Source of the DNA: an uncultured virus (IMG/VR IMGVR_UViG_3300042894_007218)
Lineage: Duplodnaviria > Heunggongvirae > Uroviricota > Caudoviricetes
Reading direction: 5' to 3' (one strand)
Length of the DNA: 64,000 bases
Virus record (IMG/VR): IMGVR_UViG_3300042894_007218
Part shown: positions 1 to 64,000 of the stretch, piece by piece
Numbering within the stretch: position 1 is the stretch's first letter
Layout: each line of letters opens with the position of its first letter
Program-made: the position numbers and the translations under genes
Notes under the pieces: generated by a model
The model's input: the letters and a program-made list of their open reading frames with translations, nothing else
Databases searched by the model: none
Told to the model about the DNA's origin: nothing

Positions 1-886
1 GGTTAACAGAAGTAGAAAAATATTTAAAACTATTAATGGTAAAGAATACAAAATAGATCCTAATGTTTCATCTTTAACAAAAAGAATGAATAAGATGTGG
101 GGTACTGAATACGAGACACCAGCACATCGAATGATTTTTGACTACATGCAACTTTATGAAATTTGCGATACTTCAATCAAAGTAAAAGAATCTTCATCTT
201 TAGACTTTGTTTCTAATAAATTAGTTGGTGTAGAAAAGATTAAATATACTGGTTCTCTTCAAAAGTTGTATGAAGACGATTTTGAAACCTTTATGTATTA
301 CAACGCGGTCGATAGTGTTCTCGTTCAGAAAATACATGAAGCCAGAAATTATATATCAATCATTTATGCGATTTCATCACTTGCTCAAATTAGGATTGTT
401 GACGTTGTTTCTCAAATGAATAACGCCTTAGGTTCACTTGCTATTACAGAAGGTGTGTTAAGAAATAGATTTAGACAACAAGATAATATTGTTCTTTTTA
501 GAGATGAGAAGGGAGATGCTGAATCTACGATTGCTGGTGGTTGGGTTAAAGATCCGGTTGTTGGTCTTAACCAGTGGGTAGTTTGTTATGACTTTGCATC
601 GCTATATCCAACAACTCAACGTCAATTTTATATTGCACCAGAAACTTTCGTTGGTCTACAAGATGAAAAAGATAAAACAAAATGTTCAAATGGACGAATA
701 ATTGATTTAGAAAAACATGTTGTTTGTGTTAATGGCGTTGTTTTCGAAAAAAGGTCGTCGCCAACTCTTAGAATGCTTGAGGATGTTTATGCTGATAGAA
801 AAAAGAACAAAAAAATAATGATGCAAAAGAAAGAAGAGTTAAAGGATGTTTTAGATGAAATTAAAAAGTTAGAAAGTATAATCTAA
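1..886 (+). CDS. Family B DNA polymerase, N-terminal subunit of a split gene (5' end outside window)
   Basis: Frame open from base 2; ExoIII-like YNAVDS and motif A YDFASLYP present; stops after the fingers helix (YADRKKNKK), lacking motifs B and C. Confidence 0.85.
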   Translation, partial: VNRSRKIFKTINGKEYKIDPNVSSLTKRMNKMWGTEYETPAHRMIFDYMQLYEICDTSIKVKESSSLDFVSNKLVGVEKIKYTGSLQKLYEDDFETFMYYNAVDSVLVQKIHEARNYISIIYAISSLAQIRIVDVVSQMNNALGSLAITEGVLRNRFRQQDNIVLFRDEKGDAESTIAGGWVKDPVVGLNQWVVCYDFASLYPTTQRQFYIAPETFVGLQDEKDKTKCSNGRIIDLEKHVVCVNGVVFEKRSSPTLRMLEDVYADRKKNKKIMMQKKEELKDVLDEIKKLESII

Positions 887-1539
887 GCCTGTACTTTAAC
901 ACATTTAAAATTAAGATTAGGTAGTTTTTCTTGTACTACCTTTTTTGCACCTCTGATATATTTAGAATTATCATCATAGAAAATTACATTTTGAAATCCG
1001 GTTGTATTTACCAATTCAATAATTTTCTCTCCTTTCCACTTACCAGCGTTTATCTTACCATCTGGTGCCATGTGTAATCCCCACTTAGGTTCTTCAAGTC
1101 CAAATTGATTTAAAACACTTTCAATTTTATCTCTCATACTTTCCGGTCTGGCGGTAACAATACATTTGTCTTCAACTGATTTATATAAGTTGACTAATTC
1201 TTTTGTTTGTTTTGGAAGTGATTCATCTAAGTAACTAAATTCATCTGGTTGTACTAAGTATAATCTATTTCCTTTTCTTACCCAATCTTTTTGTTCCTGA
1301 TAAATTTTATTTGGATCTTCGATAAATATTCTTTTATCTTGTACTCTTAATTTTGATTTATCAATACCTATTCTTTTGATTGCTCTGTCTAATAAATCTT
1401 TAACTGTTAAGTTTTCATTTAGAAACTTTATGGCAATATCTTCGTATCTTGGTGAAACAACGAGTGTATCATCAAAGTCAAATACGTATAGAGTTTGTTG
1501 CTCTATACTAAATTCAGTAAATCTATCAATCTTCACCAT
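883..1539 (-). CDS. HAD-superfamily phosphatase-like protein
   Basis: VFDFDDTL motif I, IVTAR motif II, FYDD motif IV. Confidence 0.75.
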   Translation of the reverse strand: MVKIDRFTEFSIEQQTLYVFDFDDTLVVSPRYEDIAIKFLNENLTVKDLLDRAIKRIGIDKSKLRVQDKRIFIEDPNKIYQEQKDWVRKGNRLYLVQPDEFSYLDESLPKQTKELVNLYKSVEDKCIVTARPESMRDKIESVLNQFGLEEPKWGLHMAPDGKINAGKWKGEKIIELVNTTGFQNVIFYDDNSKYIRGAKKVVQEKLPNLNFKCVKVQA

Positions 1540-1711
1540 AAAGCACTTTCTCTATCAGATCAAAATTGTCGTCTCCAAATTCAATTAAGCAATTGGATAC
1601 GACTTCTTCCTCTGATGATATGCCTGTTTCAAAAAGTGAAGATACAAAGCTTTTGATATCATCAACTGATGTGTAGATACCAAATTCGTCATACTGAGGT
1701 AAAACTGTCAT
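1526..1711 (-). CDS. Small acidic hypothetical protein
   Basis: 61 aa ORF downstream of a TAATATATA motif, overlapping the next gene start. Confidence 0.55.
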   Translation of the reverse strand: MTVLPQYDEFGIYTSVDDIKSFVSSLFETGISSEEEVVSNCLIEFGDDNFDLIEKVLYGED

Positions 1712-1820
1712 AAAGAAAATTGATTTTTTTCTTATATATTAATCATTTTCTATAAAAAACCTCATTTTTTAAACTAAAAACGAAAAATTAATATAAATTT
1801 TACAAAAAAATTATAATTTT

Positions 1821-3488
1821 ATGTCTTTCAAAAAAGATTTATCTAAATACAAGCCTCGTAAAGAACAAAGAGAGGCTATTGAGTTCATAGACAATGAGTA
1901 TAAATCAAATCCGTTAAATAAGTTTTTCTTATTGAATTTGCCGGTTGGTGTTGGAAAAAGCCACTTAGCACTAATGGTCGCGGATTGGTACAGAAAAAAT
2001 GTTGATAAAACAGCTAAAATAGATGTTATTACTAACTCTAAAATACTTCAGGATCAGTATTCAAATACATATGAATCAATTGCTGACCTTAAAGGTAAAG
2101 AAAACTACGAATGTGAATCTTATTCTTGTTCTTGTGCTCAGGGTGGTGAGTTTAATCGATTAAATAAAACCTCGTGTGAAAGTTGTCCTTATTCTTCTGC
2201 TCGTGAAGGTTATATGGGTGGTGGTATTTCATTGACTAATTTCTATCTTTATATACTTTATTCAATTTATAATCCAAAAATACGTGAAGCTAGAGATCCA
2301 AAAGTTCTAATTGTTGATGAGGCACATGACTTTGATGATGTGATGTCTGACTTCATTTCTATAAAAATTACCGAAACTATTGTAAAGAAGTTTAAATTTA
2401 CTGATGAATATAGCATAATTAAAAAATTGAAATCTGTTTCTACGATTACTGGTTATGTTGACTTTTTGAAATATCTCAATAATGAGATAATTTCAACTAT
2501 GGAGCAAATGGAAAAAGGCATGGCTACTTCACCGAGAAATATCAAATCAGATAAACGAGATTTAAAGATTTCTAAAGTCCTTAAAACAAAAAACACTGAT
2601 GTTAAGGTGATGCAGTTGGTAAATGATTTGAGACAGTATCAACTTAAAATTGAAGTCTTTTTAAAAGAGTACAAAGACAATCCTAATAACTGGGTTTTGG
2701 AAACAAACTACAACGAAAGAATGAAACAAAAAGAACTTTCGTTAGAGCCTATTTGGGCATATGACTACTTAGATAAATATGTATTTTCTCACTATGATAT
2801 GGTTTTTCTTATGTCAGGAACTATCTTAGATAAAAGTCTTTTTTGTCAACTAAATGGACTTGATGTCTCAAAGGCTGTTTACTATTCAATTGGATCACCT
2901 TTCAATGTTAAAAACAGACCTATCTACTATATGCCACTTGGTAAAATGTCTTTTAAACAAAAAGAAGAAACTTTCGAAAGATACATTCCTTATATCAAAA
3001 AGTTACTTGATAAGTATAAAGGAAGAAAGGGTATCATCCACACCAATTCTTTTGAGTTGGCTAAATGGATTGAAGATAAAGTCAAAGATCCGAGATTGGT
3101 TTTTCACGATTCTACTAATAAAGATGAGGTTCTAAAAATGCATAAAGAATCTGAACAACCAACTGTTATAGTTAGCCCTTCAATGGACACTGGAGTTAGT
3201 TTTGATAATGATGATGCTCGTTTTCAAATTATTGCTAAGGTGCCTTATCCTAGTTTAGCATCTCAGAAAAATAAATTAAGACAAAAAAACAATCCAGATT
3301 GGTATTCTTGGAAAACAGTTTCTGGTTTGGTACAAATGTCTGGTAGACCAGTTCGTTCAAGTTTAGATTATGCTGATACCATAATTATTGATGGATCTTT
3401 CGGTGATGTTATCAAACATTCTTCTCATTTTATTCCGGATTGGATACAACAAGCAATCAAACGTATTAATGTAAAATTAGAGGCATAA
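1821..3488 (+). CDS. DinG/XPD-like SF2 helicase
   Basis: PVGVGKS Walker A, Cys cluster (probable Fe-S), DEAH, MSGT, QMSGRPVR. Confidence 0.88.
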   Translation: MSFKKDLSKYKPRKEQREAIEFIDNEYKSNPLNKFFLLNLPVGVGKSHLALMVADWYRKNVDKTAKIDVITNSKILQDQYSNTYESIADLKGKENYECESYSCSCAQGGEFNRLNKTSCESCPYSSAREGYMGGGISLTNFYLYILYSIYNPKIREARDPKVLIVDEAHDFDDVMSDFISIKITETIVKKFKFTDEYSIIKKLKSVSTITGYVDFLKYLNNEIISTMEQMEKGMATSPRNIKSDKRDLKISKVLKTKNTDVKVMQLVNDLRQYQLKIEVFLKEYKDNPNNWVLETNYNERMKQKELSLEPIWAYDYLDKYVFSHYDMVFLMSGTILDKSLFCQLNGLDVSKAVYYSIGSPFNVKNRPIYYMPLGKMSFKQKEETFERYIPYIKKLLDKYKGRKGIIHTNSFELAKWIEDKVKDPRLVFHDSTNKDEVLKMHKESEQPTVIVSPSMDTGVSFDNDDARFQIIAKVPYPSLASQKNKLRQKNNPDWYSWKTVSGLVQMSGRPVRSSLDYADTIIIDGSFGDVIKHSSHFIPDWIQQAIKRINVKLEA

Positions 3489-3516
3489 AAAAACCCACTC
3501 TAAAAGTGGGCTCTTT
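3488..3516. terminator. Intrinsic terminator between convergent genes
   Basis: A-tract-CCCACT-ctaaa-AGTGGG-ctctttt hairpin. Confidence 0.7.
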
Positions 3517-3534
3517 TATTCTTATTCTCGTAGA

Positions 3535-4041
3535 TTATTTCTTTTTTGCTGCGATTGCTTTTTGCAAGGCAGGTGGTAATTTTTTCTGAGCTGCTGAAAG
3601 ACCTTTTGTTTCTTCTTTCTTATCCTCTTTTTTATTATCCTTTTTATCTTCTTTCTTATTATCCTTTTTATCTTCTTTAGCATCTTTAGCTGCTTTTTTC
3701 ATAGACTCTTTTTTATCACCATCTTTGTCTAAGTCTAAAAAGTCAGGTTTAGCTTTTTTTGCTTCTTTAACAAAATTATTAAATGATGAAATTCTTTCAA
3801 CAGTTGCTTCATCGCCCCAAAGTCTTCTCCTTTCGTGTTCTTCGGCTTCTTCTTCAACATCTTCATCGGATGGATAATCTTCTGGATTAAATTCATCTTC
3901 TTGCGACCATTCTCCACCTGGAAAACCTTCATCATCTTGACAAGGCTCACATTCTTCTTCTTTTTCTCTAGTCTCTACTGGGTAGTTGCCAAGATCGAAC
4001 TTTTCGTCTTCAAATGACTCGAATTTTTTGATATGCTTCAT
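3535..4041 (-). CDS. Highly charged putative head-internal protein
   Basis: N-terminal MKHIKKFESF, internal second copy ISSFNNFVKE, KKDNKKED repeats. Confidence 0.65.
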   Translation of the reverse strand: MKHIKKFESFEDEKFDLGNYPVETREKEEECEPCQDDEGFPGGEWSQEDEFNPEDYPSDEDVEEEAEEHERRRLWGDEATVERISSFNNFVKEAKKAKPDFLDLDKDGDKKESMKKAAKDAKEDKKDNKKEDKKDNKKEDKKEETKGLSAAQKKLPPALQKAIAAKKK

Positions 4042-4110
4042 AAGGATAATTTTATTTTCTATTATATATTATATTTTCATTTTCATTTTTTTAACTTTTA
4101 TATATAGTTT

Positions 4111-5331
4111 ATGAAAATTTTTAATTATATTGATTTTATCACAGAGGCCAGAGGTGATATTAAATGCCCGGCTATTATTTCATCTTCATTTATAAAAAGA
4201 TGTAAATTAATAGAATCTCCAGTTGCTGATGCTCTAATTGATATGAATAGAAAGTTAAGTTCTTATACATTCATAAATGATAATTTAGATGGTGAGACAA
4301 TTCAATATACTGAATCTGAAAGAGCTATAGACTTATTAAATAAACAGTATGGTAAAACAGAAGGTTTCAATCCTTTAAAGTATTTACAACTTGCTGGTAA
4401 TCCAGACCCTGATAGTCATTTTTGGCAATTAAATCGAGTTGATATAAAAGTAGGTCGTTTTGTTAGGAGATTTTTAACAGAACAATTTACTGATGCTCAA
4501 ATAGAGGACTTTGTTAATAAGTGGAAATCTCAAAAAGGTGATACTAAATTTGAATTTCGCAGTGGTAATGGAATAGTTGATGCTTATAATACAAAAAACT
4601 ATGAAGGTGAAGAAGGATATAATCCACTTTGGAATTCTTGTATGAATAATAGAACAGACTTAGTTGATTTTTATCTTTATGTAGTGGATTTAGAAATGGT
4701 TGTTCTTTTGAATTCGGAAAATCAAATTATTGGAAGAGCTTTATTGTGGGTTGATGATAAAAGTAGAAAGTTTTTAGATAGAGTTTATTACATTTATGAT
4801 GCTGATTATTTCAAATTTATAAGACTTGCTAAAGAAAACGGTTGGTATTATAAAAAGAGAAATATCAGCGGTGGTTCGTCTTGGATATTAGACGGTGTTG
4901 AAAGTATGGTTGATGTTAAAATTAAATTTCCAGTAGAAGCAATTAGTCAAATACAAGATGACTATGGTTATCCACAGTTTCCATATGTTGATAGTTTTTA
5001 TTATTTAGATGATAAGAATGGATACTTATCTAACCAAGAACCAAAGTCTTCCTATTTTCTAATGAATGATACTGATGGTGCTTATGAATATTATTCTGGT
5101 CTTTATGATGTACACGGTGATAGAATAGATGATGAAGATGATTATATTTTTTCTAAAACTCAAAATGGATTAGTTTCATTGTATAATTCAGAACATGTTG
5201 ATTATGAAGGGTTTGAAGACTATATCGAAATTGGTTATTTAGAAGATCCAAAAAACGGTTTTATATTTGATAATGATAATCAGCAGTGGATGAGAAAAAA
5301 AGACTTTGACAAAATGAAGTCTCAAAATTAA
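4111..5331 (+). CDS. Conserved phage protein of unknown function (SCM..GRALLW..DRVY..PYVDS family); paralog of 57756..58709
   Basis: Shares motif order KVGRFV / LWNSCM / RALLW / LDRVY / FPYVDSF with 57756. Confidence 0.7.
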   Translation: MKIFNYIDFITEARGDIKCPAIISSSFIKRCKLIESPVADALIDMNRKLSSYTFINDNLDGETIQYTESERAIDLLNKQYGKTEGFNPLKYLQLAGNPDPDSHFWQLNRVDIKVGRFVRRFLTEQFTDAQIEDFVNKWKSQKGDTKFEFRSGNGIVDAYNTKNYEGEEGYNPLWNSCMNNRTDLVDFYLYVVDLEMVVLLNSENQIIGRALLWVDDKSRKFLDRVYYIYDADYFKFIRLAKENGWYYKKRNISGGSSWILDGVESMVDVKIKFPVEAISQIQDDYGYPQFPYVDSFYYLDDKNGYLSNQEPKSSYFLMNDTDGAYEYYSGLYDVHGDRIDDEDDYIFSKTQNGLVSLYNSEHVDYEGFEDYIEIGYLEDPKNGFIFDNDNQQWMRKKDFDKMKSQN

Positions 5332-5342
5332 TATATAATTTA

Positions 5343-6338
5343 ATGGCAAAAATTACAAGATTTAAACAATTTTCTTTTACTGAGTCGATGGTCGATGACT
5401 TTATTAGTCAATTTGATTTAAACGAAAGTGTTGGTGGTGTTGAACCTAAACATAGTCATGAAATTGATGAAATAATATTGAGATTTAAGAATAGATTTGG
5501 TGATAAAAAACCAACCAATCAAGAGTTTGCTGACTTTTATCATGAATTAAGAACAGATGGCATAGATGGTCTTTTAATTTTTGATACCTTAGAGGAATTA
5601 ATACCGAATCCTGAAAATGAAGATGAAGTTGAACTTAAATCAACCACAGCTTATCAAAGAATAGAAAAGAAAGTTTTATCTGATTTAAGATTAGATACTA
5701 AGTTGGTATTTACATTTGGTGCAGGAATTGGTGCTCTTTATCCGGTGGTTCAAAAAATGATGACAAATTTAAGTCTATCTGGTGTTGAAATGACACAAGA
5801 GACTTCTGTTTTACTTACAATTGCATGTATAACAATTGTTTATTTAGAAGAAAAGAAATTCAAAAGTCCAGAAGAAGAAGAAAAATTAACCAAAGATTCT
5901 AAATCTATGCTTGAAGAACTTAGAATGAAAGGCATCGGTGATGGTATTGTAAAAAAAGTAATTAAAGCGATTAATTCAATAAGTAATGTATTTAAAGTAG
6001 TTGCTAAACATTTGGGTGCTATGATAGGTGGTGTAATTGATATGTTTGGTTATACTGCAATACTTATACCAATTATGAATGCGATACTTTGGGTAATTGG
6101 AAAATATGAGATGTCGGTTGATGCCGTCATACAAAATTTCTTTTCACTTGGAATGGGCATTGCTTCTCGAATAGCTAAACATGGATTAGTTGAATTGATT
6201 AATAAATTAAAAGGTATAATTTCAAATAAAACAAAAGAGGAAATAATTGATGAATTAGAAACCCCGGTAATTCAACGTTTTAGTGATATTCGGGACAAAG
6301 ATTCAGAACAACAGGGTGATTTAATAAAAGAACAATAA
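5343..6338 (+). CDS. Hypothetical protein with hydrophobic helices, putative packaged/injected protein
   Basis: 331 aa ORF, N-terminal KITRFKQFSFTE, hydrophobic segments. Confidence 0.6.
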   Translation: MAKITRFKQFSFTESMVDDFISQFDLNESVGGVEPKHSHEIDEIILRFKNRFGDKKPTNQEFADFYHELRTDGIDGLLIFDTLEELIPNPENEDEVELKSTTAYQRIEKKVLSDLRLDTKLVFTFGAGIGALYPVVQKMMTNLSLSGVEMTQETSVLLTIACITIVYLEEKKFKSPEEEEKLTKDSKSMLEELRMKGIGDGIVKKVIKAINSISNVFKVVAKHLGAMIGGVIDMFGYTAILIPIMNAILWVIGKYEMSVDAVIQNFFSLGMGIASRIAKHGLVELINKLKGIISNKTKEEIIDELETPVIQRFSDIRDKDSEQQGDLIKEQ

Positions 6339-6382
6339 ACCATGTCGGTTTAAATTCATATAAGATAAAAAACAATTATTAA

Positions 6383-7711
6383 ATGACTCCTCAATTAGAG
6401 AAAGTTTTCTTTAATTATATTTTAGTCAATAAAAAGTATTTTGAGATTGTAAAACCATTCTTTTTTAGAAACTCAGAAATACAATTTGTCTATGGTGTGG
6501 TAAGAAACTATATGTTGGTTGCTAGTGATAGCAAAATACCTTCTCCAAGACAAATTTTAGATATGGTTAACCTCGAAGACAAAGAAGGTGTCATTACTAA
6601 AGATATTCTAAAATCAATTTTACAAGTAGATCTTAAAGAGTATGATGAAAAGAATTTCATCGAACCAAAATTTAACGCATGGGTTCTTTCTAATCGACTT
6701 AAAACCGGAACGGTAGATATTATAGACGAAACAAGAAATTTAGATAGTATATCTGAATTTGAAAAAGCTATTGAAGCCGCTAATCGTATTAAGGCGATTG
6801 TTGATGAAATGTCATCTACTAACTTTGTACAAGATGATGACTTAGGTTCTGATTTCGACGAACCTGAAAATCACGTACAAGATTCTTCAAAGTTTAAGGT
6901 AAAATGTGGATTTGATACAATTGACCATATGTTAGGTGGTGGATGGGATATCTCTACACTTAATGTTATTATGGCTCAGACTAATGGTGGAAAATCTCTT
7001 TGGATGCAAAACTTTGCAGTTAGAGCGGCTGATATGGGTTTCAATGTTCTTTATGTTACACTAGAAATGTCTGAAAGAAAAGTTATGAAAAGATTGGGTG
7101 CCATGAGATTGAAAATTCCTATCAATGATTATGATAAAATGTCTAATGATGTAAACCTAATTAAGAAAAGAATTGCTAATCTTTCAAAACAAGAGGGTGG
7201 TGATATTTTTGATAAAAAAGTTGGAAAGATTATTACAAAATTTTGGGCAGCTGGAACAGCAACTTGTTCAGATTTTGATAATTACATTCAAAAACTTAAA
7301 GAGAAGAAAGACATTAAAATTGATATGATTATAGTAGATTATATCACTCTTATTGCCCCAGTCAAAGGACTTGGTGGTGATAATCTTTATACTAAGGGTA
7401 AACATTTAGCAGAAGGTCTTAGGGCCTTAGGTGCTAAATATCAGTGCCCTGTTATAACTGGAGTGCAAGTAGCAAAAGACGCTTGGAACTCTTCTGATAT
7501 AACTTTAGAGTCTGTTCCAGAAAGTAAAGCAATTGCTGAAACCGCAGACACTTTTTTTGCTATAATAAGAACGGAAGAAATGAAAAGACAAAACCTGTAT
7601 AGATTTAAATTGTTGAAACAAAGGGATGGTGATTTTTTAAAGTCACAAATTAAATTAAATTTAAACCCTACATATTTGACCTTAGAAGGTGACCAGTTTT
7701 TGGACCAATAA
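6383..7711 (+). CDS. Replicative DnaB/T4 gp41-like helicase
   Basis: AQTNGGKS Walker A, YVTLEMSE, IIVDY, KQRDG. Confidence 0.9.
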   Translation: MTPQLEKVFFNYILVNKKYFEIVKPFFFRNSEIQFVYGVVRNYMLVASDSKIPSPRQILDMVNLEDKEGVITKDILKSILQVDLKEYDEKNFIEPKFNAWVLSNRLKTGTVDIIDETRNLDSISEFEKAIEAANRIKAIVDEMSSTNFVQDDDLGSDFDEPENHVQDSSKFKVKCGFDTIDHMLGGGWDISTLNVIMAQTNGGKSLWMQNFAVRAADMGFNVLYVTLEMSERKVMKRLGAMRLKIPINDYDKMSNDVNLIKKRIANLSKQEGGDIFDKKVGKIITKFWAAGTATCSDFDNYIQKLKEKKDIKIDMIIVDYITLIAPVKGLGGDNLYTKGKHLAEGLRALGAKYQCPVITGVQVAKDAWNSSDITLESVPESKAIAETADTFFAIIRTEEMKRQNLYRFKLLKQRDGDFLKSQIKLNLNPTYLTLEGDQFLDQ

Positions 7712-7744
7712 TTTGGAAATTATATAAAAAAATAAAAATATTCT

Positions 7745-8713
7745 ATGGCTAAAAAGCAAATAGACGAAGATGATGACTTTGAAAATGATTTTGAAAACGA
7801 TGATAATGATGTAGTTGATTATCAAGATGATAATTCCGATGATGAAGTAAGTGATGATGATGGTGATATCTTAGATATCGAAGATGATGGAGATATTGAC
7901 ATTGTTATTGAAATCGATGAAGATGATTTAGATTTGACAGACAGTGAAAATGAAGTTATTGCAGATGAAGAAACATCTGAATCTGGTGATGATATCATTC
8001 TCTCAAAACATAAAATTGAAGGTAAGCACTCTTTGAAATATGACTCTATATTCAAAGGTAAAAAAGAAGATCCTGTTTCAGAAGATGATATGGACGGATT
8101 TGCTGCCTATTATAAAGAAACAATTGAAGTTGATAAATCATCTATTTATCATCATGAATCAATTGACAATGAGACTTATGTTAGAGGTAAGTTAGTAAAA
8201 GAAAGAGTTTATCAAGTATTAAAAGAAAATACAACAATAAACTTTTTAAATAATAGAAGAAAACCTTCAAGAGTCGATTTTAATTGTTATTACTCACTTT
8301 TAAAAGAAAATTTAAAAGAGGAAAGTTTTACTAATATTGAATTGTTTAATGAGTTGGCAGTTTATTTTTCAGACAATCTTTTTAATATGTTTAAATTGTT
8401 AGATAATAGTTGGCGTAATTTAATAATTAATGAGTTACAAGACCATATTGGAAAAAATAAAAACTCTAAAGAAATAACAAATAGAAACATTTATATCGGA
8501 ACAGAAATTGAGTTTGTTTGGTATGATGATATAGTAGAAGAAGAAAAATTGATAACAGGTGTAGTTTTGGAAACCATCTATGAGGAATCAATTTTTAAAG
8601 TCGACTCATTTGAAAAAATTTATATGGTTGAGATTTCAGATATTACAAAAATTTTAAATAATACTAAATTTAAGTACAACCTAAATAAACTAAACAACAT
8701 AGACTTTTTATAA
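7745..8713 (+). CDS. Hypothetical protein with very acidic N-terminus
   Basis: 322 aa ORF, first ~85 aa D/E-rich. Confidence 0.65.
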   Translation: MAKKQIDEDDDFENDFENDDNDVVDYQDDNSDDEVSDDDGDILDIEDDGDIDIVIEIDEDDLDLTDSENEVIADEETSESGDDIILSKHKIEGKHSLKYDSIFKGKKEDPVSEDDMDGFAAYYKETIEVDKSSIYHHESIDNETYVRGKLVKERVYQVLKENTTINFLNNRRKPSRVDFNCYYSLLKENLKEESFTNIELFNELAVYFSDNLFNMFKLLDNSWRNLIINELQDHIGKNKNSKEITNRNIYIGTEIEFVWYDDIVEEEKLITGVVLETIYEESIFKVDSFEKIYMVEISDITKILNNTKFKYNLNKLNNIDFL

Positions 8714-8832
8714 AAATTTAATAAAAAAAATAAAAAAATGAGTTATAAAAAACCTCAAAAAAATTGAAAATCAAACTTTTTCAATTTAGATGTGGTTCAA
8801 TATATAACTAACAAAAAAAATTAAAGGCAAAT

Positions 8833-11385
8833 ATGAATATAAAAGTAACGAAAAGAAATGGCAAAAAAGAACCAGTAATGCTAGATAAAATTGTTGAAAG
8901 AATTAATCAACAAACTTATGGATTGGATTCAAAGTGGATTTCACCTTTTGATGTAGCTCAAAAAGTTATTGCAGGTGTAACACCTGATATCAAAACTTCA
9001 ACATTAGATCAATTAGCTATGGAGACAGCAGCTTCATTGACTACAAAACATCCAGATTATTCTGTTTTAGCTGCAAGATTAGCAATTACGGCTTTACACA
9101 AAGAAACAAAAAAATCTTTTTCTGAAACAGCAAAAGATTTATATAATTATGTAAATCCAATTACTGGAAAACATTCTCCAATTGTTTCTTTGGAGTTTAA
9201 TAAGATTGTTCAAAAATATGCTGATGAGTTGGATTCGGCTATTGTTCACTCTAGAGATCATAATTTTGATTATTTTGGTTTTAAAACTTTGGAAAAATCT
9301 TATCTTCTAAAAATTAATGGCGTTGTTGCTGAAAGACCTCAGTATATGTATATGAGAACAGCTATTCAAATTTGGGGTGAGAATTTAGAAAAAGTTATTG
9401 AAACTTATAATACTCTTTCCGAAGGTTATTATACACATGCAACTCCTACACTATTTAATTCCGGAACAACAAGACCTCAGTTATCTTCTTGTTTTCTTTT
9501 AGATACTGAAAATGATTCAATCGAAGGAATTTTTAACACTCTTAAAGAAGCGGCTCAAATTTCTAAAAATGCAGGAGGTATTGGTATTTCATTTAATAAA
9601 GTAAGAGCTAAAGGAACTTACATCGCTGGAACTAACGGAACTTCAAATGGAATTATTCCTTTCTTAAAAATATTTAATGAGACGGCTAGAGCAGTCGACC
9701 AAGGTGGTGGTAAACGTAAAGGTTCAATTGCAATCTATATGGAACCTTGGCATGCTGATATTATGGAATTCTTAGACCTAAGAAAAAATCAAGGTAAAGA
9801 TGAGATTAGAGCAAGAGACCTTTTCTTAGCAATGTGGATGAATGACCTTTTCATGGAAAGAGTAGATTTAGATGAAGATTGGTCACTTATGTGTCCACAT
9901 GAGTGTGATGGTCTTAATGAAAGTTATGGCGAAGAGTTCAAAAAACTTTACTTAAAATATGAAAGTGAAGGTAAAGTAAAAAGAACTGTAAAGGCAAGAG
10001 AAGTTTGGAATAAAATCTTAGAATCTCAAATTGAAACAGGAACTCCTTATATTCTTTACAAGGATTCTATTAATGAGAAGTCAAATCAATCAAATATTGG
10101 AATTGTTAGAAGTTCTAATCTTTGCGCAGAAATTGTTGAGGCAACTGGTGTTACAAAAGTTCAGGAAGAAATACTTCAAAATAAAGAATTACTTGAATCT
10201 TTAGACTTAGGTGATTTTTATGGCGAAGAAAATGTAAATGAAACTGCTGTTTGTAACTTAGCTTCGATTGCTCTTCCTAAGTTTATTAACAAAAATAAAA
10301 CATATAACTTTAATAAATTATATGAAGTTGCTTACACCGCAATTATTAATTTAAATAATGTTATTGATGTTAATTACTACCCTTCAAGAGCTGCTAAGTT
10401 TTCAAATTTATTACACAGACCAGTTGGTTTAGGTGTTCAGGGTCTTTCTGATGTTTTCTTTACTTTAAGTTTGGCATATGATTCTGATGAAGCAAAACAG
10501 TTGAATAAAGAAATTTTTGAAACTATCTATTATGCTTCAATTAAAGCTTCTTGTGATTTAGCAAAAGAACAAGGAACTTATGCAACTTATGAAGGCTCTC
10601 CTATCTCTCAAGGTAAATTTCAATTTGATTTATGGGGTACTAAACCTACAAAAAGATGGGATTGGGAAAAACTAAGAGAAGAAGTTAAAAAACATGGTGT
10701 TAGAAACTCTTTAACAACTTGTATTATGCCAACTGCTTCTACAGCTTCTATCTTAGGAAATGAAGCGTCTTGTGAAGCTCAAACATCAAATATGTATACA
10801 AGAGGAGTTCTATCTGGAACATTTATCTTAGTAAATAAATATTTAGTTAAAGAATTAGTTAAGTTGGGTATCTGGGATGATAATTTAAGAAGAAGAATTA
10901 TTTCGGAAAATGGCTCTGTTCAGAATATTCCACAAATCCCTACTAATCTAAAAGAGATTTTCAAAACTGTTTATGAAATTAAACAAAAAGATGTTATCGA
11001 TATGGCGGCTGAAAGAGGAGCTTTTATTGACCAAACACAATCAATGAATATCTTTATGGATTCTCCGAACTTTGCGAAACTTACTTCAATGCATTTTTAT
11101 GGATGGGGTCGTAGAAGTTTTATGAAAGACACTAATGGTCAAATTATTCTTCCTCAGGGTGAGAATGTTGAAGTTGTCTATGATAAAGATGGTAATCCAA
11201 GATTCTATAGAGAAAAGAAGAACAACCTTAAAACTGGTATCTACTATCTAAGAAACAAATCTGCTTCAGATGCTGTTAAATTTACAGTTCAGGAAGAAAA
11301 AGATGTCAAGTCTGTTGAGGACCAGATGGCTGAAATCAGTTGTTCACTTGATAATCCAGATGATTGTTTAGCTTGTGGAGCTTAA
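8833..11385 (+). CDS. nrdA: Class Ia ribonucleotide reductase alpha subunit with ATP cone
   Basis: VTKRNG ATP cone, TPTLFNSG, SSCFL, SNLCAEI, MPTAS, GIYYLR, C-terminal CLAC. Confidence 0.96.
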   Translation: MNIKVTKRNGKKEPVMLDKIVERINQQTYGLDSKWISPFDVAQKVIAGVTPDIKTSTLDQLAMETAASLTTKHPDYSVLAARLAITALHKETKKSFSETAKDLYNYVNPITGKHSPIVSLEFNKIVQKYADELDSAIVHSRDHNFDYFGFKTLEKSYLLKINGVVAERPQYMYMRTAIQIWGENLEKVIETYNTLSEGYYTHATPTLFNSGTTRPQLSSCFLLDTENDSIEGIFNTLKEAAQISKNAGGIGISFNKVRAKGTYIAGTNGTSNGIIPFLKIFNETARAVDQGGGKRKGSIAIYMEPWHADIMEFLDLRKNQGKDEIRARDLFLAMWMNDLFMERVDLDEDWSLMCPHECDGLNESYGEEFKKLYLKYESEGKVKRTVKAREVWNKILESQIETGTPYILYKDSINEKSNQSNIGIVRSSNLCAEIVEATGVTKVQEEILQNKELLESLDLGDFYGEENVNETAVCNLASIALPKFINKNKTYNFNKLYEVAYTAIINLNNVIDVNYYPSRAAKFSNLLHRPVGLGVQGLSDVFFTLSLAYDSDEAKQLNKEIFETIYYASIKASCDLAKEQGTYATYEGSPISQGKFQFDLWGTKPTKRWDWEKLREEVKKHGVRNSLTTCIMPTASTASILGNEASCEAQTSNMYTRGVLSGTFILVNKYLVKELVKLGIWDDNLRRRIISENGSVQNIPQIPTNLKEIFKTVYEIKQKDVIDMAAERGAFIDQTQSMNIFMDSPNFAKLTSMHFYGWGRRSFMKDTNGQIILPQGENVEVVYDKDGNPRFYREKKNNLKTGIYYLRNKSASDAVKFTVQEEKDVKSVEDQMAEISCSLDNPDDCLACGA

Positions 11386-11396
11386 TAGATTTAAAT

Positions 11397-11431
11397 AAAA
11401 AAGGAGAAAATTTAAACTTTCTCCTTTTTTT
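11397..11431 (+). terminator. Intrinsic terminator after nrdA
   Basis: AAAAAGGAGAAA-loop-TTTCTCCTTTTTT hairpin. Confidence 0.75.
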
Positions 11432-11554
11432 GTGCTATAAAAAATCCACCTTCGAAAAAAACGAAATTTTGAAGGTCCATATATATCTTACTTTTGTAAA
11501 AAAATTATTAAACTTTAAAACTTTTTTAATTTTAGATATAAAAGATAAACTACT

Positions 11555-11622
11555 CCAGTAGTGAGATAGAGAGTTACTTCGTAATTTGGATTGAAAAAAC
11601 ACTCTCTGTCAGTTTACTCTGG
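11555..11622 (+). ncRNA. Short Y-RNA-like hairpin RNA (copy 1)
   Basis: CCAG/CTGG and GATAGAGAG/CTCTCTGTC stems around internal loop TAGTGA / AGTTTACT, TACTTCG after the stem; upstream of Ro60 gene. Confidence 0.7.
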
Positions 11623-11641
11623 TCAATATATAGTTTAAAAC

Positions 11642-11857
11642 GCAAACATAGCGATAGTTTGAGATACTTCGATACATTAATTTCTAAGATCGAAAAGTGT
11701 CTGATAGCGACAGCTAAGACTACCAACAAACCATTTTGGTTGAGGTGAAAAAGTCCGGATGACACCACGTAAAGGGTTAAGTGAGATGGTCACTACAACT
11801 ATCGGCAAAGTTTCGGGAGAATTCTTTGTAACGCTCAGGCTAAATTATCTTGTTTGC
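11642..11857 (+). ncRNA. Long Y-RNA-like structured RNA (copy 2)
   Basis: GCAAACA/TGTTTGC and TAGTTTGAG/CTCAGGCTA stems, internal loop TAGCGA / AATTATCT, TACTTCG; multibranch interior. Confidence 0.7.
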
Positions 11858-11867
11858 AAAATTATAT

Positions 11868-11910
11868 AAGAGACCAGATTTAACAGAAATGTTAGTCTGG
11901 TCTTTTTTTT
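11868..11910 (+). terminator. Intrinsic terminator between the ncRNAs and the Ro60 gene
   Basis: AGACCAGAT(T)TAAC-agaaat-GTTAGTCTGGTCT followed by a T-run. Confidence 0.8.
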
Positions 11911-11939
11911 GTTAAAAAAATTAAAAATAAAATAAAGTT

Positions 11940-13391
11940 ATGTCAAAATTTAACCAAACATTACCAAAACAAAAAACACTAACTGAAAACTTAGCTGGTG
12001 GTCAAGCTTACTCTCAATCTAGTGAGTTAGCACTTGTATCTTTGTTATTGACTTCTTTTGTCAATGACCAATTTTATAGAGGAGCTAAAGATACACTTCA
12101 AGATTTAAAGAAGTTATCTGAGAAAGTTAAAGACAAAGAGTTTGTCGCTAAATCTGCTATTTATGCTCGTGATAAGTTTGGGATGCGTAGTGTAACTCAC
12201 GCACTTGCGGCTGAATTAACTTCTCAGTTGAATGGTGCTGAGTGGGGTAAAGACTTTTACAATAAAGTTGTTGTAAGAGTTGATGACATGACTGAAATTC
12301 TTTCTTATTACTTAGCTTACAAAACCGAAAAAGACAACCCTAAGTTTCCAAACTCTTTGAAAAAAGGATTTGCTAAGGCTTTTGATAAATTTGATGGTTA
12401 TCAGTTGGCTAAGTACAAAGGAGAGAACAAAGATGTTAAGTTAGTTGATATTGTTAACTTAGTTCACCCTGTTCCAACTGGAAAAAATAAAGAAGCTTTA
12501 GAACTTCTTGTAAAAGGTGAGTTGAAAAACACCGAAACTTGGGAAGCTAAACTTTCAGCAGTTGGTCAGGTGGCTGAGTCCGAGGAAGAATTAGCCGATA
12601 TGAAGTCAAATGCTTGGTCTGAATTAATTAGCTCAAGAAAATTAGGTTATTTTGCACTTCTAAGAAACTTAAGAAACATTATTACTCAGTCTCCTGGGTC
12701 TGTAAAGGCGGCTTGTGAAATGTTAGTCGATGAAAAATTGATTAAAAACTCACGAGTTCTTCCTTTCCGTTTTGCAACTGCTTATGATGAAATCAACAAG
12801 ATTGGTTCATCCAAAGAAGTTAGAGATGTTTTGGTAGCTATTAATGGCGCACTTGAAGTTTCTATTCAAAACGTTCCTAAGTTTGATGGTGAAACTCTTG
12901 TGGTTATGGATGTTTCTGGTTCTATGATGGGTAGAGCATCTGAAATTGCTTCTCTTTTTGGGGCTGTTTTAGCAAAAGCAAATAACTGTGATGTTATGAC
13001 TTTTGCAACTGATGCCAACTACAAGTCATACAATCCTTTGGATTCTGTAATGTCTATTAGAAACAGTTTTAAGTATTCGGGCGGTGGAACTAATTTCAAA
13101 GCCATTTTTACAAAGGCAAACAAAAAGTATGACCGTATTATCATTTTAAGTGATATGCAAGGTTGGATTGGTTATACTACACCAGCATCTGAATTTAAAT
13201 CTTATAAGAATAAATTCGGGGCTAATCCTTTTGTATATTCTTGGGACTTAGCGGGGTATTCAACACTTCAATTTCCTGAAAGTAGTGTTTTCGCGTTGGC
13301 CGGGTTTAGTGATAAGGTTTTTGATATTATGTCTTTATTAGAGACTGATAAGAAAGCACTTTATAATGAAATAAAATCTATACAACTTTAA
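11940..13391 (+). CDS. rsr: Ro60/Rsr-like TROVE-domain RNA-binding protein with vWA domain
   Basis: NLAGGQAY, FDGYQLAKY, TWE, ALLRNLRNI, LPFRF, vWA DVSGSM, GGT, SDMQ. Confidence 0.92.
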   Translation: MSKFNQTLPKQKTLTENLAGGQAYSQSSELALVSLLLTSFVNDQFYRGAKDTLQDLKKLSEKVKDKEFVAKSAIYARDKFGMRSVTHALAAELTSQLNGAEWGKDFYNKVVVRVDDMTEILSYYLAYKTEKDNPKFPNSLKKGFAKAFDKFDGYQLAKYKGENKDVKLVDIVNLVHPVPTGKNKEALELLVKGELKNTETWEAKLSAVGQVAESEEELADMKSNAWSELISSRKLGYFALLRNLRNIITQSPGSVKAACEMLVDEKLIKNSRVLPFRFATAYDEINKIGSSKEVRDVLVAINGALEVSIQNVPKFDGETLVVMDVSGSMMGRASEIASLFGAVLAKANNCDVMTFATDANYKSYNPLDSVMSIRNSFKYSGGGTNFKAIFTKANKKYDRIIILSDMQGWIGYTTPASEFKSYKNKFGANPFVYSWDLAGYSTLQFPESSVFALAGFSDKVFDIMSLLETDKKALYNEIKSIQL

Positions 13392-13923
13392 AAGTGAAGC
13401 CTTTGTGGTGTGGTCTTAATCCATTTAAGACCATGCTAATTTTGGGCCTGTTTAGGTTTAGTTTCTCTGAACATTCTTTTATAGAGTCGAATGTTCCTAT
13501 TAATTCATTGTCTTTATAACATTCAATTTTTATTGACTTATACTCTTTAAATGCTATAGCTGCTTTTTTTGGTGGTTTTCTACCTTTTAAAGTTTTTCTT
13601 ATTTTCTCTTTTGTTTCTTCTGATATTTGATAGCAATCACCACCTTCTCTTATATTAGTTAAATCATAATCTTTATTATATTGATTTATATAATATCTTT
13701 CCCAATAATTGACATCACCACTGTTACATTCTTTTACTATTTCCAATATTGGTTTTTTATTTTTATCTAATAGAAACTTTACCCAATTACATTTATGATC
13801 ATTTCTTCTCTTTGATTCTGATATGTGTCTTCTATATCGAACTTTTGGATTCACTGATTGCCCAACATATCTAACATCATTAGTTATTGAACATTTTAAT
13901 ATGTAGATATAATGTTTTCTCAT
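13378..13923 (-). CDS. GIY-YIG homing endonuclease with NUMOD-like DNA-binding tail
   Basis: YIYIL...RYVGQS...R, E..YI, LTN; SEETKEKIR; FDSIKECSEKL. Confidence 0.85.
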   Translation of the reverse strand: MRKHYIYILKCSITNDVRYVGQSVNPKVRYRRHISESKRRNDHKCNWVKFLLDKNKKPILEIVKECNSGDVNYWERYYINQYNKDYDLTNIREGGDCYQISEETKEKIRKTLKGRKPPKKAAIAFKEYKSIKIECYKDNELIGTFDSIKECSEKLNLNRPKISMVLNGLRPHHKGFTFKVV

Positions 13924-14063
13924 TATTTATTTTCATTTTTTATATCAGTATAAACATATCTACCAGATGGCATTTTTTCTACTTTTATCCATCCTTTTTT
14001 TACCCAATTACTTAGAGTATTTCTAGTAATATTGTACCTTTCCATTATTTCTTTTGCTTTCAT
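13923..14063 (-). CDS. 46 aa MerR/IS607-like HTH protein (not in ORF track)
   Basis: Hand translation MKAKEIMERYNITRNTLSNWVKKGWIKVEKMPSGRYVYTDIKNENK; TAATG overlap with the GIY-YIG start. Confidence 0.7.
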   Translation of the reverse strand: MKAKEIMERYNITRNTLSNWVKKGWIKVEKMPSGRYVYTDIKNENK

Positions 14064-14125
14064 AGTTTATATATTTGATTTTAGAAATCATTTTTGTATA
14101 TTTTTGTATATTTCTCAAAAATAAA

Positions 14126-14155
14126 TAAAAAACCCACTCATTGAGTGGGTTTTTT
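14126..14155. terminator. Intrinsic terminator
   Basis: AAAAAACCCACTC-att-GAGTGGGTTTTTT. Confidence 0.75.
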
Positions 14156-14924
14156 ATTTCCATATTTTTTCTAAATCTATTCTTGAATTGATATCAATTA
14201 CTTTGCCGTTTCTTATCAAAGAGTATTTTTGTAGAGGAAGAAAAATTTTAAGTATATTATTAATCTTTTCAAATTCTTCTGGCTCTATATCATGATTAAA
14301 TATTTGTATCATATTCTCAATTTCTTCAAAACCTATTGATTTTCTGTCTAATAGAAAGTAAGTAAACTCATAAAAGTAATCGTTATATTTTTCAGATTCT
14401 GTATTATTATGTTTAAATATTAAAAAATTAGTTAAACAGTTTTCTATTCCTATTGTTGGTAAAGAAAATTTGTAACCATCAATTTCAAAACATTTAAGTT
14501 CTTTATTGTAATTTTCAATTAAATTGTCATTTAATTTAAAATAATTAAAATAGTCGGAAGAAAATTCTATAGTATCTGGTTTACCTGTCATTTCATTTAT
14601 AAAATCAATTTTAATTGATTTGCCTTTTGTAAATTTTACTATTTCTAAAAACAAAAATACGACATCTATACTTTTTATATCTTCGAATGTATATTCTTTT
14701 GTTAGAACTATATTTTTTTCAACAATCTTTTTAACTTTATAAATAATTAGACCAAGATTATCTTTGATAAAATCAACTTCATATTCATTAATATCATTTT
14801 GTTCGGCTTTTCTAATACTTATTTCAAAGTCATCTTTATAAAAAAGTCCCTGTGATGGTAGAAATCTTTTTTCAACCTTCTTTTGAATATTTAATAGGTT
14901 TTTTACTAAATTTAATAAGTTCAT
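14154..14924 (-). CDS. Putative baseplate hub assembly-like protein
   Basis: LPSQGLFY and D..FLFLEI pattern recalled from T4-like hub proteins. Confidence 0.4.
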   Translation of the reverse strand: MNLLNLVKNLLNIQKKVEKRFLPSQGLFYKDDFEISIRKAEQNDINEYEVDFIKDNLGLIIYKVKKIVEKNIVLTKEYTFEDIKSIDVVFLFLEIVKFTKGKSIKIDFINEMTGKPDTIEFSSDYFNYFKLNDNLIENYNKELKCFEIDGYKFSLPTIGIENCLTNFLIFKHNNTESEKYNDYFYEFTYFLLDRKSIGFEEIENMIQIFNHDIEPEEFEKINNILKIFLPLQKYSLIRNGKVIDINSRIDLEKIWK

Positions 14925-14975
14925 ACTAAGTATATATTATTTCACGGAGAGTACATGATGTGTAATATATAAACC

Positions 14976-15680
14976 ATGATTATCAATGGTGATTGTATTG
15001 AAGAATTAAAAAAAATCGAAGATAATTCTATTGACCTTATTTTGACGGATCCTCCATATTTTATTTCAAAAGAGTCAAATTTTAAAAAAATATCTGATAC
15101 AACTTCTCAAGAAATGGCTACAAAGTATAACATTTCTATTGATTTTGGTGAATGGGATAAGGGTGGATTAGATTGGAAAGCAATTTTCTCTGAATATAGT
15201 CGTGTATTAAAAAAAGGTGGAACTCTTATCATATTTTATGATGTTTGGAAGAGCAGTGAATTAAAAGAAGTCGCTGATATTTTTAAATTCAAGCAATCCA
15301 GGATTTGTGCTTGGATTAAAACAAATCCAGTTCCTATCAATTCTAAAATCAATTATTTATCAAATGCGACTGAATATTTTTTTACATTTGTTAAAGGCTC
15401 TAAGCCCACATTCAACTCAGAATATGATAATGGTTTTTATCATTATCCTATATGTCATGGTAAAGAAAGATATCAACATCCAACTCAAAAGCCATTAGGT
15501 TTGATTACATCTTTAATAGAAAAACATTCAAATCCAGGTGATAAAGTTTTAGATTCTTTTGCTGGAACCGGTACAACCGGTCACGCTTGTCAATTATTAA
15601 ATAGGAGTTTTGTTTTGATAGAAAAAGACAAAAACTACTACGATATTATAAAACAAAGACTAAACAAAATAGAAGTTTAG
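14976..15680 (+). CDS. DNA N6-A/N4-C methyltransferase (beta class)
   Basis: TDPPY, HPTQKP, DSFAGTGTT. Confidence 0.92.
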   Translation: MIINGDCIEELKKIEDNSIDLILTDPPYFISKESNFKKISDTTSQEMATKYNISIDFGEWDKGGLDWKAIFSEYSRVLKKGGTLIIFYDVWKSSELKEVADIFKFKQSRICAWIKTNPVPINSKINYLSNATEYFFTFVKGSKPTFNSEYDNGFYHYPICHGKERYQHPTQKPLGLITSLIEKHSNPGDKVLDSFAGTGTTGHACQLLNRSFVLIEKDKNYYDIIKQRLNKIEV

Positions 15681-15710
15681 TAATATATAAAAAAAATAAT
15701 TAAAATAATT

Positions 15711-16112
15711 ATGTCTATTATAATAAAAAATTCACAAATTAACAACGATACTATTCAAGCACTAAACAATTTAATTGAACTTGATATCAATGCATCTGTT
15801 GCATTTCGTCTAATGAGAATTATTAAAGAATTATCATCTATTGTTGATGATAAGTTAAAGATGGAAAAGAAAATTCTTGAAAAATGGGTACAAAGAGATG
15901 AAGCTGGAAATCCAGTTCCTGCAAAAGATGATAATGGTAACTTTGTAGATGGTGCTGTTAGTATTATGAATGTTGATGAGTTTACAAATGAAATGTCCCA
16001 ATTAATGGATGTTGAAAATGAAATTCCATATGAAAGAATAAATTTTGAAGATTTAAATTTACAAACAGCAAAAGTCAAAGACTTAATAAAATTAGAATTT
16101 TTATTCAATTAA
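15711..16112 (+). CDS. Hypothetical protein
   Basis: 133 aa ORF, followed by a terminator hairpin at ~16135-16160. Confidence 0.65.
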   Translation: MSIIIKNSQINNDTIQALNNLIELDINASVAFRLMRIIKELSSIVDDKLKMEKKILEKWVQRDEAGNPVPAKDDNGNFVDGAVSIMNVDEFTNEMSQLMDVENEIPYERINFEDLNLQTAKVKDLIKLEFLFN

Positions 16113-16194
16113 ATTTTATCAAATCAAATAATTTTAACCTGGTGTCATCATCAGGTTTTTTCTTTTTAATATATACTTAAAAAGTAAAAAATCA

Positions 16195-17880
16195 ATGCCG
16201 GTTACTTATAGTTTAAATGTTGGAACAATAACAGAATCTTTTCGAAAAGCTGATATTTTTACAGTATTACAAGATCTTCCAGATAACACACAAAAAATGA
16301 TATCACCTCGAGATGTCAGAGATGCGTTTTTGACAACTTGGGCTACTTCAGTTTTTAAAGTAACAACACCTAATAACTTATCTAATTTAGAATATATTGG
16401 AATAGATACTGGAAATCCAAATGATAGAGATATCAAAAAGAAAATTCTATTAGGTAAAAGAAGTTTTGGTAATTTGGATGTAATGTCAAACTCACTACTA
16501 CAAAATAGCGATGCTGATATTTTTATCTATAATACAAAACCTGATTCTGTTGCTCAAAATTCAACTAAAATGGCAATTTTGTCAGGTACTAGTTCCGCAT
16601 TACATATCTATGCTCCGTATTTAGAATCTTATGCAACCGGATCGATAGTTGACTTTAATATTGTTAACCCATCTTTATCTGGTGGTGCTATAAACTTATT
16701 CTCATCTGCTGGTAGAGTTTCAATTAATGGAATTGTATTTCCTACTGCTCAAGAAACTGGTCTATCAGCATCAAATGGTAGAATTTTAAGATACTCAGGA
16801 ACATATCCATCTGGATATTTAAGATGGGATGATGCTACGTTAACTGTTACAAGTATAGGAACTCCTGGTATCACCACAAGTATTTTTGGAAGTCCTGTTT
16901 TAGTAAACGGTCAATCATTAGAGTTTGTAGATAACTCTTTGGTTCCAGTTACAATTGGTGGAGTTACACAAAGTAGTTCTTTTCCTCAAGACTCTTTTAC
17001 AGCTGGTGGTTTTACAACTCCTGGTAGTGGTCAAAACTGGCCGTTGACTGAGGTACTAAGAAAGGTTCTTTATCCATATATTGAGCCTGTTTTACAGTTA
17101 AGTGTTTACAACACAGCTACTGGTACAACCTATGCTGAAGTTGGAACAACTATTAGTGTAAGTGTAACTTTTTCTGTAACTACTTATGCAAGAGATAATA
17201 ATGAATATATTGTTCAACATTTGGTTAAGGAGTATCAAAATTCAGGAACAAACAGCCTTTATTTTTCCTCAGTGACTTTTAGTGATATACCAGGTAGTGT
17301 TACTTACTCAATTTTTACTTATTCGAGATATGAAGCTACAATTTCATCACCAGAAATTCAATTAGCAGTTTCAACCGAGCCTAATCCTTTACTTGTGTCA
17401 ACTGCGTCTTTTGGTCCTTTTTCTGATACAGGTGGTGGTTTTTCTTTTTCCACAAGAAAGACTATAAACTTTATAGCACCTGTTGTTGGTTCATTTGAAA
17501 GTTTCACTTTTTCTGGTGCAAGTAGTAGTGCGGGTGTTAGAGATATACTAATCAGTAATACAGTACAAAAAATAATTCAGCCATACAATGGTGGTTCTCA
17601 ATCTTTTTACCTGGCTGTTGCTGGTTCTGGTTATTTGTATTTTGCTTATCCACAAAGTTATGGTTACTTAAATTACATTAAAGATCCAAATGGATTTGTG
17701 TTACATGATGTTAATTCTACACTTTATTCGGCTTTTACTTATTCTGTTACTGCTAGTACAAGTGTTATGGTATCTTCTACACCGACCGCTCCTTATACTT
17801 ATTATGGTACATACATTGTTTATAGAACTATAGCGACTTGTAGTAATTCGATGGCTGCGCCTTTTGAACTAATATTTTAA
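16195..17880 (+). CDS. Virion structural protein (S/T/G-rich); paralog of 17883
   Basis: Shares LPDN.QK.ISP.D.RD, YIG.DTGNP, YNTK.D, LR..(L/I)Y.Y and YF.YP..YG.L with the next gene. Confidence 0.7.
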   Translation: MPVTYSLNVGTITESFRKADIFTVLQDLPDNTQKMISPRDVRDAFLTTWATSVFKVTTPNNLSNLEYIGIDTGNPNDRDIKKKILLGKRSFGNLDVMSNSLLQNSDADIFIYNTKPDSVAQNSTKMAILSGTSSALHIYAPYLESYATGSIVDFNIVNPSLSGGAINLFSSAGRVSINGIVFPTAQETGLSASNGRILRYSGTYPSGYLRWDDATLTVTSIGTPGITTSIFGSPVLVNGQSLEFVDNSLVPVTIGGVTQSSSFPQDSFTAGGFTTPGSGQNWPLTEVLRKVLYPYIEPVLQLSVYNTATGTTYAEVGTTISVSVTFSVTTYARDNNEYIVQHLVKEYQNSGTNSLYFSSVTFSDIPGSVTYSIFTYSRYEATISSPEIQLAVSTEPNPLLVSTASFGPFSDTGGGFSFSTRKTINFIAPVVGSFESFTFSGASSSAGVRDILISNTVQKIIQPYNGGSQSFYLAVAGSGYLYFAYPQSYGYLNYIKDPNGFVLHDVNSTLYSAFTYSVTASTSVMVSSTPTAPYTYYGTYIVYRTIATCSNSMAAPFELIF

Positions 17881-17882
17881 AT

Positions 17883-19406
17883 ATGTATACTTATAGCTTA
17901 TATAATTCAACATCATATCAATCTACGAGTTTATCACTAAGTGGTACACCATCTTATTTTGAAACTGTATTAGATACGTTACCTGACAATTTACAAAAAT
18001 TGATTTCACCAAAAGATTTAAGGGATATGACACTCTCTTTATGGAGTGATGTTATATTCAAAGAAACATCTGCATCTGGTTCTACAATTGGATATATTGG
18101 AGTTGATACTGGAAATCCAACTGGTTCTGATATAAAAAGTAAAATGTATTTTGGTAAAAGATATTTTTCAGGTACTTATTCACCTGGAGATCAATATGCT
18201 ATAATTGCAACAGCATCTTTAAATAGTGATTTAGATTTGTTTTTTTATAACACAAAAAGTGACTTGATTGATAACGATATAACACGTATAAGTTTTTTAA
18301 CAGGCACTGCAATTTCTAACTTTGAAAATATGCCATATCTACAAAGTCAATTTGTTACAGGTGTTACTGATTCATTATCTTTAGATTTTGTAAATTTAAT
18401 CAGTGATGTAAATGTAACTAATACTTATGGTGATATTACTATAGGTGGATTTAGTGGTTCAGCAACTGTGAGCTTTGCTTTTCCAACGCCTTCTGAAAGC
18501 TTTGCATCTGCCTCGAATGATAGAGTGTTGAAGTATGATGAGACTATACAAAAATTATATTGGGATGATATTATTTTTCCTACTTTAAGTACAGTCGGAA
18601 CAACTGGTTCTATGTTACAGATGTATGGTAATCCGTTTTTAGTTAATGGATATTCAATAGAGTTATATGATACAAGACGTGTACCAATTGTGATTGGCGA
18701 TATTACATATGGTGCTACTTTTGGTAATATGGCGGCATCTGAAGTTTTAAGAAGAATAATTTATGATTATCTACCACCAACTTGCTCAGCTCAGTTACTT
18801 ACTCCTTATGTATCTGGTTATGTTGAAGTGGGAACTTATCCAACACCAACAGTTCAGTTTACAATTAATAAAAAAACTTTACCTACAATTGCTACAACTT
18901 TGACAAATATGATACCTGGAGTTTATGGTGCTATAAATGTTCCTCAATATACTTCAGTGACTTCAACATCAAATGGTATTGTAATTTCACCGATTACAGC
19001 ATCTACCACTACGTTTACTGTTCAGGTTGGAGATGGAATTGGAATAGGAACCGCTTCAACGACTATCACGGGAGTTTATCCTTATTTTTATGGTTTTAGC
19101 TCTTTATCTACAATGACTACTGTAGGATTAGGTTCACTAACAAAGAAAGTAGAATCTTATGGTGATAAGATTTATGATTACACTGGTAGTGGGAATATGT
19201 ATTTTATTTATCCTAAAGTCTATGGAACACTATCTAACATTTATGATAGCTTTGGAAATACTTGTTCTGCATCATTCTCTACACCATCTTCTCAAATATT
19301 TTCATCACCGACAGGTTTATGGGCATCTGAGGAGTTTTGGGTTTATCAATATAGTAGTGCTCCTACAATTGGTCTTCCATCAGAAAATTTTGAATTCAGA
19401 TATTAA
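17883..19406 (+). CDS. Virion structural protein; paralog of 16195
   Basis: Same motif series as 16195; beta-rich composition. Confidence 0.7.
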   Translation: MYTYSLYNSTSYQSTSLSLSGTPSYFETVLDTLPDNLQKLISPKDLRDMTLSLWSDVIFKETSASGSTIGYIGVDTGNPTGSDIKSKMYFGKRYFSGTYSPGDQYAIIATASLNSDLDLFFYNTKSDLIDNDITRISFLTGTAISNFENMPYLQSQFVTGVTDSLSLDFVNLISDVNVTNTYGDITIGGFSGSATVSFAFPTPSESFASASNDRVLKYDETIQKLYWDDIIFPTLSTVGTTGSMLQMYGNPFLVNGYSIELYDTRRVPIVIGDITYGATFGNMAASEVLRRIIYDYLPPTCSAQLLTPYVSGYVEVGTYPTPTVQFTINKKTLPTIATTLTNMIPGVYGAINVPQYTSVTSTSNGIVISPITASTTTFTVQVGDGIGIGTASTTITGVYPYFYGFSSLSTMTTVGLGSLTKKVESYGDKIYDYTGSGNMYFIYPKVYGTLSNIYDSFGNTCSASFSTPSSQIFSSPTGLWASEEFWVYQYSSAPTIGLPSENFEFRY

Positions 19407-19424
19407 AAATTTTATATATAGTTT

Positions 19425-21062
19425 ATGCCGATACAAATAATAGATAACTTCGAGTTGAATGTACAAAAGCCAATAGACAATAGATTTGTTGTTGGTGGTA
19501 CTTCATCTTTTTATAACACTAGATTTGCAATAGTTAATCCTTATAATGGATTGAGAATTTGGGATTTAAACGATAATCAGCCTTATGTTTATAATGGATC
19601 AACCTGGTCATCTGAAGCTTCTTTGACGACATTACAGGGTACAGGAACGGCTAATTACTTACCTAAATTCAACACCTCAAATTCTGTTGAAAATAGTGTC
19701 GTTTATCAAAACTCCGGAAACATCATAATTGGAACAACTTCTGGTTCTTCGAGTGATAGATTAGTGGTTGATGGAAATATTAGGGCAAATTCAGGTTATT
19801 ATTACTATGGTTCAGGTCTTTATTTAACTTCATTAAATGCTACAGAAATTACTACCGGAATTCTTAATTTAGCAAGACTTTCAATTAGTAGCTCGTCTTC
19901 TGGATGGATTATGTCAAGAAATGCTTCTACTGCAACTTGGACCAATCCAACCCAACTTACTGTTGGTACGGCTTCTGCTTTAGCAACAACAAGAACTCTA
20001 TGGGGTCAAAACTTCAATGGTACTGCTAACGTTACTGGAAATATTAATATTAATGGTAATGTGTTGAATGTCTATACTCTTCAATTTAGAAATAATGCAT
20101 TGCCTACTCCTGGTACTTTAAATGTCAATTGGTTAGGTGCTTCTAATGTGTCAAGTACACTTAATATACCAGGTTTCAGTGGGGGCTTAAGCCCTACAAG
20201 AACCATGGCGCTTTTAGAACAGCAACAAACTTTTACAAAAGTAAATACATTTACAGATCATACTAATTTAGATACTGTTCAGGTTGCGGGTACTTCTTCA
20301 TTTTTTGATAAGATGAGAGTTTTTGTGACTGAAACAATTAATTTTGCACCCCCAATCGGACCAGTTTCTATTACCGCAAATCCACTTAATGTTCTATGGG
20401 GTGGTATATCTATTGGTGCTACTACAAGTAACGGTTCTCCTTATATAACGGTAAATGGTGGCTATACTTGGTTTGGTGATAATGATAGTGGTATGTTTAG
20501 AGCTTCAACAAGTGGTTCTACTATGTCAAGCATTAGATTCTTGAATGATAACAGAATTCAAATGATATTAGGAAATAATATATCACCAACTTACAGCACA
20601 TCAGTTGAACAATATACAACACCTGGTGTAGCAATGATGAGTGTTTTAGATATTTGGAGTATTTCAGATTTTGATGCACTTCCGTTGTTGAGGTGGGTTT
20701 GGTTGGAAAATAATCCATTTGGTGTTAACACAACCGCTATCAGTCTTCCTTATACCAATGATGCTAATGGAACATCTGGACCTGGTGCTGGTTTTGCTCA
20801 AGCTGGTCTCAGTGCTTCTCAATATGATAGAATGCTTATGATATCTACAACTGGTAGAACAGTGGCTTATCCTTATTTAGAGACGGCTCCTGGTACTGGT
20901 GTTTATTGGTTACTTAATTATGTGTGGACAGACTCAACATATCCTTTGATAATACCTGCAGGTAGAAAATGGAAATTGTCAATGTTTAGTATTCCTGCTC
21001 CAAGTGGAAGTACGAATGATGATAAGGTTAGGCTTATTATGTATAAGTATGGAATGAGTTAA
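19425..21062 (+). CDS. Tail fibre-like protein
   Basis: PIDNRFV, GTANYLPKF, RTLWGQNFNGTANVTG fibre-like motifs. Confidence 0.7.
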   Translation: MPIQIIDNFELNVQKPIDNRFVVGGTSSFYNTRFAIVNPYNGLRIWDLNDNQPYVYNGSTWSSEASLTTLQGTGTANYLPKFNTSNSVENSVVYQNSGNIIIGTTSGSSSDRLVVDGNIRANSGYYYYGSGLYLTSLNATEITTGILNLARLSISSSSSGWIMSRNASTATWTNPTQLTVGTASALATTRTLWGQNFNGTANVTGNININGNVLNVYTLQFRNNALPTPGTLNVNWLGASNVSSTLNIPGFSGGLSPTRTMALLEQQQTFTKVNTFTDHTNLDTVQVAGTSSFFDKMRVFVTETINFAPPIGPVSITANPLNVLWGGISIGATTSNGSPYITVNGGYTWFGDNDSGMFRASTSGSTMSSIRFLNDNRIQMILGNNISPTYSTSVEQYTTPGVAMMSVLDIWSISDFDALPLLRWVWLENNPFGVNTTAISLPYTNDANGTSGPGAGFAQAGLSASQYDRMLMISTTGRTVAYPYLETAPGTGVYWLLNYVWTDSTYPLIIPAGRKWKLSMFSIPAPSGSTNDDKVRLIMYKYGMS

Positions 21063-21739
21063 TCAATTTTTTCAAACCACCAGTTAAAATAGATATAATT
21101 GTCTCCTGTGAGACTATAGTATTCATTTTCATGTGAAATTACCATTTTATCATCATGTGCTCTTACTAACTCTATTTGGATACCATTCGACATTTTAAGT
21201 TGTTTTCCTGTATCAACTGAATAACAAATAACCTCATCATTTAATAATCTGTATATTCCTGGTTCGGGTTTTAGCCAAAGTTTTACGGTTTTGATAATAA
21301 GACCTCTGATTTTAATAATCCATTCTTTAGGCTGGAGTAAGTCAAAATCTTTAAAAACCTCAGATGTAAATTTAGGACTCAAGCCTAGTATATTTTCAAT
21401 TCTACCCCAATATTCTTCTTCATCAATAACAAATGATAAATATACATCATAATTTATTGAATTTACTTTTACAATTCTTTGAATTTTAAGACTTTGTATA
21501 TCTTGTTGCTCAAGTGCTAATTTACTTCTTAAATTAGCGTATGCTGATGTACCTTTTAGATTATAAAGAATGCCGTTAATTCTTGACATTGCTTGTCTGA
21601 TTACATCTTGAAACTTATCAAATGCGTTAATAGATAGTTGTGGATCATCGACATGAGTTGATGCTCTTGCTGAATCCGGATTAAATCTCTGTAGGTTAAA
21701 CTCGGTGAATTCTAAAATTAATTTATTTCTGCGTTTCAT
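21059..21739 (-). CDS. Hypothetical protein
   Basis: 226 aa ORF, N-terminal ILEFTEF. Confidence 0.65.
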   Translation of the reverse strand: MKRRNKLILEFTEFNLQRFNPDSARASTHVDDPQLSINAFDKFQDVIRQAMSRINGILYNLKGTSAYANLRSKLALEQQDIQSLKIQRIVKVNSINYDVYLSFVIDEEEYWGRIENILGLSPKFTSEVFKDFDLLQPKEWIIKIRGLIIKTVKLWLKPEPGIYRLLNDEVICYSVDTGKQLKMSNGIQIELVRAHDDKMVISHENEYYSLTGDNYIYFNWWFEKID

Positions 21740-21776
21740 AAGTTAATATATATATTAAATATCAAAAATACTTTCT

Positions 21777-22088
21777 ATGAGGATTAAAAAATTTAATGAG
21801 GCTTTAGATATCAGTTCTGAAAGAATTGGTGAGATGATTGGAGAATTAAAAGAACTACTGACTTCATTAGAAGAGGATAATAAAGTTATAGAAAGATATT
21901 TGAATGAATTAGAAGACTATAAAAGTGAATCTTCAAAAGGAAATGACCAAATAGATGACTCATTGGCTGCTTTTCAAATAATCAAACAAAACATAGATGA
22001 GGCAATAGATAAGACTGATACGGTAATTACTAATCTAAATGATTATAAAGAAAACGATAGACAGTATCTTTATACTGAAAACAAGTAA
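21777..22088 (+). CDS. Coiled-coil putative head-internal protein
   Basis: MRIKKFNE N-terminus. Confidence 0.6.
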   Translation: MRIKKFNEALDISSERIGEMIGELKELLTSLEEDNKVIERYLNELEDYKSESSKGNDQIDDSLAAFQIIKQNIDEAIDKTDTVITNLNDYKENDRQYLYTENK

Positions 22089-22111
22089 TTAATTTTCTTA
22101 TATAATCTTCG

Positions 22112-22306
22112 ATGAAGACCAAATCAGGAGTTAAAATATATTCAAACTCAACAGCCGATAAACTTAGAGATATAGAAGAACAATTAACTAAAATGTTATC
22201 TGAACAATTGGCTAAAGAAATTGACAAAGAAATTTTAAGAAATTTGGGAATTGAGCCAGATAGAAATAAACGAAGAAAAAATTCTATAAATAAAATCTAT
22301 AGATGA
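22112..22306 (+). CDS. Mini-protein resembling a major capsid (gp23) segment
   Basis: IEEQLTKMLSEQLAKEIDKEILRNL; C-terminal RRKNSINKIY. Confidence 0.6.
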   Translation: MKTKSGVKIYSNSTADKLRDIEEQLTKMLSEQLAKEIDKEILRNLGIEPDRNKRRKNSINKIYR

Positions 22307-22443
22307 CGCCACATAAAGAATATACAAAAGAGGAAAGAAAAGATATGGATAATCATCTTAGATCAATCGGTATTCTATTTAGAGTAATTTTAAGAATTGA
22401 TAAAATTAAAAGATTATTTAATGTTAATAGGGAAGAAAAGTAG
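22303..22443 (+). CDS. 46 aa mini-protein (not in ORF track)
   Basis: MTPHKEYTKEERKDMDNHLRSIGILFRVILRIDKIKRLFNVNREEK; ATGA overlap with the previous gene. Confidence 0.6.
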   Translation: MTPHKEYTKEERKDMDNHLRSIGILFRVILRIDKIKRLFNVNREEK

Positions 22444-22678
22444 TTTAGAACCTGGTTACGTTTTTGCTCCTTATATACCAATGACAACATCACAAGTTAT
22501 AGTTGGATACGGTTCTAAAAATGCAATCAGAAAGAAAAAGATTAATAAGATATTTGATTTAGGGTTAGATATTAAAGAAGAGTTCTCACCAAGTAAATCA
22601 ATTATGAGTAGGTACTCTAAAAAAATTGTAAAATCTAAATATTACCAAAATATAGAAATAAAAAAACCCACTTTATAA
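22421..22678 (+). CDS. Mini-protein resembling the major capsid C-terminus
   Basis: MLIGKKSSLEPGYVFAPYIP...FSPSKSIMSRYSKKIV; ATG at 22421 preferred over TTG at 22397. Confidence 0.65.
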   Translation: MLIGKKSSLEPGYVFAPYIPMTTSQVIVGYGSKNAIRKKKINKIFDLGLDIKEEFSPSKSIMSRYSKKIVKSKYYQNIEIKKPTL

Positions 22679-22690
22679 AGTGGGTTTTTT
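22660..22690. terminator. Bidirectional terminator
   Basis: AAAAAAACCCACTTTATAAAGTGGGTTTTTT. Confidence 0.75.
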
Positions 22691-22693
22691 AGT

Positions 22694-23263
22694 TTATTTG
22701 TTATAAGTTAATTTGTAGATTGTTTTATATTGTAAAGCTATTAACTCGTCTACTATGTTATGTATGTGAGTGTCTTCAGCTTTAATACACTTTCTTGAAG
22801 ATTTTACAAATTCAACTGTTTCTTTAAAATAATCTAATCTGTCTTTTGATTTAGCGTCTGTTGTATCAATTACATCATAACCTTCAATCAATCCATATTG
22901 ACCTTGATATATTTCAACTATATCATCTATGAATCCAATCACACCATCATAATAAGCTTCTAATGCTAAGTGAGCTGCATGTGAACCCATATCTCCTTTT
23001 ACTGTCCAGTGATATACTTGTGCCATTTCTCTGCTTTCTAATAATTTAGAAATAAATTTAGAAACATCGCCTCCTTCAGAAATTTCAACTTCTTTATCTT
23101 CCTCTTCTTTATCTTCTGTCTCTTCCTTTTTCCCACTCATTAATTTAATAAGTTCTTCTTTAGACATATCTTCATAGTTAGAAGGTAGATTAGATTGAAA
23201 ATCATCAGCTTCGTTAATTCTTCTTATTTTTGATTTCTTTTGTATTTCTGAAAATCTTTTCAT
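22694..23263 (-). CDS. Ferritin/Dps-like helical-bundle protein
   Basis: YHW...SHAAHLAL..YY....D..VE.YQG pattern. Confidence 0.55.
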   Translation of the reverse strand: MKRFSEIQKKSKIRRINEADDFQSNLPSNYEDMSKEELIKLMSGKKEETEDKEEEDKEVEISEGGDVSKFISKLLESREMAQVYHWTVKGDMGSHAAHLALEAYYDGVIGFIDDIVEIYQGQYGLIEGYDVIDTTDAKSKDRLDYFKETVEFVKSSRKCIKAEDTHIHNIVDELIALQYKTIYKLTYNK

Positions 23264-23367
23264 AGATGTTTAATTATTTTGTAGATTATATATTAAATCT
23301 AAAACTCTTTTTTCCTTCAAAAAGTAAATATTCTTTTTTAATATATACTGAAAAATAAACCATAATT

Positions 23368-23604
23368 ATGAGTTTTATCAAAAAATACCAAAGGTTTGTA
23401 GAGGAGTTCACAACAACTGCGCCCGCAAGACCTGATGTAAAGCCTGGTACAACAGAAAGACCAGCACCATCAAAACCTAGTCCTTTTAGAAGAGATAAAC
23501 CATCTACTGAACCCGGAACAAAAGCTTCCGCTGAAGATGTTGCGGAAAGATTTATTCAAATGATGGTTGACAATGGTGAATCAGTAGAAAAATATATCAA
23601 ATAA
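23368..23604 (+). CDS. Small Pro-rich putative head-internal protein
   Basis: MSFIKKYQRFVEE N-terminus. Confidence 0.6.
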   Translation: MSFIKKYQRFVEEFTTTAPARPDVKPGTTERPAPSKPSPFRRDKPSTEPGTKASAEDVAERFIQMMVDNGESVEKYIK

Positions 23605-23605
23605 T

Positions 23606-25165
23606 ATGAAGAGTTTTCAAGATTTTATAAACGAAGCAACGATTAAAGGAAACTTAGGTGTTCCCGGTGAAGGACCTGAAGGAAGAGACGAAGAGTCTTT
23701 TTTAAGAGGTGTTGAAGAAGAAGGTAGAAGAAAAGCTGCTGGTGATCCAAGACAGATTGGTGGTAGAATGTGGCAGATTTCACAAAGTACTAAATCTCTA
23801 ATCAGAGGTAAAGAAAAAGAAATTGAAAAATTTGCTGAAGAGATAATCAAAGATGTTTATTCTGGCTTTATGGATTCTGTTGAACTAGATCTTCAAATTG
23901 TAAGAGATGGAATGGCCGTGAAGGAATTCATGGATGAAGAGGACGAAAAGAAAAAAGAAAGAAACGAGAAAGAAAAGGAAAAAGCAAAAAAGAAAAAAGA
24001 AGAGCAAAAAGAAGAAAAGGAAAAAGAACCATCTGTAAGAAAATCTACTGATGCTCAACTTAAATTAGAAATAGACAAAAGAAAATTAGCTAATGCAATA
24101 ACTCAAGGTGAGGCAAAAAATACAAAAGAAATAATCCGAATGCCTGAGTGTTTAGATGGACTTAAAAAAGTTTTAGGTGACCGTAATGGTGAAGAACTTC
24201 ATAGACAATTATTAGAATTAACAGAACTAGCTGATAAAATGGATTGGATTATTCCTGTTCAAGCTAAAGCTGATATGATGGAAAGAATGCCTGAAGGTAT
24301 GGCTGGTGCTTGTTCAGTTGATTGGCAGGAAGAAGAAAAAGAAGAAGAAAGTCAAGACTTGGCTCAGAATGTTTTAGACGAGTTGCAAAATTCAGAAGAA
24401 GGTTCAGACTTAAATGATATGAGTGATGAATTGAAAGAGTTGATGTCTTCTGGTAAACCAATTATCAGAGCAAGAGGAGTTGATTTTGTAATGTTAATTC
24501 ACGAAGCTGTGAAGGGAATTTATGAATTGATAGCATCCAGAGGTATTCCTGAAGATACTACACTGGCTTCTAATGTATTTTTAAATACTGAAACGTTCGA
24601 AGATGAGGCTGAAGATTTCAGATATGGTCCGCCAATTGCTGCGGCTCTAAGAGATTTTATCAATGCTAATAGAAAGACTAATCAATATCCAAACGTAAGA
24701 GAATTTGTATTTGGAAAAATGATAGAAATGCCAGCTGAAAGATTCTTAGCACTTATGAAAGAAATTTTAATGAAGACACCAGAGGCTAGAAATCAAGTAG
24801 ATAGATTGATAGATGAGGTTGTATCTGAACTAGAAGGATATGAGAGTGAACTTTCAGACTATGAAATTTCTAAAAGATTTGAACAAGAACCAGAAGGTGA
24901 GTTCACTTCAGATGAAGAAGAATCTGATATTGATAAACTGGTTAGACAAAGTTTAGCGGGTGAAAAAGAAGAAGAAGGTCCTAAAAAATCATATGATGAT
25001 ATGACAATTGCTGAAATTCAAAGAGAAATTGAAAAAGCAGTTGAAGAAGAAAATTATGAATTAGCAGGTGAGTTGACTAAAAAATACCTTAAAGGAGAAT
25101 CTAAGAAAGTTTGGGAAACTGAACTTAAAAGAATAAATGAATTTCATCAAAATAGAAGAAGATAA
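23606..25165 (+). CDS. Acidic putative head-internal protein with a UVR-like C-terminal helix
   Basis: MKSFQDFINE; IQREIEKAVEEENYELA. Confidence 0.65.
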   Translation: MKSFQDFINEATIKGNLGVPGEGPEGRDEESFLRGVEEEGRRKAAGDPRQIGGRMWQISQSTKSLIRGKEKEIEKFAEEIIKDVYSGFMDSVELDLQIVRDGMAVKEFMDEEDEKKKERNEKEKEKAKKKKEEQKEEKEKEPSVRKSTDAQLKLEIDKRKLANAITQGEAKNTKEIIRMPECLDGLKKVLGDRNGEELHRQLLELTELADKMDWIIPVQAKADMMERMPEGMAGACSVDWQEEEKEEESQDLAQNVLDELQNSEEGSDLNDMSDELKELMSSGKPIIRARGVDFVMLIHEAVKGIYELIASRGIPEDTTLASNVFLNTETFEDEAEDFRYGPPIAAALRDFINANRKTNQYPNVREFVFGKMIEMPAERFLALMKEILMKTPEARNQVDRLIDEVVSELEGYESELSDYEISKRFEQEPEGEFTSDEEESDIDKLVRQSLAGEKEEEGPKKSYDDMTIAEIQREIEKAVEEENYELAGELTKKYLKGESKKVWETELKRINEFHQNRRR

Positions 25166-25179
25166 AAAAAAGCCTCAAA

Positions 25180-25896
25180 TTAAATTTGAGGCTTTTTTAA
25201 TATTTGATAAATCAGATAAGCATCATTTACATCTTCATATGGTTTAGGAATTGTTGCAACTGAAAGAATATCTGATTTTGATAATTTACAGTGTTTTGAC
25301 CAAAAGTCATCTATTTCATTATTATCAACTATTGATAAAAACATATCAGTTTTAGTAAATTTACCACCTGATATTCCGATAGTATTTCTCCATATAAACT
25401 CCTGTCTAGGTTTTTTACCACCAATCTCTTTAATAATAGGTGGGTAAGTTAATTTACAAGATTCTAATTTAAGTGTTGATGGTGAAAGAACCGTGATATC
25501 TTCTGACACTTTATCAAATAGTTTCTTTCTCAAAAGTGTTGAAAATGTAACTAAGTCAATGATATCACCAGCTGTTGATGAAAATGAATATCCTTCAATT
25601 CCAATCTTAGTTGGTTTTTCTAAATCGATATTATCTAAAATACCATCTATGATACTGTCTGTTATTTTATCATAATCTTTAAGTTTAGTGATTTCGCCTT
25701 CTGAGTAATCTTCAAATTCTCTATACTCAACAAATTTGTAAGTTACATATTGTTCAGCCATTTTAAACCATTTTTTGATTCCGGTTTTACCAAATGCTGA
25801 TGATTCTCTACAATAGTTAAACATCTTGAAAGTATCACCAGAACTGACTACAAGAGCTGTTGAGATAAGTGATGGATCAATTGCTACTATATTCAT
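25180..25896 (-). CDS. RuvC-like Holliday junction resolvase
   Basis: AIDPSLISTA, IGIEGYSF, DVNDAY acidic motifs. Confidence 0.7.
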   Translation of the reverse strand: MNIVAIDPSLISTALVVSSGDTFKMFNYCRESSAFGKTGIKKWFKMAEQYVTYKFVEYREFEDYSEGEITKLKDYDKITDSIIDGILDNIDLEKPTKIGIEGYSFSSTAGDIIDLVTFSTLLRKKLFDKVSEDITVLSPSTLKLESCKLTYPPIIKEIGGKKPRQEFIWRNTIGISGGKFTKTDMFLSIVDNNEIDDFWSKHCKLSKSDILSVATIPKPYEDVNDAYLIYQILKKPQI

Positions 25897-25925
25897 ACAT
25901 TATATATGAAATAGAATAAAGTCTC

Positions 25926-26186
25926 TTATTCTCCTTCTGGAAATTCTTCCTCAACTACTTTAGCGATAGGTCTTCTGTTAATCATAGTTACTTCTTTACC
26001 ATCTTTGGAAAGTTCGTATTGAGTTATTGGTTGTCCAAGTCTCTTTTCAAATTCATCTAAATTCATATCAGTTCCAGGGACCATAATTTTTCTAAAATCT
26101 GGTTCATTTTCTTCTTCTGGATATTCCTCCTCACTTTGTGGTTCGTCATAGTTTTCTAAAAAAGACTTATATTTTAATATTTTCAC
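25926..26186 (-). CDS. Small acidic putative head-internal protein
   Basis: MKILKYKSFLE. Confidence 0.55.
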   Translation of the reverse strand: MKILKYKSFLENYDEPQSEEEYPEEENEPDFRKIMVPGTDMNLDEFEKRLGQPITQYELSKDGKEVTMINRRPIAKVVEEEFPEGE

Positions 26187-26297
26187 GATTAAAATTATTT
26201 TTATAATTTATATATTAAACTTTTTTTTTGAAAATTATATGATATTTATATTCTATATATGAATAGTAAGTGGTTTCCTCAATAGTTTGATTATTCT

Positions 26298-26561
26298 TCA
26301 GGTTCCTCTTCCTGTTTCCATTTGAGGTACCTCTTCTTCACCTTCCATTTCAGGTTCCTCTTCTTCTGTTTCCATATCTACATCACTATGAAACTGAGGG
26401 TTGTCTCTATTTTCAGCTGGAATATTCTTTTTAGAATCTTCTTCTTCTCTTTTAGATTTTCTTCTTTCCTCTTCTTGTTTGGCTAATCTTTGAGCATTTG
26501 TTAGTGCTGCAAATTGCATAGTTTCTAAGAAAGATTCATAATTTAATATTTTCACAATCAA
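26298..26561 (-). CDS. Small acidic putative head-internal protein
   Basis: VKILNYESFLE; 5' region similar to that of the 26186 gene. Confidence 0.55.
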   Translation of the reverse strand: MIVKILNYESFLETMQFAALTNAQRLAKQEEERRKSKREEEDSKKNIPAENRDNPQFHSDVDMETEEEEPEMEGEEEVPQMETGRGT

Positions 26562-26629
26562 ATTTATTTTATTGTATATATTAAACTTTTATTTTGATTA
26601 TAATATTATAATTATAAATATAAAATACT

Positions 26630-27190
26630 ATGGCAAACGACTGTGACTACAAATTGAGAATTTCTGGTGAGCCAGAAAATGTTAAAAAACTAAACGATGT
26701 TTTACAATGTGAGGAAATCCAAACAAAAGGTTCTCTTTACACTGATAACTACAAAATTCTTTTTGGATCTTGTGAAGATGTTGAAGACTGGGGTTCAAAA
26801 TGGACTGTTTTTTCTGACATTGAATATTTCGATGGTGATACTATGATGTTTATCGAAGGATACTCTGCTTGGGCACCAACCGAGGGGCTTTGGAAAAAAA
26901 TATCAAAAGATTTTAATGTTTCTTTAACTTGCGAATACTCAGAAAGAGGAATGGACTTTGCGGGTTTTACTACTTGGTGTGATGGTGAAGAAACCGAAAG
27001 AGAGGAAATGACTTATTGGGAGTATCTAATTGAAAACGATGAAGATTTTTTTTGGGAAGAAATCGGCTATCAATGTGAGTGGGACACTTTAGAAGGAGTT
27101 AAAGAATCTTTAGGTTCTATCTGGGATAAACTAACCTCAGAAGAAATTGAAAAAGTTGAAGAACTCCATAAAGAAAGATTTGTAGAATAA
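26630..27190 (+). CDS. DUF1281/YubB-like ferredoxin-fold protein
   Basis: WGSKW, SAWAP, EYSE.G.DFAG. Confidence 0.6.
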   Translation: MANDCDYKLRISGEPENVKKLNDVLQCEEIQTKGSLYTDNYKILFGSCEDVEDWGSKWTVFSDIEYFDGDTMMFIEGYSAWAPTEGLWKKISKDFNVSLTCEYSERGMDFAGFTTWCDGEETEREEMTYWEYLIENDEDFFWEEIGYQCEWDTLEGVKESLGSIWDKLTSEEIEKVEELHKERFVE

Positions 27191-27219
27191 TAAAAAAACC
27201 GAGATAATCTCGGTTTTTT

Positions 27220-27609
27220 TTATTCATTTGATGAGTTATCTAAAAAATCTTTTTCTTCTTTTAAAAGAGATTCAATTCCAAATTTAGATATTTTATCTAA
27301 TATTGAATCTATATCTAATTCAGCTTTTGGATATTCTATTTTTGGCTCCGGTAAACCAATTGGTTTTGGTTCATATCTATTCATATTTACAAACAACTCG
27401 TCATAGCCATTAGTGTAGATAATTTTTTTTGTTGATTTTGTAGTAGTGTAAGCAATCATAGTTTTACTATCAATATCAATCCATATACGATACATTTTAA
27501 ATTCTTTACGCTCTTTTGCTAAAAGTTCATAATTGAGGCATAACTCTTCACTAATTCTTTTGAGTTTTTCATCGGATGTGAAAGCGTAGTCTATAACAAT
27601 AATATTCAT
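27220..27609 (-). CDS. Hypothetical protein with LDIDSILDKIS..G..SL..EEK.FL C-terminal module
   Basis: C-terminal motif; TATATTTG promoter upstream on the minus strand. Confidence 0.6.
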   Translation of the reverse strand: MNIIVIDYAFTSDEKLKRISEELCLNYELLAKERKEFKMYRIWIDIDSKTMIAYTTTKSTKKIIYTNGYDELFVNMNRYEPKPIGLPEPKIEYPKAELDIDSILDKISKFGIESLLKEEKDFLDNSSNE

Positions 27610-27671
27610 AGTGACTAATTATTTTTACAAATATACTAATTATATATTAGATATAAAAATATCTCAATCTT

Positions 27672-27702
27672 TTTGATTTGTGTAATATTTATACTATATT
27701 TG
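27672..27702 (+). promoter_or_regulatory. Bacteroidota-type sigma-A promoter
   Basis: TTTG upstream and TATATTTG (-7 box) at 27695-27702. Confidence 0.65.
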
Positions 27703-27722
27703 TATAAATAATCTTAATCACT

Positions 27723-28178
27723 ATGACAGGACATAAAATTACAGACACGAAACAAGCACTTAAGTTCATCTTTGCTGGTAAATCAGTAGTTACTTTTGTT
27801 AATACACAAACTGGTAACCGTTTTACTTTTAAAATTAAACAAGCAAAAGATTCCAATTTGTTTTTTATTAGTGTTCTTACTGGTCCAGATCAATATACAT
27901 ATATTGGTACTTGTATTGAAGGAAATTACAAACACGGAAAAAAATCACAAATTGGTGAGGTTTCACAATCTGTAAAAGTTTTTGTTTATATGTTAAAAAA
28001 ACTTATTAGTGACAATCTACCAGATTTTCTTGAAGTTTGGCACGAAGGATTTTGTGGTAAATGTGGAAAAAGATTAACAGTTCCTCAATCTATATTGACT
28101 GGTATTGGACCAGACTGTATCAAAAAACTTTCTAAATCTGAAAAAAGAGATAAATTTTTAGAATTAATTTTAGCTTAA
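27723..28178 (+). CDS. DUF6011-like zinc-finger protein
   Basis: CGKCGKRLTVPQSILTGIGPDC. Confidence 0.75.
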   Translation: MTGHKITDTKQALKFIFAGKSVVTFVNTQTGNRFTFKIKQAKDSNLFFISVLTGPDQYTYIGTCIEGNYKHGKKSQIGEVSQSVKVFVYMLKKLISDNLPDFLEVWHEGFCGKCGKRLTVPQSILTGIGPDCIKKLSKSEKRDKFLELILA

Positions 28179-28639
28179 TGTTTGGTATAATATTTTGTTT
28201 TTCTCCGTTAATTCTATTATGTTATCATCTTTATTTGATAAAGAAACGGACTTCTTTGAGTTGGCGCATAAAAAAAGGTGAAATTTGTTACCATTGTAAA
28301 GAAAGTCTTAATTTATCTAATGACATAATGATAAAAAGATTACTTGATCCAAAAGATTATTCTCAACTTTGTGTTTCTTGTAATAGAGATAGAAAAATTC
28401 AACAAATTAAAAGACCTTACACAAAATGGAAATTTAATTTTCTAAATTTTTTAATAAGTGATAAATTTTCAAAATTAAATATAATCTTTATAGTATCAAT
28501 CGCTTTATTTATAGTAGGTGATGTTATTTTAAATTTTACAGGATCTAAAATAAGATTATGGTCAATCTATGGCACAATGAATTTTATATTATACTTTGTA
28601 ACCATCTATAGAACAATTTATACAACTCAAAAAAAATAA
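28178..28639 (+). CDS. Membrane protein with CxxC...CxxC
   Basis: Hydrophobic helices, CYHC/CVSC. Confidence 0.6.
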   Translation: MFGIIFCFSPLILLCYHLYLIKKRTSLSWRIKKGEICYHCKESLNLSNDIMIKRLLDPKDYSQLCVSCNRDRKIQQIKRPYTKWKFNFLNFLISDKFSKLNIIFIVSIALFIVGDVILNFTGSKIRLWSIYGTMNFILYFVTIYRTIYTTQKK

Positions 28640-28668
28640 ACAATATCTTTTTTTTTGATAAAAATAAA

Positions 28669-29778
28669 ATGATAGCTAAGAATCGTTGGGGTCGATATTC
28701 AATACCAGAAGAAATTTCATATACCTATACTGCTCAATTTATATTAGATGGTGGTGTTCACGAAGACACCACAATTGAATACTTAAAATCAATCGGTGGT
28801 AATATAATTCACGCTGGTGCTGGATTTGGTGATTTTCTACCTGCTCTAAAAGACTGTGATAAAGTTTTCACATTTGAGCCGAATGAACTTATGCATCAGA
28901 GTTGTTTAGAAACTATTTCATTAAATGATGTAGAAAATGTTGAGTTATTTCCTTATGCGATTGGTAAATTCGATGGTACATCTAAACTAAAACATATAGA
29001 TGAAATGGGTCAAGAAATGGGTCCGAGAAGTGAAATGTCTGATATTGGTAAAGAAGTCAAAATAGTTAAACTAGATTCTATAATACCAAAAGATTGTAAA
29101 ATATCACTAATGCATTTAGATTTAGAAGGATTTGAATTCGATGCTCTTTTAGGAGCTAAAGAAATTATTGAAAGAGATAAGCCAATAATTGTATTAGAAA
29201 TAGATAGTAGAGCTGTGACCTACAATAATTTTATGCAATCGATAAATTATTTTCCACATAAACAACTTGTATTCAATTCAAACGAAAGAATGTTGTTTGT
29301 AAATACTGTTTATCTACACAAAGACAAAAAAGAGGTTGATAAAGATTATTGGGCGTCTGATTTACCACGTCCTTTATCACCAAGTGATAGTGATGTCAAA
29401 ACTTATAAAAGATTTATGGAAAGTGGTAGAACACTAATGCTTGGTTGTACAAAAAAACTAATTCCTTTAAGTGATATTCAAATGGATATAGAACCTTGGT
29501 ATCATTCGAATACTGTCATTAAAGATAACTGGTTGAATAATGATACTTTTTATGAAAATATAATTGGTGATGGTGTTCTTTCATTTACTAAAGAGTTGGC
29601 TGATGATTTAATTGATATGGCTTCAAAAAATTGTAAAGTGTTTATCGCAAGAACTTTCACAAAAAAATTACCTACTATGAGAGTGGCTGATAATTTTCCA
29701 CAACCTCAAAACTTTAAAATCAAACCTACGATTACTGTAACAAAAAAAGATTATTCTTTTTACATATGGCAGTTTTAA
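28669..29778 (+). CDS. FkbM-family methyltransferase fused to a second domain
   Basis: HAGAGFG, FEPN, LDLEGFE. Confidence 0.75.
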   Translation: MIAKNRWGRYSIPEEISYTYTAQFILDGGVHEDTTIEYLKSIGGNIIHAGAGFGDFLPALKDCDKVFTFEPNELMHQSCLETISLNDVENVELFPYAIGKFDGTSKLKHIDEMGQEMGPRSEMSDIGKEVKIVKLDSIIPKDCKISLMHLDLEGFEFDALLGAKEIIERDKPIIVLEIDSRAVTYNNFMQSINYFPHKQLVFNSNERMLFVNTVYLHKDKKEVDKDYWASDLPRPLSPSDSDVKTYKRFMESGRTLMLGCTKKLIPLSDIQMDIEPWYHSNTVIKDNWLNNDTFYENIIGDGVLSFTKELADDLIDMASKNCKVFIARTFTKKLPTMRVADNFPQPQNFKIKPTITVTKKDYSFYIWQF

Positions 29779-30806
29779 CGCAACAAGAAATATTTAATGA
29801 AGCTAAAGATTTATTAAATCAAATTGAATTATCTCAGTGGAATCATAATGTTGACTTTAGTTTAGTTTCTCAATTCAAAATTATGTCAAGAGAAGATTTA
29901 AGAAATCTTGATATGAGTATCAATATTGGTTTTTCTAAAACATCTGGTTCAACAGGTGAGCCGGTAACAGTTGGTAAATCTTACCGAGATTATATCTGGT
30001 ACATTGCTGCTACCGTTAGAGAATATAGATGGTTAAAATGGGATGTAACTAAAAATATCGCAATTATAAAAGCAGGTAATGAAAATAAAGAATTTGATAA
30101 TTGGGGTATACCTTTTATAATTGAGCCTAAACAGGGAAAAACATTTACAAATAATCTTTTACCAATTTCTGAATTACAAAAGTGGTTAGAAGAAAAAAAT
30201 CCACATTACATACATTGTTTACCATCAGTTTTAAAACAAATAGACACATCTAAAATTTCAAACTTTATTGATTGGAAAGGAACCGGTGAGGTTGGTGGAA
30301 AATCATATTCAAGTGAAGAGTGTGGAATAATAGCTCTTAGTTGTCCAGATAATCCTAATGTTTATCACGTTATGGAAAATCAAATAGTCGAAGTAGACAG
30401 CGATGGTCATTTAATTATTACCACAAAGAGCAATAGATTTATTAGAAGATATAAACATGGTGACCATATTGAACTTGGTGAATGTGACTGTGGTCGAACT
30501 TTACAGACAATAAAAAAAATAAATGGTCGTGTTAGAAATATGATGGTGTTACCAAACGGTGATAAAAAATGGCCTCAGATTGGCTCTTTAGAGTATCAAT
30601 CATTTGGTATTAAAAGGTTTAAAATGATTCAGATAGAAATTGATAAATTTGAATTGTGTATTATTTGTGAACCACTTTATAGTAAAGAATTAGAATTGAT
30701 AAAAGTTGTACAAAGACAAATAGGAAGACCAGTCGATGTTGTTATTCGATATGTAGATGATTTTCCGAATTATAAATTCGAAGAATTTGTGTGTAATATA
30801 AAATAA
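29766..30806 (+). CDS. Phenylacetate-CoA ligase-like (ANL adenylating) enzyme
   Basis: KTSGSTGEP, YSSEECG, RYKHGD, CDCGR, GRVRN. Confidence 0.8.
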   Translation: MAVLTQQEIFNEAKDLLNQIELSQWNHNVDFSLVSQFKIMSREDLRNLDMSINIGFSKTSGSTGEPVTVGKSYRDYIWYIAATVREYRWLKWDVTKNIAIIKAGNENKEFDNWGIPFIIEPKQGKTFTNNLLPISELQKWLEEKNPHYIHCLPSVLKQIDTSKISNFIDWKGTGEVGGKSYSSEECGIIALSCPDNPNVYHVMENQIVEVDSDGHLIITTKSNRFIRRYKHGDHIELGECDCGRTLQTIKKINGRVRNMMVLPNGDKKWPQIGSLEYQSFGIKRFKMIQIEIDKFELCIICEPLYSKELELIKVVQRQIGRPVDVVIRYVDDFPNYKFEEFVCNIK

Positions 30807-30836
30807 AAAATCCTTAGATTTCTCTAAGGATTTTTT
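30805..30836. terminator. Bidirectional terminator
   Basis: AAAAAATCCTTAGA-ttc-TCTAAGGATTTTTT. Confidence 0.75.
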
Positions 30837-30871
30837 GAATAGGGTCCGAATTACTTCCGGCTTCCACCACC

Positions 30872-31090
30872 TTATTTTTCTAAACAAGGAAAATTTTTTT
30901 GTTGGATATAATCAATTATACCTCGGATAAAAAGTTCTTTTATTACCGACTCACAAGTATAAGTTTTATCGTAGTAGAACTCAATGTTATCTCTAACATT
31001 ATCTAATCCCACTTTATAGAGTGTTTCTATTGGAAAGTTTTCTATTTCTATATCTCTTTCTAATAATAATTCTTTTAACTTGTGTCTCAT
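30872..31090 (-). CDS. Hypothetical protein
   Basis: 72 aa ORF in the uvsX operon. Confidence 0.55.
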   Translation of the reverse strand: MRHKLKELLLERDIEIENFPIETLYKVGLDNVRDNIEFYYDKTYTCESVIKELFIRGIIDYIQQKNFPCLEK

Positions 31091-31101
31091 ATATAATCAA
31101 A

Positions 31102-31269
31102 TTACTTTTTTGCCTCTTCAACAGATGCGTTTCTGTAAGGAGTAACCAATTTCTTAATCTCACCTAAAGCTTTACGCGCTCTTGTATCAGAAACTTTGCT
31201 TGTTGCGTTGTGGTTTGCTTCGAATTCTGCCCACAAAGCCTTCAATTGTTCAAAAACTTCTTGTTTCAT
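31102..31269 (-). CDS. Hc1-like small histone-like protein (not in ORF track)
   Basis: MKQEVFEQLKALWAEFEANHNATSKVSDTRARKALGEIKKLVTPYRNASVEEAKK. Confidence 0.75.
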   Translation of the reverse strand: MKQEVFEQLKALWAEFEANHNATSKVSDTRARKALGEIKKLVTPYRNASVEEAKK

Positions 31270-31324
31270 TTTGCTTTATTTTATTTTTTAGAGTTAAAGT
31301 ACTCTTGAACTTTTATTATATATC

Positions 31325-32548
31325 TTATCCAAAGATGTCATCTGCATCAGATGCATCTGTAAATCCATTTGTATCATCTTCATCACCCATCATTTCATTG
31401 AATTGTTTTTCAACTTCTTCAATTTCATCTAATGATTTGAATCTGAAATAATCATTTACAATTGGTGCCATTTTTTCTAACACTTCTTGAGTAAATACTT
31501 CTTGAGTAAATAATTGTTTTGTTGTAACTGATTTACCTAAGTGAGATATAAACCATCTGTTACCACCTGGGTTGAAAGTAATTTCACCTGTTTTCTTATC
31601 AACTTCTTCTTTACCTTTAGCGATTCCAATTTGTTCAAAGTATTCAGGACGACAAAATGCGTCAAGTCCAGTGTAAGGATTCATACCGTGAGCAAATGAG
31701 ATATCAAATCTGATTTTCTTAGGTTTTGCTAAACGATTTTTAGCTGTTTTGAAAAGAACTGAAATACCTGATTGACCTAAATCCATATCATCTTCTTCGC
31801 CGGTTTTCAATTTCGATTTGCTCATAAATCCGATTACTGATGCTGAATAAAGTAATCCATTACCACCACGAAGTTTCTCAGCGGGAAATAAATCCATTGT
31901 CATGTAAGTGTGGTTTGCAACTAAAAATGGAATATCTAAATATCCTAAGTCTGTATTGATTGAACGGAACATAGAACCTAATGCTTTAGCTTTAGTCATA
32001 TCTTGTTTGATATCACCTTTTAATAAGTCAGCCTTTTCTTTGTTAGAAGCCATTTGACCTAATGAATCTAAAACTATCATTATCTTTGGTAATTCATAAC
32101 CAGCAATTTTTTGCTCTTTCAAGTCGTCTATTAACTGTGTTAATAAGATATTAACATCTTCAACTTTATTTGATCTGATAAGTCTGAACTTTTCTAATGA
32201 ATTGTCAATTCCAAATTTTGGTAAATCTTCCAAGTCAATTGCTTGTTCGGTATCGATATAGATAATAGAATATCCAACTTTTTGAGCTTGTTTAGCACAA
32301 GAGTAACATAAAAATGATTTACCAGCTCCTGATTCACCAGCAAACGCTGTAATTCTATTTGTTGCCACACCACCTCCTAATAATTTTCCCGAAAGTGCAG
32401 CATCCAACAAATAAACTCCCGTTGTAATGAATTGTTTTTCTTTAATTTCTTTTTCTATTTGTATCGGAATATTTTTTGATATGTTATCAAGTATACTTCC
32501 AACTTTACTAAATTCGAATTTTTTAACTTCTTTTGTTTGTTTTGCCAT
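31325..32548 (-). CDS. uvsX: UvsX/RecA-like recombinase
   Basis: GESGAGKS, YIDTE, VLDSLG, DMTKAK, NHTY. Confidence 0.92.
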   Translation of the reverse strand: MAKQTKEVKKFEFSKVGSILDNISKNIPIQIEKEIKEKQFITTGVYLLDAALSGKLLGGGVATNRITAFAGESGAGKSFLCYSCAKQAQKVGYSIIYIDTEQAIDLEDLPKFGIDNSLEKFRLIRSNKVEDVNILLTQLIDDLKEQKIAGYELPKIMIVLDSLGQMASNKEKADLLKGDIKQDMTKAKALGSMFRSINTDLGYLDIPFLVANHTYMTMDLFPAEKLRGGNGLLYSASVIGFMSKSKLKTGEEDDMDLGQSGISVLFKTAKNRLAKPKKIRFDISFAHGMNPYTGLDAFCRPEYFEQIGIAKGKEEVDKKTGEITFNPGGNRWFISHLGKSVTTKQLFTQEVFTQEVLEKMAPIVNDYFRFKSLDEIEEVEKQFNEMMGDEDDTNGFTDASDADDIFG

Positions 32549-32662
32549 AATAAAATTATTTTTTATACTTTATATATAAAAATAAAAGCCTCCCCTTAGA
32601 CATTTTTTAAGAAATTTCACAACATTTGTATAACAGGGGGTCTGAAAAATTATATATAGTAT

Positions 32663-33730
32663 ATGAAAAAGTCTAAATTTTTAGAAAAAGCCAGGGAAAA
32701 GCATGGATATAAATATCAATATCCAGACTTGCCGGAAGTTGTTATGCAAAATGATTATATTAATGTTTTATATAATGGTGTTATTTATAGACAAAAAGTA
32801 TTAAAACATTTTAAAGGCAATAGACCAGAGTTGAAAACTGTAAATAAAACCACAGAAGAGTTTATTAAAGAGTCTATTAGTATTTGGGGTGATAAATATG
32901 ACTATTCTATGCTTGAATATAAAAATGCAAGAACAAAAGTTAAAATAATATATGATGGTATAATATATGAACAATATCCAAATTCACATCTAAACGCATA
33001 TCCGGTTGAAGGTTATTTAGATCAAAATGTTTTTATACAAAAGGCTATTAAAAAATGGGGTGATAAGTATGATTACTCACTTGTTAAATTTGAAAATGCT
33101 AATACAAAGGTTGAAATATTATTTAATGGTGATTCATATTATCAAACACCTCACAACCATCTAAAATACGCACCAGAAAAAAGACTATTTAAAAAAACAA
33201 CTGATCAGTTTATTCAGGAATCTATAAAAATACATGGTGATTTTAGGTATTTATATGATAAAGTTATATATAATAACGATAGAGAAAAAGTAGTAATTAT
33301 TTGCCCAATACATGGAGATTTTACTCAAAGACCCAATCAACATCTAAGAGGTGCTGGTTGTTCTAATTGTAATGAATCAAGAGGTGAAAAGGAAATTTCT
33401 AAATTTCTAGATAAATATGATATAAATTATTATAGACAATATAGGTTTAATGATTGTAGAGGTGTTAAATATCCACTACCATTTGATTTCTATATTCCTT
33501 CTACACGGACTTGTATAGAATTTGATGGTGAGCAGCATTTTCTACCTTTATCTTTCTTTGGTGGTCAAGAAGCTCTGGAGAAACTTAAAATCAATGATAA
33601 AATTAAAAATGATTATTGTGAAGATAATTATATCAATCTAATAAGAATACGATATAATCAAATAGATGATATTTGGAGAATATTATATGAAAATTTAAAA
33701 AACTATATAAAAACAAAAAAGACCAGTTAA
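32663..33730 (+). CDS. Putative homing endonuclease: repeated FI..(H/W)GDKYDYS modules plus PD-(D/E)xK/Vsr-like nuclease
   Basis: Three to four repeats, CPIHG..GC..C, PFDFYIP, IEFDGEQHF. Confidence 0.8.
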   Translation: MKKSKFLEKAREKHGYKYQYPDLPEVVMQNDYINVLYNGVIYRQKVLKHFKGNRPELKTVNKTTEEFIKESISIWGDKYDYSMLEYKNARTKVKIIYDGIIYEQYPNSHLNAYPVEGYLDQNVFIQKAIKKWGDKYDYSLVKFENANTKVEILFNGDSYYQTPHNHLKYAPEKRLFKKTTDQFIQESIKIHGDFRYLYDKVIYNNDREKVVIICPIHGDFTQRPNQHLRGAGCSNCNESRGEKEISKFLDKYDINYYRQYRFNDCRGVKYPLPFDFYIPSTRTCIEFDGEQHFLPLSFFGGQEALEKLKINDKIKNDYCEDNYINLIRIRYNQIDDIWRILYENLKNYIKTKKTS

Positions 33731-33743
33731 ACTGGTCTTTCAA

Positions 33744-34268
33744 TTATTTTCCTGGTATTTCCAAATACTGATCTAGTAACTCTTTTGTTTCTTCGTCATT
33801 CTCATCAAAAAGAACTTCACCATTTTTAAGAGTGATTTTATTTTTAGTGATTAACTCTTGAAGAGCTGGTTCTTGTGAAAAAAGATTCATTTCATCTTCT
33901 GAAACATGAACACTTTTTGAGTGTGATTCTTTAACGAAGTTTGAGAATCTCTCGACTTTCATTCCCTCTTCTGATTTTTCAGGATTAGCTTTTAGTATTC
34001 TAATTACACCTTCTAATTCATCGGTGTCAATAAAATGAGAGGCATCAACTTTAGTTCCTTCTAGTTCTTGAGAAATCACATCAACCGCATTTGATAAGAT
34101 TTCCATAACTTGTGGATCAGAACACTCATCATGTAAATCCATTACGGTTCCACCGTTTAATTTTGAGCTTAGTCTTTGTCCAGATTTTACTAAACTTAAG
34201 ATTGTTTCTAAAGTTTCGACTACTGGTTTATTATCTTCAAAATTTTCAAATAATTTTAAGTATTTCAT
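33744..34268 (-). CDS. Putative head-internal protein
   Basis: MKYLKLFENF plus internal MKVERFSNFVKE. Confidence 0.6.
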   Translation of the reverse strand: MKYLKLFENFEDNKPVVETLETILSLVKSGQRLSSKLNGGTVMDLHDECSDPQVMEILSNAVDVISQELEGTKVDASHFIDTDELEGVIRILKANPEKSEEGMKVERFSNFVKESHSKSVHVSEDEMNLFSQEPALQELITKNKITLKNGEVLFDENDEETKELLDQYLEIPGK

Positions 34269-34333
34269 AAATTATATATTAATTCTTTAAACTATATATT
34301 TGTTATTTATTTAGTTATTGTTATATTTGCATT

Positions 34334-34933
34334 ATGAATATATGGTTTACATCAGACACTCACTATGGACATACAAATATAGCGGGATCCGAAGTATCTC
34401 GATGGAGTCGAGGATATAGAGATTTTAAAAATGTCCACTTAATGAACCAAGCTTTGGTTGATGGTATTAACAAATATGTAAAAGAAGATGATATACTATA
34501 TCATTTAGGAGATTGGAGTTTTGGAGGTATTCATAACATCAAATTATTTAGAGATTCTATAATCTGTCAAAACATTCACCTTATTTTAGGAAATCACGAT
34601 GAACATATAGTAGATAAAGAAGTTAAATTTCACGATTCTTCATTCAATCCAGTTCAACTATTTTCATCTGTTCAAGATGTTTTGCATTTAGAATTAGGAA
34701 AAACAAGATTATTTCTTTCGCACTATTCTCATCGAGTTTGGAATGGTAGTCACAGGGGTGTAATTCACCTATATGGACATAGCCACGGAACAATCGAAGA
34801 TTGGGGTCGTTCTATGGATATTGGAGTAGATGTTGCTTATAGAATGTTCGGAGAATACCGACCGTTTAACATAGCAGATATTACAAGAATTATGGAATCG
34901 AGAGAAACACACAAAATCGACCAACATAATTAA
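34334..34933 (+). CDS. Calcineurin-like metallophosphoesterase
   Basis: SDTHYGH, LGD, GNHD, GHSH; TATATTTG promoter at 34322. Confidence 0.88.
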   Translation: MNIWFTSDTHYGHTNIAGSEVSRWSRGYRDFKNVHLMNQALVDGINKYVKEDDILYHLGDWSFGGIHNIKLFRDSIICQNIHLILGNHDEHIVDKEVKFHDSSFNPVQLFSSVQDVLHLELGKTRLFLSHYSHRVWNGSHRGVIHLYGHSHGTIEDWGRSMDIGVDVAYRMFGEYRPFNIADITRIMESRETHKIDQHN

Positions 34934-34946
34934 AACATGTATCATC

Positions 34947-35123
34947 ATGAATAAACTTAAACTTAAATTATTTGCGTTAAAGGTAGAATTGAACTCGGCT
35001 TTTGGTGTTCAAAAAAATAAGAGTCTTAATGATGAACTTATTCAGGAACTTGTTGATACTAAGTCTAAGTTTTTTAAGATACAAAAACGAGTTTTAAAAA
35101 TTAAAAGACTATATGAGTTATAA
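34947..35123 (+). CDS. 58 aa mini-protein with a PolB motif-B-like segment (not in ORF track)
   Basis: MNKLKLKLFALKVELNSAFGVQKNKSLNDELIQELVDTKSKFFKIQKRVLKIKRLYEL. Confidence 0.6.
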   Translation: MNKLKLKLFALKVELNSAFGVQKNKSLNDELIQELVDTKSKFFKIQKRVLKIKRLYEL

Positions 35124-35466
35124 AAGAGTAATACAATTAAAAGGATTAAAAGATAAGGTTTCTAAAAGATATTTTATCACTATAAAATTTTATCACAAAG
35201 CTAAGTTTCTTTTTGAAGAAAAATTTGATATTCATGATATGGTAATTGATAATGGTTGGAAAAGTATTTCATCTGCTGAGACGATGATTATTTTCCCATC
35301 ACTTTTTGATATCTATACTGGAAAATATCCTCTTCCAAGTAAAGGTTTTGATATGAATAGTCTCGACCACTGGCTAGTAAAAGAAGAATGGGGTTATTCA
35401 ATTTGTTTAAAAGATGAAGATTTGGCTAAATTAAGAAACTTCAGAATTGAAAATTTAGGACTATGA
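35113..35466 (+). CDS. Hypothetical protein
   Basis: 117 aa, ends LRNFRIENLGL. Confidence 0.6.
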   Translation: MSYKRVIQLKGLKDKVSKRYFITIKFYHKAKFLFEEKFDIHDMVIDNGWKSISSAETMIIFPSLFDIYTGKYPLPSKGFDMNSLDHWLVKEEWGYSICLKDEDLAKLRNFRIENLGL

Positions 35467-36335
35467 GAGACATAAGAACATTTGTAAAATTATTTGATTT
35501 AAATATTCCGGATTATGAACATTTTGATTATTACATTTATCAGTATTCAAAATTAGAACGATGGAAGGACATTTATTCTATGATTGATTTATATACTGAT
35601 TTTGAAAATATAGTTAGTGATCCTTTTCAATATAAAATTGATAAGTCAAATCAAATTATCGAGTTCATAGAAAATACAAGAACTTATAATGAGCTAAATG
35701 ATGATAATTTAATTCCGGATTTACCGTTCACAAAAAAATTTGAATATTCTGAAGATAAAAAATATCTATCAATTGATTTAAACTTAGCTAACTGGCAAGT
35801 ATTAAAAAAATACGATCCTGAATTCTTAAATGAATTGGGTAATAGTTGGATAGAGTTGCTTCAAAAATTTGATGTCCATCGGGTTTTTTGGCATTCAAAA
35901 CAATTTAGACAATTTATTTTTGGTCACTTAAATCCAAAAAAACAAACAAAGGCACAAAGAGCCATTGTAGAGGATTTAATAAAAACTATATCACAGTTTT
36001 CTGACATCAAAGTAATTTGTACTAAACCAGATGAAGTAATTTATGAATTTGATGAATTTTCAAAAATAAAGAAAGTCGTTGATAGTATCGATGCTAATAT
36101 CTTTAAATATAAAATTTACACAATTAAAAGATGCGATGATTTTAGAATTAATAGTTTTATTGATATTAATGGCAATCACTTACATAAAGAACTTTCTAGT
36201 TGTAATGGGAATAAATATTTCATATATTTGAAAAAATATATATTTGAAGAAAAACTTGATATTAGAGATTTGTATTTTAGAATTGATGGTGATTTGGCTA
36301 TTTGGAATGTAAGTGGATTGAAATTAGAATTATGA
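35463..36335 (+). CDS. Hypothetical protein
   Basis: 290 aa ORF; YLSIDL..AN motif of unclear function. Confidence 0.65.
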   Translation: MRDIRTFVKLFDLNIPDYEHFDYYIYQYSKLERWKDIYSMIDLYTDFENIVSDPFQYKIDKSNQIIEFIENTRTYNELNDDNLIPDLPFTKKFEYSEDKKYLSIDLNLANWQVLKKYDPEFLNELGNSWIELLQKFDVHRVFWHSKQFRQFIFGHLNPKKQTKAQRAIVEDLIKTISQFSDIKVICTKPDEVIYEFDEFSKIKKVVDSIDANIFKYKIYTIKRCDDFRINSFIDINGNHLHKELSSCNGNKYFIYLKKYIFEEKLDIRDLYFRIDGDLAIWNVSGLKLEL

Positions 36336-36589
36336 CAGAAGTAAATATTTATTTAGAAAACAAACAAAGTAAACTTAAAACATATTTTTTTGAGGAACTA
36401 GTGACAAATATTGATGATGCAAGAATGTTACTATGTAAATATGTAAATTCTTTTTATCTTAATTCAAAATATAGAATTACCGTATCCAATACTTATGTTG
36501 ATGGTGCTAAAATTTTCGAAATAAGTATGATACTTGATAAAAACACTGAACTAAATAGAGAGTTTCTACTAAAAGAATTATTAAAATGA
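36332..36589 (+). CDS. Hypothetical protein
   Basis: ATG at 36332 overlapping the previous stop; ends NREFLLKELLK. Confidence 0.55.
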   Translation: MTEVNIYLENKQSKLKTYFFEELVTNIDDARMLLCKYVNSFYLNSKYRITVSNTYVDGAKIFEISMILDKNTELNREFLLKELLK

Positions 36590-37203
36590 TTGATATTTTT
36601 GACAATAAACCTTTAGACCTAAACAATATAGTCTGTCACTCAGGTGGAGCAGTTGGCTCTGATTCTGAATGGGAGAATATTGGTAAAGAATTTGGTGTCA
36701 AAACAAAAGCATATTCCTATAAAACAGCATATCATGTCTCTGAAAATAAAGTAGAGATTTCTGATGATGATTATAAAGAAGGTATAGAAGAAATCAATAA
36801 AGCAAATAAGTGGCTTAATCGATATGGTATTCATAAATATATGAATTTACTTGCTAGAAACTGGGCACAGGTAAAATATTCAGACCAGGTAATAGCTATA
36901 GGAATAATAGTAAGAAAAGGTGAAAAAAGTCCAAAAGGGTATCCTAATAAAGGTAAATTTGACATGGTTGATGGTGGAACTGGGTATGCTTGTCAAATGG
37001 CAATTAATCATGAAAAAGAAATATATGTTTTTGACCAATTAAAAGATAAATGGTTTAGATGGTCGTACTCTTCACTTTGTTATGTTGAATGTCAATGTCC
37101 TAAAATTTCTTATCAAAATTTTGCCGGTATTGGAACTCGTGAAATAAAACCAAATGGTATACAAGCAATACGCAACGTTTACAACAAAACTTTCTTAAAA
37201 TAG
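36586..37203 (+). CDS. SLOG/DprA-like nucleotide-binding protein
   Basis: HSGGAVGSD, ARN, GGTG, FAGIGTR. Confidence 0.6.
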   Translation: MIDIFDNKPLDLNNIVCHSGGAVGSDSEWENIGKEFGVKTKAYSYKTAYHVSENKVEISDDDYKEGIEEINKANKWLNRYGIHKYMNLLARNWAQVKYSDQVIAIGIIVRKGEKSPKGYPNKGKFDMVDGGTGYACQMAINHEKEIYVFDQLKDKWFRWSYSSLCYVECQCPKISYQNFAGIGTREIKPNGIQAIRNVYNKTFLK

Positions 37204-37228
37204 TATTCTTAATTTAATATATGATATT

Positions 37229-37789
37229 ATGAGAGAACGACTCATAAATATCATTCGATATTCTCAAACAGTGATTGCAGTTATATTATTCTTTGCTGTT
37301 TTTGCTCTTTGTTGGTGGCAAACTGGTTTTCATTTGTCAGAAATACAACTATCGGATTGGGGCAAATCGGGTCTTATAGGATATCTTTGGAACACTGTTA
37401 TCTGTGGGTTAGGTATATCAACATTTATAAATTCTATTTTTTATATAAGAAAATCAAATCGTATAAAAACTAAGTGGTTATCTTACACTATGTTTAGTTT
37501 TGTTTCGTTAGCTCTTTTTTGTACTGGTTTTTTTAATCTACATTGGGGTATTATACATATTTGGTCAGCGTGGATTTATTTCTTTGTTTACCCACTTGTT
37601 ATTTTTATTCATAGTCACTTAAATAGAAAAGTATTACATTATAAAGACTGGCGTGATGGTATTTTGATTTCTATAGGTATGATAGTTTTACCTCTTCTTA
37701 CTTTAAATTTATTTTTTGGTGTTGCAATTCCTGAAACAATACACATTATTTTTGTTATAATATGGAACCTTAAAATTGCGTTTAAATAA
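37229..37789 (+). CDS. Multi-pass membrane protein (DUF998-like)
   Basis: About six hydrophobic helices, LSDWG, IH. Confidence 0.6.
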   Translation: MRERLINIIRYSQTVIAVILFFAVFALCWWQTGFHLSEIQLSDWGKSGLIGYLWNTVICGLGISTFINSIFYIRKSNRIKTKWLSYTMFSFVSLALFCTGFFNLHWGIIHIWSAWIYFFVYPLVIFIHSHLNRKVLHYKDWRDGILISIGMIVLPLLTLNLFFGVAIPETIHIIFVIIWNLKIAFK

Positions 37790-38178
37790 TGTTTCTATAC
37801 AAATTAAAAAAAGTACTAAAAGAAAAACGAGTCGATTTGTGGAAGACATCATTTAGCTTTTCACTCATCGTATCATTTTATCCACTTTTCGTAATGGCTT
37901 TTATCTTTAATGATGATTTTTCAATATCTGATAAAAAACAAATGGCAATTACATCCGCAATATTAACTATCCTAAATTTTACAATAATTTATTTTGTTGA
38001 CTATTTTTTTAAGTATAATATTATTTTTTGTATTTTATCAGGTCAGACTTTTTGTTTTTTTGTTTTTTTTATACCTATCTTTATCTTTGCGGTATATCAA
38101 GAGATTATCGACTTGAAATTAGATAAATCAGAGATTAGGGAAGCCAAATTAAATAAAGTTTTTAGAAAATTGTTCTAA
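37789..38178 (+). CDS. Membrane protein
   Basis: Three hydrophobic segments; ends IREAKLNKVFRKLF. Confidence 0.6.
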   Translation: MFLYKLKKVLKEKRVDLWKTSFSFSLIVSFYPLFVMAFIFNDDFSISDKKQMAITSAILTILNFTIIYFVDYFFKYNIIFCILSGQTFCFFVFFIPIFIFAVYQEIIDLKLDKSEIREAKLNKVFRKLF

Positions 38179-38197
38179 ATTTTAATATATACTTTCT

Positions 38198-38677
38198 ATG
38201 AAAAAATTTACTCATATGGTAAATGAAGAAGTGGTTGGGAAATTCAAGCTGGGACTTGACATACATGGTGTGGTAGATTCAATGCCAGATTTCTTTTCAT
38301 TCTTAACAGATTCTTTTATTAAGAACGGTGGTGAAGTTCATATTATAACTGGTGGTCGTTGGGATGAAGAATTTGAGACTATGTTGAATAACTTTAACAT
38401 AAAATGGACACACAAATTTTCAGTTTATGATTATTTAAAAGAAACTGATACTGAAGTTATTGGTAAAGTTCAATTTCCAGATGGTACTGTACAAAAAAAA
38501 TTCAGAAATGATGATTGGGATGCTGTAAAAGGTTGGTACTGTAAGCAGAATGGAATTAATTTACATATTGATGATACTTTAATTTACAACAATTTCTTTT
38601 CTACTCCTTTTGCTAGACTATGGACACACTCTGGTCAACCAAAGGCACCTCATAAAGATGTCAGACATATGGATTAA
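38198..38677 (+). CDS. HAD-like protein
   Basis: GLDIHGV, IITG, K, HIDD. Confidence 0.65.
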   Translation: MKKFTHMVNEEVVGKFKLGLDIHGVVDSMPDFFSFLTDSFIKNGGEVHIITGGRWDEEFETMLNNFNIKWTHKFSVYDYLKETDTEVIGKVQFPDGTVQKKFRNDDWDAVKGWYCKQNGINLHIDDTLIYNNFFSTPFARLWTHSGQPKAPHKDVRHMD

Positions 38678-38712
38678 CTTTTCCATATTTTTTTTATATA
38701 AATTAGAAAAGT

Positions 38713-39060
38713 ATGTTTCAATCTGAAAAAAATCAAGAATTAGACCTAAATAACCCTATCTTTGTATTCTATGTAGATGTTGAGAATATATCTCGCCAAA
38801 GGGCTGAAGAATATATGGAGAATTGTAAAAAAAATTTCGATGTCTATAAAAATGCAACTATGTGGTTTGTTGCTGCCAAAAAAAGTGAAGTAGTTTGTGT
38901 TTATGATGGTTGGGGTAGAGTTAGAGACCACGAATTAAAAGATTTAATAGAAGAGATAAATAATAAAATAGAAATTATGTCTAATTCTCATTCATTTGAA
39001 GATTTTAAAATAAATGTAAGAGATTGGAGATTAGGTAAGTTAGTTGATGAAAAAGAGTAA
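38713..39060 (+). CDS. Small protein with a portal (gp20)-like segment
   Basis: IFVFYVDVENISRQRAEEYME; ends VRDWRLGKLV. Confidence 0.55.
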   Translation: MFQSEKNQELDLNNPIFVFYVDVENISRQRAEEYMENCKKNFDVYKNATMWFVAAKKSEVVCVYDGWGRVRDHELKDLIEEINNKIEIMSNSHSFEDFKINVRDWRLGKLVDEKE

Positions 39061-39403
39061 GTGGGATATATTAGGTAAGGAAATTGATAAAGATATCAAC
39101 TCAGAATATGATAGTTGGTTTTATTGGTGGTATGATGGTGGGGATTATTTTGACCATGATTATGGTCTATATTATACCTATGAATATTCCGAGCCTGTTT
39201 ATAGAGAATATTTTTCAAAAAGAGGTAAATGGGGTAAAGACAGACAATTGGTTGGAAACTATATTGATATGATGAGTGTATATGATATACAAACGCTAAG
39301 GCAGAAGAAAATTAATTTTTTACTAGGTGTTAATAATTGGGAAATTGCAAAAAAACCTACTTTGAAAGATATCAAAATTAATAAATACAGTGATGAAAAT
39401 TGA
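39047..39403 (+). CDS. Hypothetical Trp/Tyr-rich protein
   Basis: ORF track (ATG at 39047); contains LRQKKINFLL. Confidence 0.55.
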   Translation: MKKSKWDILGKEIDKDINSEYDSWFYWWYDGGDYFDHDYGLYYTYEYSEPVYREYFSKRGKWGKDRQLVGNYIDMMSVYDIQTLRQKKINFLLGVNNWEIAKKPTLKDIKINKYSDEN

Positions 39404-40523
39404 AATAAATGACGATAATTGGACTATAGACTTTGTTAAACATAACAAAGATAAAATTTTTGTATTCACTGACAATAATCTTAGAATTGGTAAAGTTGGT
39501 CAATCGATTATACGAGATTTGCCAAATACAAAGGGTATAAGAACTAAAAAAGGACCATCTGATAAACCAGTTGCTTTTTATTCTGATTCTGAATTTGAAC
39601 AGAATATTTACAATATTAGAGAAGATATTTTAGATTTAAAATCTGAATTATTAAATGGTAAAAAAGTCGTATTTTCAAAAAACGGTTATGGTGTTGGAAC
39701 ATCTCAAATAGAAAAAGTAGCACCTCGAACCTTTTTTAAGTTTTGTCAATTACTTGTTGGTCACTTTGGATTTGATAATATAACTGGTACACTTAGAAGA
39801 AGAGTTCCTGGTTATGATGAAATTATGGCAGGAACATATATTTCTTTAGATAATAAAAAATTTGAATCTAATGTTTTAACACCTGTGAATAATAGTTATT
39901 TCAAAAAAGAATATCTGGCTACAAATTTAAATACATTGTATGATTTAGTAACAAAAGGTAAAAAATTAGCATTTACATATCCTATCAACCATAATCTCGG
40001 TGATATAGTTATATTTTCTGTCAAAAATTCAAACAAATATTTAGTTTGCCGTGTTGTCGATTCTTACAATTACAAAGACATTAGTTCAAAAATGTGGTCT
40101 TTATTTGAAGGATATGAAAGTAGTTATATAGACACTTTACAATTAGCAAATAATGGTCAAAATCTATATCAAAATCATATTGATTTTATCTGTACTTTAG
40201 ATGAAGAAGGAAAAATGGAATTTAATCAACAACTGTTTGGTGATCAAAAAATGCAAAAACCAAAAGAAACTAAAGTTGTTGGTCAAACTCTTACTAATCC
40301 AGTTGATGTCATAATACCAGAAGGGTTTAAAAAACTTCTTAAAAAGAATAATTTAGAAGGAGAAATAGTGAAGTTTCCAGATTCTGAAAAAGATTATAAA
40401 GTATTTAAAAGGGAAAAATATCAAGTTCAAGTTGAAGATACTTTTTACGCTATAGAGTATATCAAATATCCTATTTGGGATTCAATTAAAATTTTATTAA
40501 CTTCAAAAAATTCTTTTCTATGA
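39390..40523 (+). CDS. Hypothetical protein, N-terminal macro-like/phage conserved domain
   Basis: IFVFTDN..R.GK.GQ.IIR..PN..GI.TKK.P. Confidence 0.55.
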   Translation: MMKIEINDDNWTIDFVKHNKDKIFVFTDNNLRIGKVGQSIIRDLPNTKGIRTKKGPSDKPVAFYSDSEFEQNIYNIREDILDLKSELLNGKKVVFSKNGYGVGTSQIEKVAPRTFFKFCQLLVGHFGFDNITGTLRRRVPGYDEIMAGTYISLDNKKFESNVLTPVNNSYFKKEYLATNLNTLYDLVTKGKKLAFTYPINHNLGDIVIFSVKNSNKYLVCRVVDSYNYKDISSKMWSLFEGYESSYIDTLQLANNGQNLYQNHIDFICTLDEEGKMEFNQQLFGDQKMQKPKETKVVGQTLTNPVDVIIPEGFKKLLKKNNLEGEIVKFPDSEKDYKVFKREKYQVQVEDTFYAIEYIKYPIWDSIKILLTSKNSFL

Positions 40524-40939
40524 ACATAAGTGATATTGTGAGAAAAGAAGGTGATTTTCATCGTTGGTTTGAGAACTGCGATGAGATAGAAATCGAGTGT
40601 GTGATTAGAAGAAACGGAGTTGGTGCTCTTTGTGGATATGTCTTAATAAATTCGGACAATACACTTTTTGGCTTAGATTATGATGAAATTTCTTATCGTA
40701 TCGACTATACACCGCACGGTGGATTGACTTTTTCTGATGAATTTGAAGGTGGTTGGTTAGTAGGATTTGACTGTGCCCATGCTGGTGACTTGTGTCCAAA
40801 TTTACCCACTAATTATGGTGGTGGAACCTATAGAGATTTAGAATATGTAAAATCTGAATGTTATCAATTAGCTAAAAGTGTATCGGTACACTCAAAATTA
40901 ATTCGTAGATTGAAAAATATTACTAATGTTTTAGATTAA
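40520..40939 (+). CDS. Conserved phage hypothetical protein
   Basis: LCGYV, HGGLTFS, GFDCAHAGD. Confidence 0.7.
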   Translation: MNISDIVRKEGDFHRWFENCDEIEIECVIRRNGVGALCGYVLINSDNTLFGLDYDEISYRIDYTPHGGLTFSDEFEGGWLVGFDCAHAGDLCPNLPTNYGGGTYRDLEYVKSECYQLAKSVSVHSKLIRRLKNITNVLD

Positions 40940-40941
40940 TA

Positions 40942-41151
40942 TTAATTTAAATCCGGAATAGTAATATCAAAGTTTTCTGGTTGACCTAAAACCACTTCAA
41001 TTGATTGGTCATAAATTATATACCAGAATCCATATTGATAACCACACCAATGTTCTGTTACGCAATCTGGTTTTGGATAACCATAATAAGTGTCACATTG
41101 TGATATTGCTGCTTGTGCTTCTTGTTCTGTTGTAAATTTGTAACCTGTCAT
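40942..41151 (-). CDS. Small fibre-associated (chaperone-like) protein; near duplicate of 46120..46344
   Basis: First 39 aa identical to the 46344 gene. Confidence 0.7.
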   Translation of the reverse strand: MTGYKFTTEQEAQAAISQCDTYYGYPKPDCVTEHWCGYQYGFWYIIYDQSIEVVLGQPENFDITIPDLN

Positions 41152-41165
41152 AATTTATTTTATTT

Positions 41166-42344
41166 TTAGTATACTGAATAGAAAGTGTTCATATTAGTAT
41201 CTATTCCTGTTTTATTTGATGATTGGTCTGAATTCCACATTATCATTTCACTTAATTTACCTTGATAATGTCCAAATCCATTTAAATATCTATTTGCTCT
41301 CATCGCTGATCCCCACGCTCCGAGTGACGATTCTGAGTTACCATTATATGAAGCGTATAGGTTTAGACTTCTCATATTAACATATAATACAAATGGATTG
41401 GTTGATGGTCCCGCTAAAGTAAATGTTCTATTACTTAAAGGTGAACCTGGAAAAGGTGTACCAAAATCATTTTTATAAAACTCAAAATTACCTGAACTAT
41501 TTATAAAAATCCTTTCATAGCTATCTTCGTAATTTACAAAAAAGTTATTACCTGCAGTTTCAATTTTACCAACAGCATATAATGTCCGATAATCTACATT
41601 AGTATAACCAGCCACTGGATTATTAGGTCTATAAAAAACATTTATACCTGTTGTATTTAAACAAGGATTACTATTTAATGTTTCAATAGTTCCTGAATTA
41701 ACAATTTTTGCTTGTGTGACTGCTTGCCACCAAGTCATATTTATATTATTTCCCGATTGATCGTACCAGGTAACAACATAGCCACTTACTGCGCCAACAA
41801 ATGTTGTTAAAGTAGATTGATTCAAATTTCCACTACCATCAAATCCTATATCCTGTTCTGTATTATCAGACGATCTTCTAACTCTGATAGCAGAACCGGT
41901 GTATGTTGATGACAGTTTTCTTAAAGAATATGCGGCTGCCGCACCACTGTATGTGTCTAGTAGAAGTTCTATACCTGGTACAAAAGAAGTCCAATGTCCA
42001 TTTGTATCTATCCAACTCTTAGCTGCAGAGGCACTATTAAAAGATTGGCCAAAAAACTTATTAACTGCTGTTATGAAATCAGAATCTGTTTTTGCTACAC
42101 TTCTATAAAATCTGATTGAATTACCAACATAAAATCCTTTACTTGATGTTCCCGCAATTGGATAAGTTCTGTTTTGACTTGATGTTTTACCGAGTAAATA
42201 ACCAGAACTATCATCTGGTGATATTTGTATAAAAAGACTTCCTGAGTTTACAGGAAAACTATCAAAAACAGCAATATTTCCAACTTGAGTTGCTCCTAAT
42301 GGTGGTGTTCCTGATGGATTAAATGCGAAAGGTTTAGTTGCCAA
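41166..42344 (-). CDS. Modular fibre/adhesin-like virion protein A (TTG start)
   Basis: N-domain shared with B and C; C-domain AAYSLRKL..YTGSAIRVRRSSDN.EQDIGF, WYDQSGN (lectin-like). Confidence 0.7.
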   Translation of the reverse strand: MATKPFAFNPSGTPPLGATQVGNIAVFDSFPVNSGSLFIQISPDDSSGYLLGKTSSQNRTYPIAGTSSKGFYVGNSIRFYRSVAKTDSDFITAVNKFFGQSFNSASAAKSWIDTNGHWTSFVPGIELLLDTYSGAAAAYSLRKLSSTYTGSAIRVRRSSDNTEQDIGFDGSGNLNQSTLTTFVGAVSGYVVTWYDQSGNNINMTWWQAVTQAKIVNSGTIETLNSNPCLNTTGINVFYRPNNPVAGYTNVDYRTLYAVGKIETAGNNFFVNYEDSYERIFINSSGNFEFYKNDFGTPFPGSPLSNRTFTLAGPSTNPFVLYVNMRSLNLYASYNGNSESSLGAWGSAMRANRYLNGFGHYQGKLSEMIMWNSDQSSNKTGIDTNMNTFYSVY

Positions 42345-42360
42345 TTTTTATTTTATTTTT

Positions 42361-42579
42361 TTACAAATTTCCAAAATCAACCACTACTGGATTAAAATCA
42401 ATTTCTGGTAGATTATTAATCCAACTTGTGAATTCTTGATTTTGACATTGATTAACTTCTTCATTTGAAATAATCCAATTTCCATCAGTGTCTTGAATAG
42501 GATTAAAGAATTGTGTTCCGTCATATGTCTGACCTATGATGAGGTCTTTTTGAATTTCTGTTAATTGTCTTACTTTCAT
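42361..42579 (-). CDS. Small fibre-associated (chaperone-like) protein
   Basis: LTEIQKDLIIGQTY..FFNPIQD. Confidence 0.65.
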   Translation of the reverse strand: MKVRQLTEIQKDLIIGQTYDGTQFFNPIQDTDGNWIISNEEVNQCQNQEFTSWINNLPEIDFNPVVVDFGNL

Positions 42580-42596
42580 AACTTATTTATTTTTTT

Positions 42597-43703
42597 TTAT
42601 ACTTGACGTCCAAGGGTTGTTTGGAATGCTTGCACTGCTGTGTAGAAGTTAGCTGCTTCAGTGTCTGTTAGACCTAAACCTATTGATGCTAAAGCGCACT
42701 GATTTGTACCCCATCCATTTTGATTACCAAATAATCCTAAGTTTCCCATATAACTACCAGTATATGATGTTGAGGATATTGTTCCTGTTACAATTGAACT
42801 ACCATTTTTAAATAATTTTGCAGTAGTGCTTACTCCTTTACCACAATAAAACCCTCTTGCATCAGTATTAGCAACATTTATAATACCATTGTTTTGATAA
42901 TAAGCATTACTATTCGGAGTATATTTTAAAATTAAACCCAATGTGTTATTGCTATTCGTAGATAAAACAACATCATCACCACCAATATTATTAGTCCTTG
43001 AATAAAATGAAACGTGATTATCTTGTGGTGTTACACCAGTTCCTCCAATTGCATATAAAGGAAAGTTAAGATTTCCCCATCCGTTTGTTCCGTTTGGCAA
43101 AACTCCATTACTGCTGTGTGTAAGGCCCCCATTCCAAGTAATCTGATACTGAGCAGTATTCATAAAATTATATGAATGCTTTCCAGCAGTACCTCCTACA
43201 AACGGATATAAAGCCTTCATCTTAGAAGTAAGTCCATAGGTAGTTAAGTCTGTCTCAAGTGTATTTAATGCGCCTAAGATAGTCAAGTCCGTTTCTCCCG
43301 TAGCAGCTATCCAAGCAGTGGTAAGTAGTCCGTATGAGTTATTAGAGGTGTAAGAAGTCCAATAACCATTCGTGTTTAACCAGTTTTTAGCAGTTGTCAC
43401 ATCACTAAATGATTGGCCTATAGCCTTTTTTACAAGTGATAAAAACAAATTATCAGTTTTAGAACTAGTTCTCCAAAAACCTACAGAATTTGTTGCGATA
43501 TTCATGGTCTTATTTGCCGCAGTTCTTGGTCCAGATGGATGTGCAATAACATACCCTAAATCCTCATCTGGTCCGTTAAACCATTGAAGACCACCAGCAG
43601 AATTTAGAAAACCAGTATCCTGAACTGCTACGTTTCCAAATTGAGTTGCACCGGTTGGTGCGGTCACTGATAAGTTGTATGCAAAAGCTCTTGATGTTGC
43701 CAT
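42597..43703 (-). CDS. Modular fibre/adhesin-like virion protein B
   Basis: MATSRAFAYN, WFNGPDE.LGYVIA, KMKALYPFVGG, FQTTLGRQV. Confidence 0.7.
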   Translation of the reverse strand: MATSRAFAYNLSVTAPTGATQFGNVAVQDTGFLNSAGGLQWFNGPDEDLGYVIAHPSGPRTAANKTMNIATNSVGFWRTSSKTDNLFLSLVKKAIGQSFSDVTTAKNWLNTNGYWTSYTSNNSYGLLTTAWIAATGETDLTILGALNTLETDLTTYGLTSKMKALYPFVGGTAGKHSYNFMNTAQYQITWNGGLTHSSNGVLPNGTNGWGNLNFPLYAIGGTGVTPQDNHVSFYSRTNNIGGDDVVLSTNSNNTLGLILKYTPNSNAYYQNNGIINVANTDARGFYCGKGVSTTAKLFKNGSSIVTGTISSTSYTGSYMGNLGLFGNQNGWGTNQCALASIGLGLTDTEAANFYTAVQAFQTTLGRQV

Positions 43704-43764
43704 AAATTATATATTAAATTTTGAATCATTTAAAACTTTTTGTATTTTTGTCAAAATAAAAAAT

Positions 43765-43902
43765 ATGGACACTACGACAACAATTAATGATTATTTAGAA
43801 AACCCCGCTTACGACTTTGAATCACTTTCTGATTTAATTTCAATGGCTCAAGATTACCAATACCAACAATTGATGTCCGAACTTCAAGAAGAAGGTTTAT
43901 AA
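43765..43902 (+). CDS. 45 aa acidic peptide
   Basis: MDTTTTINDYLENPAYDFESLSDLISMAQDYQYQQLMSELQEEGL after an A-rich leader. Confidence 0.5.
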   Translation: MDTTTTINDYLENPAYDFESLSDLISMAQDYQYQQLMSELQEEGL

Positions 43903-43910
43903 TACTATAC

Positions 43911-43981
43911 GGTTGGGTGACCGAGATCTTAGGTGTCACTACGCAATAGTGAATACGGTAGTTAGTTACTATCCCCAACCT
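43911..43981 (+). tRNA. Atypical tRNA-Cys(GCA)-like RNA
   Basis: 7/3/5/5-bp cloverleaf, anticodon GCA at 43943-45, U73 discriminator; non-canonical loops; no encoded CCA. Confidence 0.65.
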
Positions 43982-43995
43982 CTAATTTATTTTTT

Positions 43996-44544
43996 ATGTC
44001 AATTTATATAAGTAGACAAGACTACCAAAGAGACTTATTACCAGAATTTAGAGATTTCAAATTGAAGTTAATTCAATCTGATGTGGATTTTTCAGTCAGT
44101 AAAGACCTCGTGAAAAAATATCATACAGACTTAACTTTTATTAGAAATAATTTTAAAAACGATATAATCTCTGGATCAATTGCTTTAGGTTTATTAGGTC
44201 TTATTAATAGAGTGGCTTCTGATATTGATATTCTTATTAAAGATAAGAACCGATATTCTGGATATATCAATAGCACATATTTTGCTTATGAATCCAGTAA
44301 TATGGATAATCGACTTGGTTATATCAATTTTGAATATAAAAAGAACTTCTTTTCAAAAACCAGATTTTATGAGGTTGATTTCTTTTTAAATTTGGATGCT
44401 AAATATATTGAATTTGATTTTGAAGGAACTACTCTTAAACTACAACATCCTTTAGAAATTATTTCAGCTAAAATGCGAATGACTCGTTCTCATAAACACT
44501 ATAGAGATTTGGAAATTATCTTTGCAAAATTTGCAGTTTTATAA
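43996..44544 (+). CDS. Pol-beta-superfamily nucleotidyltransferase-like protein
   Basis: ISGSIAL...SDIDIL, EVDFF, K...R.HKH.RD. Confidence 0.7.
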   Translation: MSIYISRQDYQRDLLPEFRDFKLKLIQSDVDFSVSKDLVKKYHTDLTFIRNNFKNDIISGSIALGLLGLINRVASDIDILIKDKNRYSGYINSTYFAYESSNMDNRLGYINFEYKKNFFSKTRFYEVDFFLNLDAKYIEFDFEGTTLKLQHPLEIISAKMRMTRSHKHYRDLEIIFAKFAVL

Positions 44545-45213
44545 CTTATTCTTTTTAATATCTCTATTTACTTTACTACATAAAGGTTGAAGATTTGTGA
44601 AGTGGTTTAATTTTATTACATCTTCTTCTGTCTGAGCTGATGATAAAGGTATAATGTGATCTATGTCCCATCCATAATTAAATTCGCCATCATATAAACC
44701 TTTATTTTCCCATGTCATCCAATCCTCAAACTTAGACTCCAAGTATATTTTAAGTTCATCAAAAGAACATCCTAATATTTCAATTGTTTTTAAGCTTTTC
44801 TTATAACCTTTACTTTTTAACACACTTGATATATAACTACGGATTAGACATTTAATATTGTATACTGGATCTTCTTGTTTTTTTCTTTTCAAATATTCGT
44901 TTCTATATTTTCTTTTCTCTTCAATGGGTCTGTTTTTATCCCATTCTCTCTTTTTTTCATTTAAAACATCTCTATTTTTCTCTCTATATTTTTTACTTTT
45001 TTCAGAATGTAATTCTTTATTATCATGGTAATTTTTAAGAGCATATTGATTTCTATATTCTCTATTTTCTTCATTCCATTTGTCTCTTTTTTCTTTAAAG
45101 TATTCATAGTTTTTTTTATAATATTCTTTATTATATTCTTTGATACAATCTTTACATGTTTTTGATTTCAATTTTTCTTTTGACTCTTTACCGCATTTTT
45201 TACAAACCTCCAT
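44539..45213 (-). CDS. HNH endonuclease with N-terminal Zn finger and charged repeats
   Basis: CKKC/CKDC, WDIDHIIPLS, NHFTNLQPLCSKVN; likely start MEVCKKC at 45213. Confidence 0.85.
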   Translation of the reverse strand: MEVCKKCGKESKEKLKSKTCKDCIKEYNKEYYKKNYEYFKEKRDKWNEENREYRNQYALKNYHDNKELHSEKSKKYREKNRDVLNEKKREWDKNRPIEEKRKYRNEYLKRKKQEDPVYNIKCLIRSYISSVLKSKGYKKSLKTIEILGCSFDELKIYLESKFEDWMTWENKGLYDGEFNYGWDIDHIIPLSSAQTEEDVIKLNHFTNLQPLCSKVNRDIKKNKL

Positions 45214-45277
45214 AACATTTTTAATTTTTTTTGTATAAATTATATATAAAAAAAGATAATTTCCCTCCACAGAAAAT

Positions 45278-45448
45278 ATGAAAAAAGTTTACGAGTCAAA
45301 AAAAATTTATAGTGATAAATATAATAAATCACATAAAAGTATTAGGATAACAAAAGAACTCTATGAAAGATTACAAAATCACATAGATGGTAAAAATATA
45401 ACCATTAAAGATTACATTGAATCTTTAATTGAAAAGTCTATTAAATAG
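45278..45448 (+). CDS. 56 aa ribbon-helix-helix-like protein (not in ORF track)
   Basis: ...KSIRITKELYERLQNHIDGKNITIKDYIESLIEKSIK; divergent from the HNH gene. Confidence 0.6.
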   Translation: MKKVYESKKIYSDKYNKSHKSIRITKELYERLQNHIDGKNITIKDYIESLIEKSIK

Positions 45449-45483
45449 TTCTTTTATTGAAATTAATTTCATATATTTGTCAT

Positions 45484-46119
45484 ATGAAATATTTGAACTA
45501 TAGGTATATTTTTCCACCCAGACCTAAGAATGCGGTCAGTCCAGAAGATTTAGACTTTTGGGACAATGGAAGTCTAATCTGCCAACCGAAGTTAAATGGT
45601 AGTAACGCAAGTATCTATACAAATGGTAAAAAAATCATTGTTATGAATAGACATGGTCAAAGACTCACAAATGTAAAAGTTTCTGATTCAGAGATTTTAT
45701 CTCTTTATAGAGGCAATGGTGGATGGATGATTTTAAATTGCGAATATCTTAACAAATCCAAATCTGACGAAACTGGACAACCTTTTAACCACAAGTTTGT
45801 TATTTTTGATATTCTTTGTATTGATGGTGATTATCTTGTTGGTAAAACATTTCAAGAAAGAGTTCAACTTTTAGATAATCTTTATGATCAAAAAGACTGC
45901 GAGAAAGAATATCTTTTTGGTATTTCAGAAAATGTATATCGTGTTAAATCTTATTTGACTGGATTTAATGAATTGTATAATAAATTAACACCAATTGATA
46001 TGATTGAAGGATTGGTTATGAAAAGAAGAAATGCTAGACTTGAAGTTGGAAGTTCTGAAATGAACAATGTTAAAAGTCAAATTAAATGCAGAAAAGCAAC
46101 TAAGAACTACAAGTATTAA
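45484..46119 (+). CDS. ATP-dependent ligase-like adenylation domain protein
   Basis: QPKLNG, LNCEY, FVIFDIL, EGLVMK; no OB-fold; TATATTTG promoter at 45472. Confidence 0.75.
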   Translation: MKYLNYRYIFPPRPKNAVSPEDLDFWDNGSLICQPKLNGSNASIYTNGKKIIVMNRHGQRLTNVKVSDSEILSLYRGNGGWMILNCEYLNKSKSDETGQPFNHKFVIFDILCIDGDYLVGKTFQERVQLLDNLYDQKDCEKEYLFGISENVYRVKSYLTGFNELYNKLTPIDMIEGLVMKRRNARLEVGSSEMNNVKSQIKCRKATKNYKY

Positions 46120-46344
46120 TTACATTCCTAAATCTGGCAAAGTCACATCAAATTCTTCTGGTTGACCTAAAACCACTTCAATTGATTGGTCATAGACAAT
46201 ATAGTAGAAATTATCTAATTCAGAGAATTGATATCCGCACCAATGTTCTGTTACGCAATCTGGTTTTGGATAACCATAATAAGTGTCACATTGTGATATT
46301 GCTGCTTGTGCTTCTTGTTCTGTTGTAAATTTGTAACCTGTCAT
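46120..46344 (-). CDS. Small fibre-associated protein; duplicate of 40942..41151
   Basis: About 120 nt identical to 41045-41167. Confidence 0.7.
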   Translation of the reverse strand: MTGYKFTTEQEAQAAISQCDTYYGYPKPDCVTEHWCGYQFSELDNFYYIVYDQSIEVVLGQPEEFDVTLPDLGM

Positions 46345-46360
46345 AATTTATTTTATTTTT

Positions 46361-46462
46361 ATCCTCAGTGTATTGCTGACCTACCAATTCGTCTTTTTGT
46401 ACTTCTGTTAATAGTCCAACATATGTGGACCATTGTGCTTGTTTTATGTCTGTTAGTTTCAT
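46361..46462 (-). pseudogene. Truncated paralog of the 42361..42579 chaperone-like gene
   Basis: MKLTDIKQAQWSTYVGLLTEVQKDELVGQQYTED, then an abrupt switch to the duplicated sequence. Confidence 0.65.
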
Positions 46463-46465
46463 AGT

Positions 46466-48334
46466 TTATACGTTTCTGCTTAATGCAGTTTGATATGTTT
46501 GTACTCGTGTGTATAAGTTAGCTGCATCTGTATCTGTTAGTCCATCCCCAATAGAAGCAAATGCTGTCTCTTTAGTTGAATATAAATTAGCACCCGTTCC
46601 AACTAAATTCCTTGCGCCAAAATAAACATTGCCATTTATTGCAGTTGTTCCAGATGATGTGTTTGAACCTTGAGATGTTCCGTTCTTATATACCTTTTGA
46701 AGTGTAGATGTTGTCCTTGTATTTAACCATAGACCTCTTGAATCTGTTACTGCAAAATTGACATTAGTTGCTGCTATATGATTTCCAAAATATCCAACAT
46801 TACTTATTCTACTTTCAACATCAAAATATTGACCAATACTTCCAATTAAACCAGCATCCACTCTAACCTCATCTAAATTTGTTCTAATATAATAAGATAA
46901 GTGATTATTGTCTTTATAGGTATTCACATTGAAATTTGAATCTCCAAATCCATTTGTTCCGTTAAATAAAACTCCTGTACTGCTGTGTGTAATTCCACCC
47001 GCCCAAGTGATTTGATAAGCAGCAGTATTCTTTAAATTATAAGAATGTGCCGTTGCATTACCTCCTACCATTGGATAGATTGCAGCCATCTTAGTCCATA
47101 AACTATCTGCTTTCAATCCTATTACAAGATTGTTGACCGCAGTTGCTTGTGTAGTATCTGTAATTACCGCAGCATTTAAGAATGCTTGTGCATCTGAATC
47201 TGATACGATAGGCACACCCACTTGCCTTCCTAAAGTTGTTTGAAACCTCTGTACCGCAGTGTATAAGTTAGCTGCTTCGGTGTCTGTAAGTCCCTCTCCT
47301 ATTGTACTCAATGCTAACTGTCTATTTGAATAATAACCACTAGAGCCATTATTATTGAATGCACCTAAGTATATTGAGTTAGAATTTAAGCCTGTACTAT
47401 TACTTACTCCTGTAACTAATTTTGTATTTTTTTGGAAAACACTATACTGATTTGAAGCTATTCTTGAAATTAAAAACAAACCTAATGAGTCTACAATTCC
47501 TGTATAATTTACTTGATCACTTGAATTTAATCTTGAATAAAAATATACACTACTAAATCTAGGTAATATATAAAGCTGATTAGTATCACCTGCATTACCC
47601 GAGCCTATATCTACACTTGTTCCAGGGGTATCTGTTCTACTATAAAAAGAAACGTGTGTGTTATTTAAAGATAGTGCAGAAGATGGTACTAATCCCGTAT
47701 CGGCAAAAGCATTTGTTCCATTCGGTGTAGCTCCTGTGCTGCTATGTATCCACCCACCATTAAATGTAAGTTGATACTGAGCAGTATTCATAAAGTTATA
47801 TGAATGCTTACCCGCAGTACCACCAACAAATGGATATAAAGCCTTCATCTTAGCAGTCAATCCATAGGTAGTTAAGTCACTTTCAAGAGTATTTAATGCT
47901 CCTAAAATAGTAACATCTGTCTCTCCAGTGGCAGCTATCCACGCAGTAGTTAGTGTGCCGTATCCGCCACCACTTGATACCCAAGAAGTCCAATAACCAT
48001 TCGTGTTTAACCAAGTCTTTGCTGTTGATGGATTGGTAAAGTTTTGAGGAGTTGAATATCTACTTGAAATATAATTTGATATTGATAAAAAAGAAGCCTC
48101 ACTTTGAGTGGCGGATCTCCAAAATTGAACATTAGCTGTACCACCACCTGGTTTTGATTGACCTGGTGATTCATAAGCAATAACATAACCAAGTGTTTCA
48201 TCTGGTCCATTGTACCAAGTCAATGAAGAAGTAAGCCCAGAAAAACTTGTACCAGAAATCGCCAGATTTCCAGTCTGAGTTAATCCAGATATCAAACCAC
48301 CTGTATTGTAAGCAAACGCTCTTGAAACTGCCAT
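46466..48334 (-). CDS. Modular fibre/adhesin-like virion protein C with tandem C-domains
   Basis: Same N-domain as A/B; two copies of the B-type C-domain (ending LGRQV and LSRNV). Confidence 0.72.
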   Translation of the reverse strand: MAVSRAFAYNTGGLISGLTQTGNLAISGTSFSGLTSSLTWYNGPDETLGYVIAYESPGQSKPGGGTANVQFWRSATQSEASFLSISNYISSRYSTPQNFTNPSTAKTWLNTNGYWTSWVSSGGGYGTLTTAWIAATGETDVTILGALNTLESDLTTYGLTAKMKALYPFVGGTAGKHSYNFMNTAQYQLTFNGGWIHSSTGATPNGTNAFADTGLVPSSALSLNNTHVSFYSRTDTPGTSVDIGSGNAGDTNQLYILPRFSSVYFYSRLNSSDQVNYTGIVDSLGLFLISRIASNQYSVFQKNTKLVTGVSNSTGLNSNSIYLGAFNNNGSSGYYSNRQLALSTIGEGLTDTEAANLYTAVQRFQTTLGRQVGVPIVSDSDAQAFLNAAVITDTTQATAVNNLVIGLKADSLWTKMAAIYPMVGGNATAHSYNLKNTAAYQITWAGGITHSSTGVLFNGTNGFGDSNFNVNTYKDNNHLSYYIRTNLDEVRVDAGLIGSIGQYFDVESRISNVGYFGNHIAATNVNFAVTDSRGLWLNTRTTSTLQKVYKNGTSQGSNTSSGTTAINGNVYFGARNLVGTGANLYSTKETAFASIGDGLTDTDAANLYTRVQTYQTALSRNV

Positions 48335-48423
48335 AATATAGTAATATATATTAAACTCTTAAACTCAAATTAAAAAATATTAAATACAATCTATAATTTA
48401 ATATATAAGAAAATTATATATTT

Positions 48424-48522
48424 TTGAGGTGTAATGCTAAACTTGAGGTTGGTTCGTCGGAGCTAAACAACTCTAAAAGCCAAATAAAATGCAGGAAGAG
48501 CACCAAAAATTACAAATATTAA
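48424..48522 (+). pseudogene. Orphan diverged 3' end of the ligase-like gene
   Basis: Translates LRCNAKLEVGSSELNNSKSQIKCRKSTKNYKY* versus KRRNARLEVGSSEMNNVKSQIKCRKATKNYKY* at 46021-46119. Confidence 0.8.
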
Positions 48523-48523
48523 A

Positions 48524-48613
48524 TATAACGGTTGGGTATATACGAAGTACCCGATGCAGAAACTTTAAATTTAATACAAACCTTATAGGGTATTTCGTAT
48601 ATACCTTGTTATA
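48524..48613. repeat. attC-like imperfect inverted repeat
   Basis: TATAAC...GTTATA outer boxes; 18-nt arms 48535-48552 / 48588-48605 with one mismatch. Confidence 0.7.
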
Positions 48614-48626
48614 AAACGTTTATTTT

Positions 48627-48842
48627 ATGGAAAATAGTATTGAAAAATGGATGAAAGAGTGGGTTGATAGAACATCACAAGTTAAATATGAAAACTCATT
48701 CAATGAGAAGAGTGATGAGTGGATTGAGATTGAAGGTGTTGGTAGATTTAAAGGACTTGAGATTGTCTCAGAAGAACATCAAGATATAAATGAGATAACA
48801 ATCAATCTCAAATATGATGTGTGGGATAAAAATGTTTTATAA
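48627..48842 (+). CDS. Cassette-borne hypothetical protein
   Basis: 71 aa ORF bracketed by GTTATAAAACGTTT and AAATGTTTTATAAC. Confidence 0.65.
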   Translation: MENSIEKWMKEWVDRTSQVKYENSFNEKSDEWIEIEGVGRFKGLEIVSEEHQDINEITINLKYDVWDKNVL

Positions 48843-48894
48843 CTATTATATATCTATAATTAAACTAAATCACTTATTTTATATATGATTTTAT

Positions 48895-49692
48895 ATGAAA
48901 ATTCTTAAAATATTTGAAGAAAAGTTAAGATATAAAAATTACTCTGAAAGAAGTATAACTTTATATGTTTCTTATTTATCTTTCTTTCTAAAAGAAGAAG
49001 GAATAAAAGACCCTTATCAAATTACTACAAATAGAATAGTAAGTTTTTTGGAAAATAAATCTTATACTTCTATAAGTCAGCAAAATCAATACATAGGTTG
49101 TTTAAAATTATTTGCTAAGTATATACTTAATAAAAAAGATATACACCTATCTAAAATTGAAAGACCTAAATCGGAAAAAAAACTTCCACAAGTTATAGAT
49201 GGAGACCACATAAAAGAACAACTATCTAAAATAACTAACTTAAAACACAAAACTATACTCACACTAACCTATTCAGTTGGTTTAAGAGTGTCTGAGGTAG
49301 TTAATCTTAGAATCGAAGATATTGATTCCAAAAGAATGATTATCTACATTAAAAATGCTAAAGGTAAAAAGGATAGAATAGTTCCTCTTTCTCAAACTGT
49401 TTTGGATTTAATGAGACAATATTGGAAAGAATACAAACCAAAAGAATATTTATTTAATGGTCAATCTGGTGGGAAATATTCCATTCAATCCTGTCAAAAA
49501 ATCTATAAAAAGTATATTGATGAAAGTTCTTCTATACATACATTAAGACATTCCAGCTTCACTAACCTTTTAGAGTCTGGAACAGATCTAAGGATAATAC
49601 AAAAGTTAGCAGGTCACTCCAGTTCTAAAACCACCGAGATTTACACTCATGTTTCAAATCAATTACTAAGTAAAGTAAATTTACCAATTTAA
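48895..49692 (+). CDS. Tyrosine recombinase with SAM-like N-domain
   Basis: GLRVSE, KGKKDR, HTLRH, AGH, IYTHV catalytic residues. Confidence 0.92.
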   Translation: MKILKIFEEKLRYKNYSERSITLYVSYLSFFLKEEGIKDPYQITTNRIVSFLENKSYTSISQQNQYIGCLKLFAKYILNKKDIHLSKIERPKSEKKLPQVIDGDHIKEQLSKITNLKHKTILTLTYSVGLRVSEVVNLRIEDIDSKRMIIYIKNAKGKKDRIVPLSQTVLDLMRQYWKEYKPKEYLFNGQSGGKYSIQSCQKIYKKYIDESSSIHTLRHSSFTNLLESGTDLRIIQKLAGHSSSKTTEIYTHVSNQLLSKVNLPI

Positions 49693-49718
49693 TATATAAA
49701 GAAAATTAATTTTTTCTT

Positions 49719-49797
49719 ATGAATTTACAACCATTGTGTAGTAAAGTAAATAGGTATATAAAAAAAGATAAAATTGAATATGATGCCGAAATTTAGT
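49719..49797 (+). pseudogene. Orphan 3' end of an HNH endonuclease
   Basis: Translates MNLQPLCSKVNRYIKKDKIEYDAEI*, matching the C-terminus of the 44539 HNH (NLQPLCSKVNRDIKKNKL). Confidence 0.7.
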
Positions 49798-50352
49798 AAT
49801 TTAAAGCCAAAAACCGACTTCAATGGACCAGATGAAGATATTGTTTATCAAGATGATAAATTAAAAATCATAAATTACGAAGACTGGTCTTTAATTAAAG
49901 AAAAAGATTGTATTGTTTGTATTCCTTATTTAATTGAATCAAATCAAATGGTTTTAAGATATGAATATATTTCAACATTTAAGTATGTTTCTGGTCAAGA
50001 ATTTCACTTAACTGTTGTAAGTGGTGGGATTGAAACTGGTGAAACTCCTGAGCAAGCTCTTTTAAGAGAATTAGAAGAAGAAGCCGGTATTGTATTAAGA
50101 GAAGATTTTCAAATTGAAGAAGAATTAAAACCTCTTTTTATTAGTAAAGGACACACTAATAAATATTATCCTTATATTTTACCACTTAATGAAAGAGATT
50201 ATCACGAGGTAATCGCTCGTGGAGACGGATCTGAAGAAGAAGCTAAAAGTAAATCTGTAAAGGTTGATGTTAAGTATATAAATTCTTTAAATACTTCTGA
50301 TTTAATCACTGATTATATGTTGGCCAAATTGAAAGAATACTTAAATATGTAA
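49780..50352 (+). CDS. Nudix hydrolase
   Basis: GGIETGETPEQALLRELEEEAG Nudix box. Confidence 0.9.
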   Translation: MMPKFSNLKPKTDFNGPDEDIVYQDDKLKIINYEDWSLIKEKDCIVCIPYLIESNQMVLRYEYISTFKYVSGQEFHLTVVSGGIETGETPEQALLRELEEEAGIVLREDFQIEEELKPLFISKGHTNKYYPYILPLNERDYHEVIARGDGSEEEAKSKSVKVDVKYINSLNTSDLITDYMLAKLKEYLNM

Positions 50353-51147
50353 TTAGTATATAGGATCTCCTATAAAGTATTTTTTTCCTGAGTTAATTTT
50401 TATACTATCAAATTTTTTATTATCGTATAGTAATATGACTTGTGACGCCCAGTTGAAATTTCCAACTTCTTGGAACATGTCAATATTATCACCTTTCTTA
50501 ACAGCAAAATTAAAATCTTGTATAGAAAGTTCACCAACAAGTATCATATATACACTTCCAGATTCTTTTGTTGAAATTTCAACAATCCATAAATTGTTTT
50601 CTCCGAAGAAATTATCATCAGGTGATACTTCTATTATATCCTTAATTTTTCCGGATATTGGTGAATGAACTCTATGATAATATACTTTTAAAAGTTTCAT
50701 GTTGATAAAAGATAAATTATCAACATTTTTGACACCAATATTTTTTAAATCTTCTATAACATTCTCAGCAGATTTTTTAAGTCTTATTATTGATGATGTG
50801 TCGGATATTTTACCTATAGATTCTATATTGCATTCTGATGGTAAAGACATTTTATTTTTTTGAGATTTAATTTCTTCAAATTTTTCTTTTGATATTTTTC
50901 TTTTGAAGTATTGCATAAATGTTTTATACTCTTTATCTTCAAACCAATCATCTGGTGTAGAATACTTACCCCAGTCTTTGTTTATTTTAAATTTGTTGAT
51001 GATTTTCCACAGTTTATTACCTATCTCTTTATTTCTATGTTTGTAAAGAATTGACATAATTACCTCATTATCTAATGAATCAATTGCTTTGTCAGATAGT
51101 AAATCTAACTCATCAAATTTTTTGTATTCTTTGATAAACCTCATCAA
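50353..51147 (-). CDS. Phosphatidylserine decarboxylase-like protein
   Basis: F..YFKRK, YYHRVHSPISG, KGD..EVGNFNWAS. Confidence 0.7.
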   Translation of the reverse strand: MMRFIKEYKKFDELDLLSDKAIDSLDNEVIMSILYKHRNKEIGNKLWKIINKFKINKDWGKYSTPDDWFEDKEYKTFMQYFKRKISKEKFEEIKSQKNKMSLPSECNIESIGKISDTSSIIRLKKSAENVIEDLKNIGVKNVDNLSFINMKLLKVYYHRVHSPISGKIKDIIEVSPDDNFFGENNLWIVEISTKESGSVYMILVGELSIQDFNFAVKKGDNIDMFQEVGNFNWASQVILLYDNKKFDSIKINSGKKYFIGDPIY

Positions 51148-51176
51148 AGTTATATATAAAATTTAATATATAGATT

Positions 51177-52343
51177 ATGTCAATTAAGATTAAAAGACTT
51201 AGTGAGTCTGTATTTCCAGAAGTTTCTGTAAAATTTCCAGAAACCATTTCTTTATATACATCAAATGGTAATTTTACTTACCAATTAAGAAATGTTTATA
51301 ATGATGGATCGTCTATAAAATCAACTTACTTTAGTAAAGGTGATGAATTGAAATCTAAATTTTTACCAATAGATGAACCAAATAATTTTTATATAGAACT
51401 ACATACACATACAGATGATGAAGACAATCAAAAGATTACGGTTGATATTATTTATGGTAGGTCACCAAAGTTTCAATTTACAATAGAAAGACCGAATATT
51501 TTACAAGTCACTAATTATAATGGTTTTGGTTCTAAGTTTGATGCGGAGTCTAAATTTGCTTTAAGTGATGAAAGTGTTAAAGATTTTGTTAATTGTCTAA
51601 ATGAAATAGGCTTTGATTTCACAGAGAAACATTTTCAGTTTATGGATAAATATCCTTATTCTTATCAATATTATGAGAACTTAAGTATGAAGCCACTTTT
51701 TGATGGTATAATTTTAGTATTAAATAATGGTGAGCCAAACAGACGAAGCTACTTACCAAATGTTTTGACTTATTTGACTACTCGTGGTTTAAATCATGTT
51801 GTAACATCATCTGTTACTGAAATTGATAGCATATTAAATAACCATAATGTGTTTGGTGTTATTTCTACTGGCTCTGATTATAGAATTTCATCTCCAAGAA
51901 GTGAAAGTGAGCAAGAACTTAGCCATAAGGCACTTGGTGGTATTACTAAACCACTTATTGGCATGTGTTATGGGTTTCAATCTATGGCTGACTTTTATGG
52001 TGTCAAAGTAAAAGATAGTGGTAAGTTTTTTAATGATAATATAAAACTTTCCAATTGGTGTAAAGATAGTAAAATATTTAAAGATATGAATTTAGATGAC
52101 TATCAATTTAGTGTTTCTTTTCATGATATGGTTCCTGAGTGCCCAAATGGATTTAGAGTTATCGCTGAACATGATGGAAATATTTTAGGTATAGATAATG
52201 AAGAATTAATGAGATGGGGTTTAGCTTTTCATCCCGAGGATATAGAAAGAACTTATCCTATTTTAGATAATTTTATCGATATTTGCTCAGAGATTAAAAA
52301 TATTGAAGAGTCTAAAGTTGTCAAATTTAAAGACTTTATTTAG
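51177..52343 (+). CDS. Protein with C-terminal class I glutamine amidotransferase domain
   Basis: GMCYGFQ, FHD, FHPE triad motifs. Confidence 0.8.
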   Translation: MSIKIKRLSESVFPEVSVKFPETISLYTSNGNFTYQLRNVYNDGSSIKSTYFSKGDELKSKFLPIDEPNNFYIELHTHTDDEDNQKITVDIIYGRSPKFQFTIERPNILQVTNYNGFGSKFDAESKFALSDESVKDFVNCLNEIGFDFTEKHFQFMDKYPYSYQYYENLSMKPLFDGIILVLNNGEPNRRSYLPNVLTYLTTRGLNHVVTSSVTEIDSILNNHNVFGVISTGSDYRISSPRSESEQELSHKALGGITKPLIGMCYGFQSMADFYGVKVKDSGKFFNDNIKLSNWCKDSKIFKDMNLDDYQFSVSFHDMVPECPNGFRVIAEHDGNILGIDNEELMRWGLAFHPEDIERTYPILDNFIDICSEIKNIEESKVVKFKDFI

Positions 52344-53691
52344 ATAGAAATTTAGTAAGTATTGAATTTATTTCAGAGTTCATTGCTTTTGAATCAACAT
52401 GTCCATAATCAGAAAATCTTGGATTTAAATCATATCTTTCTAAAGTTTCACAATATTCTCTAAATATGCTTCTTAAAGTAAGTCCATAGAATTGGTCATC
52501 ATCACGTTCATCATTTGTTTTTTCAATCCACTTATTATCAAATTGAATTCTATAAAAGGTTTCTTCTTCAGTATATTTTTTAATTACTTCGTTACCTTCT
52601 GAGTCTTTTGACTTCCAACTTTTTTCTACTTCCTTTTTAATCTTTGTGAATTTGAATTCATCACTAACACAACTATCAAATTCACTTAATAATTCTCCAT
52701 AGTTATCATGAACATGAGCTCCTAATTCCCAATCCGCAACTGTTTGATTAATATCTCCAAATATCTCTGAATTTTTTCCTAATTGTTTTAGTGTATCTTT
52801 ATATCTTTCTGTGAAGTTGTTTTTGAGATAATCTATTAGCTCTTCTTCTGACATTTCTTTTACTTTATCATAAACATCATTATCACATTCATCTCCAATA
52901 TGTTTTTTGATATCTTCTAATCCACCTGCTTCTTTTATCATTGATTTTATTAGAAGATTTACATTATCCTTATCTAATGCGTATTGAAATAGTGAATTAA
53001 TATCTGGATAGTAATAAGATATATCATAATGGTCCCAAAGTGCTTCACTACCTGCCACCAAAGTTTTTTCCCATTGACATTTATAAGTAAGAATATAATC
53101 TGCCATATCTTCTAAATCAACATGAACATATATGTTACCTTCTGTTTCTTCGTCACATTGCCATCCATAAAAGTCGGCTAATTGTTTAGGATTAAATTTT
53201 ATTTGATTACTGAACTTCACAAACACTTTTAATGAACCTTCAATTTCGGTTCCCGAATACTCATCATCTGGTTCAACCCCTGTGAAAATCCCACCTTTTA
53301 TTAATAAGTCGTCTAAACTTAATTTTCCACCGTTATCATGTAATTCAACATCAGCATCACATTCCATTTCTATAGCACTAAGTGCTGCTAAAAAGTCATC
53401 TGTGACATCAACATTTGATGTTTTTGAATTTGTTTGTATTTCAATTTGAATTGCTAGATTTGTTAATTCATTCGCTAATATCTTTTCGGTGAAAACTTCA
53501 CTATACTCTGTCGGTTTATTATAAAAATACTCTTTTTTTTCTCCTACGAATCCAAAAGTGACTAATATAATATACTCAGCATCTTCTAATTCAATAAGAA
53601 ATTCTCTTATTTTATTTTCATCAATTTTCCAGATAGAATTGGTTTCTATTGACTCTTTTAAGAACTCTAAATATTTTTTAATTCTTTTCAT
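52336..53691 (-). CDS. Acidic putative head-internal protein
   Basis: MKRIKKYLEFLKE. Confidence 0.6.
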   Translation of the reverse strand: MKRIKKYLEFLKESIETNSIWKIDENKIREFLIELEDAEYIILVTFGFVGEKKEYFYNKPTEYSEVFTEKILANELTNLAIQIEIQTNSKTSNVDVTDDFLAALSAIEMECDADVELHDNGGKLSLDDLLIKGGIFTGVEPDDEYSGTEIEGSLKVFVKFSNQIKFNPKQLADFYGWQCDEETEGNIYVHVDLEDMADYILTYKCQWEKTLVAGSEALWDHYDISYYYPDINSLFQYALDKDNVNLLIKSMIKEAGGLEDIKKHIGDECDNDVYDKVKEMSEEELIDYLKNNFTERYKDTLKQLGKNSEIFGDINQTVADWELGAHVHDNYGELLSEFDSCVSDEFKFTKIKKEVEKSWKSKDSEGNEVIKKYTEEETFYRIQFDNKWIEKTNDERDDDQFYGLTLRSIFREYCETLERYDLNPRFSDYGHVDSKAMNSEINSILTKFLSK

Positions 53692-53761
53692 TTTAATATA
53701 TATTAAAATTTTATATTTATTGTGAGTGCTTAATTGAGAACTTTCAATAAATAAATATAAT

Positions 53762-54589
53762 ATGAAGATTAAGAGTTATATAGAATATATTTATGAAAGT
53801 AATTTATTACTAGATGATGTGACATTGGTTGAGAGCAAACTTAAAAGAGGAACTTTTGAATCTGGTGCTAGAACTTTTGATATCTTAATTAGTGATCCAG
53901 TAGTAGTTGAAAAAATGAAAAAAACTCCTATGGGATATGATGGTAAAATGAACTCAATAAAATATGACGGTCCATCTGGTTCATTATATAAAGAGTTTCA
54001 ATGGACATCCGATACTTCCCAATGGGAAGTTTGGCAAAACATGAACTATTTGATTGTAACACCGAGAAATGAGGTACATTGGTATCACGGTAAAATACCT
54101 GGTGGAACCTACAATGTTCAAAAAACTGAAACTGGTGAGATTAACAAAGATGGTGTGCATCAAGACCCCGTAAGTGGTCAAAAATATGTTAGTTTTAGTC
54201 AGTTTGAAAAGATAAATAAATCTCTTTCATCGCTAAATGATGTAAAAAGATTTGGTTACAAAGTTTACACAGATTTAATAGATTTAGTAAACTATATAAC
54301 TTCCACTGGTGAATCTACTAATGAAGTTAGAAGAGGAGTTTATAGTCATTTAATAAATGATAGAAATTTTGTCTGGATTATGAATTTTCAAAAAGATAAA
54401 TCACCAACACAAATAAACCTTTTCTCAAATGTTCCTGATTATAAAAACATAATCGTTATAAAATCAACTGATAATGTAAAAGAAATATCTGAAAAATGGT
54501 TAAATGAACTTTCTGATCCAATGAAAGAAGGTATTGAAACTTTAAATAAAGATTTTCAACTAATTTATTCACCTAATTTTCCAAAATAA
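53762..54589 (+). CDS. Hypothetical putative head-internal protein
   Basis: MKIKSYIEYIYE. Confidence 0.6.
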   Translation: MKIKSYIEYIYESNLLLDDVTLVESKLKRGTFESGARTFDILISDPVVVEKMKKTPMGYDGKMNSIKYDGPSGSLYKEFQWTSDTSQWEVWQNMNYLIVTPRNEVHWYHGKIPGGTYNVQKTETGEINKDGVHQDPVSGQKYVSFSQFEKINKSLSSLNDVKRFGYKVYTDLIDLVNYITSTGESTNEVRRGVYSHLINDRNFVWIMNFQKDKSPTQINLFSNVPDYKNIIVIKSTDNVKEISEKWLNELSDPMKEGIETLNKDFQLIYSPNFPK

Positions 54590-54617
54590 AAAAAGAGAGA
54601 CTTAAGTCTCTCTTTTT
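54588..54617. terminator. Bidirectional terminator
   Basis: AAAAAGAGAGACTTAAGTCTCTCTTTTT palindrome. Confidence 0.75.
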
Positions 54618-54642
54618 ATTTATAGCTGTTCGTTTTTTAATT

Positions 54643-55572
54643 TTAGATTTTAGAAAGTAATTCTGCTTTCTTTTCAGAAAATTCTTCATCTGTTAAAATA
54701 CCTGCTGAGTGTAATTCACCTAACTTTTTGATAAGTTCGATCACTTCATTTGAAGAAAGTAATTGACTTTGTTTTGTTTTTATTTGCTTTATCTCTGCTG
54801 GTTTTCTACTTTCAGGAAGTATTTGAATAATAGTAGAAGCAATATAATGTTTTTCAAACTCCATATCAACTTCTGTAAATTTTTGTTTAGATTTTTCACC
54901 CTTTTCAACTCTACCTGTTTCTATAGAATTTGTTGAAAGAGATCCAGCAATATTTAAATTAGGTAAATCAACCTGAGAAGTATAACTACAATTTATACTA
55001 TTTGATGAGTAGTCAGCATTTGATGTTGTTATTGTTGTTCCAATTATACTATTACTATTGTTTGTAGTAAGTACGGTATTTATAGTTCCAACGGTTCCAT
55101 TAGATGATCCACAATAAACTCTATATGGATTATACCACGGATAAGGATTATAAGGATAATGTTTTTCGACAATAATTCTATCAAATCTTCTTTGCCAGTT
55201 ATTTAAAGTAATAACATCTTCTTTATAAAAGAAAACTTCTAAAACTCCATTGTTCTGAGTTGCCTCTAATGCTTCTCCCGAGTTTTCAATTTCATAAGTT
55301 GAAAATTTGAATTTTTTTCTATCATCAATAAAGCAGTCTAAATAAACCCTTTGTCCTGGTTTTACTACTAATCCTGTTTTTGAGATTGATTGACCGTTTA
55401 ATTTAATATCAGTGAGAACTGAAACGGTTAGTGGATTAAATAATTCGATTTCGAATTCGTCTCCATCATTTAAGAAGATCTTTCCACTTTTGATTTGTTT
55501 TCTTCCCCTATCTTTAGGAGATACAATCCAAGCTCCTGGCTTGGCATTGCTAATTGCAATTTGTTTTGCCAT
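54643..55572 (-). CDS. Conserved phage protein with C-terminal SHOCT domain
   Basis: IKKLGELHSAGILTDEEFSEKKAELL; EFEIELFNP. Confidence 0.75.
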   Translation of the reverse strand: MAKQIAISNAKPGAWIVSPKDRGRKQIKSGKIFLNDGDEFEIELFNPLTVSVLTDIKLNGQSISKTGLVVKPGQRVYLDCFIDDRKKFKFSTYEIENSGEALEATQNNGVLEVFFYKEDVITLNNWQRRFDRIIVEKHYPYNPYPWYNPYRVYCGSSNGTVGTINTVLTTNNSNSIIGTTITTSNADYSSNSINCSYTSQVDLPNLNIAGSLSTNSIETGRVEKGEKSKQKFTEVDMEFEKHYIASTIIQILPESRKPAEIKQIKTKQSQLLSSNEVIELIKKLGELHSAGILTDEEFSEKKAELLSKI

Positions 55573-55686
55573 AGTTATTCATTTTATTTTTAGACCTATA
55601 TCTTTGATTCATTTCTAAATCTCAATGGCATCCAATTGACACCCGACATAAGTTAGCGAACAGCCTATGTTATATATCTAATATAT

Positions 55687-56223
55687 TTAGTTTTGTTTTA
55701 AATTTGTCCCGCAGTTTGGACAGAATTGAAAATCTTTATTTTCGGTTCCACAGTTAAAACAGAATTTAATATTTACGTTTCCGTTTATAACTACTTGTTT
55801 TTGTACCGTAGTTTGCTTTCTGGTCATCATTATAGCGTTTGTTGGTATCATTATTGTATTTCTAAGACCCGCTATTTTCACTTCAATATTTGGTTGTATT
55901 GTATAGTCCCAGTCTAAATCAATCCATCTTGTAAATACAGTTGTTTTTTGATTTATAACTTCTTGATTTTCTCCGGCAATAAAAATTACAGCATTGTTAA
56001 TATTTTTTTCAAAAGCATATTCCATTGATGCTTCAGTCAACGTCTTCATAATTTTAAAAACTTCTAAAGGAGATGGATTTCCAGAAACTTTTACAAAATC
56101 AATAGACCAAACATTTGATTTTGGTGCAGTTTCGTATATCTTTGCTAAATATTTACAACCAGCATCTGTAGAATATTGAATTATTCCGTCACCAATTAAA
56201 GTTTTGTCTATATGATATGTCAT
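55687..56223 (-). CDS. Hypothetical protein with C-terminal double zinc ribbon
   Basis: FCFNCG...FCPNCG; ATG at 56223 follows TAATATATA. Confidence 0.65.
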   Translation of the reverse strand: MTYHIDKTLIGDGIIQYSTDAGCKYLAKIYETAPKSNVWSIDFVKVSGNPSPLEVFKIMKTLTEASMEYAFEKNINNAVIFIAGENQEVINQKTTVFTRWIDLDWDYTIQPNIEVKIAGLRNTIMIPTNAIMMTRKQTTVQKQVVINGNVNIKFCFNCGTENKDFQFCPNCGTNLKQN

Positions 56224-56266
56224 AAAGTATATATTAATTTCCAATTAAGCCATATTTATCTGTAAA

Positions 56267-56300
56267 TATTTGATTTTTACTGAAAAACTCCGTATCTTTG
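56267..56300 (+). promoter_or_regulatory. Bacteroidota-type sigma-A promoter
   Basis: TTTG ... TATCTTTG upstream of the peptidase gene. Confidence 0.65.
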
Positions 56301-56317
56301 TATTATAAAATAATAAG

Positions 56318-57532
56318 ATGATAAAAGTAGAAGATTTCGTATTTGAAACGTTTTTAAGACTAACCTCTAAAACAGTTCCTTATGGTTCAGAAGATGTTCT
56401 TGTTGAATCAATGAGAGAGTTGTTTCCAAAAGGTATGCAAAAAGATGAGTGGGGAAATTATTTTTATAAAGTTGGTGAAAGTCGTTCAATTTTTGCGGCT
56501 CACTTAGACACCGTATCAAAAGACTATGTTACTGTTACTCACGTATTTGATGGAAATCTTATTAAAACAGACGGAAAAACTACATTAGGAGCAGATGATA
56601 AAGCAGGTATTACAATTCTTCTTTGGATGATCCAAAACAATGTTCCGGGTCTTTATTATTTCTTCATTGGTGAAGAAGTAGGTTGTATTGGTTCTGGAAA
56701 CGCCGCTAAATTTGGTTTCTTCAAAGGAAACTATGATAGAATTATCTCATTTGACCGTCGTGATGTTGGCTCAATTATTACTTACCAATCATCTTCTCGT
56801 TGTTGTTCAGATGATTTCGCAGATGCTCTTTGTAGAGAATTAAATCAAACTCGTAAAATGTCTTATAAAAAAGATACCGGTGGAGTTTATACTGACTCGG
56901 CTGAGTTTACGCATTTAATTCCAGAGTGTACCAATGTATCTGTTGGTTACTATAAAGAACATACAACTAATGAATCACAAGATATCTGTCACTTGACTAA
57001 CTTGGCTGAAGCATGTGTCAAAGTTGACTGGGAAAAACTTCCCACGAAAAGAAATCCTGAAACTCACGAGTGGAAAGATTACTCATATCCTACTTATGGT
57101 CGTAAAGATTATGGATATCATGATGATTGGTGCGAGGGTTATGACTATGGTCAGTATGATAGTTTAGGATATGGTGATAGTATGTCTGATATTCATTCTA
57201 ATCGTGGTAAGAAAAAAAGAAAAAGAAATCGTAACAGTGGTAAAAGATACTATGATGGTGCTACTGGATTGGTAGATATGGATTTTAGTGATGATGGTTA
57301 TGATTTAACACCAATATCATCTATAATTGGTGGTAGAGAAATTGATAGTGTTATGAATTCCGATTCAAAATATGATTGGATTATGTCTAAGTTCACTGAT
57401 AGTGGTTTAGAGTTTTGGGAACTTCAAATTATCAAAGAACAATACTTAGATATGAATGTTGATTATGATAGATTTTTCTATGATTACTTATTAGACCAGA
57501 TGTATGAGCAGGGTAGTTCTACAATTATCTAG
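56318..57532 (+). CDS. M20/M28-family zinc peptidase-like protein
   Basis: AHLDTV, GADDKAG, GEEVG, FDRR, GYYKEH. Confidence 0.85.
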   Translation: MIKVEDFVFETFLRLTSKTVPYGSEDVLVESMRELFPKGMQKDEWGNYFYKVGESRSIFAAHLDTVSKDYVTVTHVFDGNLIKTDGKTTLGADDKAGITILLWMIQNNVPGLYYFFIGEEVGCIGSGNAAKFGFFKGNYDRIISFDRRDVGSIITYQSSSRCCSDDFADALCRELNQTRKMSYKKDTGGVYTDSAEFTHLIPECTNVSVGYYKEHTTNESQDICHLTNLAEACVKVDWEKLPTKRNPETHEWKDYSYPTYGRKDYGYHDDWCEGYDYGQYDSLGYGDSMSDIHSNRGKKKRKRNRNSGKRYYDGATGLVDMDFSDDGYDLTPISSIIGGREIDSVMNSDSKYDWIMSKFTDSGLEFWELQIIKEQYLDMNVDYDRFFYDYLLDQMYEQGSSTII

Positions 57533-57737
57533 CAATATCAATAATGTCTGATGTTTTAATTATTTCATCAGGTGCGTTAAAAATTTTGGATTTTGGCGTA
57601 TTATGACTAACTTTAAAACTTCTTGGTGATGTCTGTTCTACTATTTGAACTGGTGTAATCATATCATTATACCAATACTCAATTAGAACGGTGTCACCAA
57701 CTTTATAAAACGATTTGAATTCAACAATAAACTGCAT
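57525..57737 (-). CDS. Small SH3/KOW-like protein
   Basis: YKVGDTVLI; TAATATATA upstream. Confidence 0.55.
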   Translation of the reverse strand: MQFIVEFKSFYKVGDTVLIEYWYNDMITPVQIVEQTSPRSFKVSHNTPKSKIFNAPDEIIKTSDIIDIAR

Positions 57738-57755
57738 ATAAAACTATATATTAAA

Positions 57756-58709
57756 ATGTACAATCGACTTATTTTTGACCATGAAATGTTAAACTTCTTA
57801 GATAGAAGTAATAATAGAATTTCTCAAATCTTAATCCATGGTATGAGTGGATTGATAAAGGAAGAAGGTAATTTTGTAAAAAGAGTTGATGATACAATTG
57901 ATACGCTTTCTTATCTTCCAAAGAAAAAATATACAGTAATTCAAGAAGACCAGTCAAAAGATCCATTTGGTGAAGGTGTTGGAAGACAGACTATTAAAAT
58001 TGGTCGTTTTGTCAAAAAGTTTCTTACAGACAATGCTTTTCAAGAGTTTGGTATATCAGATTCTGATGTTGAAAGATTTGTTAATTCGTATAAGTCTTAT
58101 TTTAATTATGACCCTTCAAAACTTCAAATTGCTGAAGGTGAAGATGTAAAAAAATATTATTTAGAAGATAACTATTTTAGACCTGATGGGTGTCGATATG
58201 GTACACTTTGGAACTCTTGTATGAGACAATCAGAAAGAAATAAATTTATGAATCTTTATGTTTTAAATGATGTAAAAATGCTTGTGCTTTTTTCGGAAGA
58301 TGGTAAAGTAAGAGCAAGAGCACTTCTTTGGGAAGAGGTTAAAGAATTTGATTCTGATAAAACATATAAATTTATGGATCGTATTTATACAGTTTATGAC
58401 CATGATGTTGATATCTTTAAAAAATGGGCTAAAGAAAATGGTTATTTAACTAAGTGGGAACAAAATGCTAAAAGTGAACTTTATATTGATGTAGATGGAA
58501 ATCCTAAAAGAATGCATCTTTATGTAATTTTAGATAAACACAATTTAAGTTATTATCCTTATTTAGACACCTTCAAATATTATGAAATTTGGAAAGGTAG
58601 ATTTTCCAATTCTCAAAATTATAACTTTGACTATACTTTAGTTCAAAGTAGTGGGTTGGTAGAAAGAGAATCTGAAGTAGAATATGAAGATGATGATGAT
58701 GAATTCTAA
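57756..58709 (+). CDS. Paralog of 4111..5331 (unknown function)
   Basis: KIGRFV, LWNSCM, RALLW, MDRIY, YPYLDTF. Confidence 0.7.
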   Translation: MYNRLIFDHEMLNFLDRSNNRISQILIHGMSGLIKEEGNFVKRVDDTIDTLSYLPKKKYTVIQEDQSKDPFGEGVGRQTIKIGRFVKKFLTDNAFQEFGISDSDVERFVNSYKSYFNYDPSKLQIAEGEDVKKYYLEDNYFRPDGCRYGTLWNSCMRQSERNKFMNLYVLNDVKMLVLFSEDGKVRARALLWEEVKEFDSDKTYKFMDRIYTVYDHDVDIFKKWAKENGYLTKWEQNAKSELYIDVDGNPKRMHLYVILDKHNLSYYPYLDTFKYYEIWKGRFSNSQNYNFDYTLVQSSGLVERESEVEYEDDDDEF

Positions 58710-59461
58710 AAATCTTTCTGGTCTGCTCGATATTTATCATATCGGTTAGCAATCTCAATAAGAAATTTATTTCTAACAATATCTTCGTTGGTAAATTCAA
58801 AAAGATTTAGGTCCGGCATTCCATTGACCATTTTAATGAAATCGTTATAACCTGAATCTTTTTTTCTTACATCATACTGTGAGGTATCACCCATCATTAC
58901 AGCTCTTGAATCTGTACCCAATCGAGTAATCCATAACATAAGTTGTTTAATAGATGCGTTCTGGCACTCGTCAAGTAACATAATACAGTTGTCATAAGTG
59001 GAACCTCTCATATAAGCCAATGGTTCAAAAATTATTTCTTCTGTTGAGAAAAGAAAGTCTGTGTTAACTTTACCAATTATTTTACAAAAAGTGGTGTAGT
59101 ATGATTGTTTATAAGGATGAAGTTTATCTTCCAATGAACCTGGAAGAAATCCTAAGTTTTCACCGCTTTCTTGAATTGGTTTTGTAATGATAATTTTTTC
59201 AATTTTCTTATCGGCTAAAAGAGCCAGTGCTGTGTAGCAAGTCACAAATGTTTTTGCGGTACCAGCTGGTCCGTGAACAACAGTAAGAATATTATTTCTA
59301 ATTCCTTTATAAAGTTCATTTTGCTTATCAGAAAGACGAACTGTGTTTTTTTGAAATTCTTCTTTTGTCAGTGAATTCTTTTTTCTGATATTTTTTTTGT
59401 ATTCCCAATCGGTAACACCTTCTTGTATTTCACGATTTAATTCTACTTTAGACTTACTCAT
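58706..59461 (-). CDS. phoH: PhoH-family ATPase
   Basis: GPAGTAKT, LGFLPG, PLAYMRG, LDECQN, GDTSQ.D, DIVRN. Confidence 0.92.
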   Translation of the reverse strand: MSKSKVELNREIQEGVTDWEYKKNIRKKNSLTKEEFQKNTVRLSDKQNELYKGIRNNILTVVHGPAGTAKTFVTCYTALALLADKKIEKIIITKPIQESGENLGFLPGSLEDKLHPYKQSYYTTFCKIIGKVNTDFLFSTEEIIFEPLAYMRGSTYDNCIMLLDECQNASIKQLMLWITRLGTDSRAVMMGDTSQYDVRKKDSGYNDFIKMVNGMPDLNLFEFTNEDIVRNKFLIEIANRYDKYRADQKDF

Positions 59462-59646
59462 AGAAATTGTATTTTTTATCGGTTATTTAACCGTCTTCTA
59501 ATTTTCCACATTAAAAAAGCATCAAACGGAATTAATAATAGGCTAATTAATTTCATAATTTATATATCCTAAACGTCTATTTACCCCTTATATCTTTATA
59601 AGAACTTAAAAGTTTTAATATATAAAGGGAAAAATTATTATTTAAA

Positions 59647-59877
59647 GTGAATACGGATTTTCTTAAAAGCAAAGACGATTTAATTTATGAGTTAATTTTC
59701 ACTGAGCAAGTTGAATTTAAAATTGATGTTTCAAAATTCATTGATGATATTTATCAGTATGATGAATTTATCACTGATATCAAATCAATCTTAAAGAAGT
59801 CTAAGGTGAAAATAATTAAAAGTGAAATAAAATTAGATAGTAAAACGGCTGTTTGGAATCTAAAAGTAAGAAAGTAA
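59647..59877 (+). CDS. Hypothetical protein
   Basis: 76 aa ORF (GTG start) after TAATATATA. Confidence 0.6.
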   Translation: MNTDFLKSKDDLIYELIFTEQVEFKIDVSKFIDDIYQYDEFITDIKSILKKSKVKIIKSEIKLDSKTAVWNLKVRK

Positions 59878-59878
59878 A

Positions 59879-62800
59879 ATGTGGGTATATAACAACGATT
59901 ATAAAAAATGGGAAGCCACTGGTGATAAGTTATTATTAACCGATTATGAGTTATTAAAACAAGAATTATCATCAGTTAGATTTTACTCAAAATGTCTAAG
60001 TGGCGCTACATATTTGCCAGTTCATACACTTGATAATATTTATGATATACTTGGTGAATATAAACCACGTAACTGGTATATTAGTACAAATGCTTCACCT
60101 TATAGTAATACTGGTATACCTGCTGAACATGCTGAACCTATCTTTGCTACAACATCGTATGATTATTATACAAAATATTTGACCGAATATGGATTAACTC
60201 TTAAAAATCTATTTACACCCGAAAGATTAATAAAAGACGCTAACAAAAACTACATACTAGTAGATTTGGCCACAACTGAATCATTAGCTGACTTGCCTGT
60301 TTCAAATGATAATAGAATAATTGATGGTGTTAGACTATTAGAAGGACATAGAGTTTTAATTAAAGACCAAATCACAAGAGTTACTTTATTAAGTGCGCAG
60401 AATCCAGATGATTATTTTCTTTCCAGTTATACAGTTGTTCAAAATTTTGGAGCCACTATTGAGTATCAAACAGCAAGTCCTGAAAATGGTATTTATATCT
60501 ATCAAAATGGTCTATTAGTAAGAGAAACAGATTTAGAAGATTATGATGATTGTCGTAGATTTAGTGTTGTTGTTAAGAATGGTGCTAGTAATTTTGATAG
60601 ACAATTTCATCTTGTTAGATTGTTAAATGGGTATTATCCTACAACTTCAAAAAATGAACCAATTCAATTTACTGAAAGTAAAAATTGGTTATTGAGGAAT
60701 AAAGTTGACTACAATAATTTATTTGAGATTAATTATTATGATGTGATTAAAAATCCTACACAATCATATTTTATAGGTGGTATTACTTACAGTATACCAG
60801 AAAGAACAATTGCTATTGGTGAATTTGGTATAATTTTAAATACACAAGAAGGCATTTCAAATATAATTTATAATAAGTATAAAATTAATTTAAGAAGCAT
60901 ATCTCAAACGTCTAAGTTTTATTTTATTTGTGGAGATGATGGATTATTATTAAAAGTAAGAAAACATGATTTTTTTATAGAAAGACTAATTTTACCTACA
61001 ACTAATAATTTAAGATCTGTTTCATTTTTTGATGATTTAAAAGGAGTTGTTGTTGGTGACTTAAATGCTGTTTATGTTACTGATAATGGTGGTGTTAGTT
61101 GGCAAGCACTTAAGATTTCTGCTTTTGATGCTTTTTACTTTACTAAGGTTATTTATTATTCACCTACTGCATTTTTTGCTTCCGGTAACGTTGGTATTTT
61201 TGTTGAATTTAAAAGAGATATTACCGGTTGGACCGCATTTAAAAGAAGAATATCTAGATTCATAGATGATGATGATGAATATTTACTTGTTGATAATATC
61301 AATGATATTTACTATACAACACTAACAACTTGGGGTTTGAGTTACTCTTATTCAACTCAGTCGATACCTGTTGATAAAGCGATGTTATTTATTGTAACTG
61401 ATGACAGTAAGATTATTGTTCATGACATTAATAGTTTTACAAATTTTGATTTTCTTTATTTAGATTTTCCTTCAAAGTATGGTGATATAAGAAATATAAC
61501 TAAAAAGTTTTCAACTAACGAGTTTTACTTTACTGGTATAGAAGAGGCTACTGGTGATACAGGTTTATTTTCTTTTGACTTGTCAAATTTCACAAATATT
61601 GGTGTTGGTAATTCATATTCAAATACTATTTTGTCTACTTTTTCTGCAACTTATAAGTCTGATTTATATGGTAACGAAATTGTTGATTATTTTGCACAAG
61701 ATTTAATAATTGCCGGAAATGAATCACTTTTAAAATCGTCAACTTATTCCACGCCTTTTAACTTTAATGTTTTAGATGTTAATTTTGAAAATAGATTAAA
61801 ATCTAAATTGTTGTTTTTAGATTATGATGCTGGTTCTAAACTTAACTTCTTTACTGATTTTGGTGAATATAGATTGCCAAATTCTTTAACTTTTTCTTTT
61901 ACCGCATCTACTAGTACTTATTTTGATTTTACTCCATTGGTTTATGGTCCGACTGGTCCAAGTTATATGACTCAATCTGAAACAAATTGGATAGATTATT
62001 GGAAAGACAGTCAAATGACATTTGAATATTACAGTCTAAATCCAACAACAGATGCGACTAAAGTTTTAATGACTACAACTTTTTCTTATTCAAGTAATAA
62101 TGCTGTATTCAATGTATCTACTTTTTCGGCTTTCAGAATAAGTTATGATTTTATTCAGACTGGTCAATATTTTCCTGATATAGATGCTATAAAATCTTTA
62201 GCACCTACTATTTCTGACGAAGGTCATAGTAGATTTTATAGCATTGGTCTAACTGCAATATCTGCTCCAACATACTCTTATGACCTTTATTTTTATGATT
62301 ATTTAATGGTTGCTAAGCTACCAACAACATATCCTGTTCAAGTTGGTGATGTTATAAGATTTGATAGTAATGTTGTAGAAGGCAATTTTATTGTTAATAA
62401 ATTAGCAAATTTGTCTGGTGATAATTATGCTTATATGTTCACTGAGTTTGATAATGCGATTCTAAAAGAACTGACGGCATCTTTTTCGATTACATTAACA
62501 AATTTGAACTACTATAATAATTCTACTGAATTATCTGATAGATTTAACTTACATCCAATTTCAAAGGCATATAGTTTAAGTTATGATGCTACTAATTCTG
62601 TTGCTGAAATTTCTACAGAATTTAATAATTTTACATCTTACTATAATTTAGCAACTAATGTAAACACTCATTATTCACAGTTTACAATGTCATACACTTC
62701 CGGATTTTTAAAATTTGGATATTCGCCTACTTATAATCTTTTAGATTACTTAGAGTCAATAAACGAACTGGGTGATCCAAATCCTAAATTTTATGCAACA

Positions 62801-64000
62801 AAAGAGTATTATGCGATGCCTGATTTAAGAGACATTCCAATGCCTGGCCTGAATTCATTTACTTTTAGTGTGGCTTATGTCGATTATAATGGTATGACGG
62901 CTGCTCAGGGTCTTACTGTATCTAATAGACAAGATAATAAAATATTATTTGGGCAACAATTAGAGTTTGAGTGGAATAGTATATTCATTAATACTTTTAT
63001 TGATATTAATTTATATGCAACTTCTTCTGTTACTACAACCGAAAGAGCACTTGTTACAAAAAAATATCGAGCACTTGATGAAAATGGTGAGGAGTATTTT
63101 GTAATTGAATTGCATAAGAGATTAAATTATGCAGTTAATGTACCATTATATAAAATAGACATAATATCTCGAAGAAAGTTGTATCAAATTAGTGATGATC
63201 TACAACAATTAAATCTTATTCAAAGACCTGTGAAATCTAAAGATTACTTAGCTGGATCTGGACCGAATATTTGGTTTGCTGACTATACTCAGTTTGAAAG
63301 AGAAATGAATTTCAAAGTAAATACCGATTCTTATGCTAAGGTTTTATTAAGTGATGTTGATACTTTAGAATCAATCAGTGCTGTTCTTTACACTGATTAT
63401 AAAAACGAATATGCGATGAATGTAACAAGACTTGGAAAAGAAGTGACTGTTCCTATTCTTAATACTGCAAATTTTGCTGGTAATTTATTTATATCTTGTT
63501 CGGAAAAACATGGTTTAAAAGACGAAGAGGGTGTTGTGTTGGAGTTTACGGGTCTTACTGGCTCATCGGCTTTTGTGAATCAACAATATTTCGGATATCA
63601 CCCGATTAAAAAAGTTAATGAGTATAATTTTTATATTAATTTCCCTTATGGTACAGTTCCACTTGTAGGTAATGATGTTGGTTTTGTTAAGTATTATAGA
63701 CAAGATCCATTCTTAGGTTATGAACCAGTTGACTTAATTGATGTTGGTGTTGATAAAAAGGGTAAAATTGCAATAGAACTGACAACGGAAAATACCATAC
63801 AAAGTGGAGCGACTTATAGTTTATCTGGTGTTGATTTCAGTAAATTTAGATTTAGATTAGTCGATGGTTTAAATATTGAAACTCTTGCGGCTAACTTCCC
63901 TTGGATTTATGAGGCCGAGATTTCAGGAGCAGTAATTGGTCAAAATGGTGAGGATTTAGTTTGGTACAAAGGTAGATGGGAATGTGGAAGGTGGTTCGGT
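59879..64000 (+). CDS. Large virion structural protein, truncated by the window end (not in ORF track)
   Basis: ATG at 59879 is in frame with the window end (MWVYNNDYKKW...WECGRWFG); IDGV.L..GHRVLIKDQ..NGIY fibre-like motif and propeller-like TDNGGVSW segments. Confidence 0.8.
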   Translation, partial: MWVYNNDYKKWEATGDKLLLTDYELLKQELSSVRFYSKCLSGATYLPVHTLDNIYDILGEYKPRNWYISTNASPYSNTGIPAEHAEPIFATTSYDYYTKYLTEYGLTLKNLFTPERLIKDANKNYILVDLATTESLADLPVSNDNRIIDGVRLLEGHRVLIKDQITRVTLLSAQNPDDYFLSSYTVVQNFGATIEYQTASPENGIYIYQNGLLVRETDLEDYDDCRRFSVVVKNGASNFDRQFHLVRLLNGYYPTTSKNEPIQFTESKNWLLRNKVDYNNLFEINYYDVIKNPTQSYFIGGITYSIPERTIAIGEFGIILNTQEGISNIIYNKYKINLRSISQTSKFYFICGDDGLLLKVRKHDFFIERLILPTTNNLRSVSFFDDLKGVVVGDLNAVYVTDNGGVSWQALKISAFDAFYFTKVIYYSPTAFFASGNVGIFVEFKRDITGWTAFKRRISRFIDDDDEYLLVDNINDIYYTTLTTWGLSYSYSTQSIPVDKAMLFIVTDDSKIIVHDINSFTNFDFLYLDFPSKYGDIRNITKKFSTNEFYFTGIEEATGDTGLFSFDLSNFTNIGVGNSYSNTILSTFSATYKSDLYGNEIVDYFAQDLIIAGNESLLKSSTYSTPFNFNVLDVNFENRLKSKLLFLDYDAGSKLNFFTDFGEYRLPNSLTFSFTASTSTYFDFTPLVYGPTGPSYMTQSETNWIDYWKDSQMTFEYYSLNPTTDATKVLMTTTFSYSSNNAVFNVSTFSAFRISYDFIQTGQYFPDIDAIKSLAPTISDEGHSRFYSIGLTAISAPTYSYDLYFYDYLMVAKLPTTYPVQVGDVIRFDSNVVEGNFIVNKLANLSGDNYAYMFTEFDNAILKELTASFSITLTNLNYYNNSTELSDRFNLHPISKAYSLSYDATNSVAEISTEFNNFTSYYNLATNVNTHYSQFTMSYTSGFLKFGYSPTYNLLDYLESINELGDPNPKFYATKEYYAMPDLRDIPMPGLNSFTFSVAYVDYNGMTAAQGLTVSNRQDNKILFGQQLEFEWNSIFINTFIDINLYATSSVTTTERALVTKKYRALDENGEEYFVIELHKRLNYAVNVPLYKIDIISRRKLYQISDDLQQLNLIQRPVKSKDYLAGSGPNIWFADYTQFEREMNFKVNTDSYAKVLLSDVDTLESISAVLYTDYKNEYAMNVTRLGKEVTVPILNTANFAGNLFISCSEKHGLKDEEGVVLEFTGLTGSSAFVNQQYFGYHPIKKVNEYNFYINFPYGTVPLVGNDVGFVKYYRQDPFLGYEPVDLIDVGVDKKGKIAIELTTENTIQSGATYSLSGVDFSKFRFRLVDGLNIETLAANFPWIYEAEISGAVIGQNGEDLVWYKGRWECGRWFG

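Follow-up and report, generated by a model that had tools for sequence, protein, structure and literature searches.

Morons are accessory cassettes of phages that consist of a promoter, a gene and a terminator. Phage head proteins are also triggers of bacterial immunity: Lit and CapRel respond to capsid proteins, and Avs responds to portal proteins. The segment of T4 gp23 that triggers Lit (Gol) presumably lies near the N-terminal part of the mature protein. Eukaryotic microProteins, which are small and derive from the interaction domain of a larger protein, act as dominant negatives. Two satellite proteins, Sid of P4 and CpmB of SaPIs, affect capsid assembly or size. PLE TcaP (PMC10945586) and SaPIpT1028 Rcm (PMC12409344) are reported as further satellite proteins that act on capsid assembly or size.

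The literature searched, including passages of PMC7162821 and PMC7824862, contains no description of mini-genes made from capsid fragments, and the tagged family reported here is new to that literature. We found its members in a window of 64,000 nucleotides, the whole stretch of DNA analyzed, from an uncultured virus (IMG/VR IMGVR_UViG_3300042894_007218). The carrier of the cassette is a huge, Mahaphage-like freshwater phage of lytic type, which encodes its own replication genes and has relatives on contigs of up to about 630-640 kb.

Three overlapping mini-genes form a compact array

A sequence-only reading of this DNA had described three intact, overlapping ORFs. All three are present and uninterrupted, and the locus comprises the following features.

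22099..22106, plus strand: candidate promoter box TATATAAT, 5 nt before the ORF1 ATG, implying a leaderless or short-leader transcript
22112-22306, plus strand: ORF1, 64 aa, fragment of the spine helix of the major capsid protein (MCP) with a C-terminal basic tag
22169..22252, plus strand: ORF1 residues 20-47, capsid-like helix, matching Gp23 profile positions 169-196 (Pfam) and residues 371-398 of the MCP L016 (phmmer)
22262..22300, plus strand: ORF1 residues 51-63, basic tag RNKRRKNSINKIY, the best-conserved part of the family
22303-22443, plus strand: ORF2, 46 aa, small ORF whose tag follows a looser pattern
22421-22678, plus strand: ORF3, 85 aa from the ATG or 93 aa from a TTG at 22397, MCP C-terminal strands
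22517..22555, plus strand: ORF3 residues 33-45, tag, the sole predicted secondary-structure element (helix)
22661..22690, both strands: bidirectional intrinsic terminator hairpin with a 13-bp stem and T runs on both strands, containing the ORF3 stop

The ATG of ORF2 shares an ATGA with the stop of ORF1, and ORF2 and ORF3 overlap by 23 nt. A T(G/A)TATAA(T/A) box precedes the first mini-gene ATG by 4-8 nt in 8 of 11 arrays at locus A and is also found in alignment A1; a generic sigma-70 scan returned sites no more numerous than in shuffles. The terminator hairpin is conserved in relatives. Arrays across genomes contain two to four different mini-genes in variable composition. With its TATAAT-like box (a candidate promoter), overlapping mini-genes and strong terminator, the array looks like a moron cassette; its genes are followed by their own terminator, and it varies among relatives in presence, content or position.

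ORF1 and ORF3 resemble segments of T4-type capsid proteins

The earlier reading had likened the product of ORF1 to a helix of gp23 and that of ORF3 to the gp23 C terminus. Both likenesses hold up in profile and sequence searches, though the Pfam scores fall short of the PF07068 gathering cut-off of 24.4 bits. Profile positions 169-196 align with ORF1 residues 20-47 (E 4e-4, 20.3 bits) and positions 302-333 with ORF3 residues 7-38 (E 6e-3, 16.4 bits); neither Pfam nor PHROG returned a match for ORF2. The homology emerges from phmmer, for which we used L016, a canonical T4-like MCP of 583 aa, as reference. When the window was searched as 1,575 six-frame segments, L016 retrieved only ORF3 (E 8.9e-8) and ORF1 (E 6.1e-5). 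ORF1 is 65% identical to L016 373-398 (E 3e-6 at a database size of 1e6) and ORF3 is 37% identical to L016 512-571 (E 1e-8); by way of the alignment of L016 to gp23, these segments correspond to approximately T4 gp23 283-310 and 432-478, respectively. For ORF3, tblastn against 50,697 phage records gave 12 matching records, nine of them under an annotated capsid or head gene, with the capsid protein of Microcystis phage Mel-JY01 as the best match (E 3e-4), and 23 of 30 ESM Atlas matches were Gp23-domain clusters. Against the likeness, a single-sequence search with ORF3 found no PDB chain at E<=10, and a search of 1.84 billion representatives found no full-length MCP at E<=1e-3. Beyond Gp23 / major head protein, no Pfam or PHROG family stands out for ORF1-3.

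The same reading had implied a likeness to the phage's own MCP, and this did not hold. Compared with MCPs from relatives of the clade, which we use here as the "own" MCP, ORF1 gave no match and ORF3 a best E value of 0.4; this MCP of the clade is a Gp23 that has diverged, and the mini-genes are closer to canonical T4-like MCPs. The copied segments are 0.59-0.75 identical among three canonical MCPs, versus 0.33-0.36 elsewhere in these proteins, whereas identity between the own and the canonical MCPs in the same segments is 0.19-0.29. Judging from these alignments, all MCP fragments are like canonical T4-like MCPs and unlike the diverged one of the clade, and it is the best-conserved motifs of the former that they copy.

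ORF3 residues 11-35 and 63-89 align to L016 513-539 and 545-571, and the basic motif lies between them, as the earlier reading had proposed. The alignment spans 82 columns for 60 MCP residues; ORF3 is a set of MCP C-terminal strands interrupted by a 22-residue basic helix. AlphaFold2 (AF2), run on an alignment of 105 sequences, predicts a helix at residues 33-45 (block pLDDT 80-89, pTM 0.32), so that the tag alone is helical and the capsid-like segments are without structure on their own. Neither product is a complete HK97-type fold: they measure 64 and 85 aa, and the one AF2 helix is the non-capsid tag.

The order of ORF1 and ORF3 is collinear with the MCP, which is true of no other array members. 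A fully collinear array was considered and rejected, because the by-eye assignments that it required failed (hhalign probability <1%, no Pfam matches). We dropped such assignments for the ORF2-type, "ARGW"-type and "MFV"-type families and for a 59-aa mini-protein.

A common basic helix marks a wider set of mini-proteins

ORF1, ORF2, ORF3 and several other mini-families dispersed over related genomes have in common a basic amphipathic helix with the consensus R-K-x-x-I-x-K-I-F. A basic motif had been reported in each of the three ORFs; the strict pattern is found in ORF1 and ORF3, and ORF2 has only a looser variant (RIDKIKRLF, residues 31-39, nt 22393-22419), which in its nearest relative reads RKDKIKKIF. 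Six-frame translation of the window contains the strict pattern twice, in ORF1 and ORF3, against 0.22 occurrences expected from 50 shuffles, and a tag HMM scores these two ORFs at 25.6 and 26.9 bits, with nothing else notable in the window. The strict pattern is present in 88 of 96 members of the ORF1 family; among the listed members of the ORF3 family it is present in 112 of 120, and its loose form in all 120. Throughout a whole relative of 175,660 bp, the tag occurs solely on mini-ORFs and never on large proteins.

Several of these mini-proteins cover other parts of the capsid protein. Sister family A, whose members measure 66-71 aa, corresponds to MCP 335-389 (hhalign probability 97.5%, E 8e-12) and passes the PF07068 cut-off at 40.1 bits. 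A 62-aa type in relatives covers MCP 431-470, and relatives also have a 165-aa MCP N-terminal fragment. A tagged mini-protein of 61 aa matches the portal C terminus (PF07230 E 1.9e-4, PHROG portal E 2.3e-3, hhalign E 7.8e-5) and is nearer the huge-phage portal than canonical portals; on the strength of these matches, one tagged family may be portal-derived. The ORF2-type, "ARGW"-type, "MFV"-type and 59-aa tagged mini-proteins showed no significant likeness to head proteins with hhalign or Pfam, and the comparison of the ORF2-type family with MCPs was likewise not significant (hhalign probability <1%). One tagged mini-protein, of 67 aa, looks EF-hand-like; its assignment as a protease fragment was discarded (PHROG E just 0.23). 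Because there are tagged mini-proteins of these kinds, the tag is not confined to capsid-derived pieces. It also serves as a linker joining consecutive pieces in the in-frame fused forms P0232 and P0255.

A gapped blastp alignment and inspection by eye had suggested that the tag itself derives from the MCP, and the hhalign alignment of family A with the own MCP (E 1e-3) passes through the tag. Derivation from the end of the spine helix or from a second or N-terminal helix was rejected, as the tag HMM gave negative scores on eight MCPs.

The genes are conserved, and the cassette is exchanged

The earlier reading favored repurposing over decay, and conservation across relatives agrees with this. 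The relatives of ORF1 number 96, are 43-106 aa long and show 57-100% identity. ORF3 has at least 350 relatives, of which the 120 listed measure 82-103 aa at 72-98% identity, and its family diverges to about 30% identity while size and design stay. An intact 46-aa homologue of ORF2 is present in L075-L079, the closest arrays. The ORFs are intact in these 96 plus at least 350 clusters; no stops or frameshifts were seen across hundreds of independent assemblies, indels in relatives are multiples of three, and amino-acid changes are conservative. Variable sites in ORF3 number 24, 28 and 43 of 78 at the three codon positions, the third being the highest, and the capsid-like residues G12, Y13, P17, Y18, S63, R64 and Y65 each reach 90% conservation or more in 105 sequences. 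Against L075, dN/dS is below 1 for all three ORFs (0.22-0.51), with 0.23 for ORF1 and 0.22 for ORF2, the latter from a single pair with 10 synonymous and 14 non-synonymous differences. These features are not those of pseudogenes. A fused or frameshifted long gene as the source was also rejected: 122 candidates yielded one chance match of 198 aa. HMMER matches of ORF3 were 33-143 aa in 69 of 71 cases, and the other two are not a long form either, one being a fusion of 241 aa and the other a repeat artefact of 2,426 aa.

The conservation of ORF3 may have more than one source. In some pairs its dN/dS is as high as 0.77, and dS is 0.18-0.66 for ORF3, far lower than the 0.6-2.6 of the flanks; part of the conservation is therefore at the nucleotide level or due to recent exchange, and not to protein function. 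The dS of the own MCP is 0.47-0.95. ORF3 evolves no faster than that protein, and its high conservation would equally suit a partner in the own virion or a conserved host factor. A structured RNA was rejected as the cause, as no Rfam family was found at gathering level; eight weak Rfam matches all fell on the terminator. In one metatranscriptome, contigs cover part of ORF3 at a depth of 0.5-5.2 and leave ORF1 and ORF2 uncovered, which cannot show transcription because only contigs were available and DNA carry-over is possible.

ORF1-type genes occupy two different loci among relatives, and L015 and L045 have ORF3 in different surroundings. Over 36 pairs of 9 loci, the Spearman coefficient between ORF3 and flank distances is 0.32, compared with 0.74 between the two flanks. 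Contigs from three DNA runs match just the terminator hairpin, with other flanks and loose ends at 22656 and 22690. By these distances, ORF3 and its flanks have decoupled histories, and related phages exchange the cassette with one another.

Possible functions of the mini-proteins

Our tentative proposal is that the mini-proteins are trans-acting mimics that may dock on T4-type head proteins, those of competing phages being the likeliest target. The capsid-derived segment, unstructured alone, would serve as bait and dock, through complementation of a strand or helix, onto a T4-type head protein that is folding or assembling. A common effector or anchor would come from the shared basic helix, which might, for example, block the next contact or tether the complex to nucleic acid or an acidic partner. 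Since the baits copy the best-conserved canonical motifs and the own MCP is diverged, the process most likely targeted would be the assembly of heads by T4-like competitors in the same host.

We weighed this proposal against several others. The mini-proteins could instead join the carrier's own prohead or capsid as cement, internal or size-related proteins, with the segment augmenting sheets or helices of the MCP at special positions in the lattice and the helix binding DNA or an acidic scaffold. Strong conservation at about the rate of the own MCP and a low ORF3 dS, like that of a highly expressed MCP, would suit such a role, as would an acidic coiled-coil gene that is always immediately upstream at locus A and putative fibre-like structural genes just upstream in the window (16195-21062). 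We nonetheless consider it unlikely, as the fragments are like canonical MCPs and not the own one. In G003, moreover, locus A (61-64 kb) is distant from the head module (MCP at 116-117.5 kb, portal at 123.6-124.8 kb), and family A and B-type ORF1 genes begin at or overlap the stop of enzyme genes. Array content also differs between close relatives, and LR756502 has no ORF3-like match, which is unusual for an essential structural part. That lack of likeness to the own MCP also tells against anti-defence decoys, peptides that would occupy or mislead immune sensors of head proteins and gain affinity or mislocalisation from the tag. Moron-like architecture and cassette exchange are typical of counter-defence genes, and the baits derive from two immune triggers, the MCP and perhaps also the portal, and copy the best-conserved motifs. 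ORF1 and ORF3 fall outside the presumed Gol region, however; the sequences are conserved and not diversifying, and sensors that recognize a fold would hardly bind unstructured pieces of 25-60 residues. We rate a decoy role as rather improbable.

Two further explanations assign little or no role to the capsid likeness. The basic helix might be the functional part, binding or condensing DNA or RNA or acting in regulation, with the capsid-like parts as baggage or spacers. It is the best-conserved and sole structured element, it is also carried by mini-proteins without capsid likeness, and its position is flexible, being internal in ORF3 and C-terminal in the LR745206 homologue. Yet the capsid-like residues of ORF3 are nearly invariant, and the MCP core is the origin of all five independent fragment families, an outcome hardly expected of an irrelevant bait; the chances of this account seem slim to us. 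It is quite doubtful, finally, that the array consists of selfish or neutral remnants of a captured T4-like capsid gene, spread by recombination together with the terminator and encoding functionless peptides. High nucleotide conservation of ORF3, its low dS and dN/dS of up to 0.77, its decoupling from the flanks, several homing-endonuclease genes in the window and the recurrence of the hairpin with other flanks would fit remnants. Set against them are the absence of stops and frameshifts in hundreds of assemblies, in-frame indels, an excess of third-position variation, conservative changes with nearly invariant bait residues, and a family that retains its size and design down to about 30% identity.

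The proposal of mimics directed at the head proteins of competitors can be carried further, to a form that we think improbable as a whole. Huge phages would deploy a panel of "bait-plus-tag" peptides against the head assembly of T4-like competitors in the same cell, each copying a conserved segment of the T4-type capsid, or perhaps portal, and each joined to one common basic helix. The carrier's diverged capsid protein would be immune to its own baits, and the result would be phage-against-phage warfare by means of dominant negatives made from capsid fragments.

If the peptides act on head assembly or capsid sensors, they would represent a new class of small viral effectors, present in hundreds of lake-phage lineages, in which pieces of structural proteins have been exapted and given a common tag. 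Such effectors would also be short natural peptides aimed at the best-conserved motifs of T4-type capsids. Phage-phage competition or capsid sensing could be tested directly with a few synthetic genes. More generally, sub-threshold "capsid-like" matches on tiny ORFs of huge phages can mark real conserved genes and not debris.

Comparison with known systems

ORF1 and ORF3 are homologous to the spine helix and C-terminal strands of T4-type Gp23 (PF07068; structures 6uzc, 5vf3 and 8gmo). They cover just 28 and about 60 of its more than 500 residues, however, carry a foreign basic helix and are encoded away from the real MCP gene. Like the segments that trigger Lit (Gol) and CapRel, they would be short capsid segments with biological activity; those triggers are parts of a full capsid protein sensed by the host, whereas ORF1 and ORF3 are separate phage genes.

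The mini-genes encode small accessory proteins and, in their proposed action on the capsid assembly of another phage, would recall Sid, CpmB, TcaP and Rcm. These four are satellite-encoded and are not known to be fragments of the capsid protein that they target; the mini-genes reside in a huge phage with replication genes and are thus not satellite-encoded, and no sequence shared between the four proteins and ORF1-3 was detected. The formation of a non-productive complex, as proposed for ORF1 and ORF3, would be reminiscent of microProteins, as would the fact that each is a short copy of a segment of a larger protein. They differ in belonging to another domain of life, in consisting of sub-domain segments and in the added common tag. 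In its architecture, the array differs from morons in that its genes overlap and are built from structural-protein fragments, and in that its promoter is a candidate; like morons, it is compact, sits between conserved genes, varies in content, has a history decoupled from that of its flanks and ends in a strong terminator, and the TATAAT-like box in front of its first gene is conserved.

Capsid-like segments in a cluster of overlapping mini-genes

The sequence-only reading described a cluster of three intact, overlapping ORFs made from fragments of the T4-type major capsid protein (MCP; Gp23, PF07068). All three are present on the plus strand, and the array ends in a terminator:

22112-22306, + strand: ORF1, 64 aa
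22303-22443, + strand: ORF2, 46 aa; its start overlaps the ORF1 stop (ATGA)
22421-22678, + strand: ORF3, 85 aa (93 aa from a TTG at 22397); overlaps ORF2 by 23 nt
22661-22690: bidirectional terminator with a 13-bp stem that contains the ORF3 stop codon

In Pfam searches, ORF1 residues 20-47 align to Gp23 profile positions 169-196 (E 4e-4) and ORF3 residues 7-38 to positions 302-333 (E 6e-3); both matches are sub-threshold, and they are collinear. A tblastn search of 50,697 phage records with ORF3 matched 12, nine of which carry an annotated capsid or head gene under the match (best, Microcystis phage Mel-JY01, E 3e-4). For the reverse search we used L016, a canonical T4-like MCP of 583 aa from IMG/VR that matches T4 gp23 structures (E 3e-24). 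Of the window's 1,575 six-frame segments, it matched solely ORF3 (E 8.9e-8) and ORF1 (E 6.1e-5), and it detected no full-length capsid gene. A strict pattern for the basic motif R-K-x-x-I-x-K-I-F, here called the tag, occurs twice in the six frames (0.22 expected). Together, these searches and the motif excess confirm the original observation of gp23 likeness and a basic motif in ORF1 and ORF3. The tag had also been placed inside the capsid-like sequence of ORF3, and the two stretches that match L016 indeed lie one on either side of it. The claim that every ORF carries the motif stands for ORF1 and ORF3; ORF2 has only a looser form, and Pfam, PHROG and hhalign against MCPs detected no parent protein for it.

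An antisense ORF of 36-48 aa (22353-22493, - strand) begins opposite the GYV.APYIP codons of ORF3 and encodes a hydrophobic tail. In each of the five genomes examined (the window, L011, L013, L014 and L015) the frame is open, which may simply follow from ORF3 conservation.

Conservation as small modular proteins

The argument that these genes are repurposed rather than decaying holds up. ORF1 has 96 relatives (43-106 aa, 57-100% identity). ORF3 has at least 350, some of them carried by contigs as long as 629,742 bp; among the 120 listed, lengths range from 82 to 103 aa and identities from 72 to 98%. An exhaustive HMMER search of 1.84 billion representatives with ORF3 returned 71 hits, 69 of them 33-143 aa and none a full-length MCP, and a search for a fused long form, limited to longer proteins, gave one chance fusion among 122 candidates. 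Indels between DNA relatives come in multiples of three, and the relatives are neither frameshifted nor unconserved. ORF3 varies most at third codon positions (43 of 78 sites, against 24 at first and 28 at second positions). Relative to L075, the closest array found (L075-L079 differ by 0-7 bases over 700), dN/dS is 0.23 for ORF1, 0.22 for ORF2, which is an intact 46-aa ORF there, and 0.51 for ORF3. The strict tag is retained by 88 of 96 ORF1-family members and by 112 of the 120 ORF3-family members listed; all 120 fit the loose pattern.

An AF2 model of ORF3 (105-sequence alignment; mean pLDDT 70.9, pTM 0.32) contains a single secondary-structure element, a helix at residues 33-45 that corresponds to the tag; the capsid-like segments are extended. 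A tag HMM matched no MCP, so that, judged by sequence, the tag is a separate module and not MCP-derived.

A wider family of tagged mini-proteins

Scanning relatives with the Gp23 profile revealed one full-length MCP per genome (557-584 aa) along with several small Gp23-like pieces. One of these, family A (66-71 aa), spans MCP residues 335-389 (hhalign E 8e-12, probability 97.5%; Pfam 40 bits, above cut-off). Its members carry the same tag at their end and lie constantly between the same two enzyme-like genes. A 62-65-aa type spans MCP 431-470 and also ends in a tag, and a 165-aa protein joins an MCP N-terminal fragment to a basic tail. The ORF3 homologue of LR745206 lacks the internal insertion and has its tag at the C terminus instead, and two single ORFs (P0232 and P0255) fuse two pieces in frame through a tag. 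Tag-less MCP C-terminal minis occur in more distant lineages. Across a whole 175,660-bp relative, matches to the tag HMM are confined to mini-ORFs.

A 61-aa tagged mini from another array resembles the C-terminal end of the T4-type portal (PF07230 E 1.9e-4, below cut-off; PHROG portal E 2.3e-3; hhalign against huge-phage portals E 7.8e-5, probability 61%). A single-sequence search found no PDB portal, and the link is suggestive only. One further mini (L086 503-706; L087 162-320) has an N-terminal part similar to an EF-hand loop (EF-hand_7 E 4e-4, below cut-off), which indicates that the tag is also fused to non-capsid modules. Hhalign against MCPs and Pfam assigned no parent to the other tagged minis.

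Several neighboring or related genes were also observed. Always adjacent to family A is a ~412-aa gene (L023 1736-2992, L024 168-1409, L025 1739-2977) with conserved motifs (e.g., ...TVHDS...) that may recall single-subunit polymerases; upstream of it lies a ~447-aa gene whose product one source has called an RNA-ligase-family protein. Proteins of ~246-265 aa (L028, L029, L030, L036, L037, L007) match Gp23 profile positions ~174-305 (E 3e-5 to 4e-3), some resembling the clade's own MCP (e.g., the common ...DPYMK.ND.R... motif), and may be A-domain-like MCP paralogues. In other phage lineages (L057, L058, L059, L062), tandem paralogous arrays encode 89-100-aa proteins with an N-terminal spine-helix-like ...A.EIDKEIL... 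and a different C-terminal module ending ...F.LRW; the helix motif thus seems to be reused beyond the huge-phage clade.

Copies of canonical rather than own capsid protein

For every MCP-derived mini family, a canonical T4-like MCP is a better match than the MCP of the clade itself. We took the phage's own MCP from its relatives; gp23 kinship was upheld, and the own MCP gave weaker matches or none. ORF1 shares 65% identity with L016 373-398 and has no hit to own MCPs. For ORF3, E is 1e-8 against L016 versus 0.4 against the own MCP; for family A, it is 8e-12 against canonical MCPs versus 1e-3 against the own MCP. Canonical MCPs are most conserved in precisely the segments that are copied (identity among three canonical MCPs 0.59-0.75, versus 0.33-0.36 elsewhere), and within them the own MCP is just 0.19-0.29 identical to canonical ones. 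In matching cultured T4-like phages, the sole hit is the MCP gene itself, at one place per record.

Cassette layout, exchange and phage setting

In relatives, the syntenic array site (locus A) has a conserved gene for an acidic coiled coil on one side and a convergent gene of the DUF5856 (ferritin-like) type on the other, and holds two to four different mini-genes, at times with an inserted ~190-aa gene. The latter lies between an ORF1-like gene and the next mini in L011 (1779-2348), and directly after ORF3 in L075 (2093-2674), where the '...KKPTL' end and the terminator become its own; its behavior is that of a mobile insertion. ORF1-type genes form two subtypes, one at locus A and one at a separate locus convergent with a 199-aa gene; the window ORF1 has the N-terminal sequence of the second yet sits at locus A. 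In 8 of 11 arrays, a TATAAT-like box precedes the first ATG by 4-8 nt, unlike MCP genes, which have a different box ~30 nt upstream and an A-rich leader. Genes of family A and of B-type ORF1 directly adjoin the gene before them.

ORF3 DNA is ~85-90% identical between genomes whose upstream array DNA is unalignable. Its dS (0.18-0.66) is well below the values for the own MCP (0.47-0.95) and for flanking genes (0.58-2.6), and its distances correlate poorly with those of the flanks (Spearman 0.32, versus 0.74 between flanks; 36 pairs, nine loci). L011 and L044 have near-identical flanks and differ at 24% of ORF3 residues; L011 and L042 show the reverse. We take this pattern to reflect cassette exchange between related phages, and extra constraint at the nucleotide level may add to it; the ORF3 conservation is not accounted for by any Rfam family. 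Many distinct contigs from three DNA runs accumulate over the ORF3 3' half and terminator. Several contigs in three metagenome runs match nothing but the hairpin CCCACTT...AAGTGGG with its A and T runs (22656-22690), and their flanks are unrelated; the hairpin recurs in this phage population. Possible drivers of exchange around the locus are encoded in the window:

13378-13923 (-), 32663-33730 (+), 48895-49692 (+): GIY-YIG-type and HNH-type homing endonuclease genes and a tyrosine-recombinase (integrase-like) gene

The window (G+C ~30%) otherwise carries replication and nucleotide-metabolism genes: DNA polymerase, helicases, ribonucleotide reductase, a UvsX-like recombinase and PhoH, with several homing endonucleases. 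The ribonucleotide reductase shares 84% identity with its counterpart in uncultured phage record LR756502 (642,428 bp), and LR745206 (634,780 bp) matches the DNA around the mini-genes. The 'Mahaphage' clade includes 634, 636 and 642 kb genomes with predicted Bacteroidetes hosts, according to PMC7162821. The mini-gene stretch occurs in lake and freshwater metagenomes from 16 studies. Just downstream lies a gene for a 519-aa highly charged (E/K-rich) protein, family not assigned (23606-25165, +), and an ORF of >1,373 aa without a PHROG match runs off the window (59879-64000, +).

Proposed role and relation to known systems

These genes encode conserved modular mini-proteins, in which a head-protein segment is joined to a common basic helix, within a mobile, terminator-bounded cassette. 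The unstructured capsid-like segment could serve as bait, complementing or competing with the same segment of a T4-type head protein during its folding or assembly, while the tag would act as a common effector or anchor. The motifs that the baits copy are canonical and highly conserved, and the own MCP has diverged; on these grounds we tentatively favor interference with competing T4-like phages, a reading that may well be wrong. The main arguments against it are the strong conservation and the tagged minis of non-capsid type.

It is somewhat less probable that the mini-proteins are accessory proteins of the phage's own virion. Two further roles appear unlikely, and equally so: decoys against capsid- or portal-sensing defenses, and small nucleic-acid-binding proteins whose relevant part is the tag. 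That the genes are selfish remnants we consider the most doubtful.

No description of capsid-fragment mini-genes was found in the literature searched, including passages of huge- and jumbo-phage papers (PMC7162821). ESM Atlas contains several 78-100-aa viral protein clusters whose automatic names refer to the Gp23 domain, so the capsid likeness was already latent in databases yet, as far as we searched, undiscussed. By mode of action, the closest analogies include satellite capsid-interference proteins and eukaryotic microProteins; the mini-genes fall outside both groups.

Follow-up and report, generated by a model that had tools for sequence, protein, structure and literature searches.

A conserved 58-residue predicted protein with a motif-B-like segment and a shared C-terminal motif in a phage lineage with a split DNA polymerase

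Positions 34947–35123 of the analysed window (the whole stretch of 64,000 nucleotides of the IMG/VR virus record IMGVR_UViG_3300042894_007218) are predicted to form a genuine, conserved stand-alone gene. We consider the mini-gene real because of its homologues, its conservation pattern, the signs of selection and the population data. The explanation that suits the data best, and whose truth we put on a par with its contrary, is that the mini-protein would be a very basic, tag-docked two-helix accessory protein of approximately 55–60 residues. In the same explanation, the mini-gene would lie within a tightly packed run of + strand genes for DNA metabolism and small uncharacterised proteins. The joint claim that, moreover, it occurs only in a single lineage of huge freshwater phages whose family-B DNA polymerase (PolB) is split is likewise given an even chance. 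As judged from the gene content of the relatives, the mini-protein does not serve the polymerase as a subunit that provides motif B. The sequences point to a new family of small proteins, for which a tie to the polymerase is suggested but not proven.

The mini-gene, its family and its neighbours

An earlier note on this DNA, made from the letters alone, had singled out a 58-aa ORF with a polymerase-like motif, and such an ORF does exist: 58 codons on the + strand run from the ATG at 34947 to a TAA ending at 35123, with K-x3-N-S-x-F-G at residues 12–20. The product ends with ...KRVLKIKRLYEL, the last eleven residues being RVLKIKRLYEL. Homologues of 41–95% identity were detected. The mini-protein itself and six relatives (47–93% identity) were found in a collection of 5.8 billion proteins, and clustering at 90% identity gave seven clusters, the window's own counted. 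The profile search of 1.84 billion representatives returned 18 matches at E ≤ 0.001, among which were 14 full-length proteins of 44–61 aa and no polymerase. No match was obtained with tblastn against 50,697 phage records (E ≤ 10) or with an exact 64-base search in viral_contigs, and the ESM Atlas gave no usable match to the mini-protein.

The family alignment A5 consists of 18 rows. It was built without the degenerate P0268 and without four longer matches from the representatives, which were rejected as family evidence: P0264 and P0265 cover profile positions 1–40 and 1–39 only, i.e., the N-terminal part, and P0273 and P0276 are repeat proteins. The frameshifted variant P0005 was omitted from alignments A1, A2 and A5; its frame shifts after about residue 31 and its end lies in the +1 frame, through sequencing error or because this 1.5-kb contig carries a broken copy. 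In A5, N16, S17 and R48 are invariant, position 19 is Y or F in all 18 rows, K12 is kept in 17 (E in the remaining one) and G20 in 14 (H, S, D or S in the other four), and K39, K51 and I52 are retained in at least 90% of the rows. The gaps comprise whole codons and are confined to the variable loop between the predicted helices.

Comparison with the DNA of two relatives gave dN/dS values from 0.2 (L011 versus L012) to 0.5 for the mini-gene and from 0.11 to 0.32 for its conserved blocks, the lowest value coming from the two blocks of L011 versus L012. Synonymous codon differences were observed at N16, S17, G20 and R48. In contigs from four lake-water DNA runs, the ORF was free of indels and carried a single substitution, N24D, located in the loop. 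The reading that the ORF arose by chance or is untranslated DNA can draw on the frameshifted database variant P0005; purifying selection, codon-wise indels, the position conserved over six loci, the calling of the gene in several independent collections and the lack of any Rfam family in the window all speak against it. We regard this reading as scarcely credible, and the selection data appear to bring it close to refutation. The earlier note had named a lack of conservation as grounds for dropping its proposal; homologues and purifying selection (dN/dS 0.2) were found instead.

The window has a G+C content of approximately 30% and encodes, among others, a DnaB-like helicase, ribonucleotide reductase, a UvsX-like recombinase and PhoH (features in the table below). 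The records closest to it are two 'uncultured phage' genomes, LR745206.1 (635 kb) and LR756502.1 (642 kb); PMC9723777 counts both as some of the largest megaphages and names a Japanese subsurface sample and a French lake as their sources. The stretch is present in DNA runs labelled lake water or freshwater metagenome, and no RNA run occurs among the 20 runs listed with it. The promoter scan of the window, with 26 sites versus 21.7 expected, was uninformative. The related contigs G001 and G002 are classed as 'provirus' in IMG/VR. One of the paralogous genes of 368–622 aa matches the virion structural protein family phrog_10356.

Features of the window (strand and basis as found in this analysis)
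Feature	Position	Strand	Basis or remark
PolB N-subunit gene, 3' part	2–886	+	motif A and first fingers helix; TAA at 884–886
Homing-endonuclease-like gene, GIY-YIG/HNH type	13378–13923	-	phrog_314
Gene of 151 aa, tag-like end ...KRDKFLELILA	27723–28178	+	PSSM 12.2 bits, 0.15 expected by chance
Homing-endonuclease-like gene, HNH type	32663–33730	+	phrog_559
Two-way terminator-like hairpin	33717–33741
Calcineurin-like phosphoesterase gene, 199 aa	34334–34933	+	phrog_547, E 9.9e-41; 13 bases upstream of the mini-gene
Mini-protein gene	34947–35123	+	58-aa ORF, predicted two-helix hairpin, net charge about +8; homologues, alignments, AlphaFold2
Motif-B-like segment K12-V-E-L-N16-S17-A-F19-G20	34980–35006	+	end of predicted helix 1; regex, A5, hhalign
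C-terminal tag R48-V-L-K-I-K-R-L-Y56	35088–35114	+	regex in last 22 aa; PSSM 14.1 bits
Next gene, 117 aa	35113–35466	+	start overlaps the mini-gene end by 11 bases
Tagged small gene, 129 aa, ends ...IREAKLNKVFRKLF	37789–38178	+	regex; PSSM 26.1 bits, G001 homologue in the PSSM
Tagged small gene, 115 aa, ...VRDWRLGKLVDEKE	38713–39060	+	regex; PSSM 15.2 bits, homologue in the PSSM
Gene of 69 aa	40942–41151	-	near-duplicate of the 74-aa gene; adjoins paralogous larger genes
Paralogous gene (set of 368–622 aa)	41166–42344	-	shared N-terminus of M-A-x-S-R-A-F-A-Y-N type
Paralogous gene (same set)	42597–43703	-	same N-terminus type
Gene of 74 aa	46120–46344	-	near-duplicate of the 69-aa gene; adjoins paralogous larger genes
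Paralogous gene (same set)	46466–48334	-	same N-terminus type
Tyrosine-integrase-like gene	48895–49692	+	phrog_1, E 4.7e-42
Open frame of more than 1,370 codons	59879–64000	+	runs off the window; no PHROG match

The phosphoesterase gene is the upstream neighbour in five of the six mini-gene loci, namely in the window, L011, L012, L046 and LR745206.1, and its stop and the mini-gene start overlap (by 8 bases in L011 and L012) or nearly touch. The LR745206.1 mini-gene encodes a diverged 52-aa version, assigned to the family because P0274 shares its ...KLWKIDGI-type tail. This arrangement would suit a small protein that partners or regulates the calcineurin-like phosphoesterase encoded next to it. 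Against such a role, in L045 a 205-aa gene stands upstream instead, LR756502.1 has the phosphoesterase abutting the next gene with no mini-gene between them, and the phosphoesterases of LR745206.1 and the window are of different subtypes; we consider it very improbable.

Downstream of the mini-gene, the window carries two genes (117 aa and 290 aa, 35113–36335) ahead of a 95-aa gene. The pair is absent from this site in L011, L012 and L046 and has counterparts in LR756502.1 and L045. In L011 and L012, a gene of 85–86 aa, which in the window comes after the pair, follows the mini-gene directly and the 117-aa gene is absent there. A lake contig joins position 35107 to 35454, bypassing the 117-aa gene. 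Just past the phosphoesterase stop of the window, at 34934–34960, the string ...CATCATGAATAA... persists, which in L011 and L012 is the phosphoesterase's own end (H-H-E-stop) overlapping the mini-gene ATG. The phosphoesterase of the window appears to have gained an earlier stop, with the former overlap left as a relic.

A C-terminal motif common to small proteins

The earlier note treated the end of the mini-protein as a recurring motif, and the counts bore this out. The motif was searched as R..[KR][ILV]..[ILVM][LIVFYWM] in the last 22 aa; this tag is our own working class and corresponds to no published family, and the counts are approximate, the genes having been called crudely as longest ORFs with no gene finder. 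With this limit, three of the 87 crude genes of the window matched versus 0.22 expected, and 24 of 544 in G001 (an IMG/VR contig of 436 kb, 95% complete) versus 1.07 expected from its frequency at internal positions. Of these 24 G001 tags, 22 have 0–4 residues behind them. A PSSM was built from 23 of the G001 tags; it includes homologues of the three best window matches and is not independent of them, the G001 homologue of the mini-protein (14.1 bits) being among the 23. The PSSM also added the 151-aa gene, for which no G001 homologue was noticed by eye among the 23 tags, and two weaker window cases. The 117-aa gene behind the mini-gene ends with ...LRNFRIENLGL, which failed the strict regex and scored 1.7 bits (chance would give about 1.7 such scores), and it was not counted as tagged.

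The tagged proteins of G001 have 49–231 aa. They were considered as detectable fragments of larger G001 proteins and rejected as such, since BLASTP of the 24 against the other G001 proteins gave no match at E < 0.01. In Pfam, 22 of 23 tagged proteins (one spanning two loci was omitted) had no match at E ≤ 0.01, and the remaining one had a single match of 18.8 bits, below the cut-off of 24.8. The end of the PolB N subunit (DEIKKLESII) was also tried as a tag and discarded: it scored -1.9 bits, which chance alone would yield about 4.8 times, and so the implication of the earlier note that the polymerase subunit shares the tag had to be dropped. A narrow full-text search of the literature, limited to main texts, returned no description of such a protein or tag. 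We take the tail to be a genuine C-terminal motif, R-x-x-[KR]-[ILV]-x-x-[ILVM]-hydrophobic, common to small proteins of the lineage.

Three tiny genes of G001 (422027–422176, -; 105150–105338, -; 128112–128312, +) encode proteins of 49–66 aa with unrelated front parts and tails much like that of the mini-protein, of the type R-x-x-K-I-K-R-I-Y or R-K-x-x-I-[KR]-x-[IL]-F, and these tails may represent a sub-type of the tag. The 205-aa gene of L045 (76–693, +) has a tag-like stretch ...IREEKLNLLL... in the middle of the protein, as if two tagged genes were fused.

Sliding-clamp binding offers a known parallel: the T4/RB69 proteins gp43, gp33 and gp55 dock on the clamp through C-terminal tails, i.e., a short hydrophobic terminal motif on unrelated proteins is recognised by one reader. 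The PolB C subunit of the lineage ends ...SVVMDIF-G-G-F-like, and because this end lacks the R-x-x-K-[IL] motif, the tag is probably not the clamp tail of the polymerase.

The tag-bearing helix itself allows another view. AlphaFold2, with an alignment of eight sequences, predicted helices at residues 3–20 and 25–57 (mean pLDDT 80.9), the second with pLDDT 89–93 over the central residues 31–50. A Foldseek search of the model against the PDB gave nothing at E ≤ 0.001, the best rows being unrelated helical hairpins. The mini-protein contains 14 K or R versus 6 D or E in its 58 residues, and we read F42, I45, V49, I52 and Y56 as a hydrophobic stripe that fits an amphipathic helix. A small basic protein whose amphipathic, Lys-rich second helix binds DNA, RNA or membrane directly would account for the composition, the stripe, the well-predicted helix and the DNA-metabolism genes nearby, and on this view the tag would be no docking signal but a usual ending for helices of this kind; direct contact with nucleic acid or membrane, with no docking partner, would explain the net charge of about +8 just as well. 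Many G001 tags are mixed in charge and not basic (e.g., R-E-D-K-L-N-S-L-L), and the position of 22 of 24 tags within 0–4 residues of the terminus looks more like a recognised end. Both points weigh against direct binding, which we rate as rather improbable.

The split polymerase and the motif-B-like segment

The N-subunit gene in the window matches phrog_2062 up to position 497 of 502, phrog_262 and PF00136 (model positions 17–151), and over the window's part it is 100% identical to the full-length N subunit P0139 of 508 aa. It ends with ...KKLESII-TAA, past motif A (YDFASLYP) and ahead of any motif B, and the DNA past its stop is the antisense of a 218-aa gene. The C subunit, known from the relatives LR745206.1, LR756502.1 and G001, is encoded there by a separate gene of 474–477 aa, 102–133 kb away from the N-subunit gene. 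It starts approximately 30 residues ahead of its own motif B (LALKLVLNGSYGAF) and also has motif C. The window's polymerase is thus predicted to be split between the two fingers helices, i.e., at the fingertip. The earlier statement that the polymerase gene stops before motif B applies to the gene in the window (2–886), but not to the enzyme, which in the relatives has motif B on its C subunit. In metagenomes, length-bounded searches, with fused forms outside their range, detected 920 and 942 clusters for the two subunits (E ≤ 0.001).

Splits of gp43 into gp43A and gp43B in T4-like phages were reportedly described by Petrov et al. in 2006 and 2010. According to PMC3061061, a break at the fingertip is tolerated in both Pfu and T4-like gp43. 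The window's polymerase resembles in this respect gp43A/gp43B of the T4-like phages 133, 44RR, 31, 25 and 65, as given there, and the engineered split Pfu, broken between the two fingers helices (PMC3061061). The T4-like split genes lie 2 bp to 3 kb apart in that account, in contrast to the 102–133 kb in the window's relatives. A further difference is the third, dispensable product seen here, none being reported for T4-like gp43A/B or split Pfu.

LR756502.1 encodes both PolB subunits and the phosphoesterase, and two HMM searches of the whole record revealed nothing convincing as a mini-gene. Because the split enzyme occurs there without the mini-gene, the mini-protein is dispensable for the split polymerase. 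Two candidate roles were rejected: that of the polymerase's missing motif B, as the C subunits carry motifs B and C themselves, and that of an obligatory gp43B-like subunit, as LR756502.1 has both subunits and no mini-gene.

The signature that drew attention to the ORF was confirmed. The regex K.{3}N[SG].[YF]G has a single match in the six frames of the window (frames of at least 30 aa) and two in those of G001, the true PolB C subunit and the mini-gene; the full K-x3-N-S-x-[YF]-G is intact in 13 of the 18 family rows. When A5 was compared with the C-subunit alignment by hhalign, the single match fell on the motif B region (22 columns, P 0.0027, probability 11%), with residues 10–31 of the family placed onto residues 33–54 of the C subunit. 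Against the 544 crude G001 proteins, the PolB C subunit obtained the top raw score, 22.5, among the 543 non-self ones, with runners-up at 20.9 and 19.3; by P-value it ranked third, behind two small proteins that match the tail only. The earlier note had allowed that the match might prove no better than shuffled controls; none of 200 shuffles of the C subunit reached 22.5, the maximum being 18.6. These P-values overstate the surprise because the ORF was chosen for this very motif. An HMM of helix 1 placed the PolB C subunit second among the 544 G001 proteins, behind the mini-protein, with 4.6 bits versus 4.5 for the next one.

Other searches returned no polymerase. BLASTP of the mini-protein against a C subunit left motif B unaligned. 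In hmmscan against Pfam (E ≤ 10), PF00136 did not appear and the only hits were SelB_WH2 and Cnn_1N, both below the cut-offs; the family profile found no PolB among PDB chains at E ≤ 10. The palm motifs A (D-x-x-S-L-Y-P) and C (D-T-D-S) are absent from the 58 residues, and no mini-ORF with motif A or C was present in the window or G001, where these motifs lie in the true PolB genes; looser forms also matched six unrelated frames, among which were four longer ORFs (160–1334 codons). The description of the ORF as a core-protein fragment is not supported: apart from hhalign, the likeness extends over about 9–12 residues, with neither PF00136 nor a PolB among PDB chains. Further types of tagged core-protein fragment, which the note had also announced, were not found in the window. 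Overall, what the note observed is confirmed and its interpretation is borne out in part, its decoy or regulator of the split polymerase being among the unsupported points.

As in motif B (region III, helix alpha-P), K-x3-N-S-x-[YF]-G ends a predicted helix, and the C subunit has the best profile-profile raw score in a relative's proteome. Unlike PolB, the mini-protein has 58 aa, no palm, thumb, motif A or motif C and no Pfam match, and a loop and a basic helix come after its motif where PolB has the palm; unlike motif B, it has a variable glycine and no Q four residues before K. That position is L, I or M in the family, whereas the Q-K-N face of alpha-P, as outlined in PMC3061061, has Q there. 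The relatives' C-subunit motif B reads N-G-S-Y-G, not N-S-x-Y-G, and because this is the lineage's own motif B, the motif was not copied recently. The likeness is judged real but short (about 9–12 residues outside the profile-profile result), and its only positive homology result, hhalign at 11%, is marginal. That helix 1 descends from motif B or mimics it functionally has, on these comparisons, about one chance in four.

What the mini-protein may do

The helix alpha-P of PolB ends at the motif B glycine, and the predicted helix 1 likewise ends at G20. Together with the invariant N-S, the intact motif in most rows, the exact placement of the hhalign match and its rank against G001 proteins and shuffles, and the regex that in six frames of 436 kb matched just the true PolB and the mini-gene, this raises the idea of a mimic of the polymerase fingers. 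Helix 1 would copy alpha-P with motif B and the K/R-rich helix 2 would stand for the first fingers helix, in the form of permuted mini-fingers. The fingertip split would leave an unpaired fingers helix on each subunit, and the mimic could compete with the C subunit for the exposed fingers helix of the N subunit, regulating or inhibiting assembly, or serve as bait for a host factor that recognises polymerase fingers. Such splits are tolerated in Pfu and T4-like gp43 in the account of PMC3061061, and decoys made from fragments of essential genes were proposed for Bodo saltans virus (PMC5871332).

The same idea has to face the shortness of the likeness and the hhalign probability of 11%, the narrow lead over the runners-up, the third rank by P-value and the near-tie of the helix-1 HMM (4.6 versus 4.5 bits). 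Neither PF00136 nor a PolB chain of the PDB came up at E ≤ 10. The replacement of G20 in 4 of 18 rows is what one would expect of a simple helix cap, and one row has E for K12; the Q of the Q-K-N face given in PMC3061061 is L, I or M; and the lineage's N-G-S-Y-G speaks against recent copying. The selection of the ORF for its motif inflates the surprise of the P-values, and the split polymerase is far commoner (920 and 942 clusters) than the mini-gene (about 20 clusters). Co-folding of the mini-protein (A1) with residues 215–508 of the window's own N subunit (A4) scored 0.00 in two runs with no controls, a result that weighs on neither side. We therefore hold a polymerase-fingers mimic as possible yet doubtful.

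More specifically, the mini-protein could be a set of circularly permuted, tag-carried mini-fingers, its alpha-P-like K/N/S/Y helix being joined to a basic helix in the role of the first fingers helix, and these would plug into the unpaired fingers helix of one polymerase half or bait a host sensor; we consider this joint claim unlikely. Among published ideas, the decoys proposed for Bodo saltans virus (PMC5871332) come closest; there too, a short piece of an essential replication enzyme is joined to a binding module. In that eukaryotic virus, homology suffices to identify the fragments, and an ankyrin array serves as the module (PMC5871332), whereas here a phage combines a motif of about 10 residues, whose descent is uncertain, with a terminal motif of 9 residues. 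No repeat domain of the Bodo saltans virus type was found in the 58 residues by Pfam or in the AlphaFold2 model.

In the preferred reading of a tag-docked accessory protein, the tail helix would dock the mini-protein to whatever reads the shared tag, and helix 1 would present the conserved face of K12, N16, S17 and Y or F19 as its specific working surface. Descent from PolB motif B, imitation of it and convergence on it are all compatible with this face. A generic reading must treat the top-ranking motif B match as convergence or chance.

Should the likeness be due to convergence, the mini-protein is just another small early protein of a phage. If helix 1 does imitate the fingers, the mini-protein would be a natural, peptide-sized polymerase mimic, and such a mimic would provide a handle on the assembly, control or shielding from host defence of a polymerase that has over 100 kb between the genes for its halves. 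Were the permuted mini-fingers true, huge phages would run a tag-addressed library of mimic peptides in which parts of the replicase itself are represented. The shared terminal motif probably matters more: a tag that ends approximately 4% of a relative's genes suggests that huge phages have a system for addressing or docking that is so far undescribed.

Follow-up and report, generated by a model that had tools for sequence, protein, structure and literature searches.

The 64,000-nucleotide stretch of DNA analyzed here (the window) covers part of the genome of a very large lake-water phage, and it very probably holds a phage-borne system of integron-like gene capture in a minimal form, with one cassette; we put the probability of this reading at about 85%. 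The system has the architecture and the AAC/GTT logic of an integron, but it would be run by an enzyme that lacks the IntI segment, inside virus genomes. Comparison of related loci shows its layout, how the structure of its sites is conserved, where the exchange point lies and that whole cassettes have moved from one array to another. It is the arrays found elsewhere that carry the case; the window has a single cassette, and activity in the source phage is putative. We found no description of integron-like arrays in phages in the literature.

The locus in the window

The features of the locus are listed in Table 1. The two arms of the hairpin stem (48535-48552 and 48588-48605) pair at all 18 positions, 17 of them Watson-Crick and one G.T. 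They are unique in the window, where a search for such pairing returned two matches, and the same search of 100 shuffled versions returned none. The left TAAC (48526-48529) is separated from the stem by five unpaired bases, and on the other side two unpaired bases precede GTTA (48608-48611). Folded as single-stranded DNA, the plus strand of the site reaches -16.8 kcal/mol (z -3.47), a value equaled by none of 200 shuffles, and the minus strand -13.5 kcal/mol (z -2.51), equaled by three of 200. When the whole 64 kb was searched with a covariance model built from related sites, a single site was found, at 48523-48617, with 94.2 bits on the plus strand and an echo of 33.5 bits on the minus strand.

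Table 1. Features of the integron-like locus, in window coordinates
Feature	Positions	Strand	Basis
Single 314-bp cassette (hairpin site and ORF), bounded by two TAA/C	48529..48842	+	Shared cassettes
attC-like site: TAAC, 5 nt, 18-bp stem, 35-nt loop, 2 nt, GTTA	48526..48611	+	Folding, covariance model
Inner end of cassette body: GTTA and 10 nt	48608..48621	+	Inverted repeat of 48830-48843, 13/14
attI-proximal cassette end, partner of 48608-48621	48830..48843	+	Complementarity
Cassette ORF, 71 aa	48627..48842	+ (recombinase strand)	ORF translation
attI-like docking site: TAAC (48840-48843), then TATTATATAT	48840..48853	+	Upstream alignments
Tyrosine recombinase gene, 265 aa, Xer-like, without IntI insertion	48895..49692	+	Pfam, NCBIfam, PDB alignments, motifs
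Distal array flank: degenerate copy of the last 32 ligase codons	48424..48522	+	Pairwise alignment, ORF translations

The TAAC of the docking site stands 55 nt ahead of the recombinase start codon, its TAA doubling as the stop codon of the cassette ORF, and homology to close relatives begins at 48829-48840. An earlier note on the window, made from its letters, had described an 18-bp stem with asymmetric 2/5-nt spacers, complementary 14-mers at the two ends of the cassette body and a cassette of about 314 bp. Each of these is confirmed: the stem and the 14-mers are as described, and 314 bp is the distance between the two TAA/C cuts. In a circularized cassette, the 14-mers would pair as an outer stem. 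The 71-aa cassette protein matches no family in Pfam, PHROG or NCBIfam and gave no Atlas leads, and the 55 clusters homologous to it include none with a functional name.

The recombinase matches the Pfam families Phage_integrase (3.8e-35) and Phage_int_SAM_4 (2.1e-08), and its candidate catalytic residues R131, H215, R218, H241 and Y250 occupy the expected R, H-x-x-R, H and Y positions. Against NCBIfam models it scores 183.2 bits for XerA (cut-off 220), 153.9 for XerC (335.15), 153.3 for XerD (329.6), 156.2 for the integron integrase TIGR02249 (265) and 113.8 for the integron-integrase model NF011946 (435), each below the cut-off; the TIGR02249 match is broken into two stretches, the best of which covers query residues 3-207. 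The best solved relative, by PDB alignment, is Pyrococcus XerA (4a8e, 128 bits), which is colinear with the phage enzyme. Vibrio IntI4 (2a3v) aligns in two blocks, query 8-173 with chain 10-177 and query 207-261 with chain 259-313, and the segment before HTLRH that separates them (query 173-207, chain 177-259) has 34 residues in the recombinase and 82 in IntI4. By this alignment the additional IntI-specific segment, the I2 helix, is absent from the 265-aa recombinase, as the earlier note had maintained. The closest recombinase, encoded by locus L003, is 97% identical in protein and 90.8% identical in DNA, which fits purifying selection.

The possibility that the locus is a canonical IntI-family integron that has simply diverged draws on its AAC/GTT cores, its palindromic sites, a docking site adjoining the start of the recombinase gene and the partial integron-integrase match of 156.2 bits. 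It has to be set against the missing insertion, integron-integrase models far below their cut-offs, a continuous stem with asymmetric 5/2 spacers and inverted cassette genes, and we regard it as very improbable.

A search of 50,697 phage records gave, as the sole DNA-level relatives of the window, three uncultured phages of 634-642 kb; apart from these there were only short matches to an endonuclease gene of Flavobacterium phages. In LR745206, the genes for an ATP-dependent ligase and a NUDIX protein are 39 bp apart, and in LR756502 they are separated by one 82-aa ORF. In the window, the interval between the same two genes is 3.65 kb (46120-49773) and contains, in order, three minus-strand ORFs (74, 58 and 622 aa), the copy of the ligase end, the hairpin, the 71-aa ORF and the recombinase gene. 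LR745206 and LR756502 are complete (634 and 642 kb) and encode no recombinase homologue at E <= 1e-5; the platform is absent from them. By comparison with these two, the locus in the window is an insertion within a huge-phage genome. The ligase-end copy has a mean column identity of 76% with the true 3' end of the ligase gene over the whole 240-column pairwise alignment, and it stops 3 nt short of the hairpin TAAC.

The 2.3-kb segment 46120-48423 was considered as a giant cassette and dropped, its left end having no TAAC/GTTA site. Assembled contigs from four public lake-water runs, mapped to the window, gave two weak joints in this region: 45954 to 48426, seen in two runs with one contig each and with just 25 nt on one side, and 48388 to 48852, seen in one run at depth 2 and inside a 10-nt repeat. 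These contigs, which would not reveal rare excision, showed no recombination product.

Hairpin sites beside viral recombinase relatives

A scan of viral contigs yielded 204 stretches that encode a relative of the recombinase. The best 80 (56-97% identity) were kept, and removal of seven duplicate loci left 73 non-duplicate loci. With blastn, the hairpin region of the window matches about a dozen loci, 0.3 to 4.9 kb upstream of the recombinase gene. An iterated nhmmer profile gave 207 hairpin matches, all on the plus strand and all upstream of the recombinase, with none downstream. As a guard against profile drift, a structural detector was designed that uses TAAC, GTTA and the stem only, at a threshold of 12. 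On the plus strand of the 73 loci it reported 270 sites upstream (in 242 kb) versus 4 downstream (in 335 kb); the remainder consisted of three upstream and one downstream on the minus strand and four inside the recombinase gene. The covariance model, built from 39 sites, made 230 matches at E <= 0.01 in 75 sources. Nine of these are weak minus-strand echoes of stronger plus-strand matches, and the others, as read from the table of matches, are all upstream; the model found nothing in L001 and L002, two relatives without the recombinase. The earlier note had suggested a search for similar hairpins and arrays beside recombinase homologues, and this is what the survey found, in a single orientation and upstream of the gene.

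At least one site occurs in 56 of the 58 non-duplicate loci with at least 1 kb of upstream sequence, and up to 11 occur within 5 kb. The structural detector found no site in L053 and L080, which have ample upstream sequence. Many contigs stop within or beside an array, which is to be expected since repeats break assemblies.

Sequence conservation among the sites is limited to a few stem positions and to the two ends, which read TAACG (left) and TGTTA (right); the stems vary widely and stay complementary. Compensatory changes affect 17 of the 24 pairs in a MAFFT alignment of 39 sites. For 148 distinct sites, pairing extends to 97.5% of the cells, a figure that drops to 66.7% on shuffling and to 35-56% when partners are slid, and the covariation score is 0.743 versus 0.159, a score reached by 0 of 500 shuffles; the alignment of these 148 sites was fitted to the model and is hence biased toward structure. 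In the same set, the five pairs of the outer TAACG/TGTTA helix are formed in 99.2% of the cells, three of them being invariant and the other two varying in one and eight sites, and a G.T pair is found at two positions in 148 of 148 and 147 of 148 sites. The stem is a continuous helix of 19 pairs, irregular only in the 5/2 unpaired nucleotides near the cores and in the fixed G.T wobbles, and the loop is partly conserved in sequence. Site lengths fall into three classes of about 45-49, 80-99 and 110-139 nt. The plus strand is the better fold in 215 of 236 sites, with means of -13.3 and -11.3 kcal/mol for the two strands. The sites are thus palindromes of conserved structure and variable sequence with AAC/GTT cores, as in integrons, and their geometry is not that of a canonical attC. 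The freedom of the arm sequences under a constraint of pairing argues for recognition of a folded strand or a cruciform, not of two double-stranded binding arms.

This freedom also bears on the idea that the enzyme is an ordinary lysogeny or dimer-resolving integrase, that the hairpin is its attP or a dif-like site and that the cassette look is coincidental. The best family and structure matches of the recombinase are indeed to Xer-type enzymes (183 bits to XerA, 128 bits to 4a8e), but all Xer models score below cut-off, and no tRNA gene, a frequent counterpart of temperate-phage attachment sites, was found within 8 kb (44000-52000). Freely varying inner arms do not fit double-strand binding arms, and a single attP or dif site cannot explain up to 11 sites with differing stems, or the cassettes shared between loci that are described below. 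We therefore attach very little weight to this idea.

The cassette rule, shared cassettes and cargo

In 61 distinct sequences, the start codon of the recombinase gene is preceded at 40-70 nt by a lone TAAC followed by TATTATATAT, and the box of this docking site was detected in 68 of 74 loci. The sequence to the left of the docking TAAC is unrelated between loci. The attI-like site therefore adjoins the 5' end of the recombinase gene, as in integrons.

When the 8 nt after GTTA are compared with the 8 nt before the next TAAC, across a cassette body, a mean of 5.41 of the 8 positions are paired (mode 7, n=266). Within a single hairpin, in contrast, the flanks are complementary at 2.88 of 8 positions (n=269), and the random level is 2.89. 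On this pattern, the junctions in the arrays are hybrids to which each cassette brings both of its outer-stem halves, a signature of integron arrays. Since the complementarity runs across the cassette and not across one hairpin, it excludes both a hairpin mobile on its own and shuffling through homologous exchange inside the repeats.

The first of these would be a MITE-like element inserting at TAAC, in which the hairpin and not the cassette is the mobile unit. The palindrome with its TAAC/GTTA ends does resemble terminal inverted repeats, and in two runs of lake metagenome contigs the depth over the hairpin is ~64-68, compared with ~11-14 in adjacent bins, so contigs pile up on it. However, the sequences outside one hairpin are complementary at 2.88 of 8 positions, no better than random, it is the ends of hairpin plus body that are complementary, and the units shared between loci extend from the hairpin TAAC across the body to the next TAAC. 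The MITE-like alternative is, on this evidence, scarcely probable.

The shared units come from 56 HSPs between loci, each at least 150 bp long and at least 80% identical. Seven of the 56 run from a hairpin TAAC to the next TAAC, and all seven differ between loci in their rank from attI; another 17 begin at a core and fade in the body, 3 have a core only at their end, and 29 have none at either end. A 960-bp block of two cassettes, 100% identical, is attI-proximal in L038 and internal in L042, and single cassettes of 277-372 bp are common to L038/L039/L042 and L048, and also to L019 and L035. The seven core-to-core HSPs amount to about three independent cases. A fourth is the cassette of the window itself, which recurs at 2880-3229 of L083 with 91% identity over 355 nt, as the attI-proximal member of a multi-site array; the recombinase starts of L083 and the window are only 42% identical over residues 4-70. 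As far as these alignments tell, the mobile unit is a hairpin together with the gene to its right on the plus strand. We also considered the mirror-image cassette, in which the hairpin belongs to the left-hand gene. It is contradicted by the docking TAAC, which is stemless, by the far end of the array, which starts with a hairpin, and by the shared units, which span from a hairpin TAAC to the next TAAC.

The second process excluded by the complementarity is part of another explanation, in which the hairpins are regulatory or RNA elements, shuffling takes place by homologous recombination at the repeats and the recombinase is a bystander. In its favor, the hairpins directly precede the cassette ORFs in the sense orientation, an arrangement that would equally suit a transcript hairpin, the fixed G.T wobbles would be G.U pairs in RNA, and the loop is partly conserved. 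But exchange within repeats would keep the flanks of a hairpin matched, whereas they stand at 2.88 against 2.89 for random sequence and 5.41 across the body. Homology breaks at TAAC, and the sites keep to one side and one strand of a recombinase family, 270 versus 4. A comparison of 46000-50000 with Rfam brought up no family at E <= 1, terminator-like sites were absent from the promoter/terminator scan, and a sigma-70 promoter scan, which omits Bacteroidota-type promoters, found 9 sites where 11.3 are expected and thus no enrichment. We rate this explanation as highly unlikely. That the hairpin loop carries a cassette promoter is a guess, because promoter-like sites are not enriched and terminator-like sites are absent.

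The order of elements away from the recombinase gene, docking site, body and then hairpin, is that of integrons, and the direction of the genes is not. In 269 cassette bodies, the ORF is on the recombinase strand and points toward the recombinase in 161 and is on the other strand in 21, and 87 bodies have no ORF of either kind, so that the cassette genes do not, as a rule, point away from the recombinase as they do from intI in integrons, where a platform promoter reads them. The crossing box, AAC, is on the plus strand, which is also the better-folding strand; because both lie there, the plus strand would correspond to the bottom strand of integrons. The earlier note had read an attI-cassette-attC layout with a cassette ORF codirectional with the recombinase, antisense to the classical orientation, and had proposed gene capture through folded single-stranded sites. 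Related DNA bears out the layout and the orientation (161 versus 21), and the use of folded single-stranded DNA is still something that we infer.

The cassettes are small, with a median body of 270 bp and a median ORF of 74 aa. Of 156 predicted cassette ORFs, 150 were scanned, and seven of these reached a Pfam cut-off; a few had weaker matches and the rest had no family. The products above cut-off are three DNA methylases (two N6/N4 and one D12), an Rv2179c-like exoribonuclease, a metallophosphoesterase, a GNAT acetyltransferase and a DUF7446 protein. The cargo consists mostly of tiny uncharacterized proteins, with a few DNA methylases, and may plausibly form a store of accessory or counter-defense genes.

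Proposed mechanism, bacterial relatives and known systems

We propose a model in which the platform consists of the Xer-like recombinase and its docking site, TAAC/TATTATATAT. Each cassette is a unit that begins with TAAC and a 4-5-nt spacer, continues with a stem of variable sequence (~18-20 bp) and its loop, and then has a 1-2-nt spacer, GTTA and a short gene on the recombinase strand. In a free circular cassette, the ends would pair, ~12 nt ending in TAAC with GTTA and the ~8 nt that follow it, and this pairing would complete a long imperfect hairpin. The recombinase would then carry out strand exchange of the folded site with the docking site, inside TAAC or at its border, so that new cassettes would enter beside the recombinase gene. 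The folded substrate is likely to be the plus strand. Catalysis of the exchange by the recombinase, a single-stranded substrate and resolution that needs replication are argued by analogy; we likewise infer the exact bond that would be cleaved within TAAC and the role of the conserved loop.

Related arrays are also present in bacterial chromosomes, including those of cultured Flavobacterium, Pseudopedobacter and Arundinibacter strains. In a set of one genome per species, the best bacterial homologues of the recombinase are 40-52% identical and mostly from Bacteroidota, with one partial match of 65% on a 2-kb contig. The Bacteroidota hairpins lie downstream of the recombinase gene on the opposite strand. 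In the bacterial loci, the structural detector found 26 downstream opposite-strand sites versus one upstream on the plus strand, one upstream on the minus strand and one inside the gene. Bacterial loci account for 36 of the 48 covariance-model matches in this comparison, all on the minus strand and downstream of the gene; the remaining matches are 11 in the viral L083 (10 on the plus strand and one minus-strand echo) and one upstream plus-strand match in L085. Several Flavobacterium strains have ATATATAC[AT]A/GTTAG about 120 nt past the stop codon, which appears from its sequence to be the same docking core with the recombinase gene inverted.

It is somewhat better than an even chance that a clade of short Xer-like recombinases, in which I2 was lost or never present, runs true integron chemistry, joining a folded single-stranded cassette site to a double-stranded docking site, in large Bacteroidota phages and, with the gene inverted, in Bacteroidota chromosomes. 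If so, cassette gene capture evolved more than once or is older than IntI, and phages would keep their own exchangeable store of accessory or counter-defense genes, missed by present integron-detection tools. Confirmed chemistry would represent a second natural solution to the recognition of folded strands, and it would explain how tiny accessory genes are exchanged one at a time among huge phages. It would also reveal a class of arrays that integrase-based detection leaves unreported. The part of a survey that deals with Bacteroidetes is in line with this, since such detection found almost nothing there, the one complete integron being that of Salinibacter ruber M1 (PMC9024848). The arrays in cultured strains would make the question testable at the bench. 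In one published account, the shift of IntI to single-stranded substrates is credited to one acquired helix (PMC7790495). The phage recombinase is without the segment so credited, a point against the reading proposed here.

The locus and its relatives resemble classical integrons, the textbook example of gene capture in bacteria, and especially sedentary ones such as the Vibrio cholerae array, in several ways. In both, the docking site adjoins the start of the recombinase gene and an array of small one-gene cassettes leads off from there; each cassette has a distal imperfect palindrome with AAC...GTT cores, conserved in structure and variable in sequence. The junctions are hybrid, and exchange falls at the AAC of the better-folding strand. 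In classical attC sites, an unpaired central spacer separates the R and L boxes and some bases are extrahelical, and the repeats of the V. cholerae sedentary integron are homogeneous. The phage system differs in its 265-aa Xer-like enzyme without the IntI insertion, in being carried by a phage, in the stem, which is long and uninterrupted and has fixed G.T wobbles and 5/2-nt spacers, and in genes that point toward the recombinase. The integrase gene itself is inverted in the integrons of Treponema and related groups, whose IntI has the insertion. The non-classical orientation is common to both, and the Bacteroidota recombinase likewise has its 3' end facing the array, but the phage version inverts the cassette genes and not the recombinase gene.

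The closest sequence and structure matches of the phage recombinase are Xer enzymes (XerA, XerC/D). Unlike Xer, it is encoded by the element, it is tied to cassette arrays and no 28-bp dif-type site was seen. Some mobile elements exploit Xer, among them pdif modules and the CTX phage, which uses a folded single-stranded site and so sets a precedent for the use of such a folded strand by a Xer-type enzyme. The T4-type promoter-stem-loop cassettes are thought to be shuffled by homologous recombination, without a dedicated recombinase. In these, as in the arrays described here, accessory genes of large phages lie between repeated stem-loops and their content is highly variable, but the arrays described here differ in that homology breaks at a 4-nt core and the flanks obey the cassette rule.

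Abundance and length of the hairpin site

The attC-like hairpin site belongs to a family that is abundant in two lake-water communities. In the two metagenome runs concerned, summed contig depth reached about 64-68 over the bin that contains the hairpin (48417-48617) versus about 11-14 in the adjacent bins, and many lake contigs match the hairpin and then diverge to unrelated sequence at 48516/48521 and 48615/48645; it is this combination of peak and divergence that indicates the abundance. Among the arrays of viral loci with homologous recombinases (L003-L082), the sites, measured from TAAC to GTTA, fall into three length classes of 45-49 nt (n=57), 80-99 nt (n=68) and 110-139 nt (n=118), and a few are as long as 150-219 nt. 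The site in the window, at 86 nt, belongs to the middle class.

The region between the ligase gene and the recombinase platform

The window carries two copies of the final 32 ligase codons. Their translations are similar, and the second, truncated copy adjoins the TAAC of the hairpin. Three minus-strand ORFs lie between the copies and are absent from the same position in LR745206 and LR756502, two complete relatives without the platform. The ligase may also occur joined straight to the second copy (45954 to 48426), a weak signal seen in two lake runs, as a single contig per run and with a side of 25 nt.

No Pfam family was found for the 622-aa protein, which may be fibre- or receptor-binding-like. 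Its ORF contains a direct repeat, and contigs of four runs have joints that skip about 510-800 nt within the ORF, which suggests that repeat number differs among populations. The AT-rich motif that recurs between genes is a possible phage promoter. A short endonuclease-like stretch that precedes the ligase gene by about 0.8 kb is a possible homing-endonuclease remnant.

Features around the ligase gene, hairpin and platform (window coordinates unless a locus is named)
Feature	Position	Strand	Remarks
Endonuclease-like stretch	about 44580-44672		75% identity to HNH / endonuclease VII gene of Flavobacterium phages
Ligase end, first copy	about 46025-46119		
Ligase end, second copy	48424-48522		
Segment with three ORFs	46120-48423	-	74, 58, 622 aa
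622-aa protein ORF	46466-48334	-	two stretches match PHROGs of unknown function
Direct repeat	46476-46582, 47226-47332		period 750 nt, 72%
AT-rich motif around TTTAATATATAAGAAAA	45242-45262, 48395-48424, 49686-49715, 49754-49774		between genes
AT-rich TTTAATATATAAGAAAA motif	L001, about 3502-3540		LR745206 ligase-NUDIX spacer
Auxiliary-looking genes adjoining platform	49774-52343		NUDIX hydrolase; phosphatidylserine decarboxylase homologue (-); class-I glutamine amidotransferase domain protein

Bacterial relatives

Recombinases 40-52% identical to that of the platform are encoded in Bacteroidota chromosomes and MAGs (L085-L164; for example, L129 5798-8735, L122, L163, L136 and L137), and cultured Flavobacterium, Pseudopedobacter and Arundinibacter strains are among the carriers. 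Sites are also present on some Nitrospirae and Deltaproteobacteria MAG contigs. In the Bacteroidota loci, a docking-like ATATATAC[AT]A|GTTAG lies about 120 nt 3' of the recombinase stop codon, and hairpin arrays of the same kind as the phage site are found downstream of the recombinase gene on the opposite strand.
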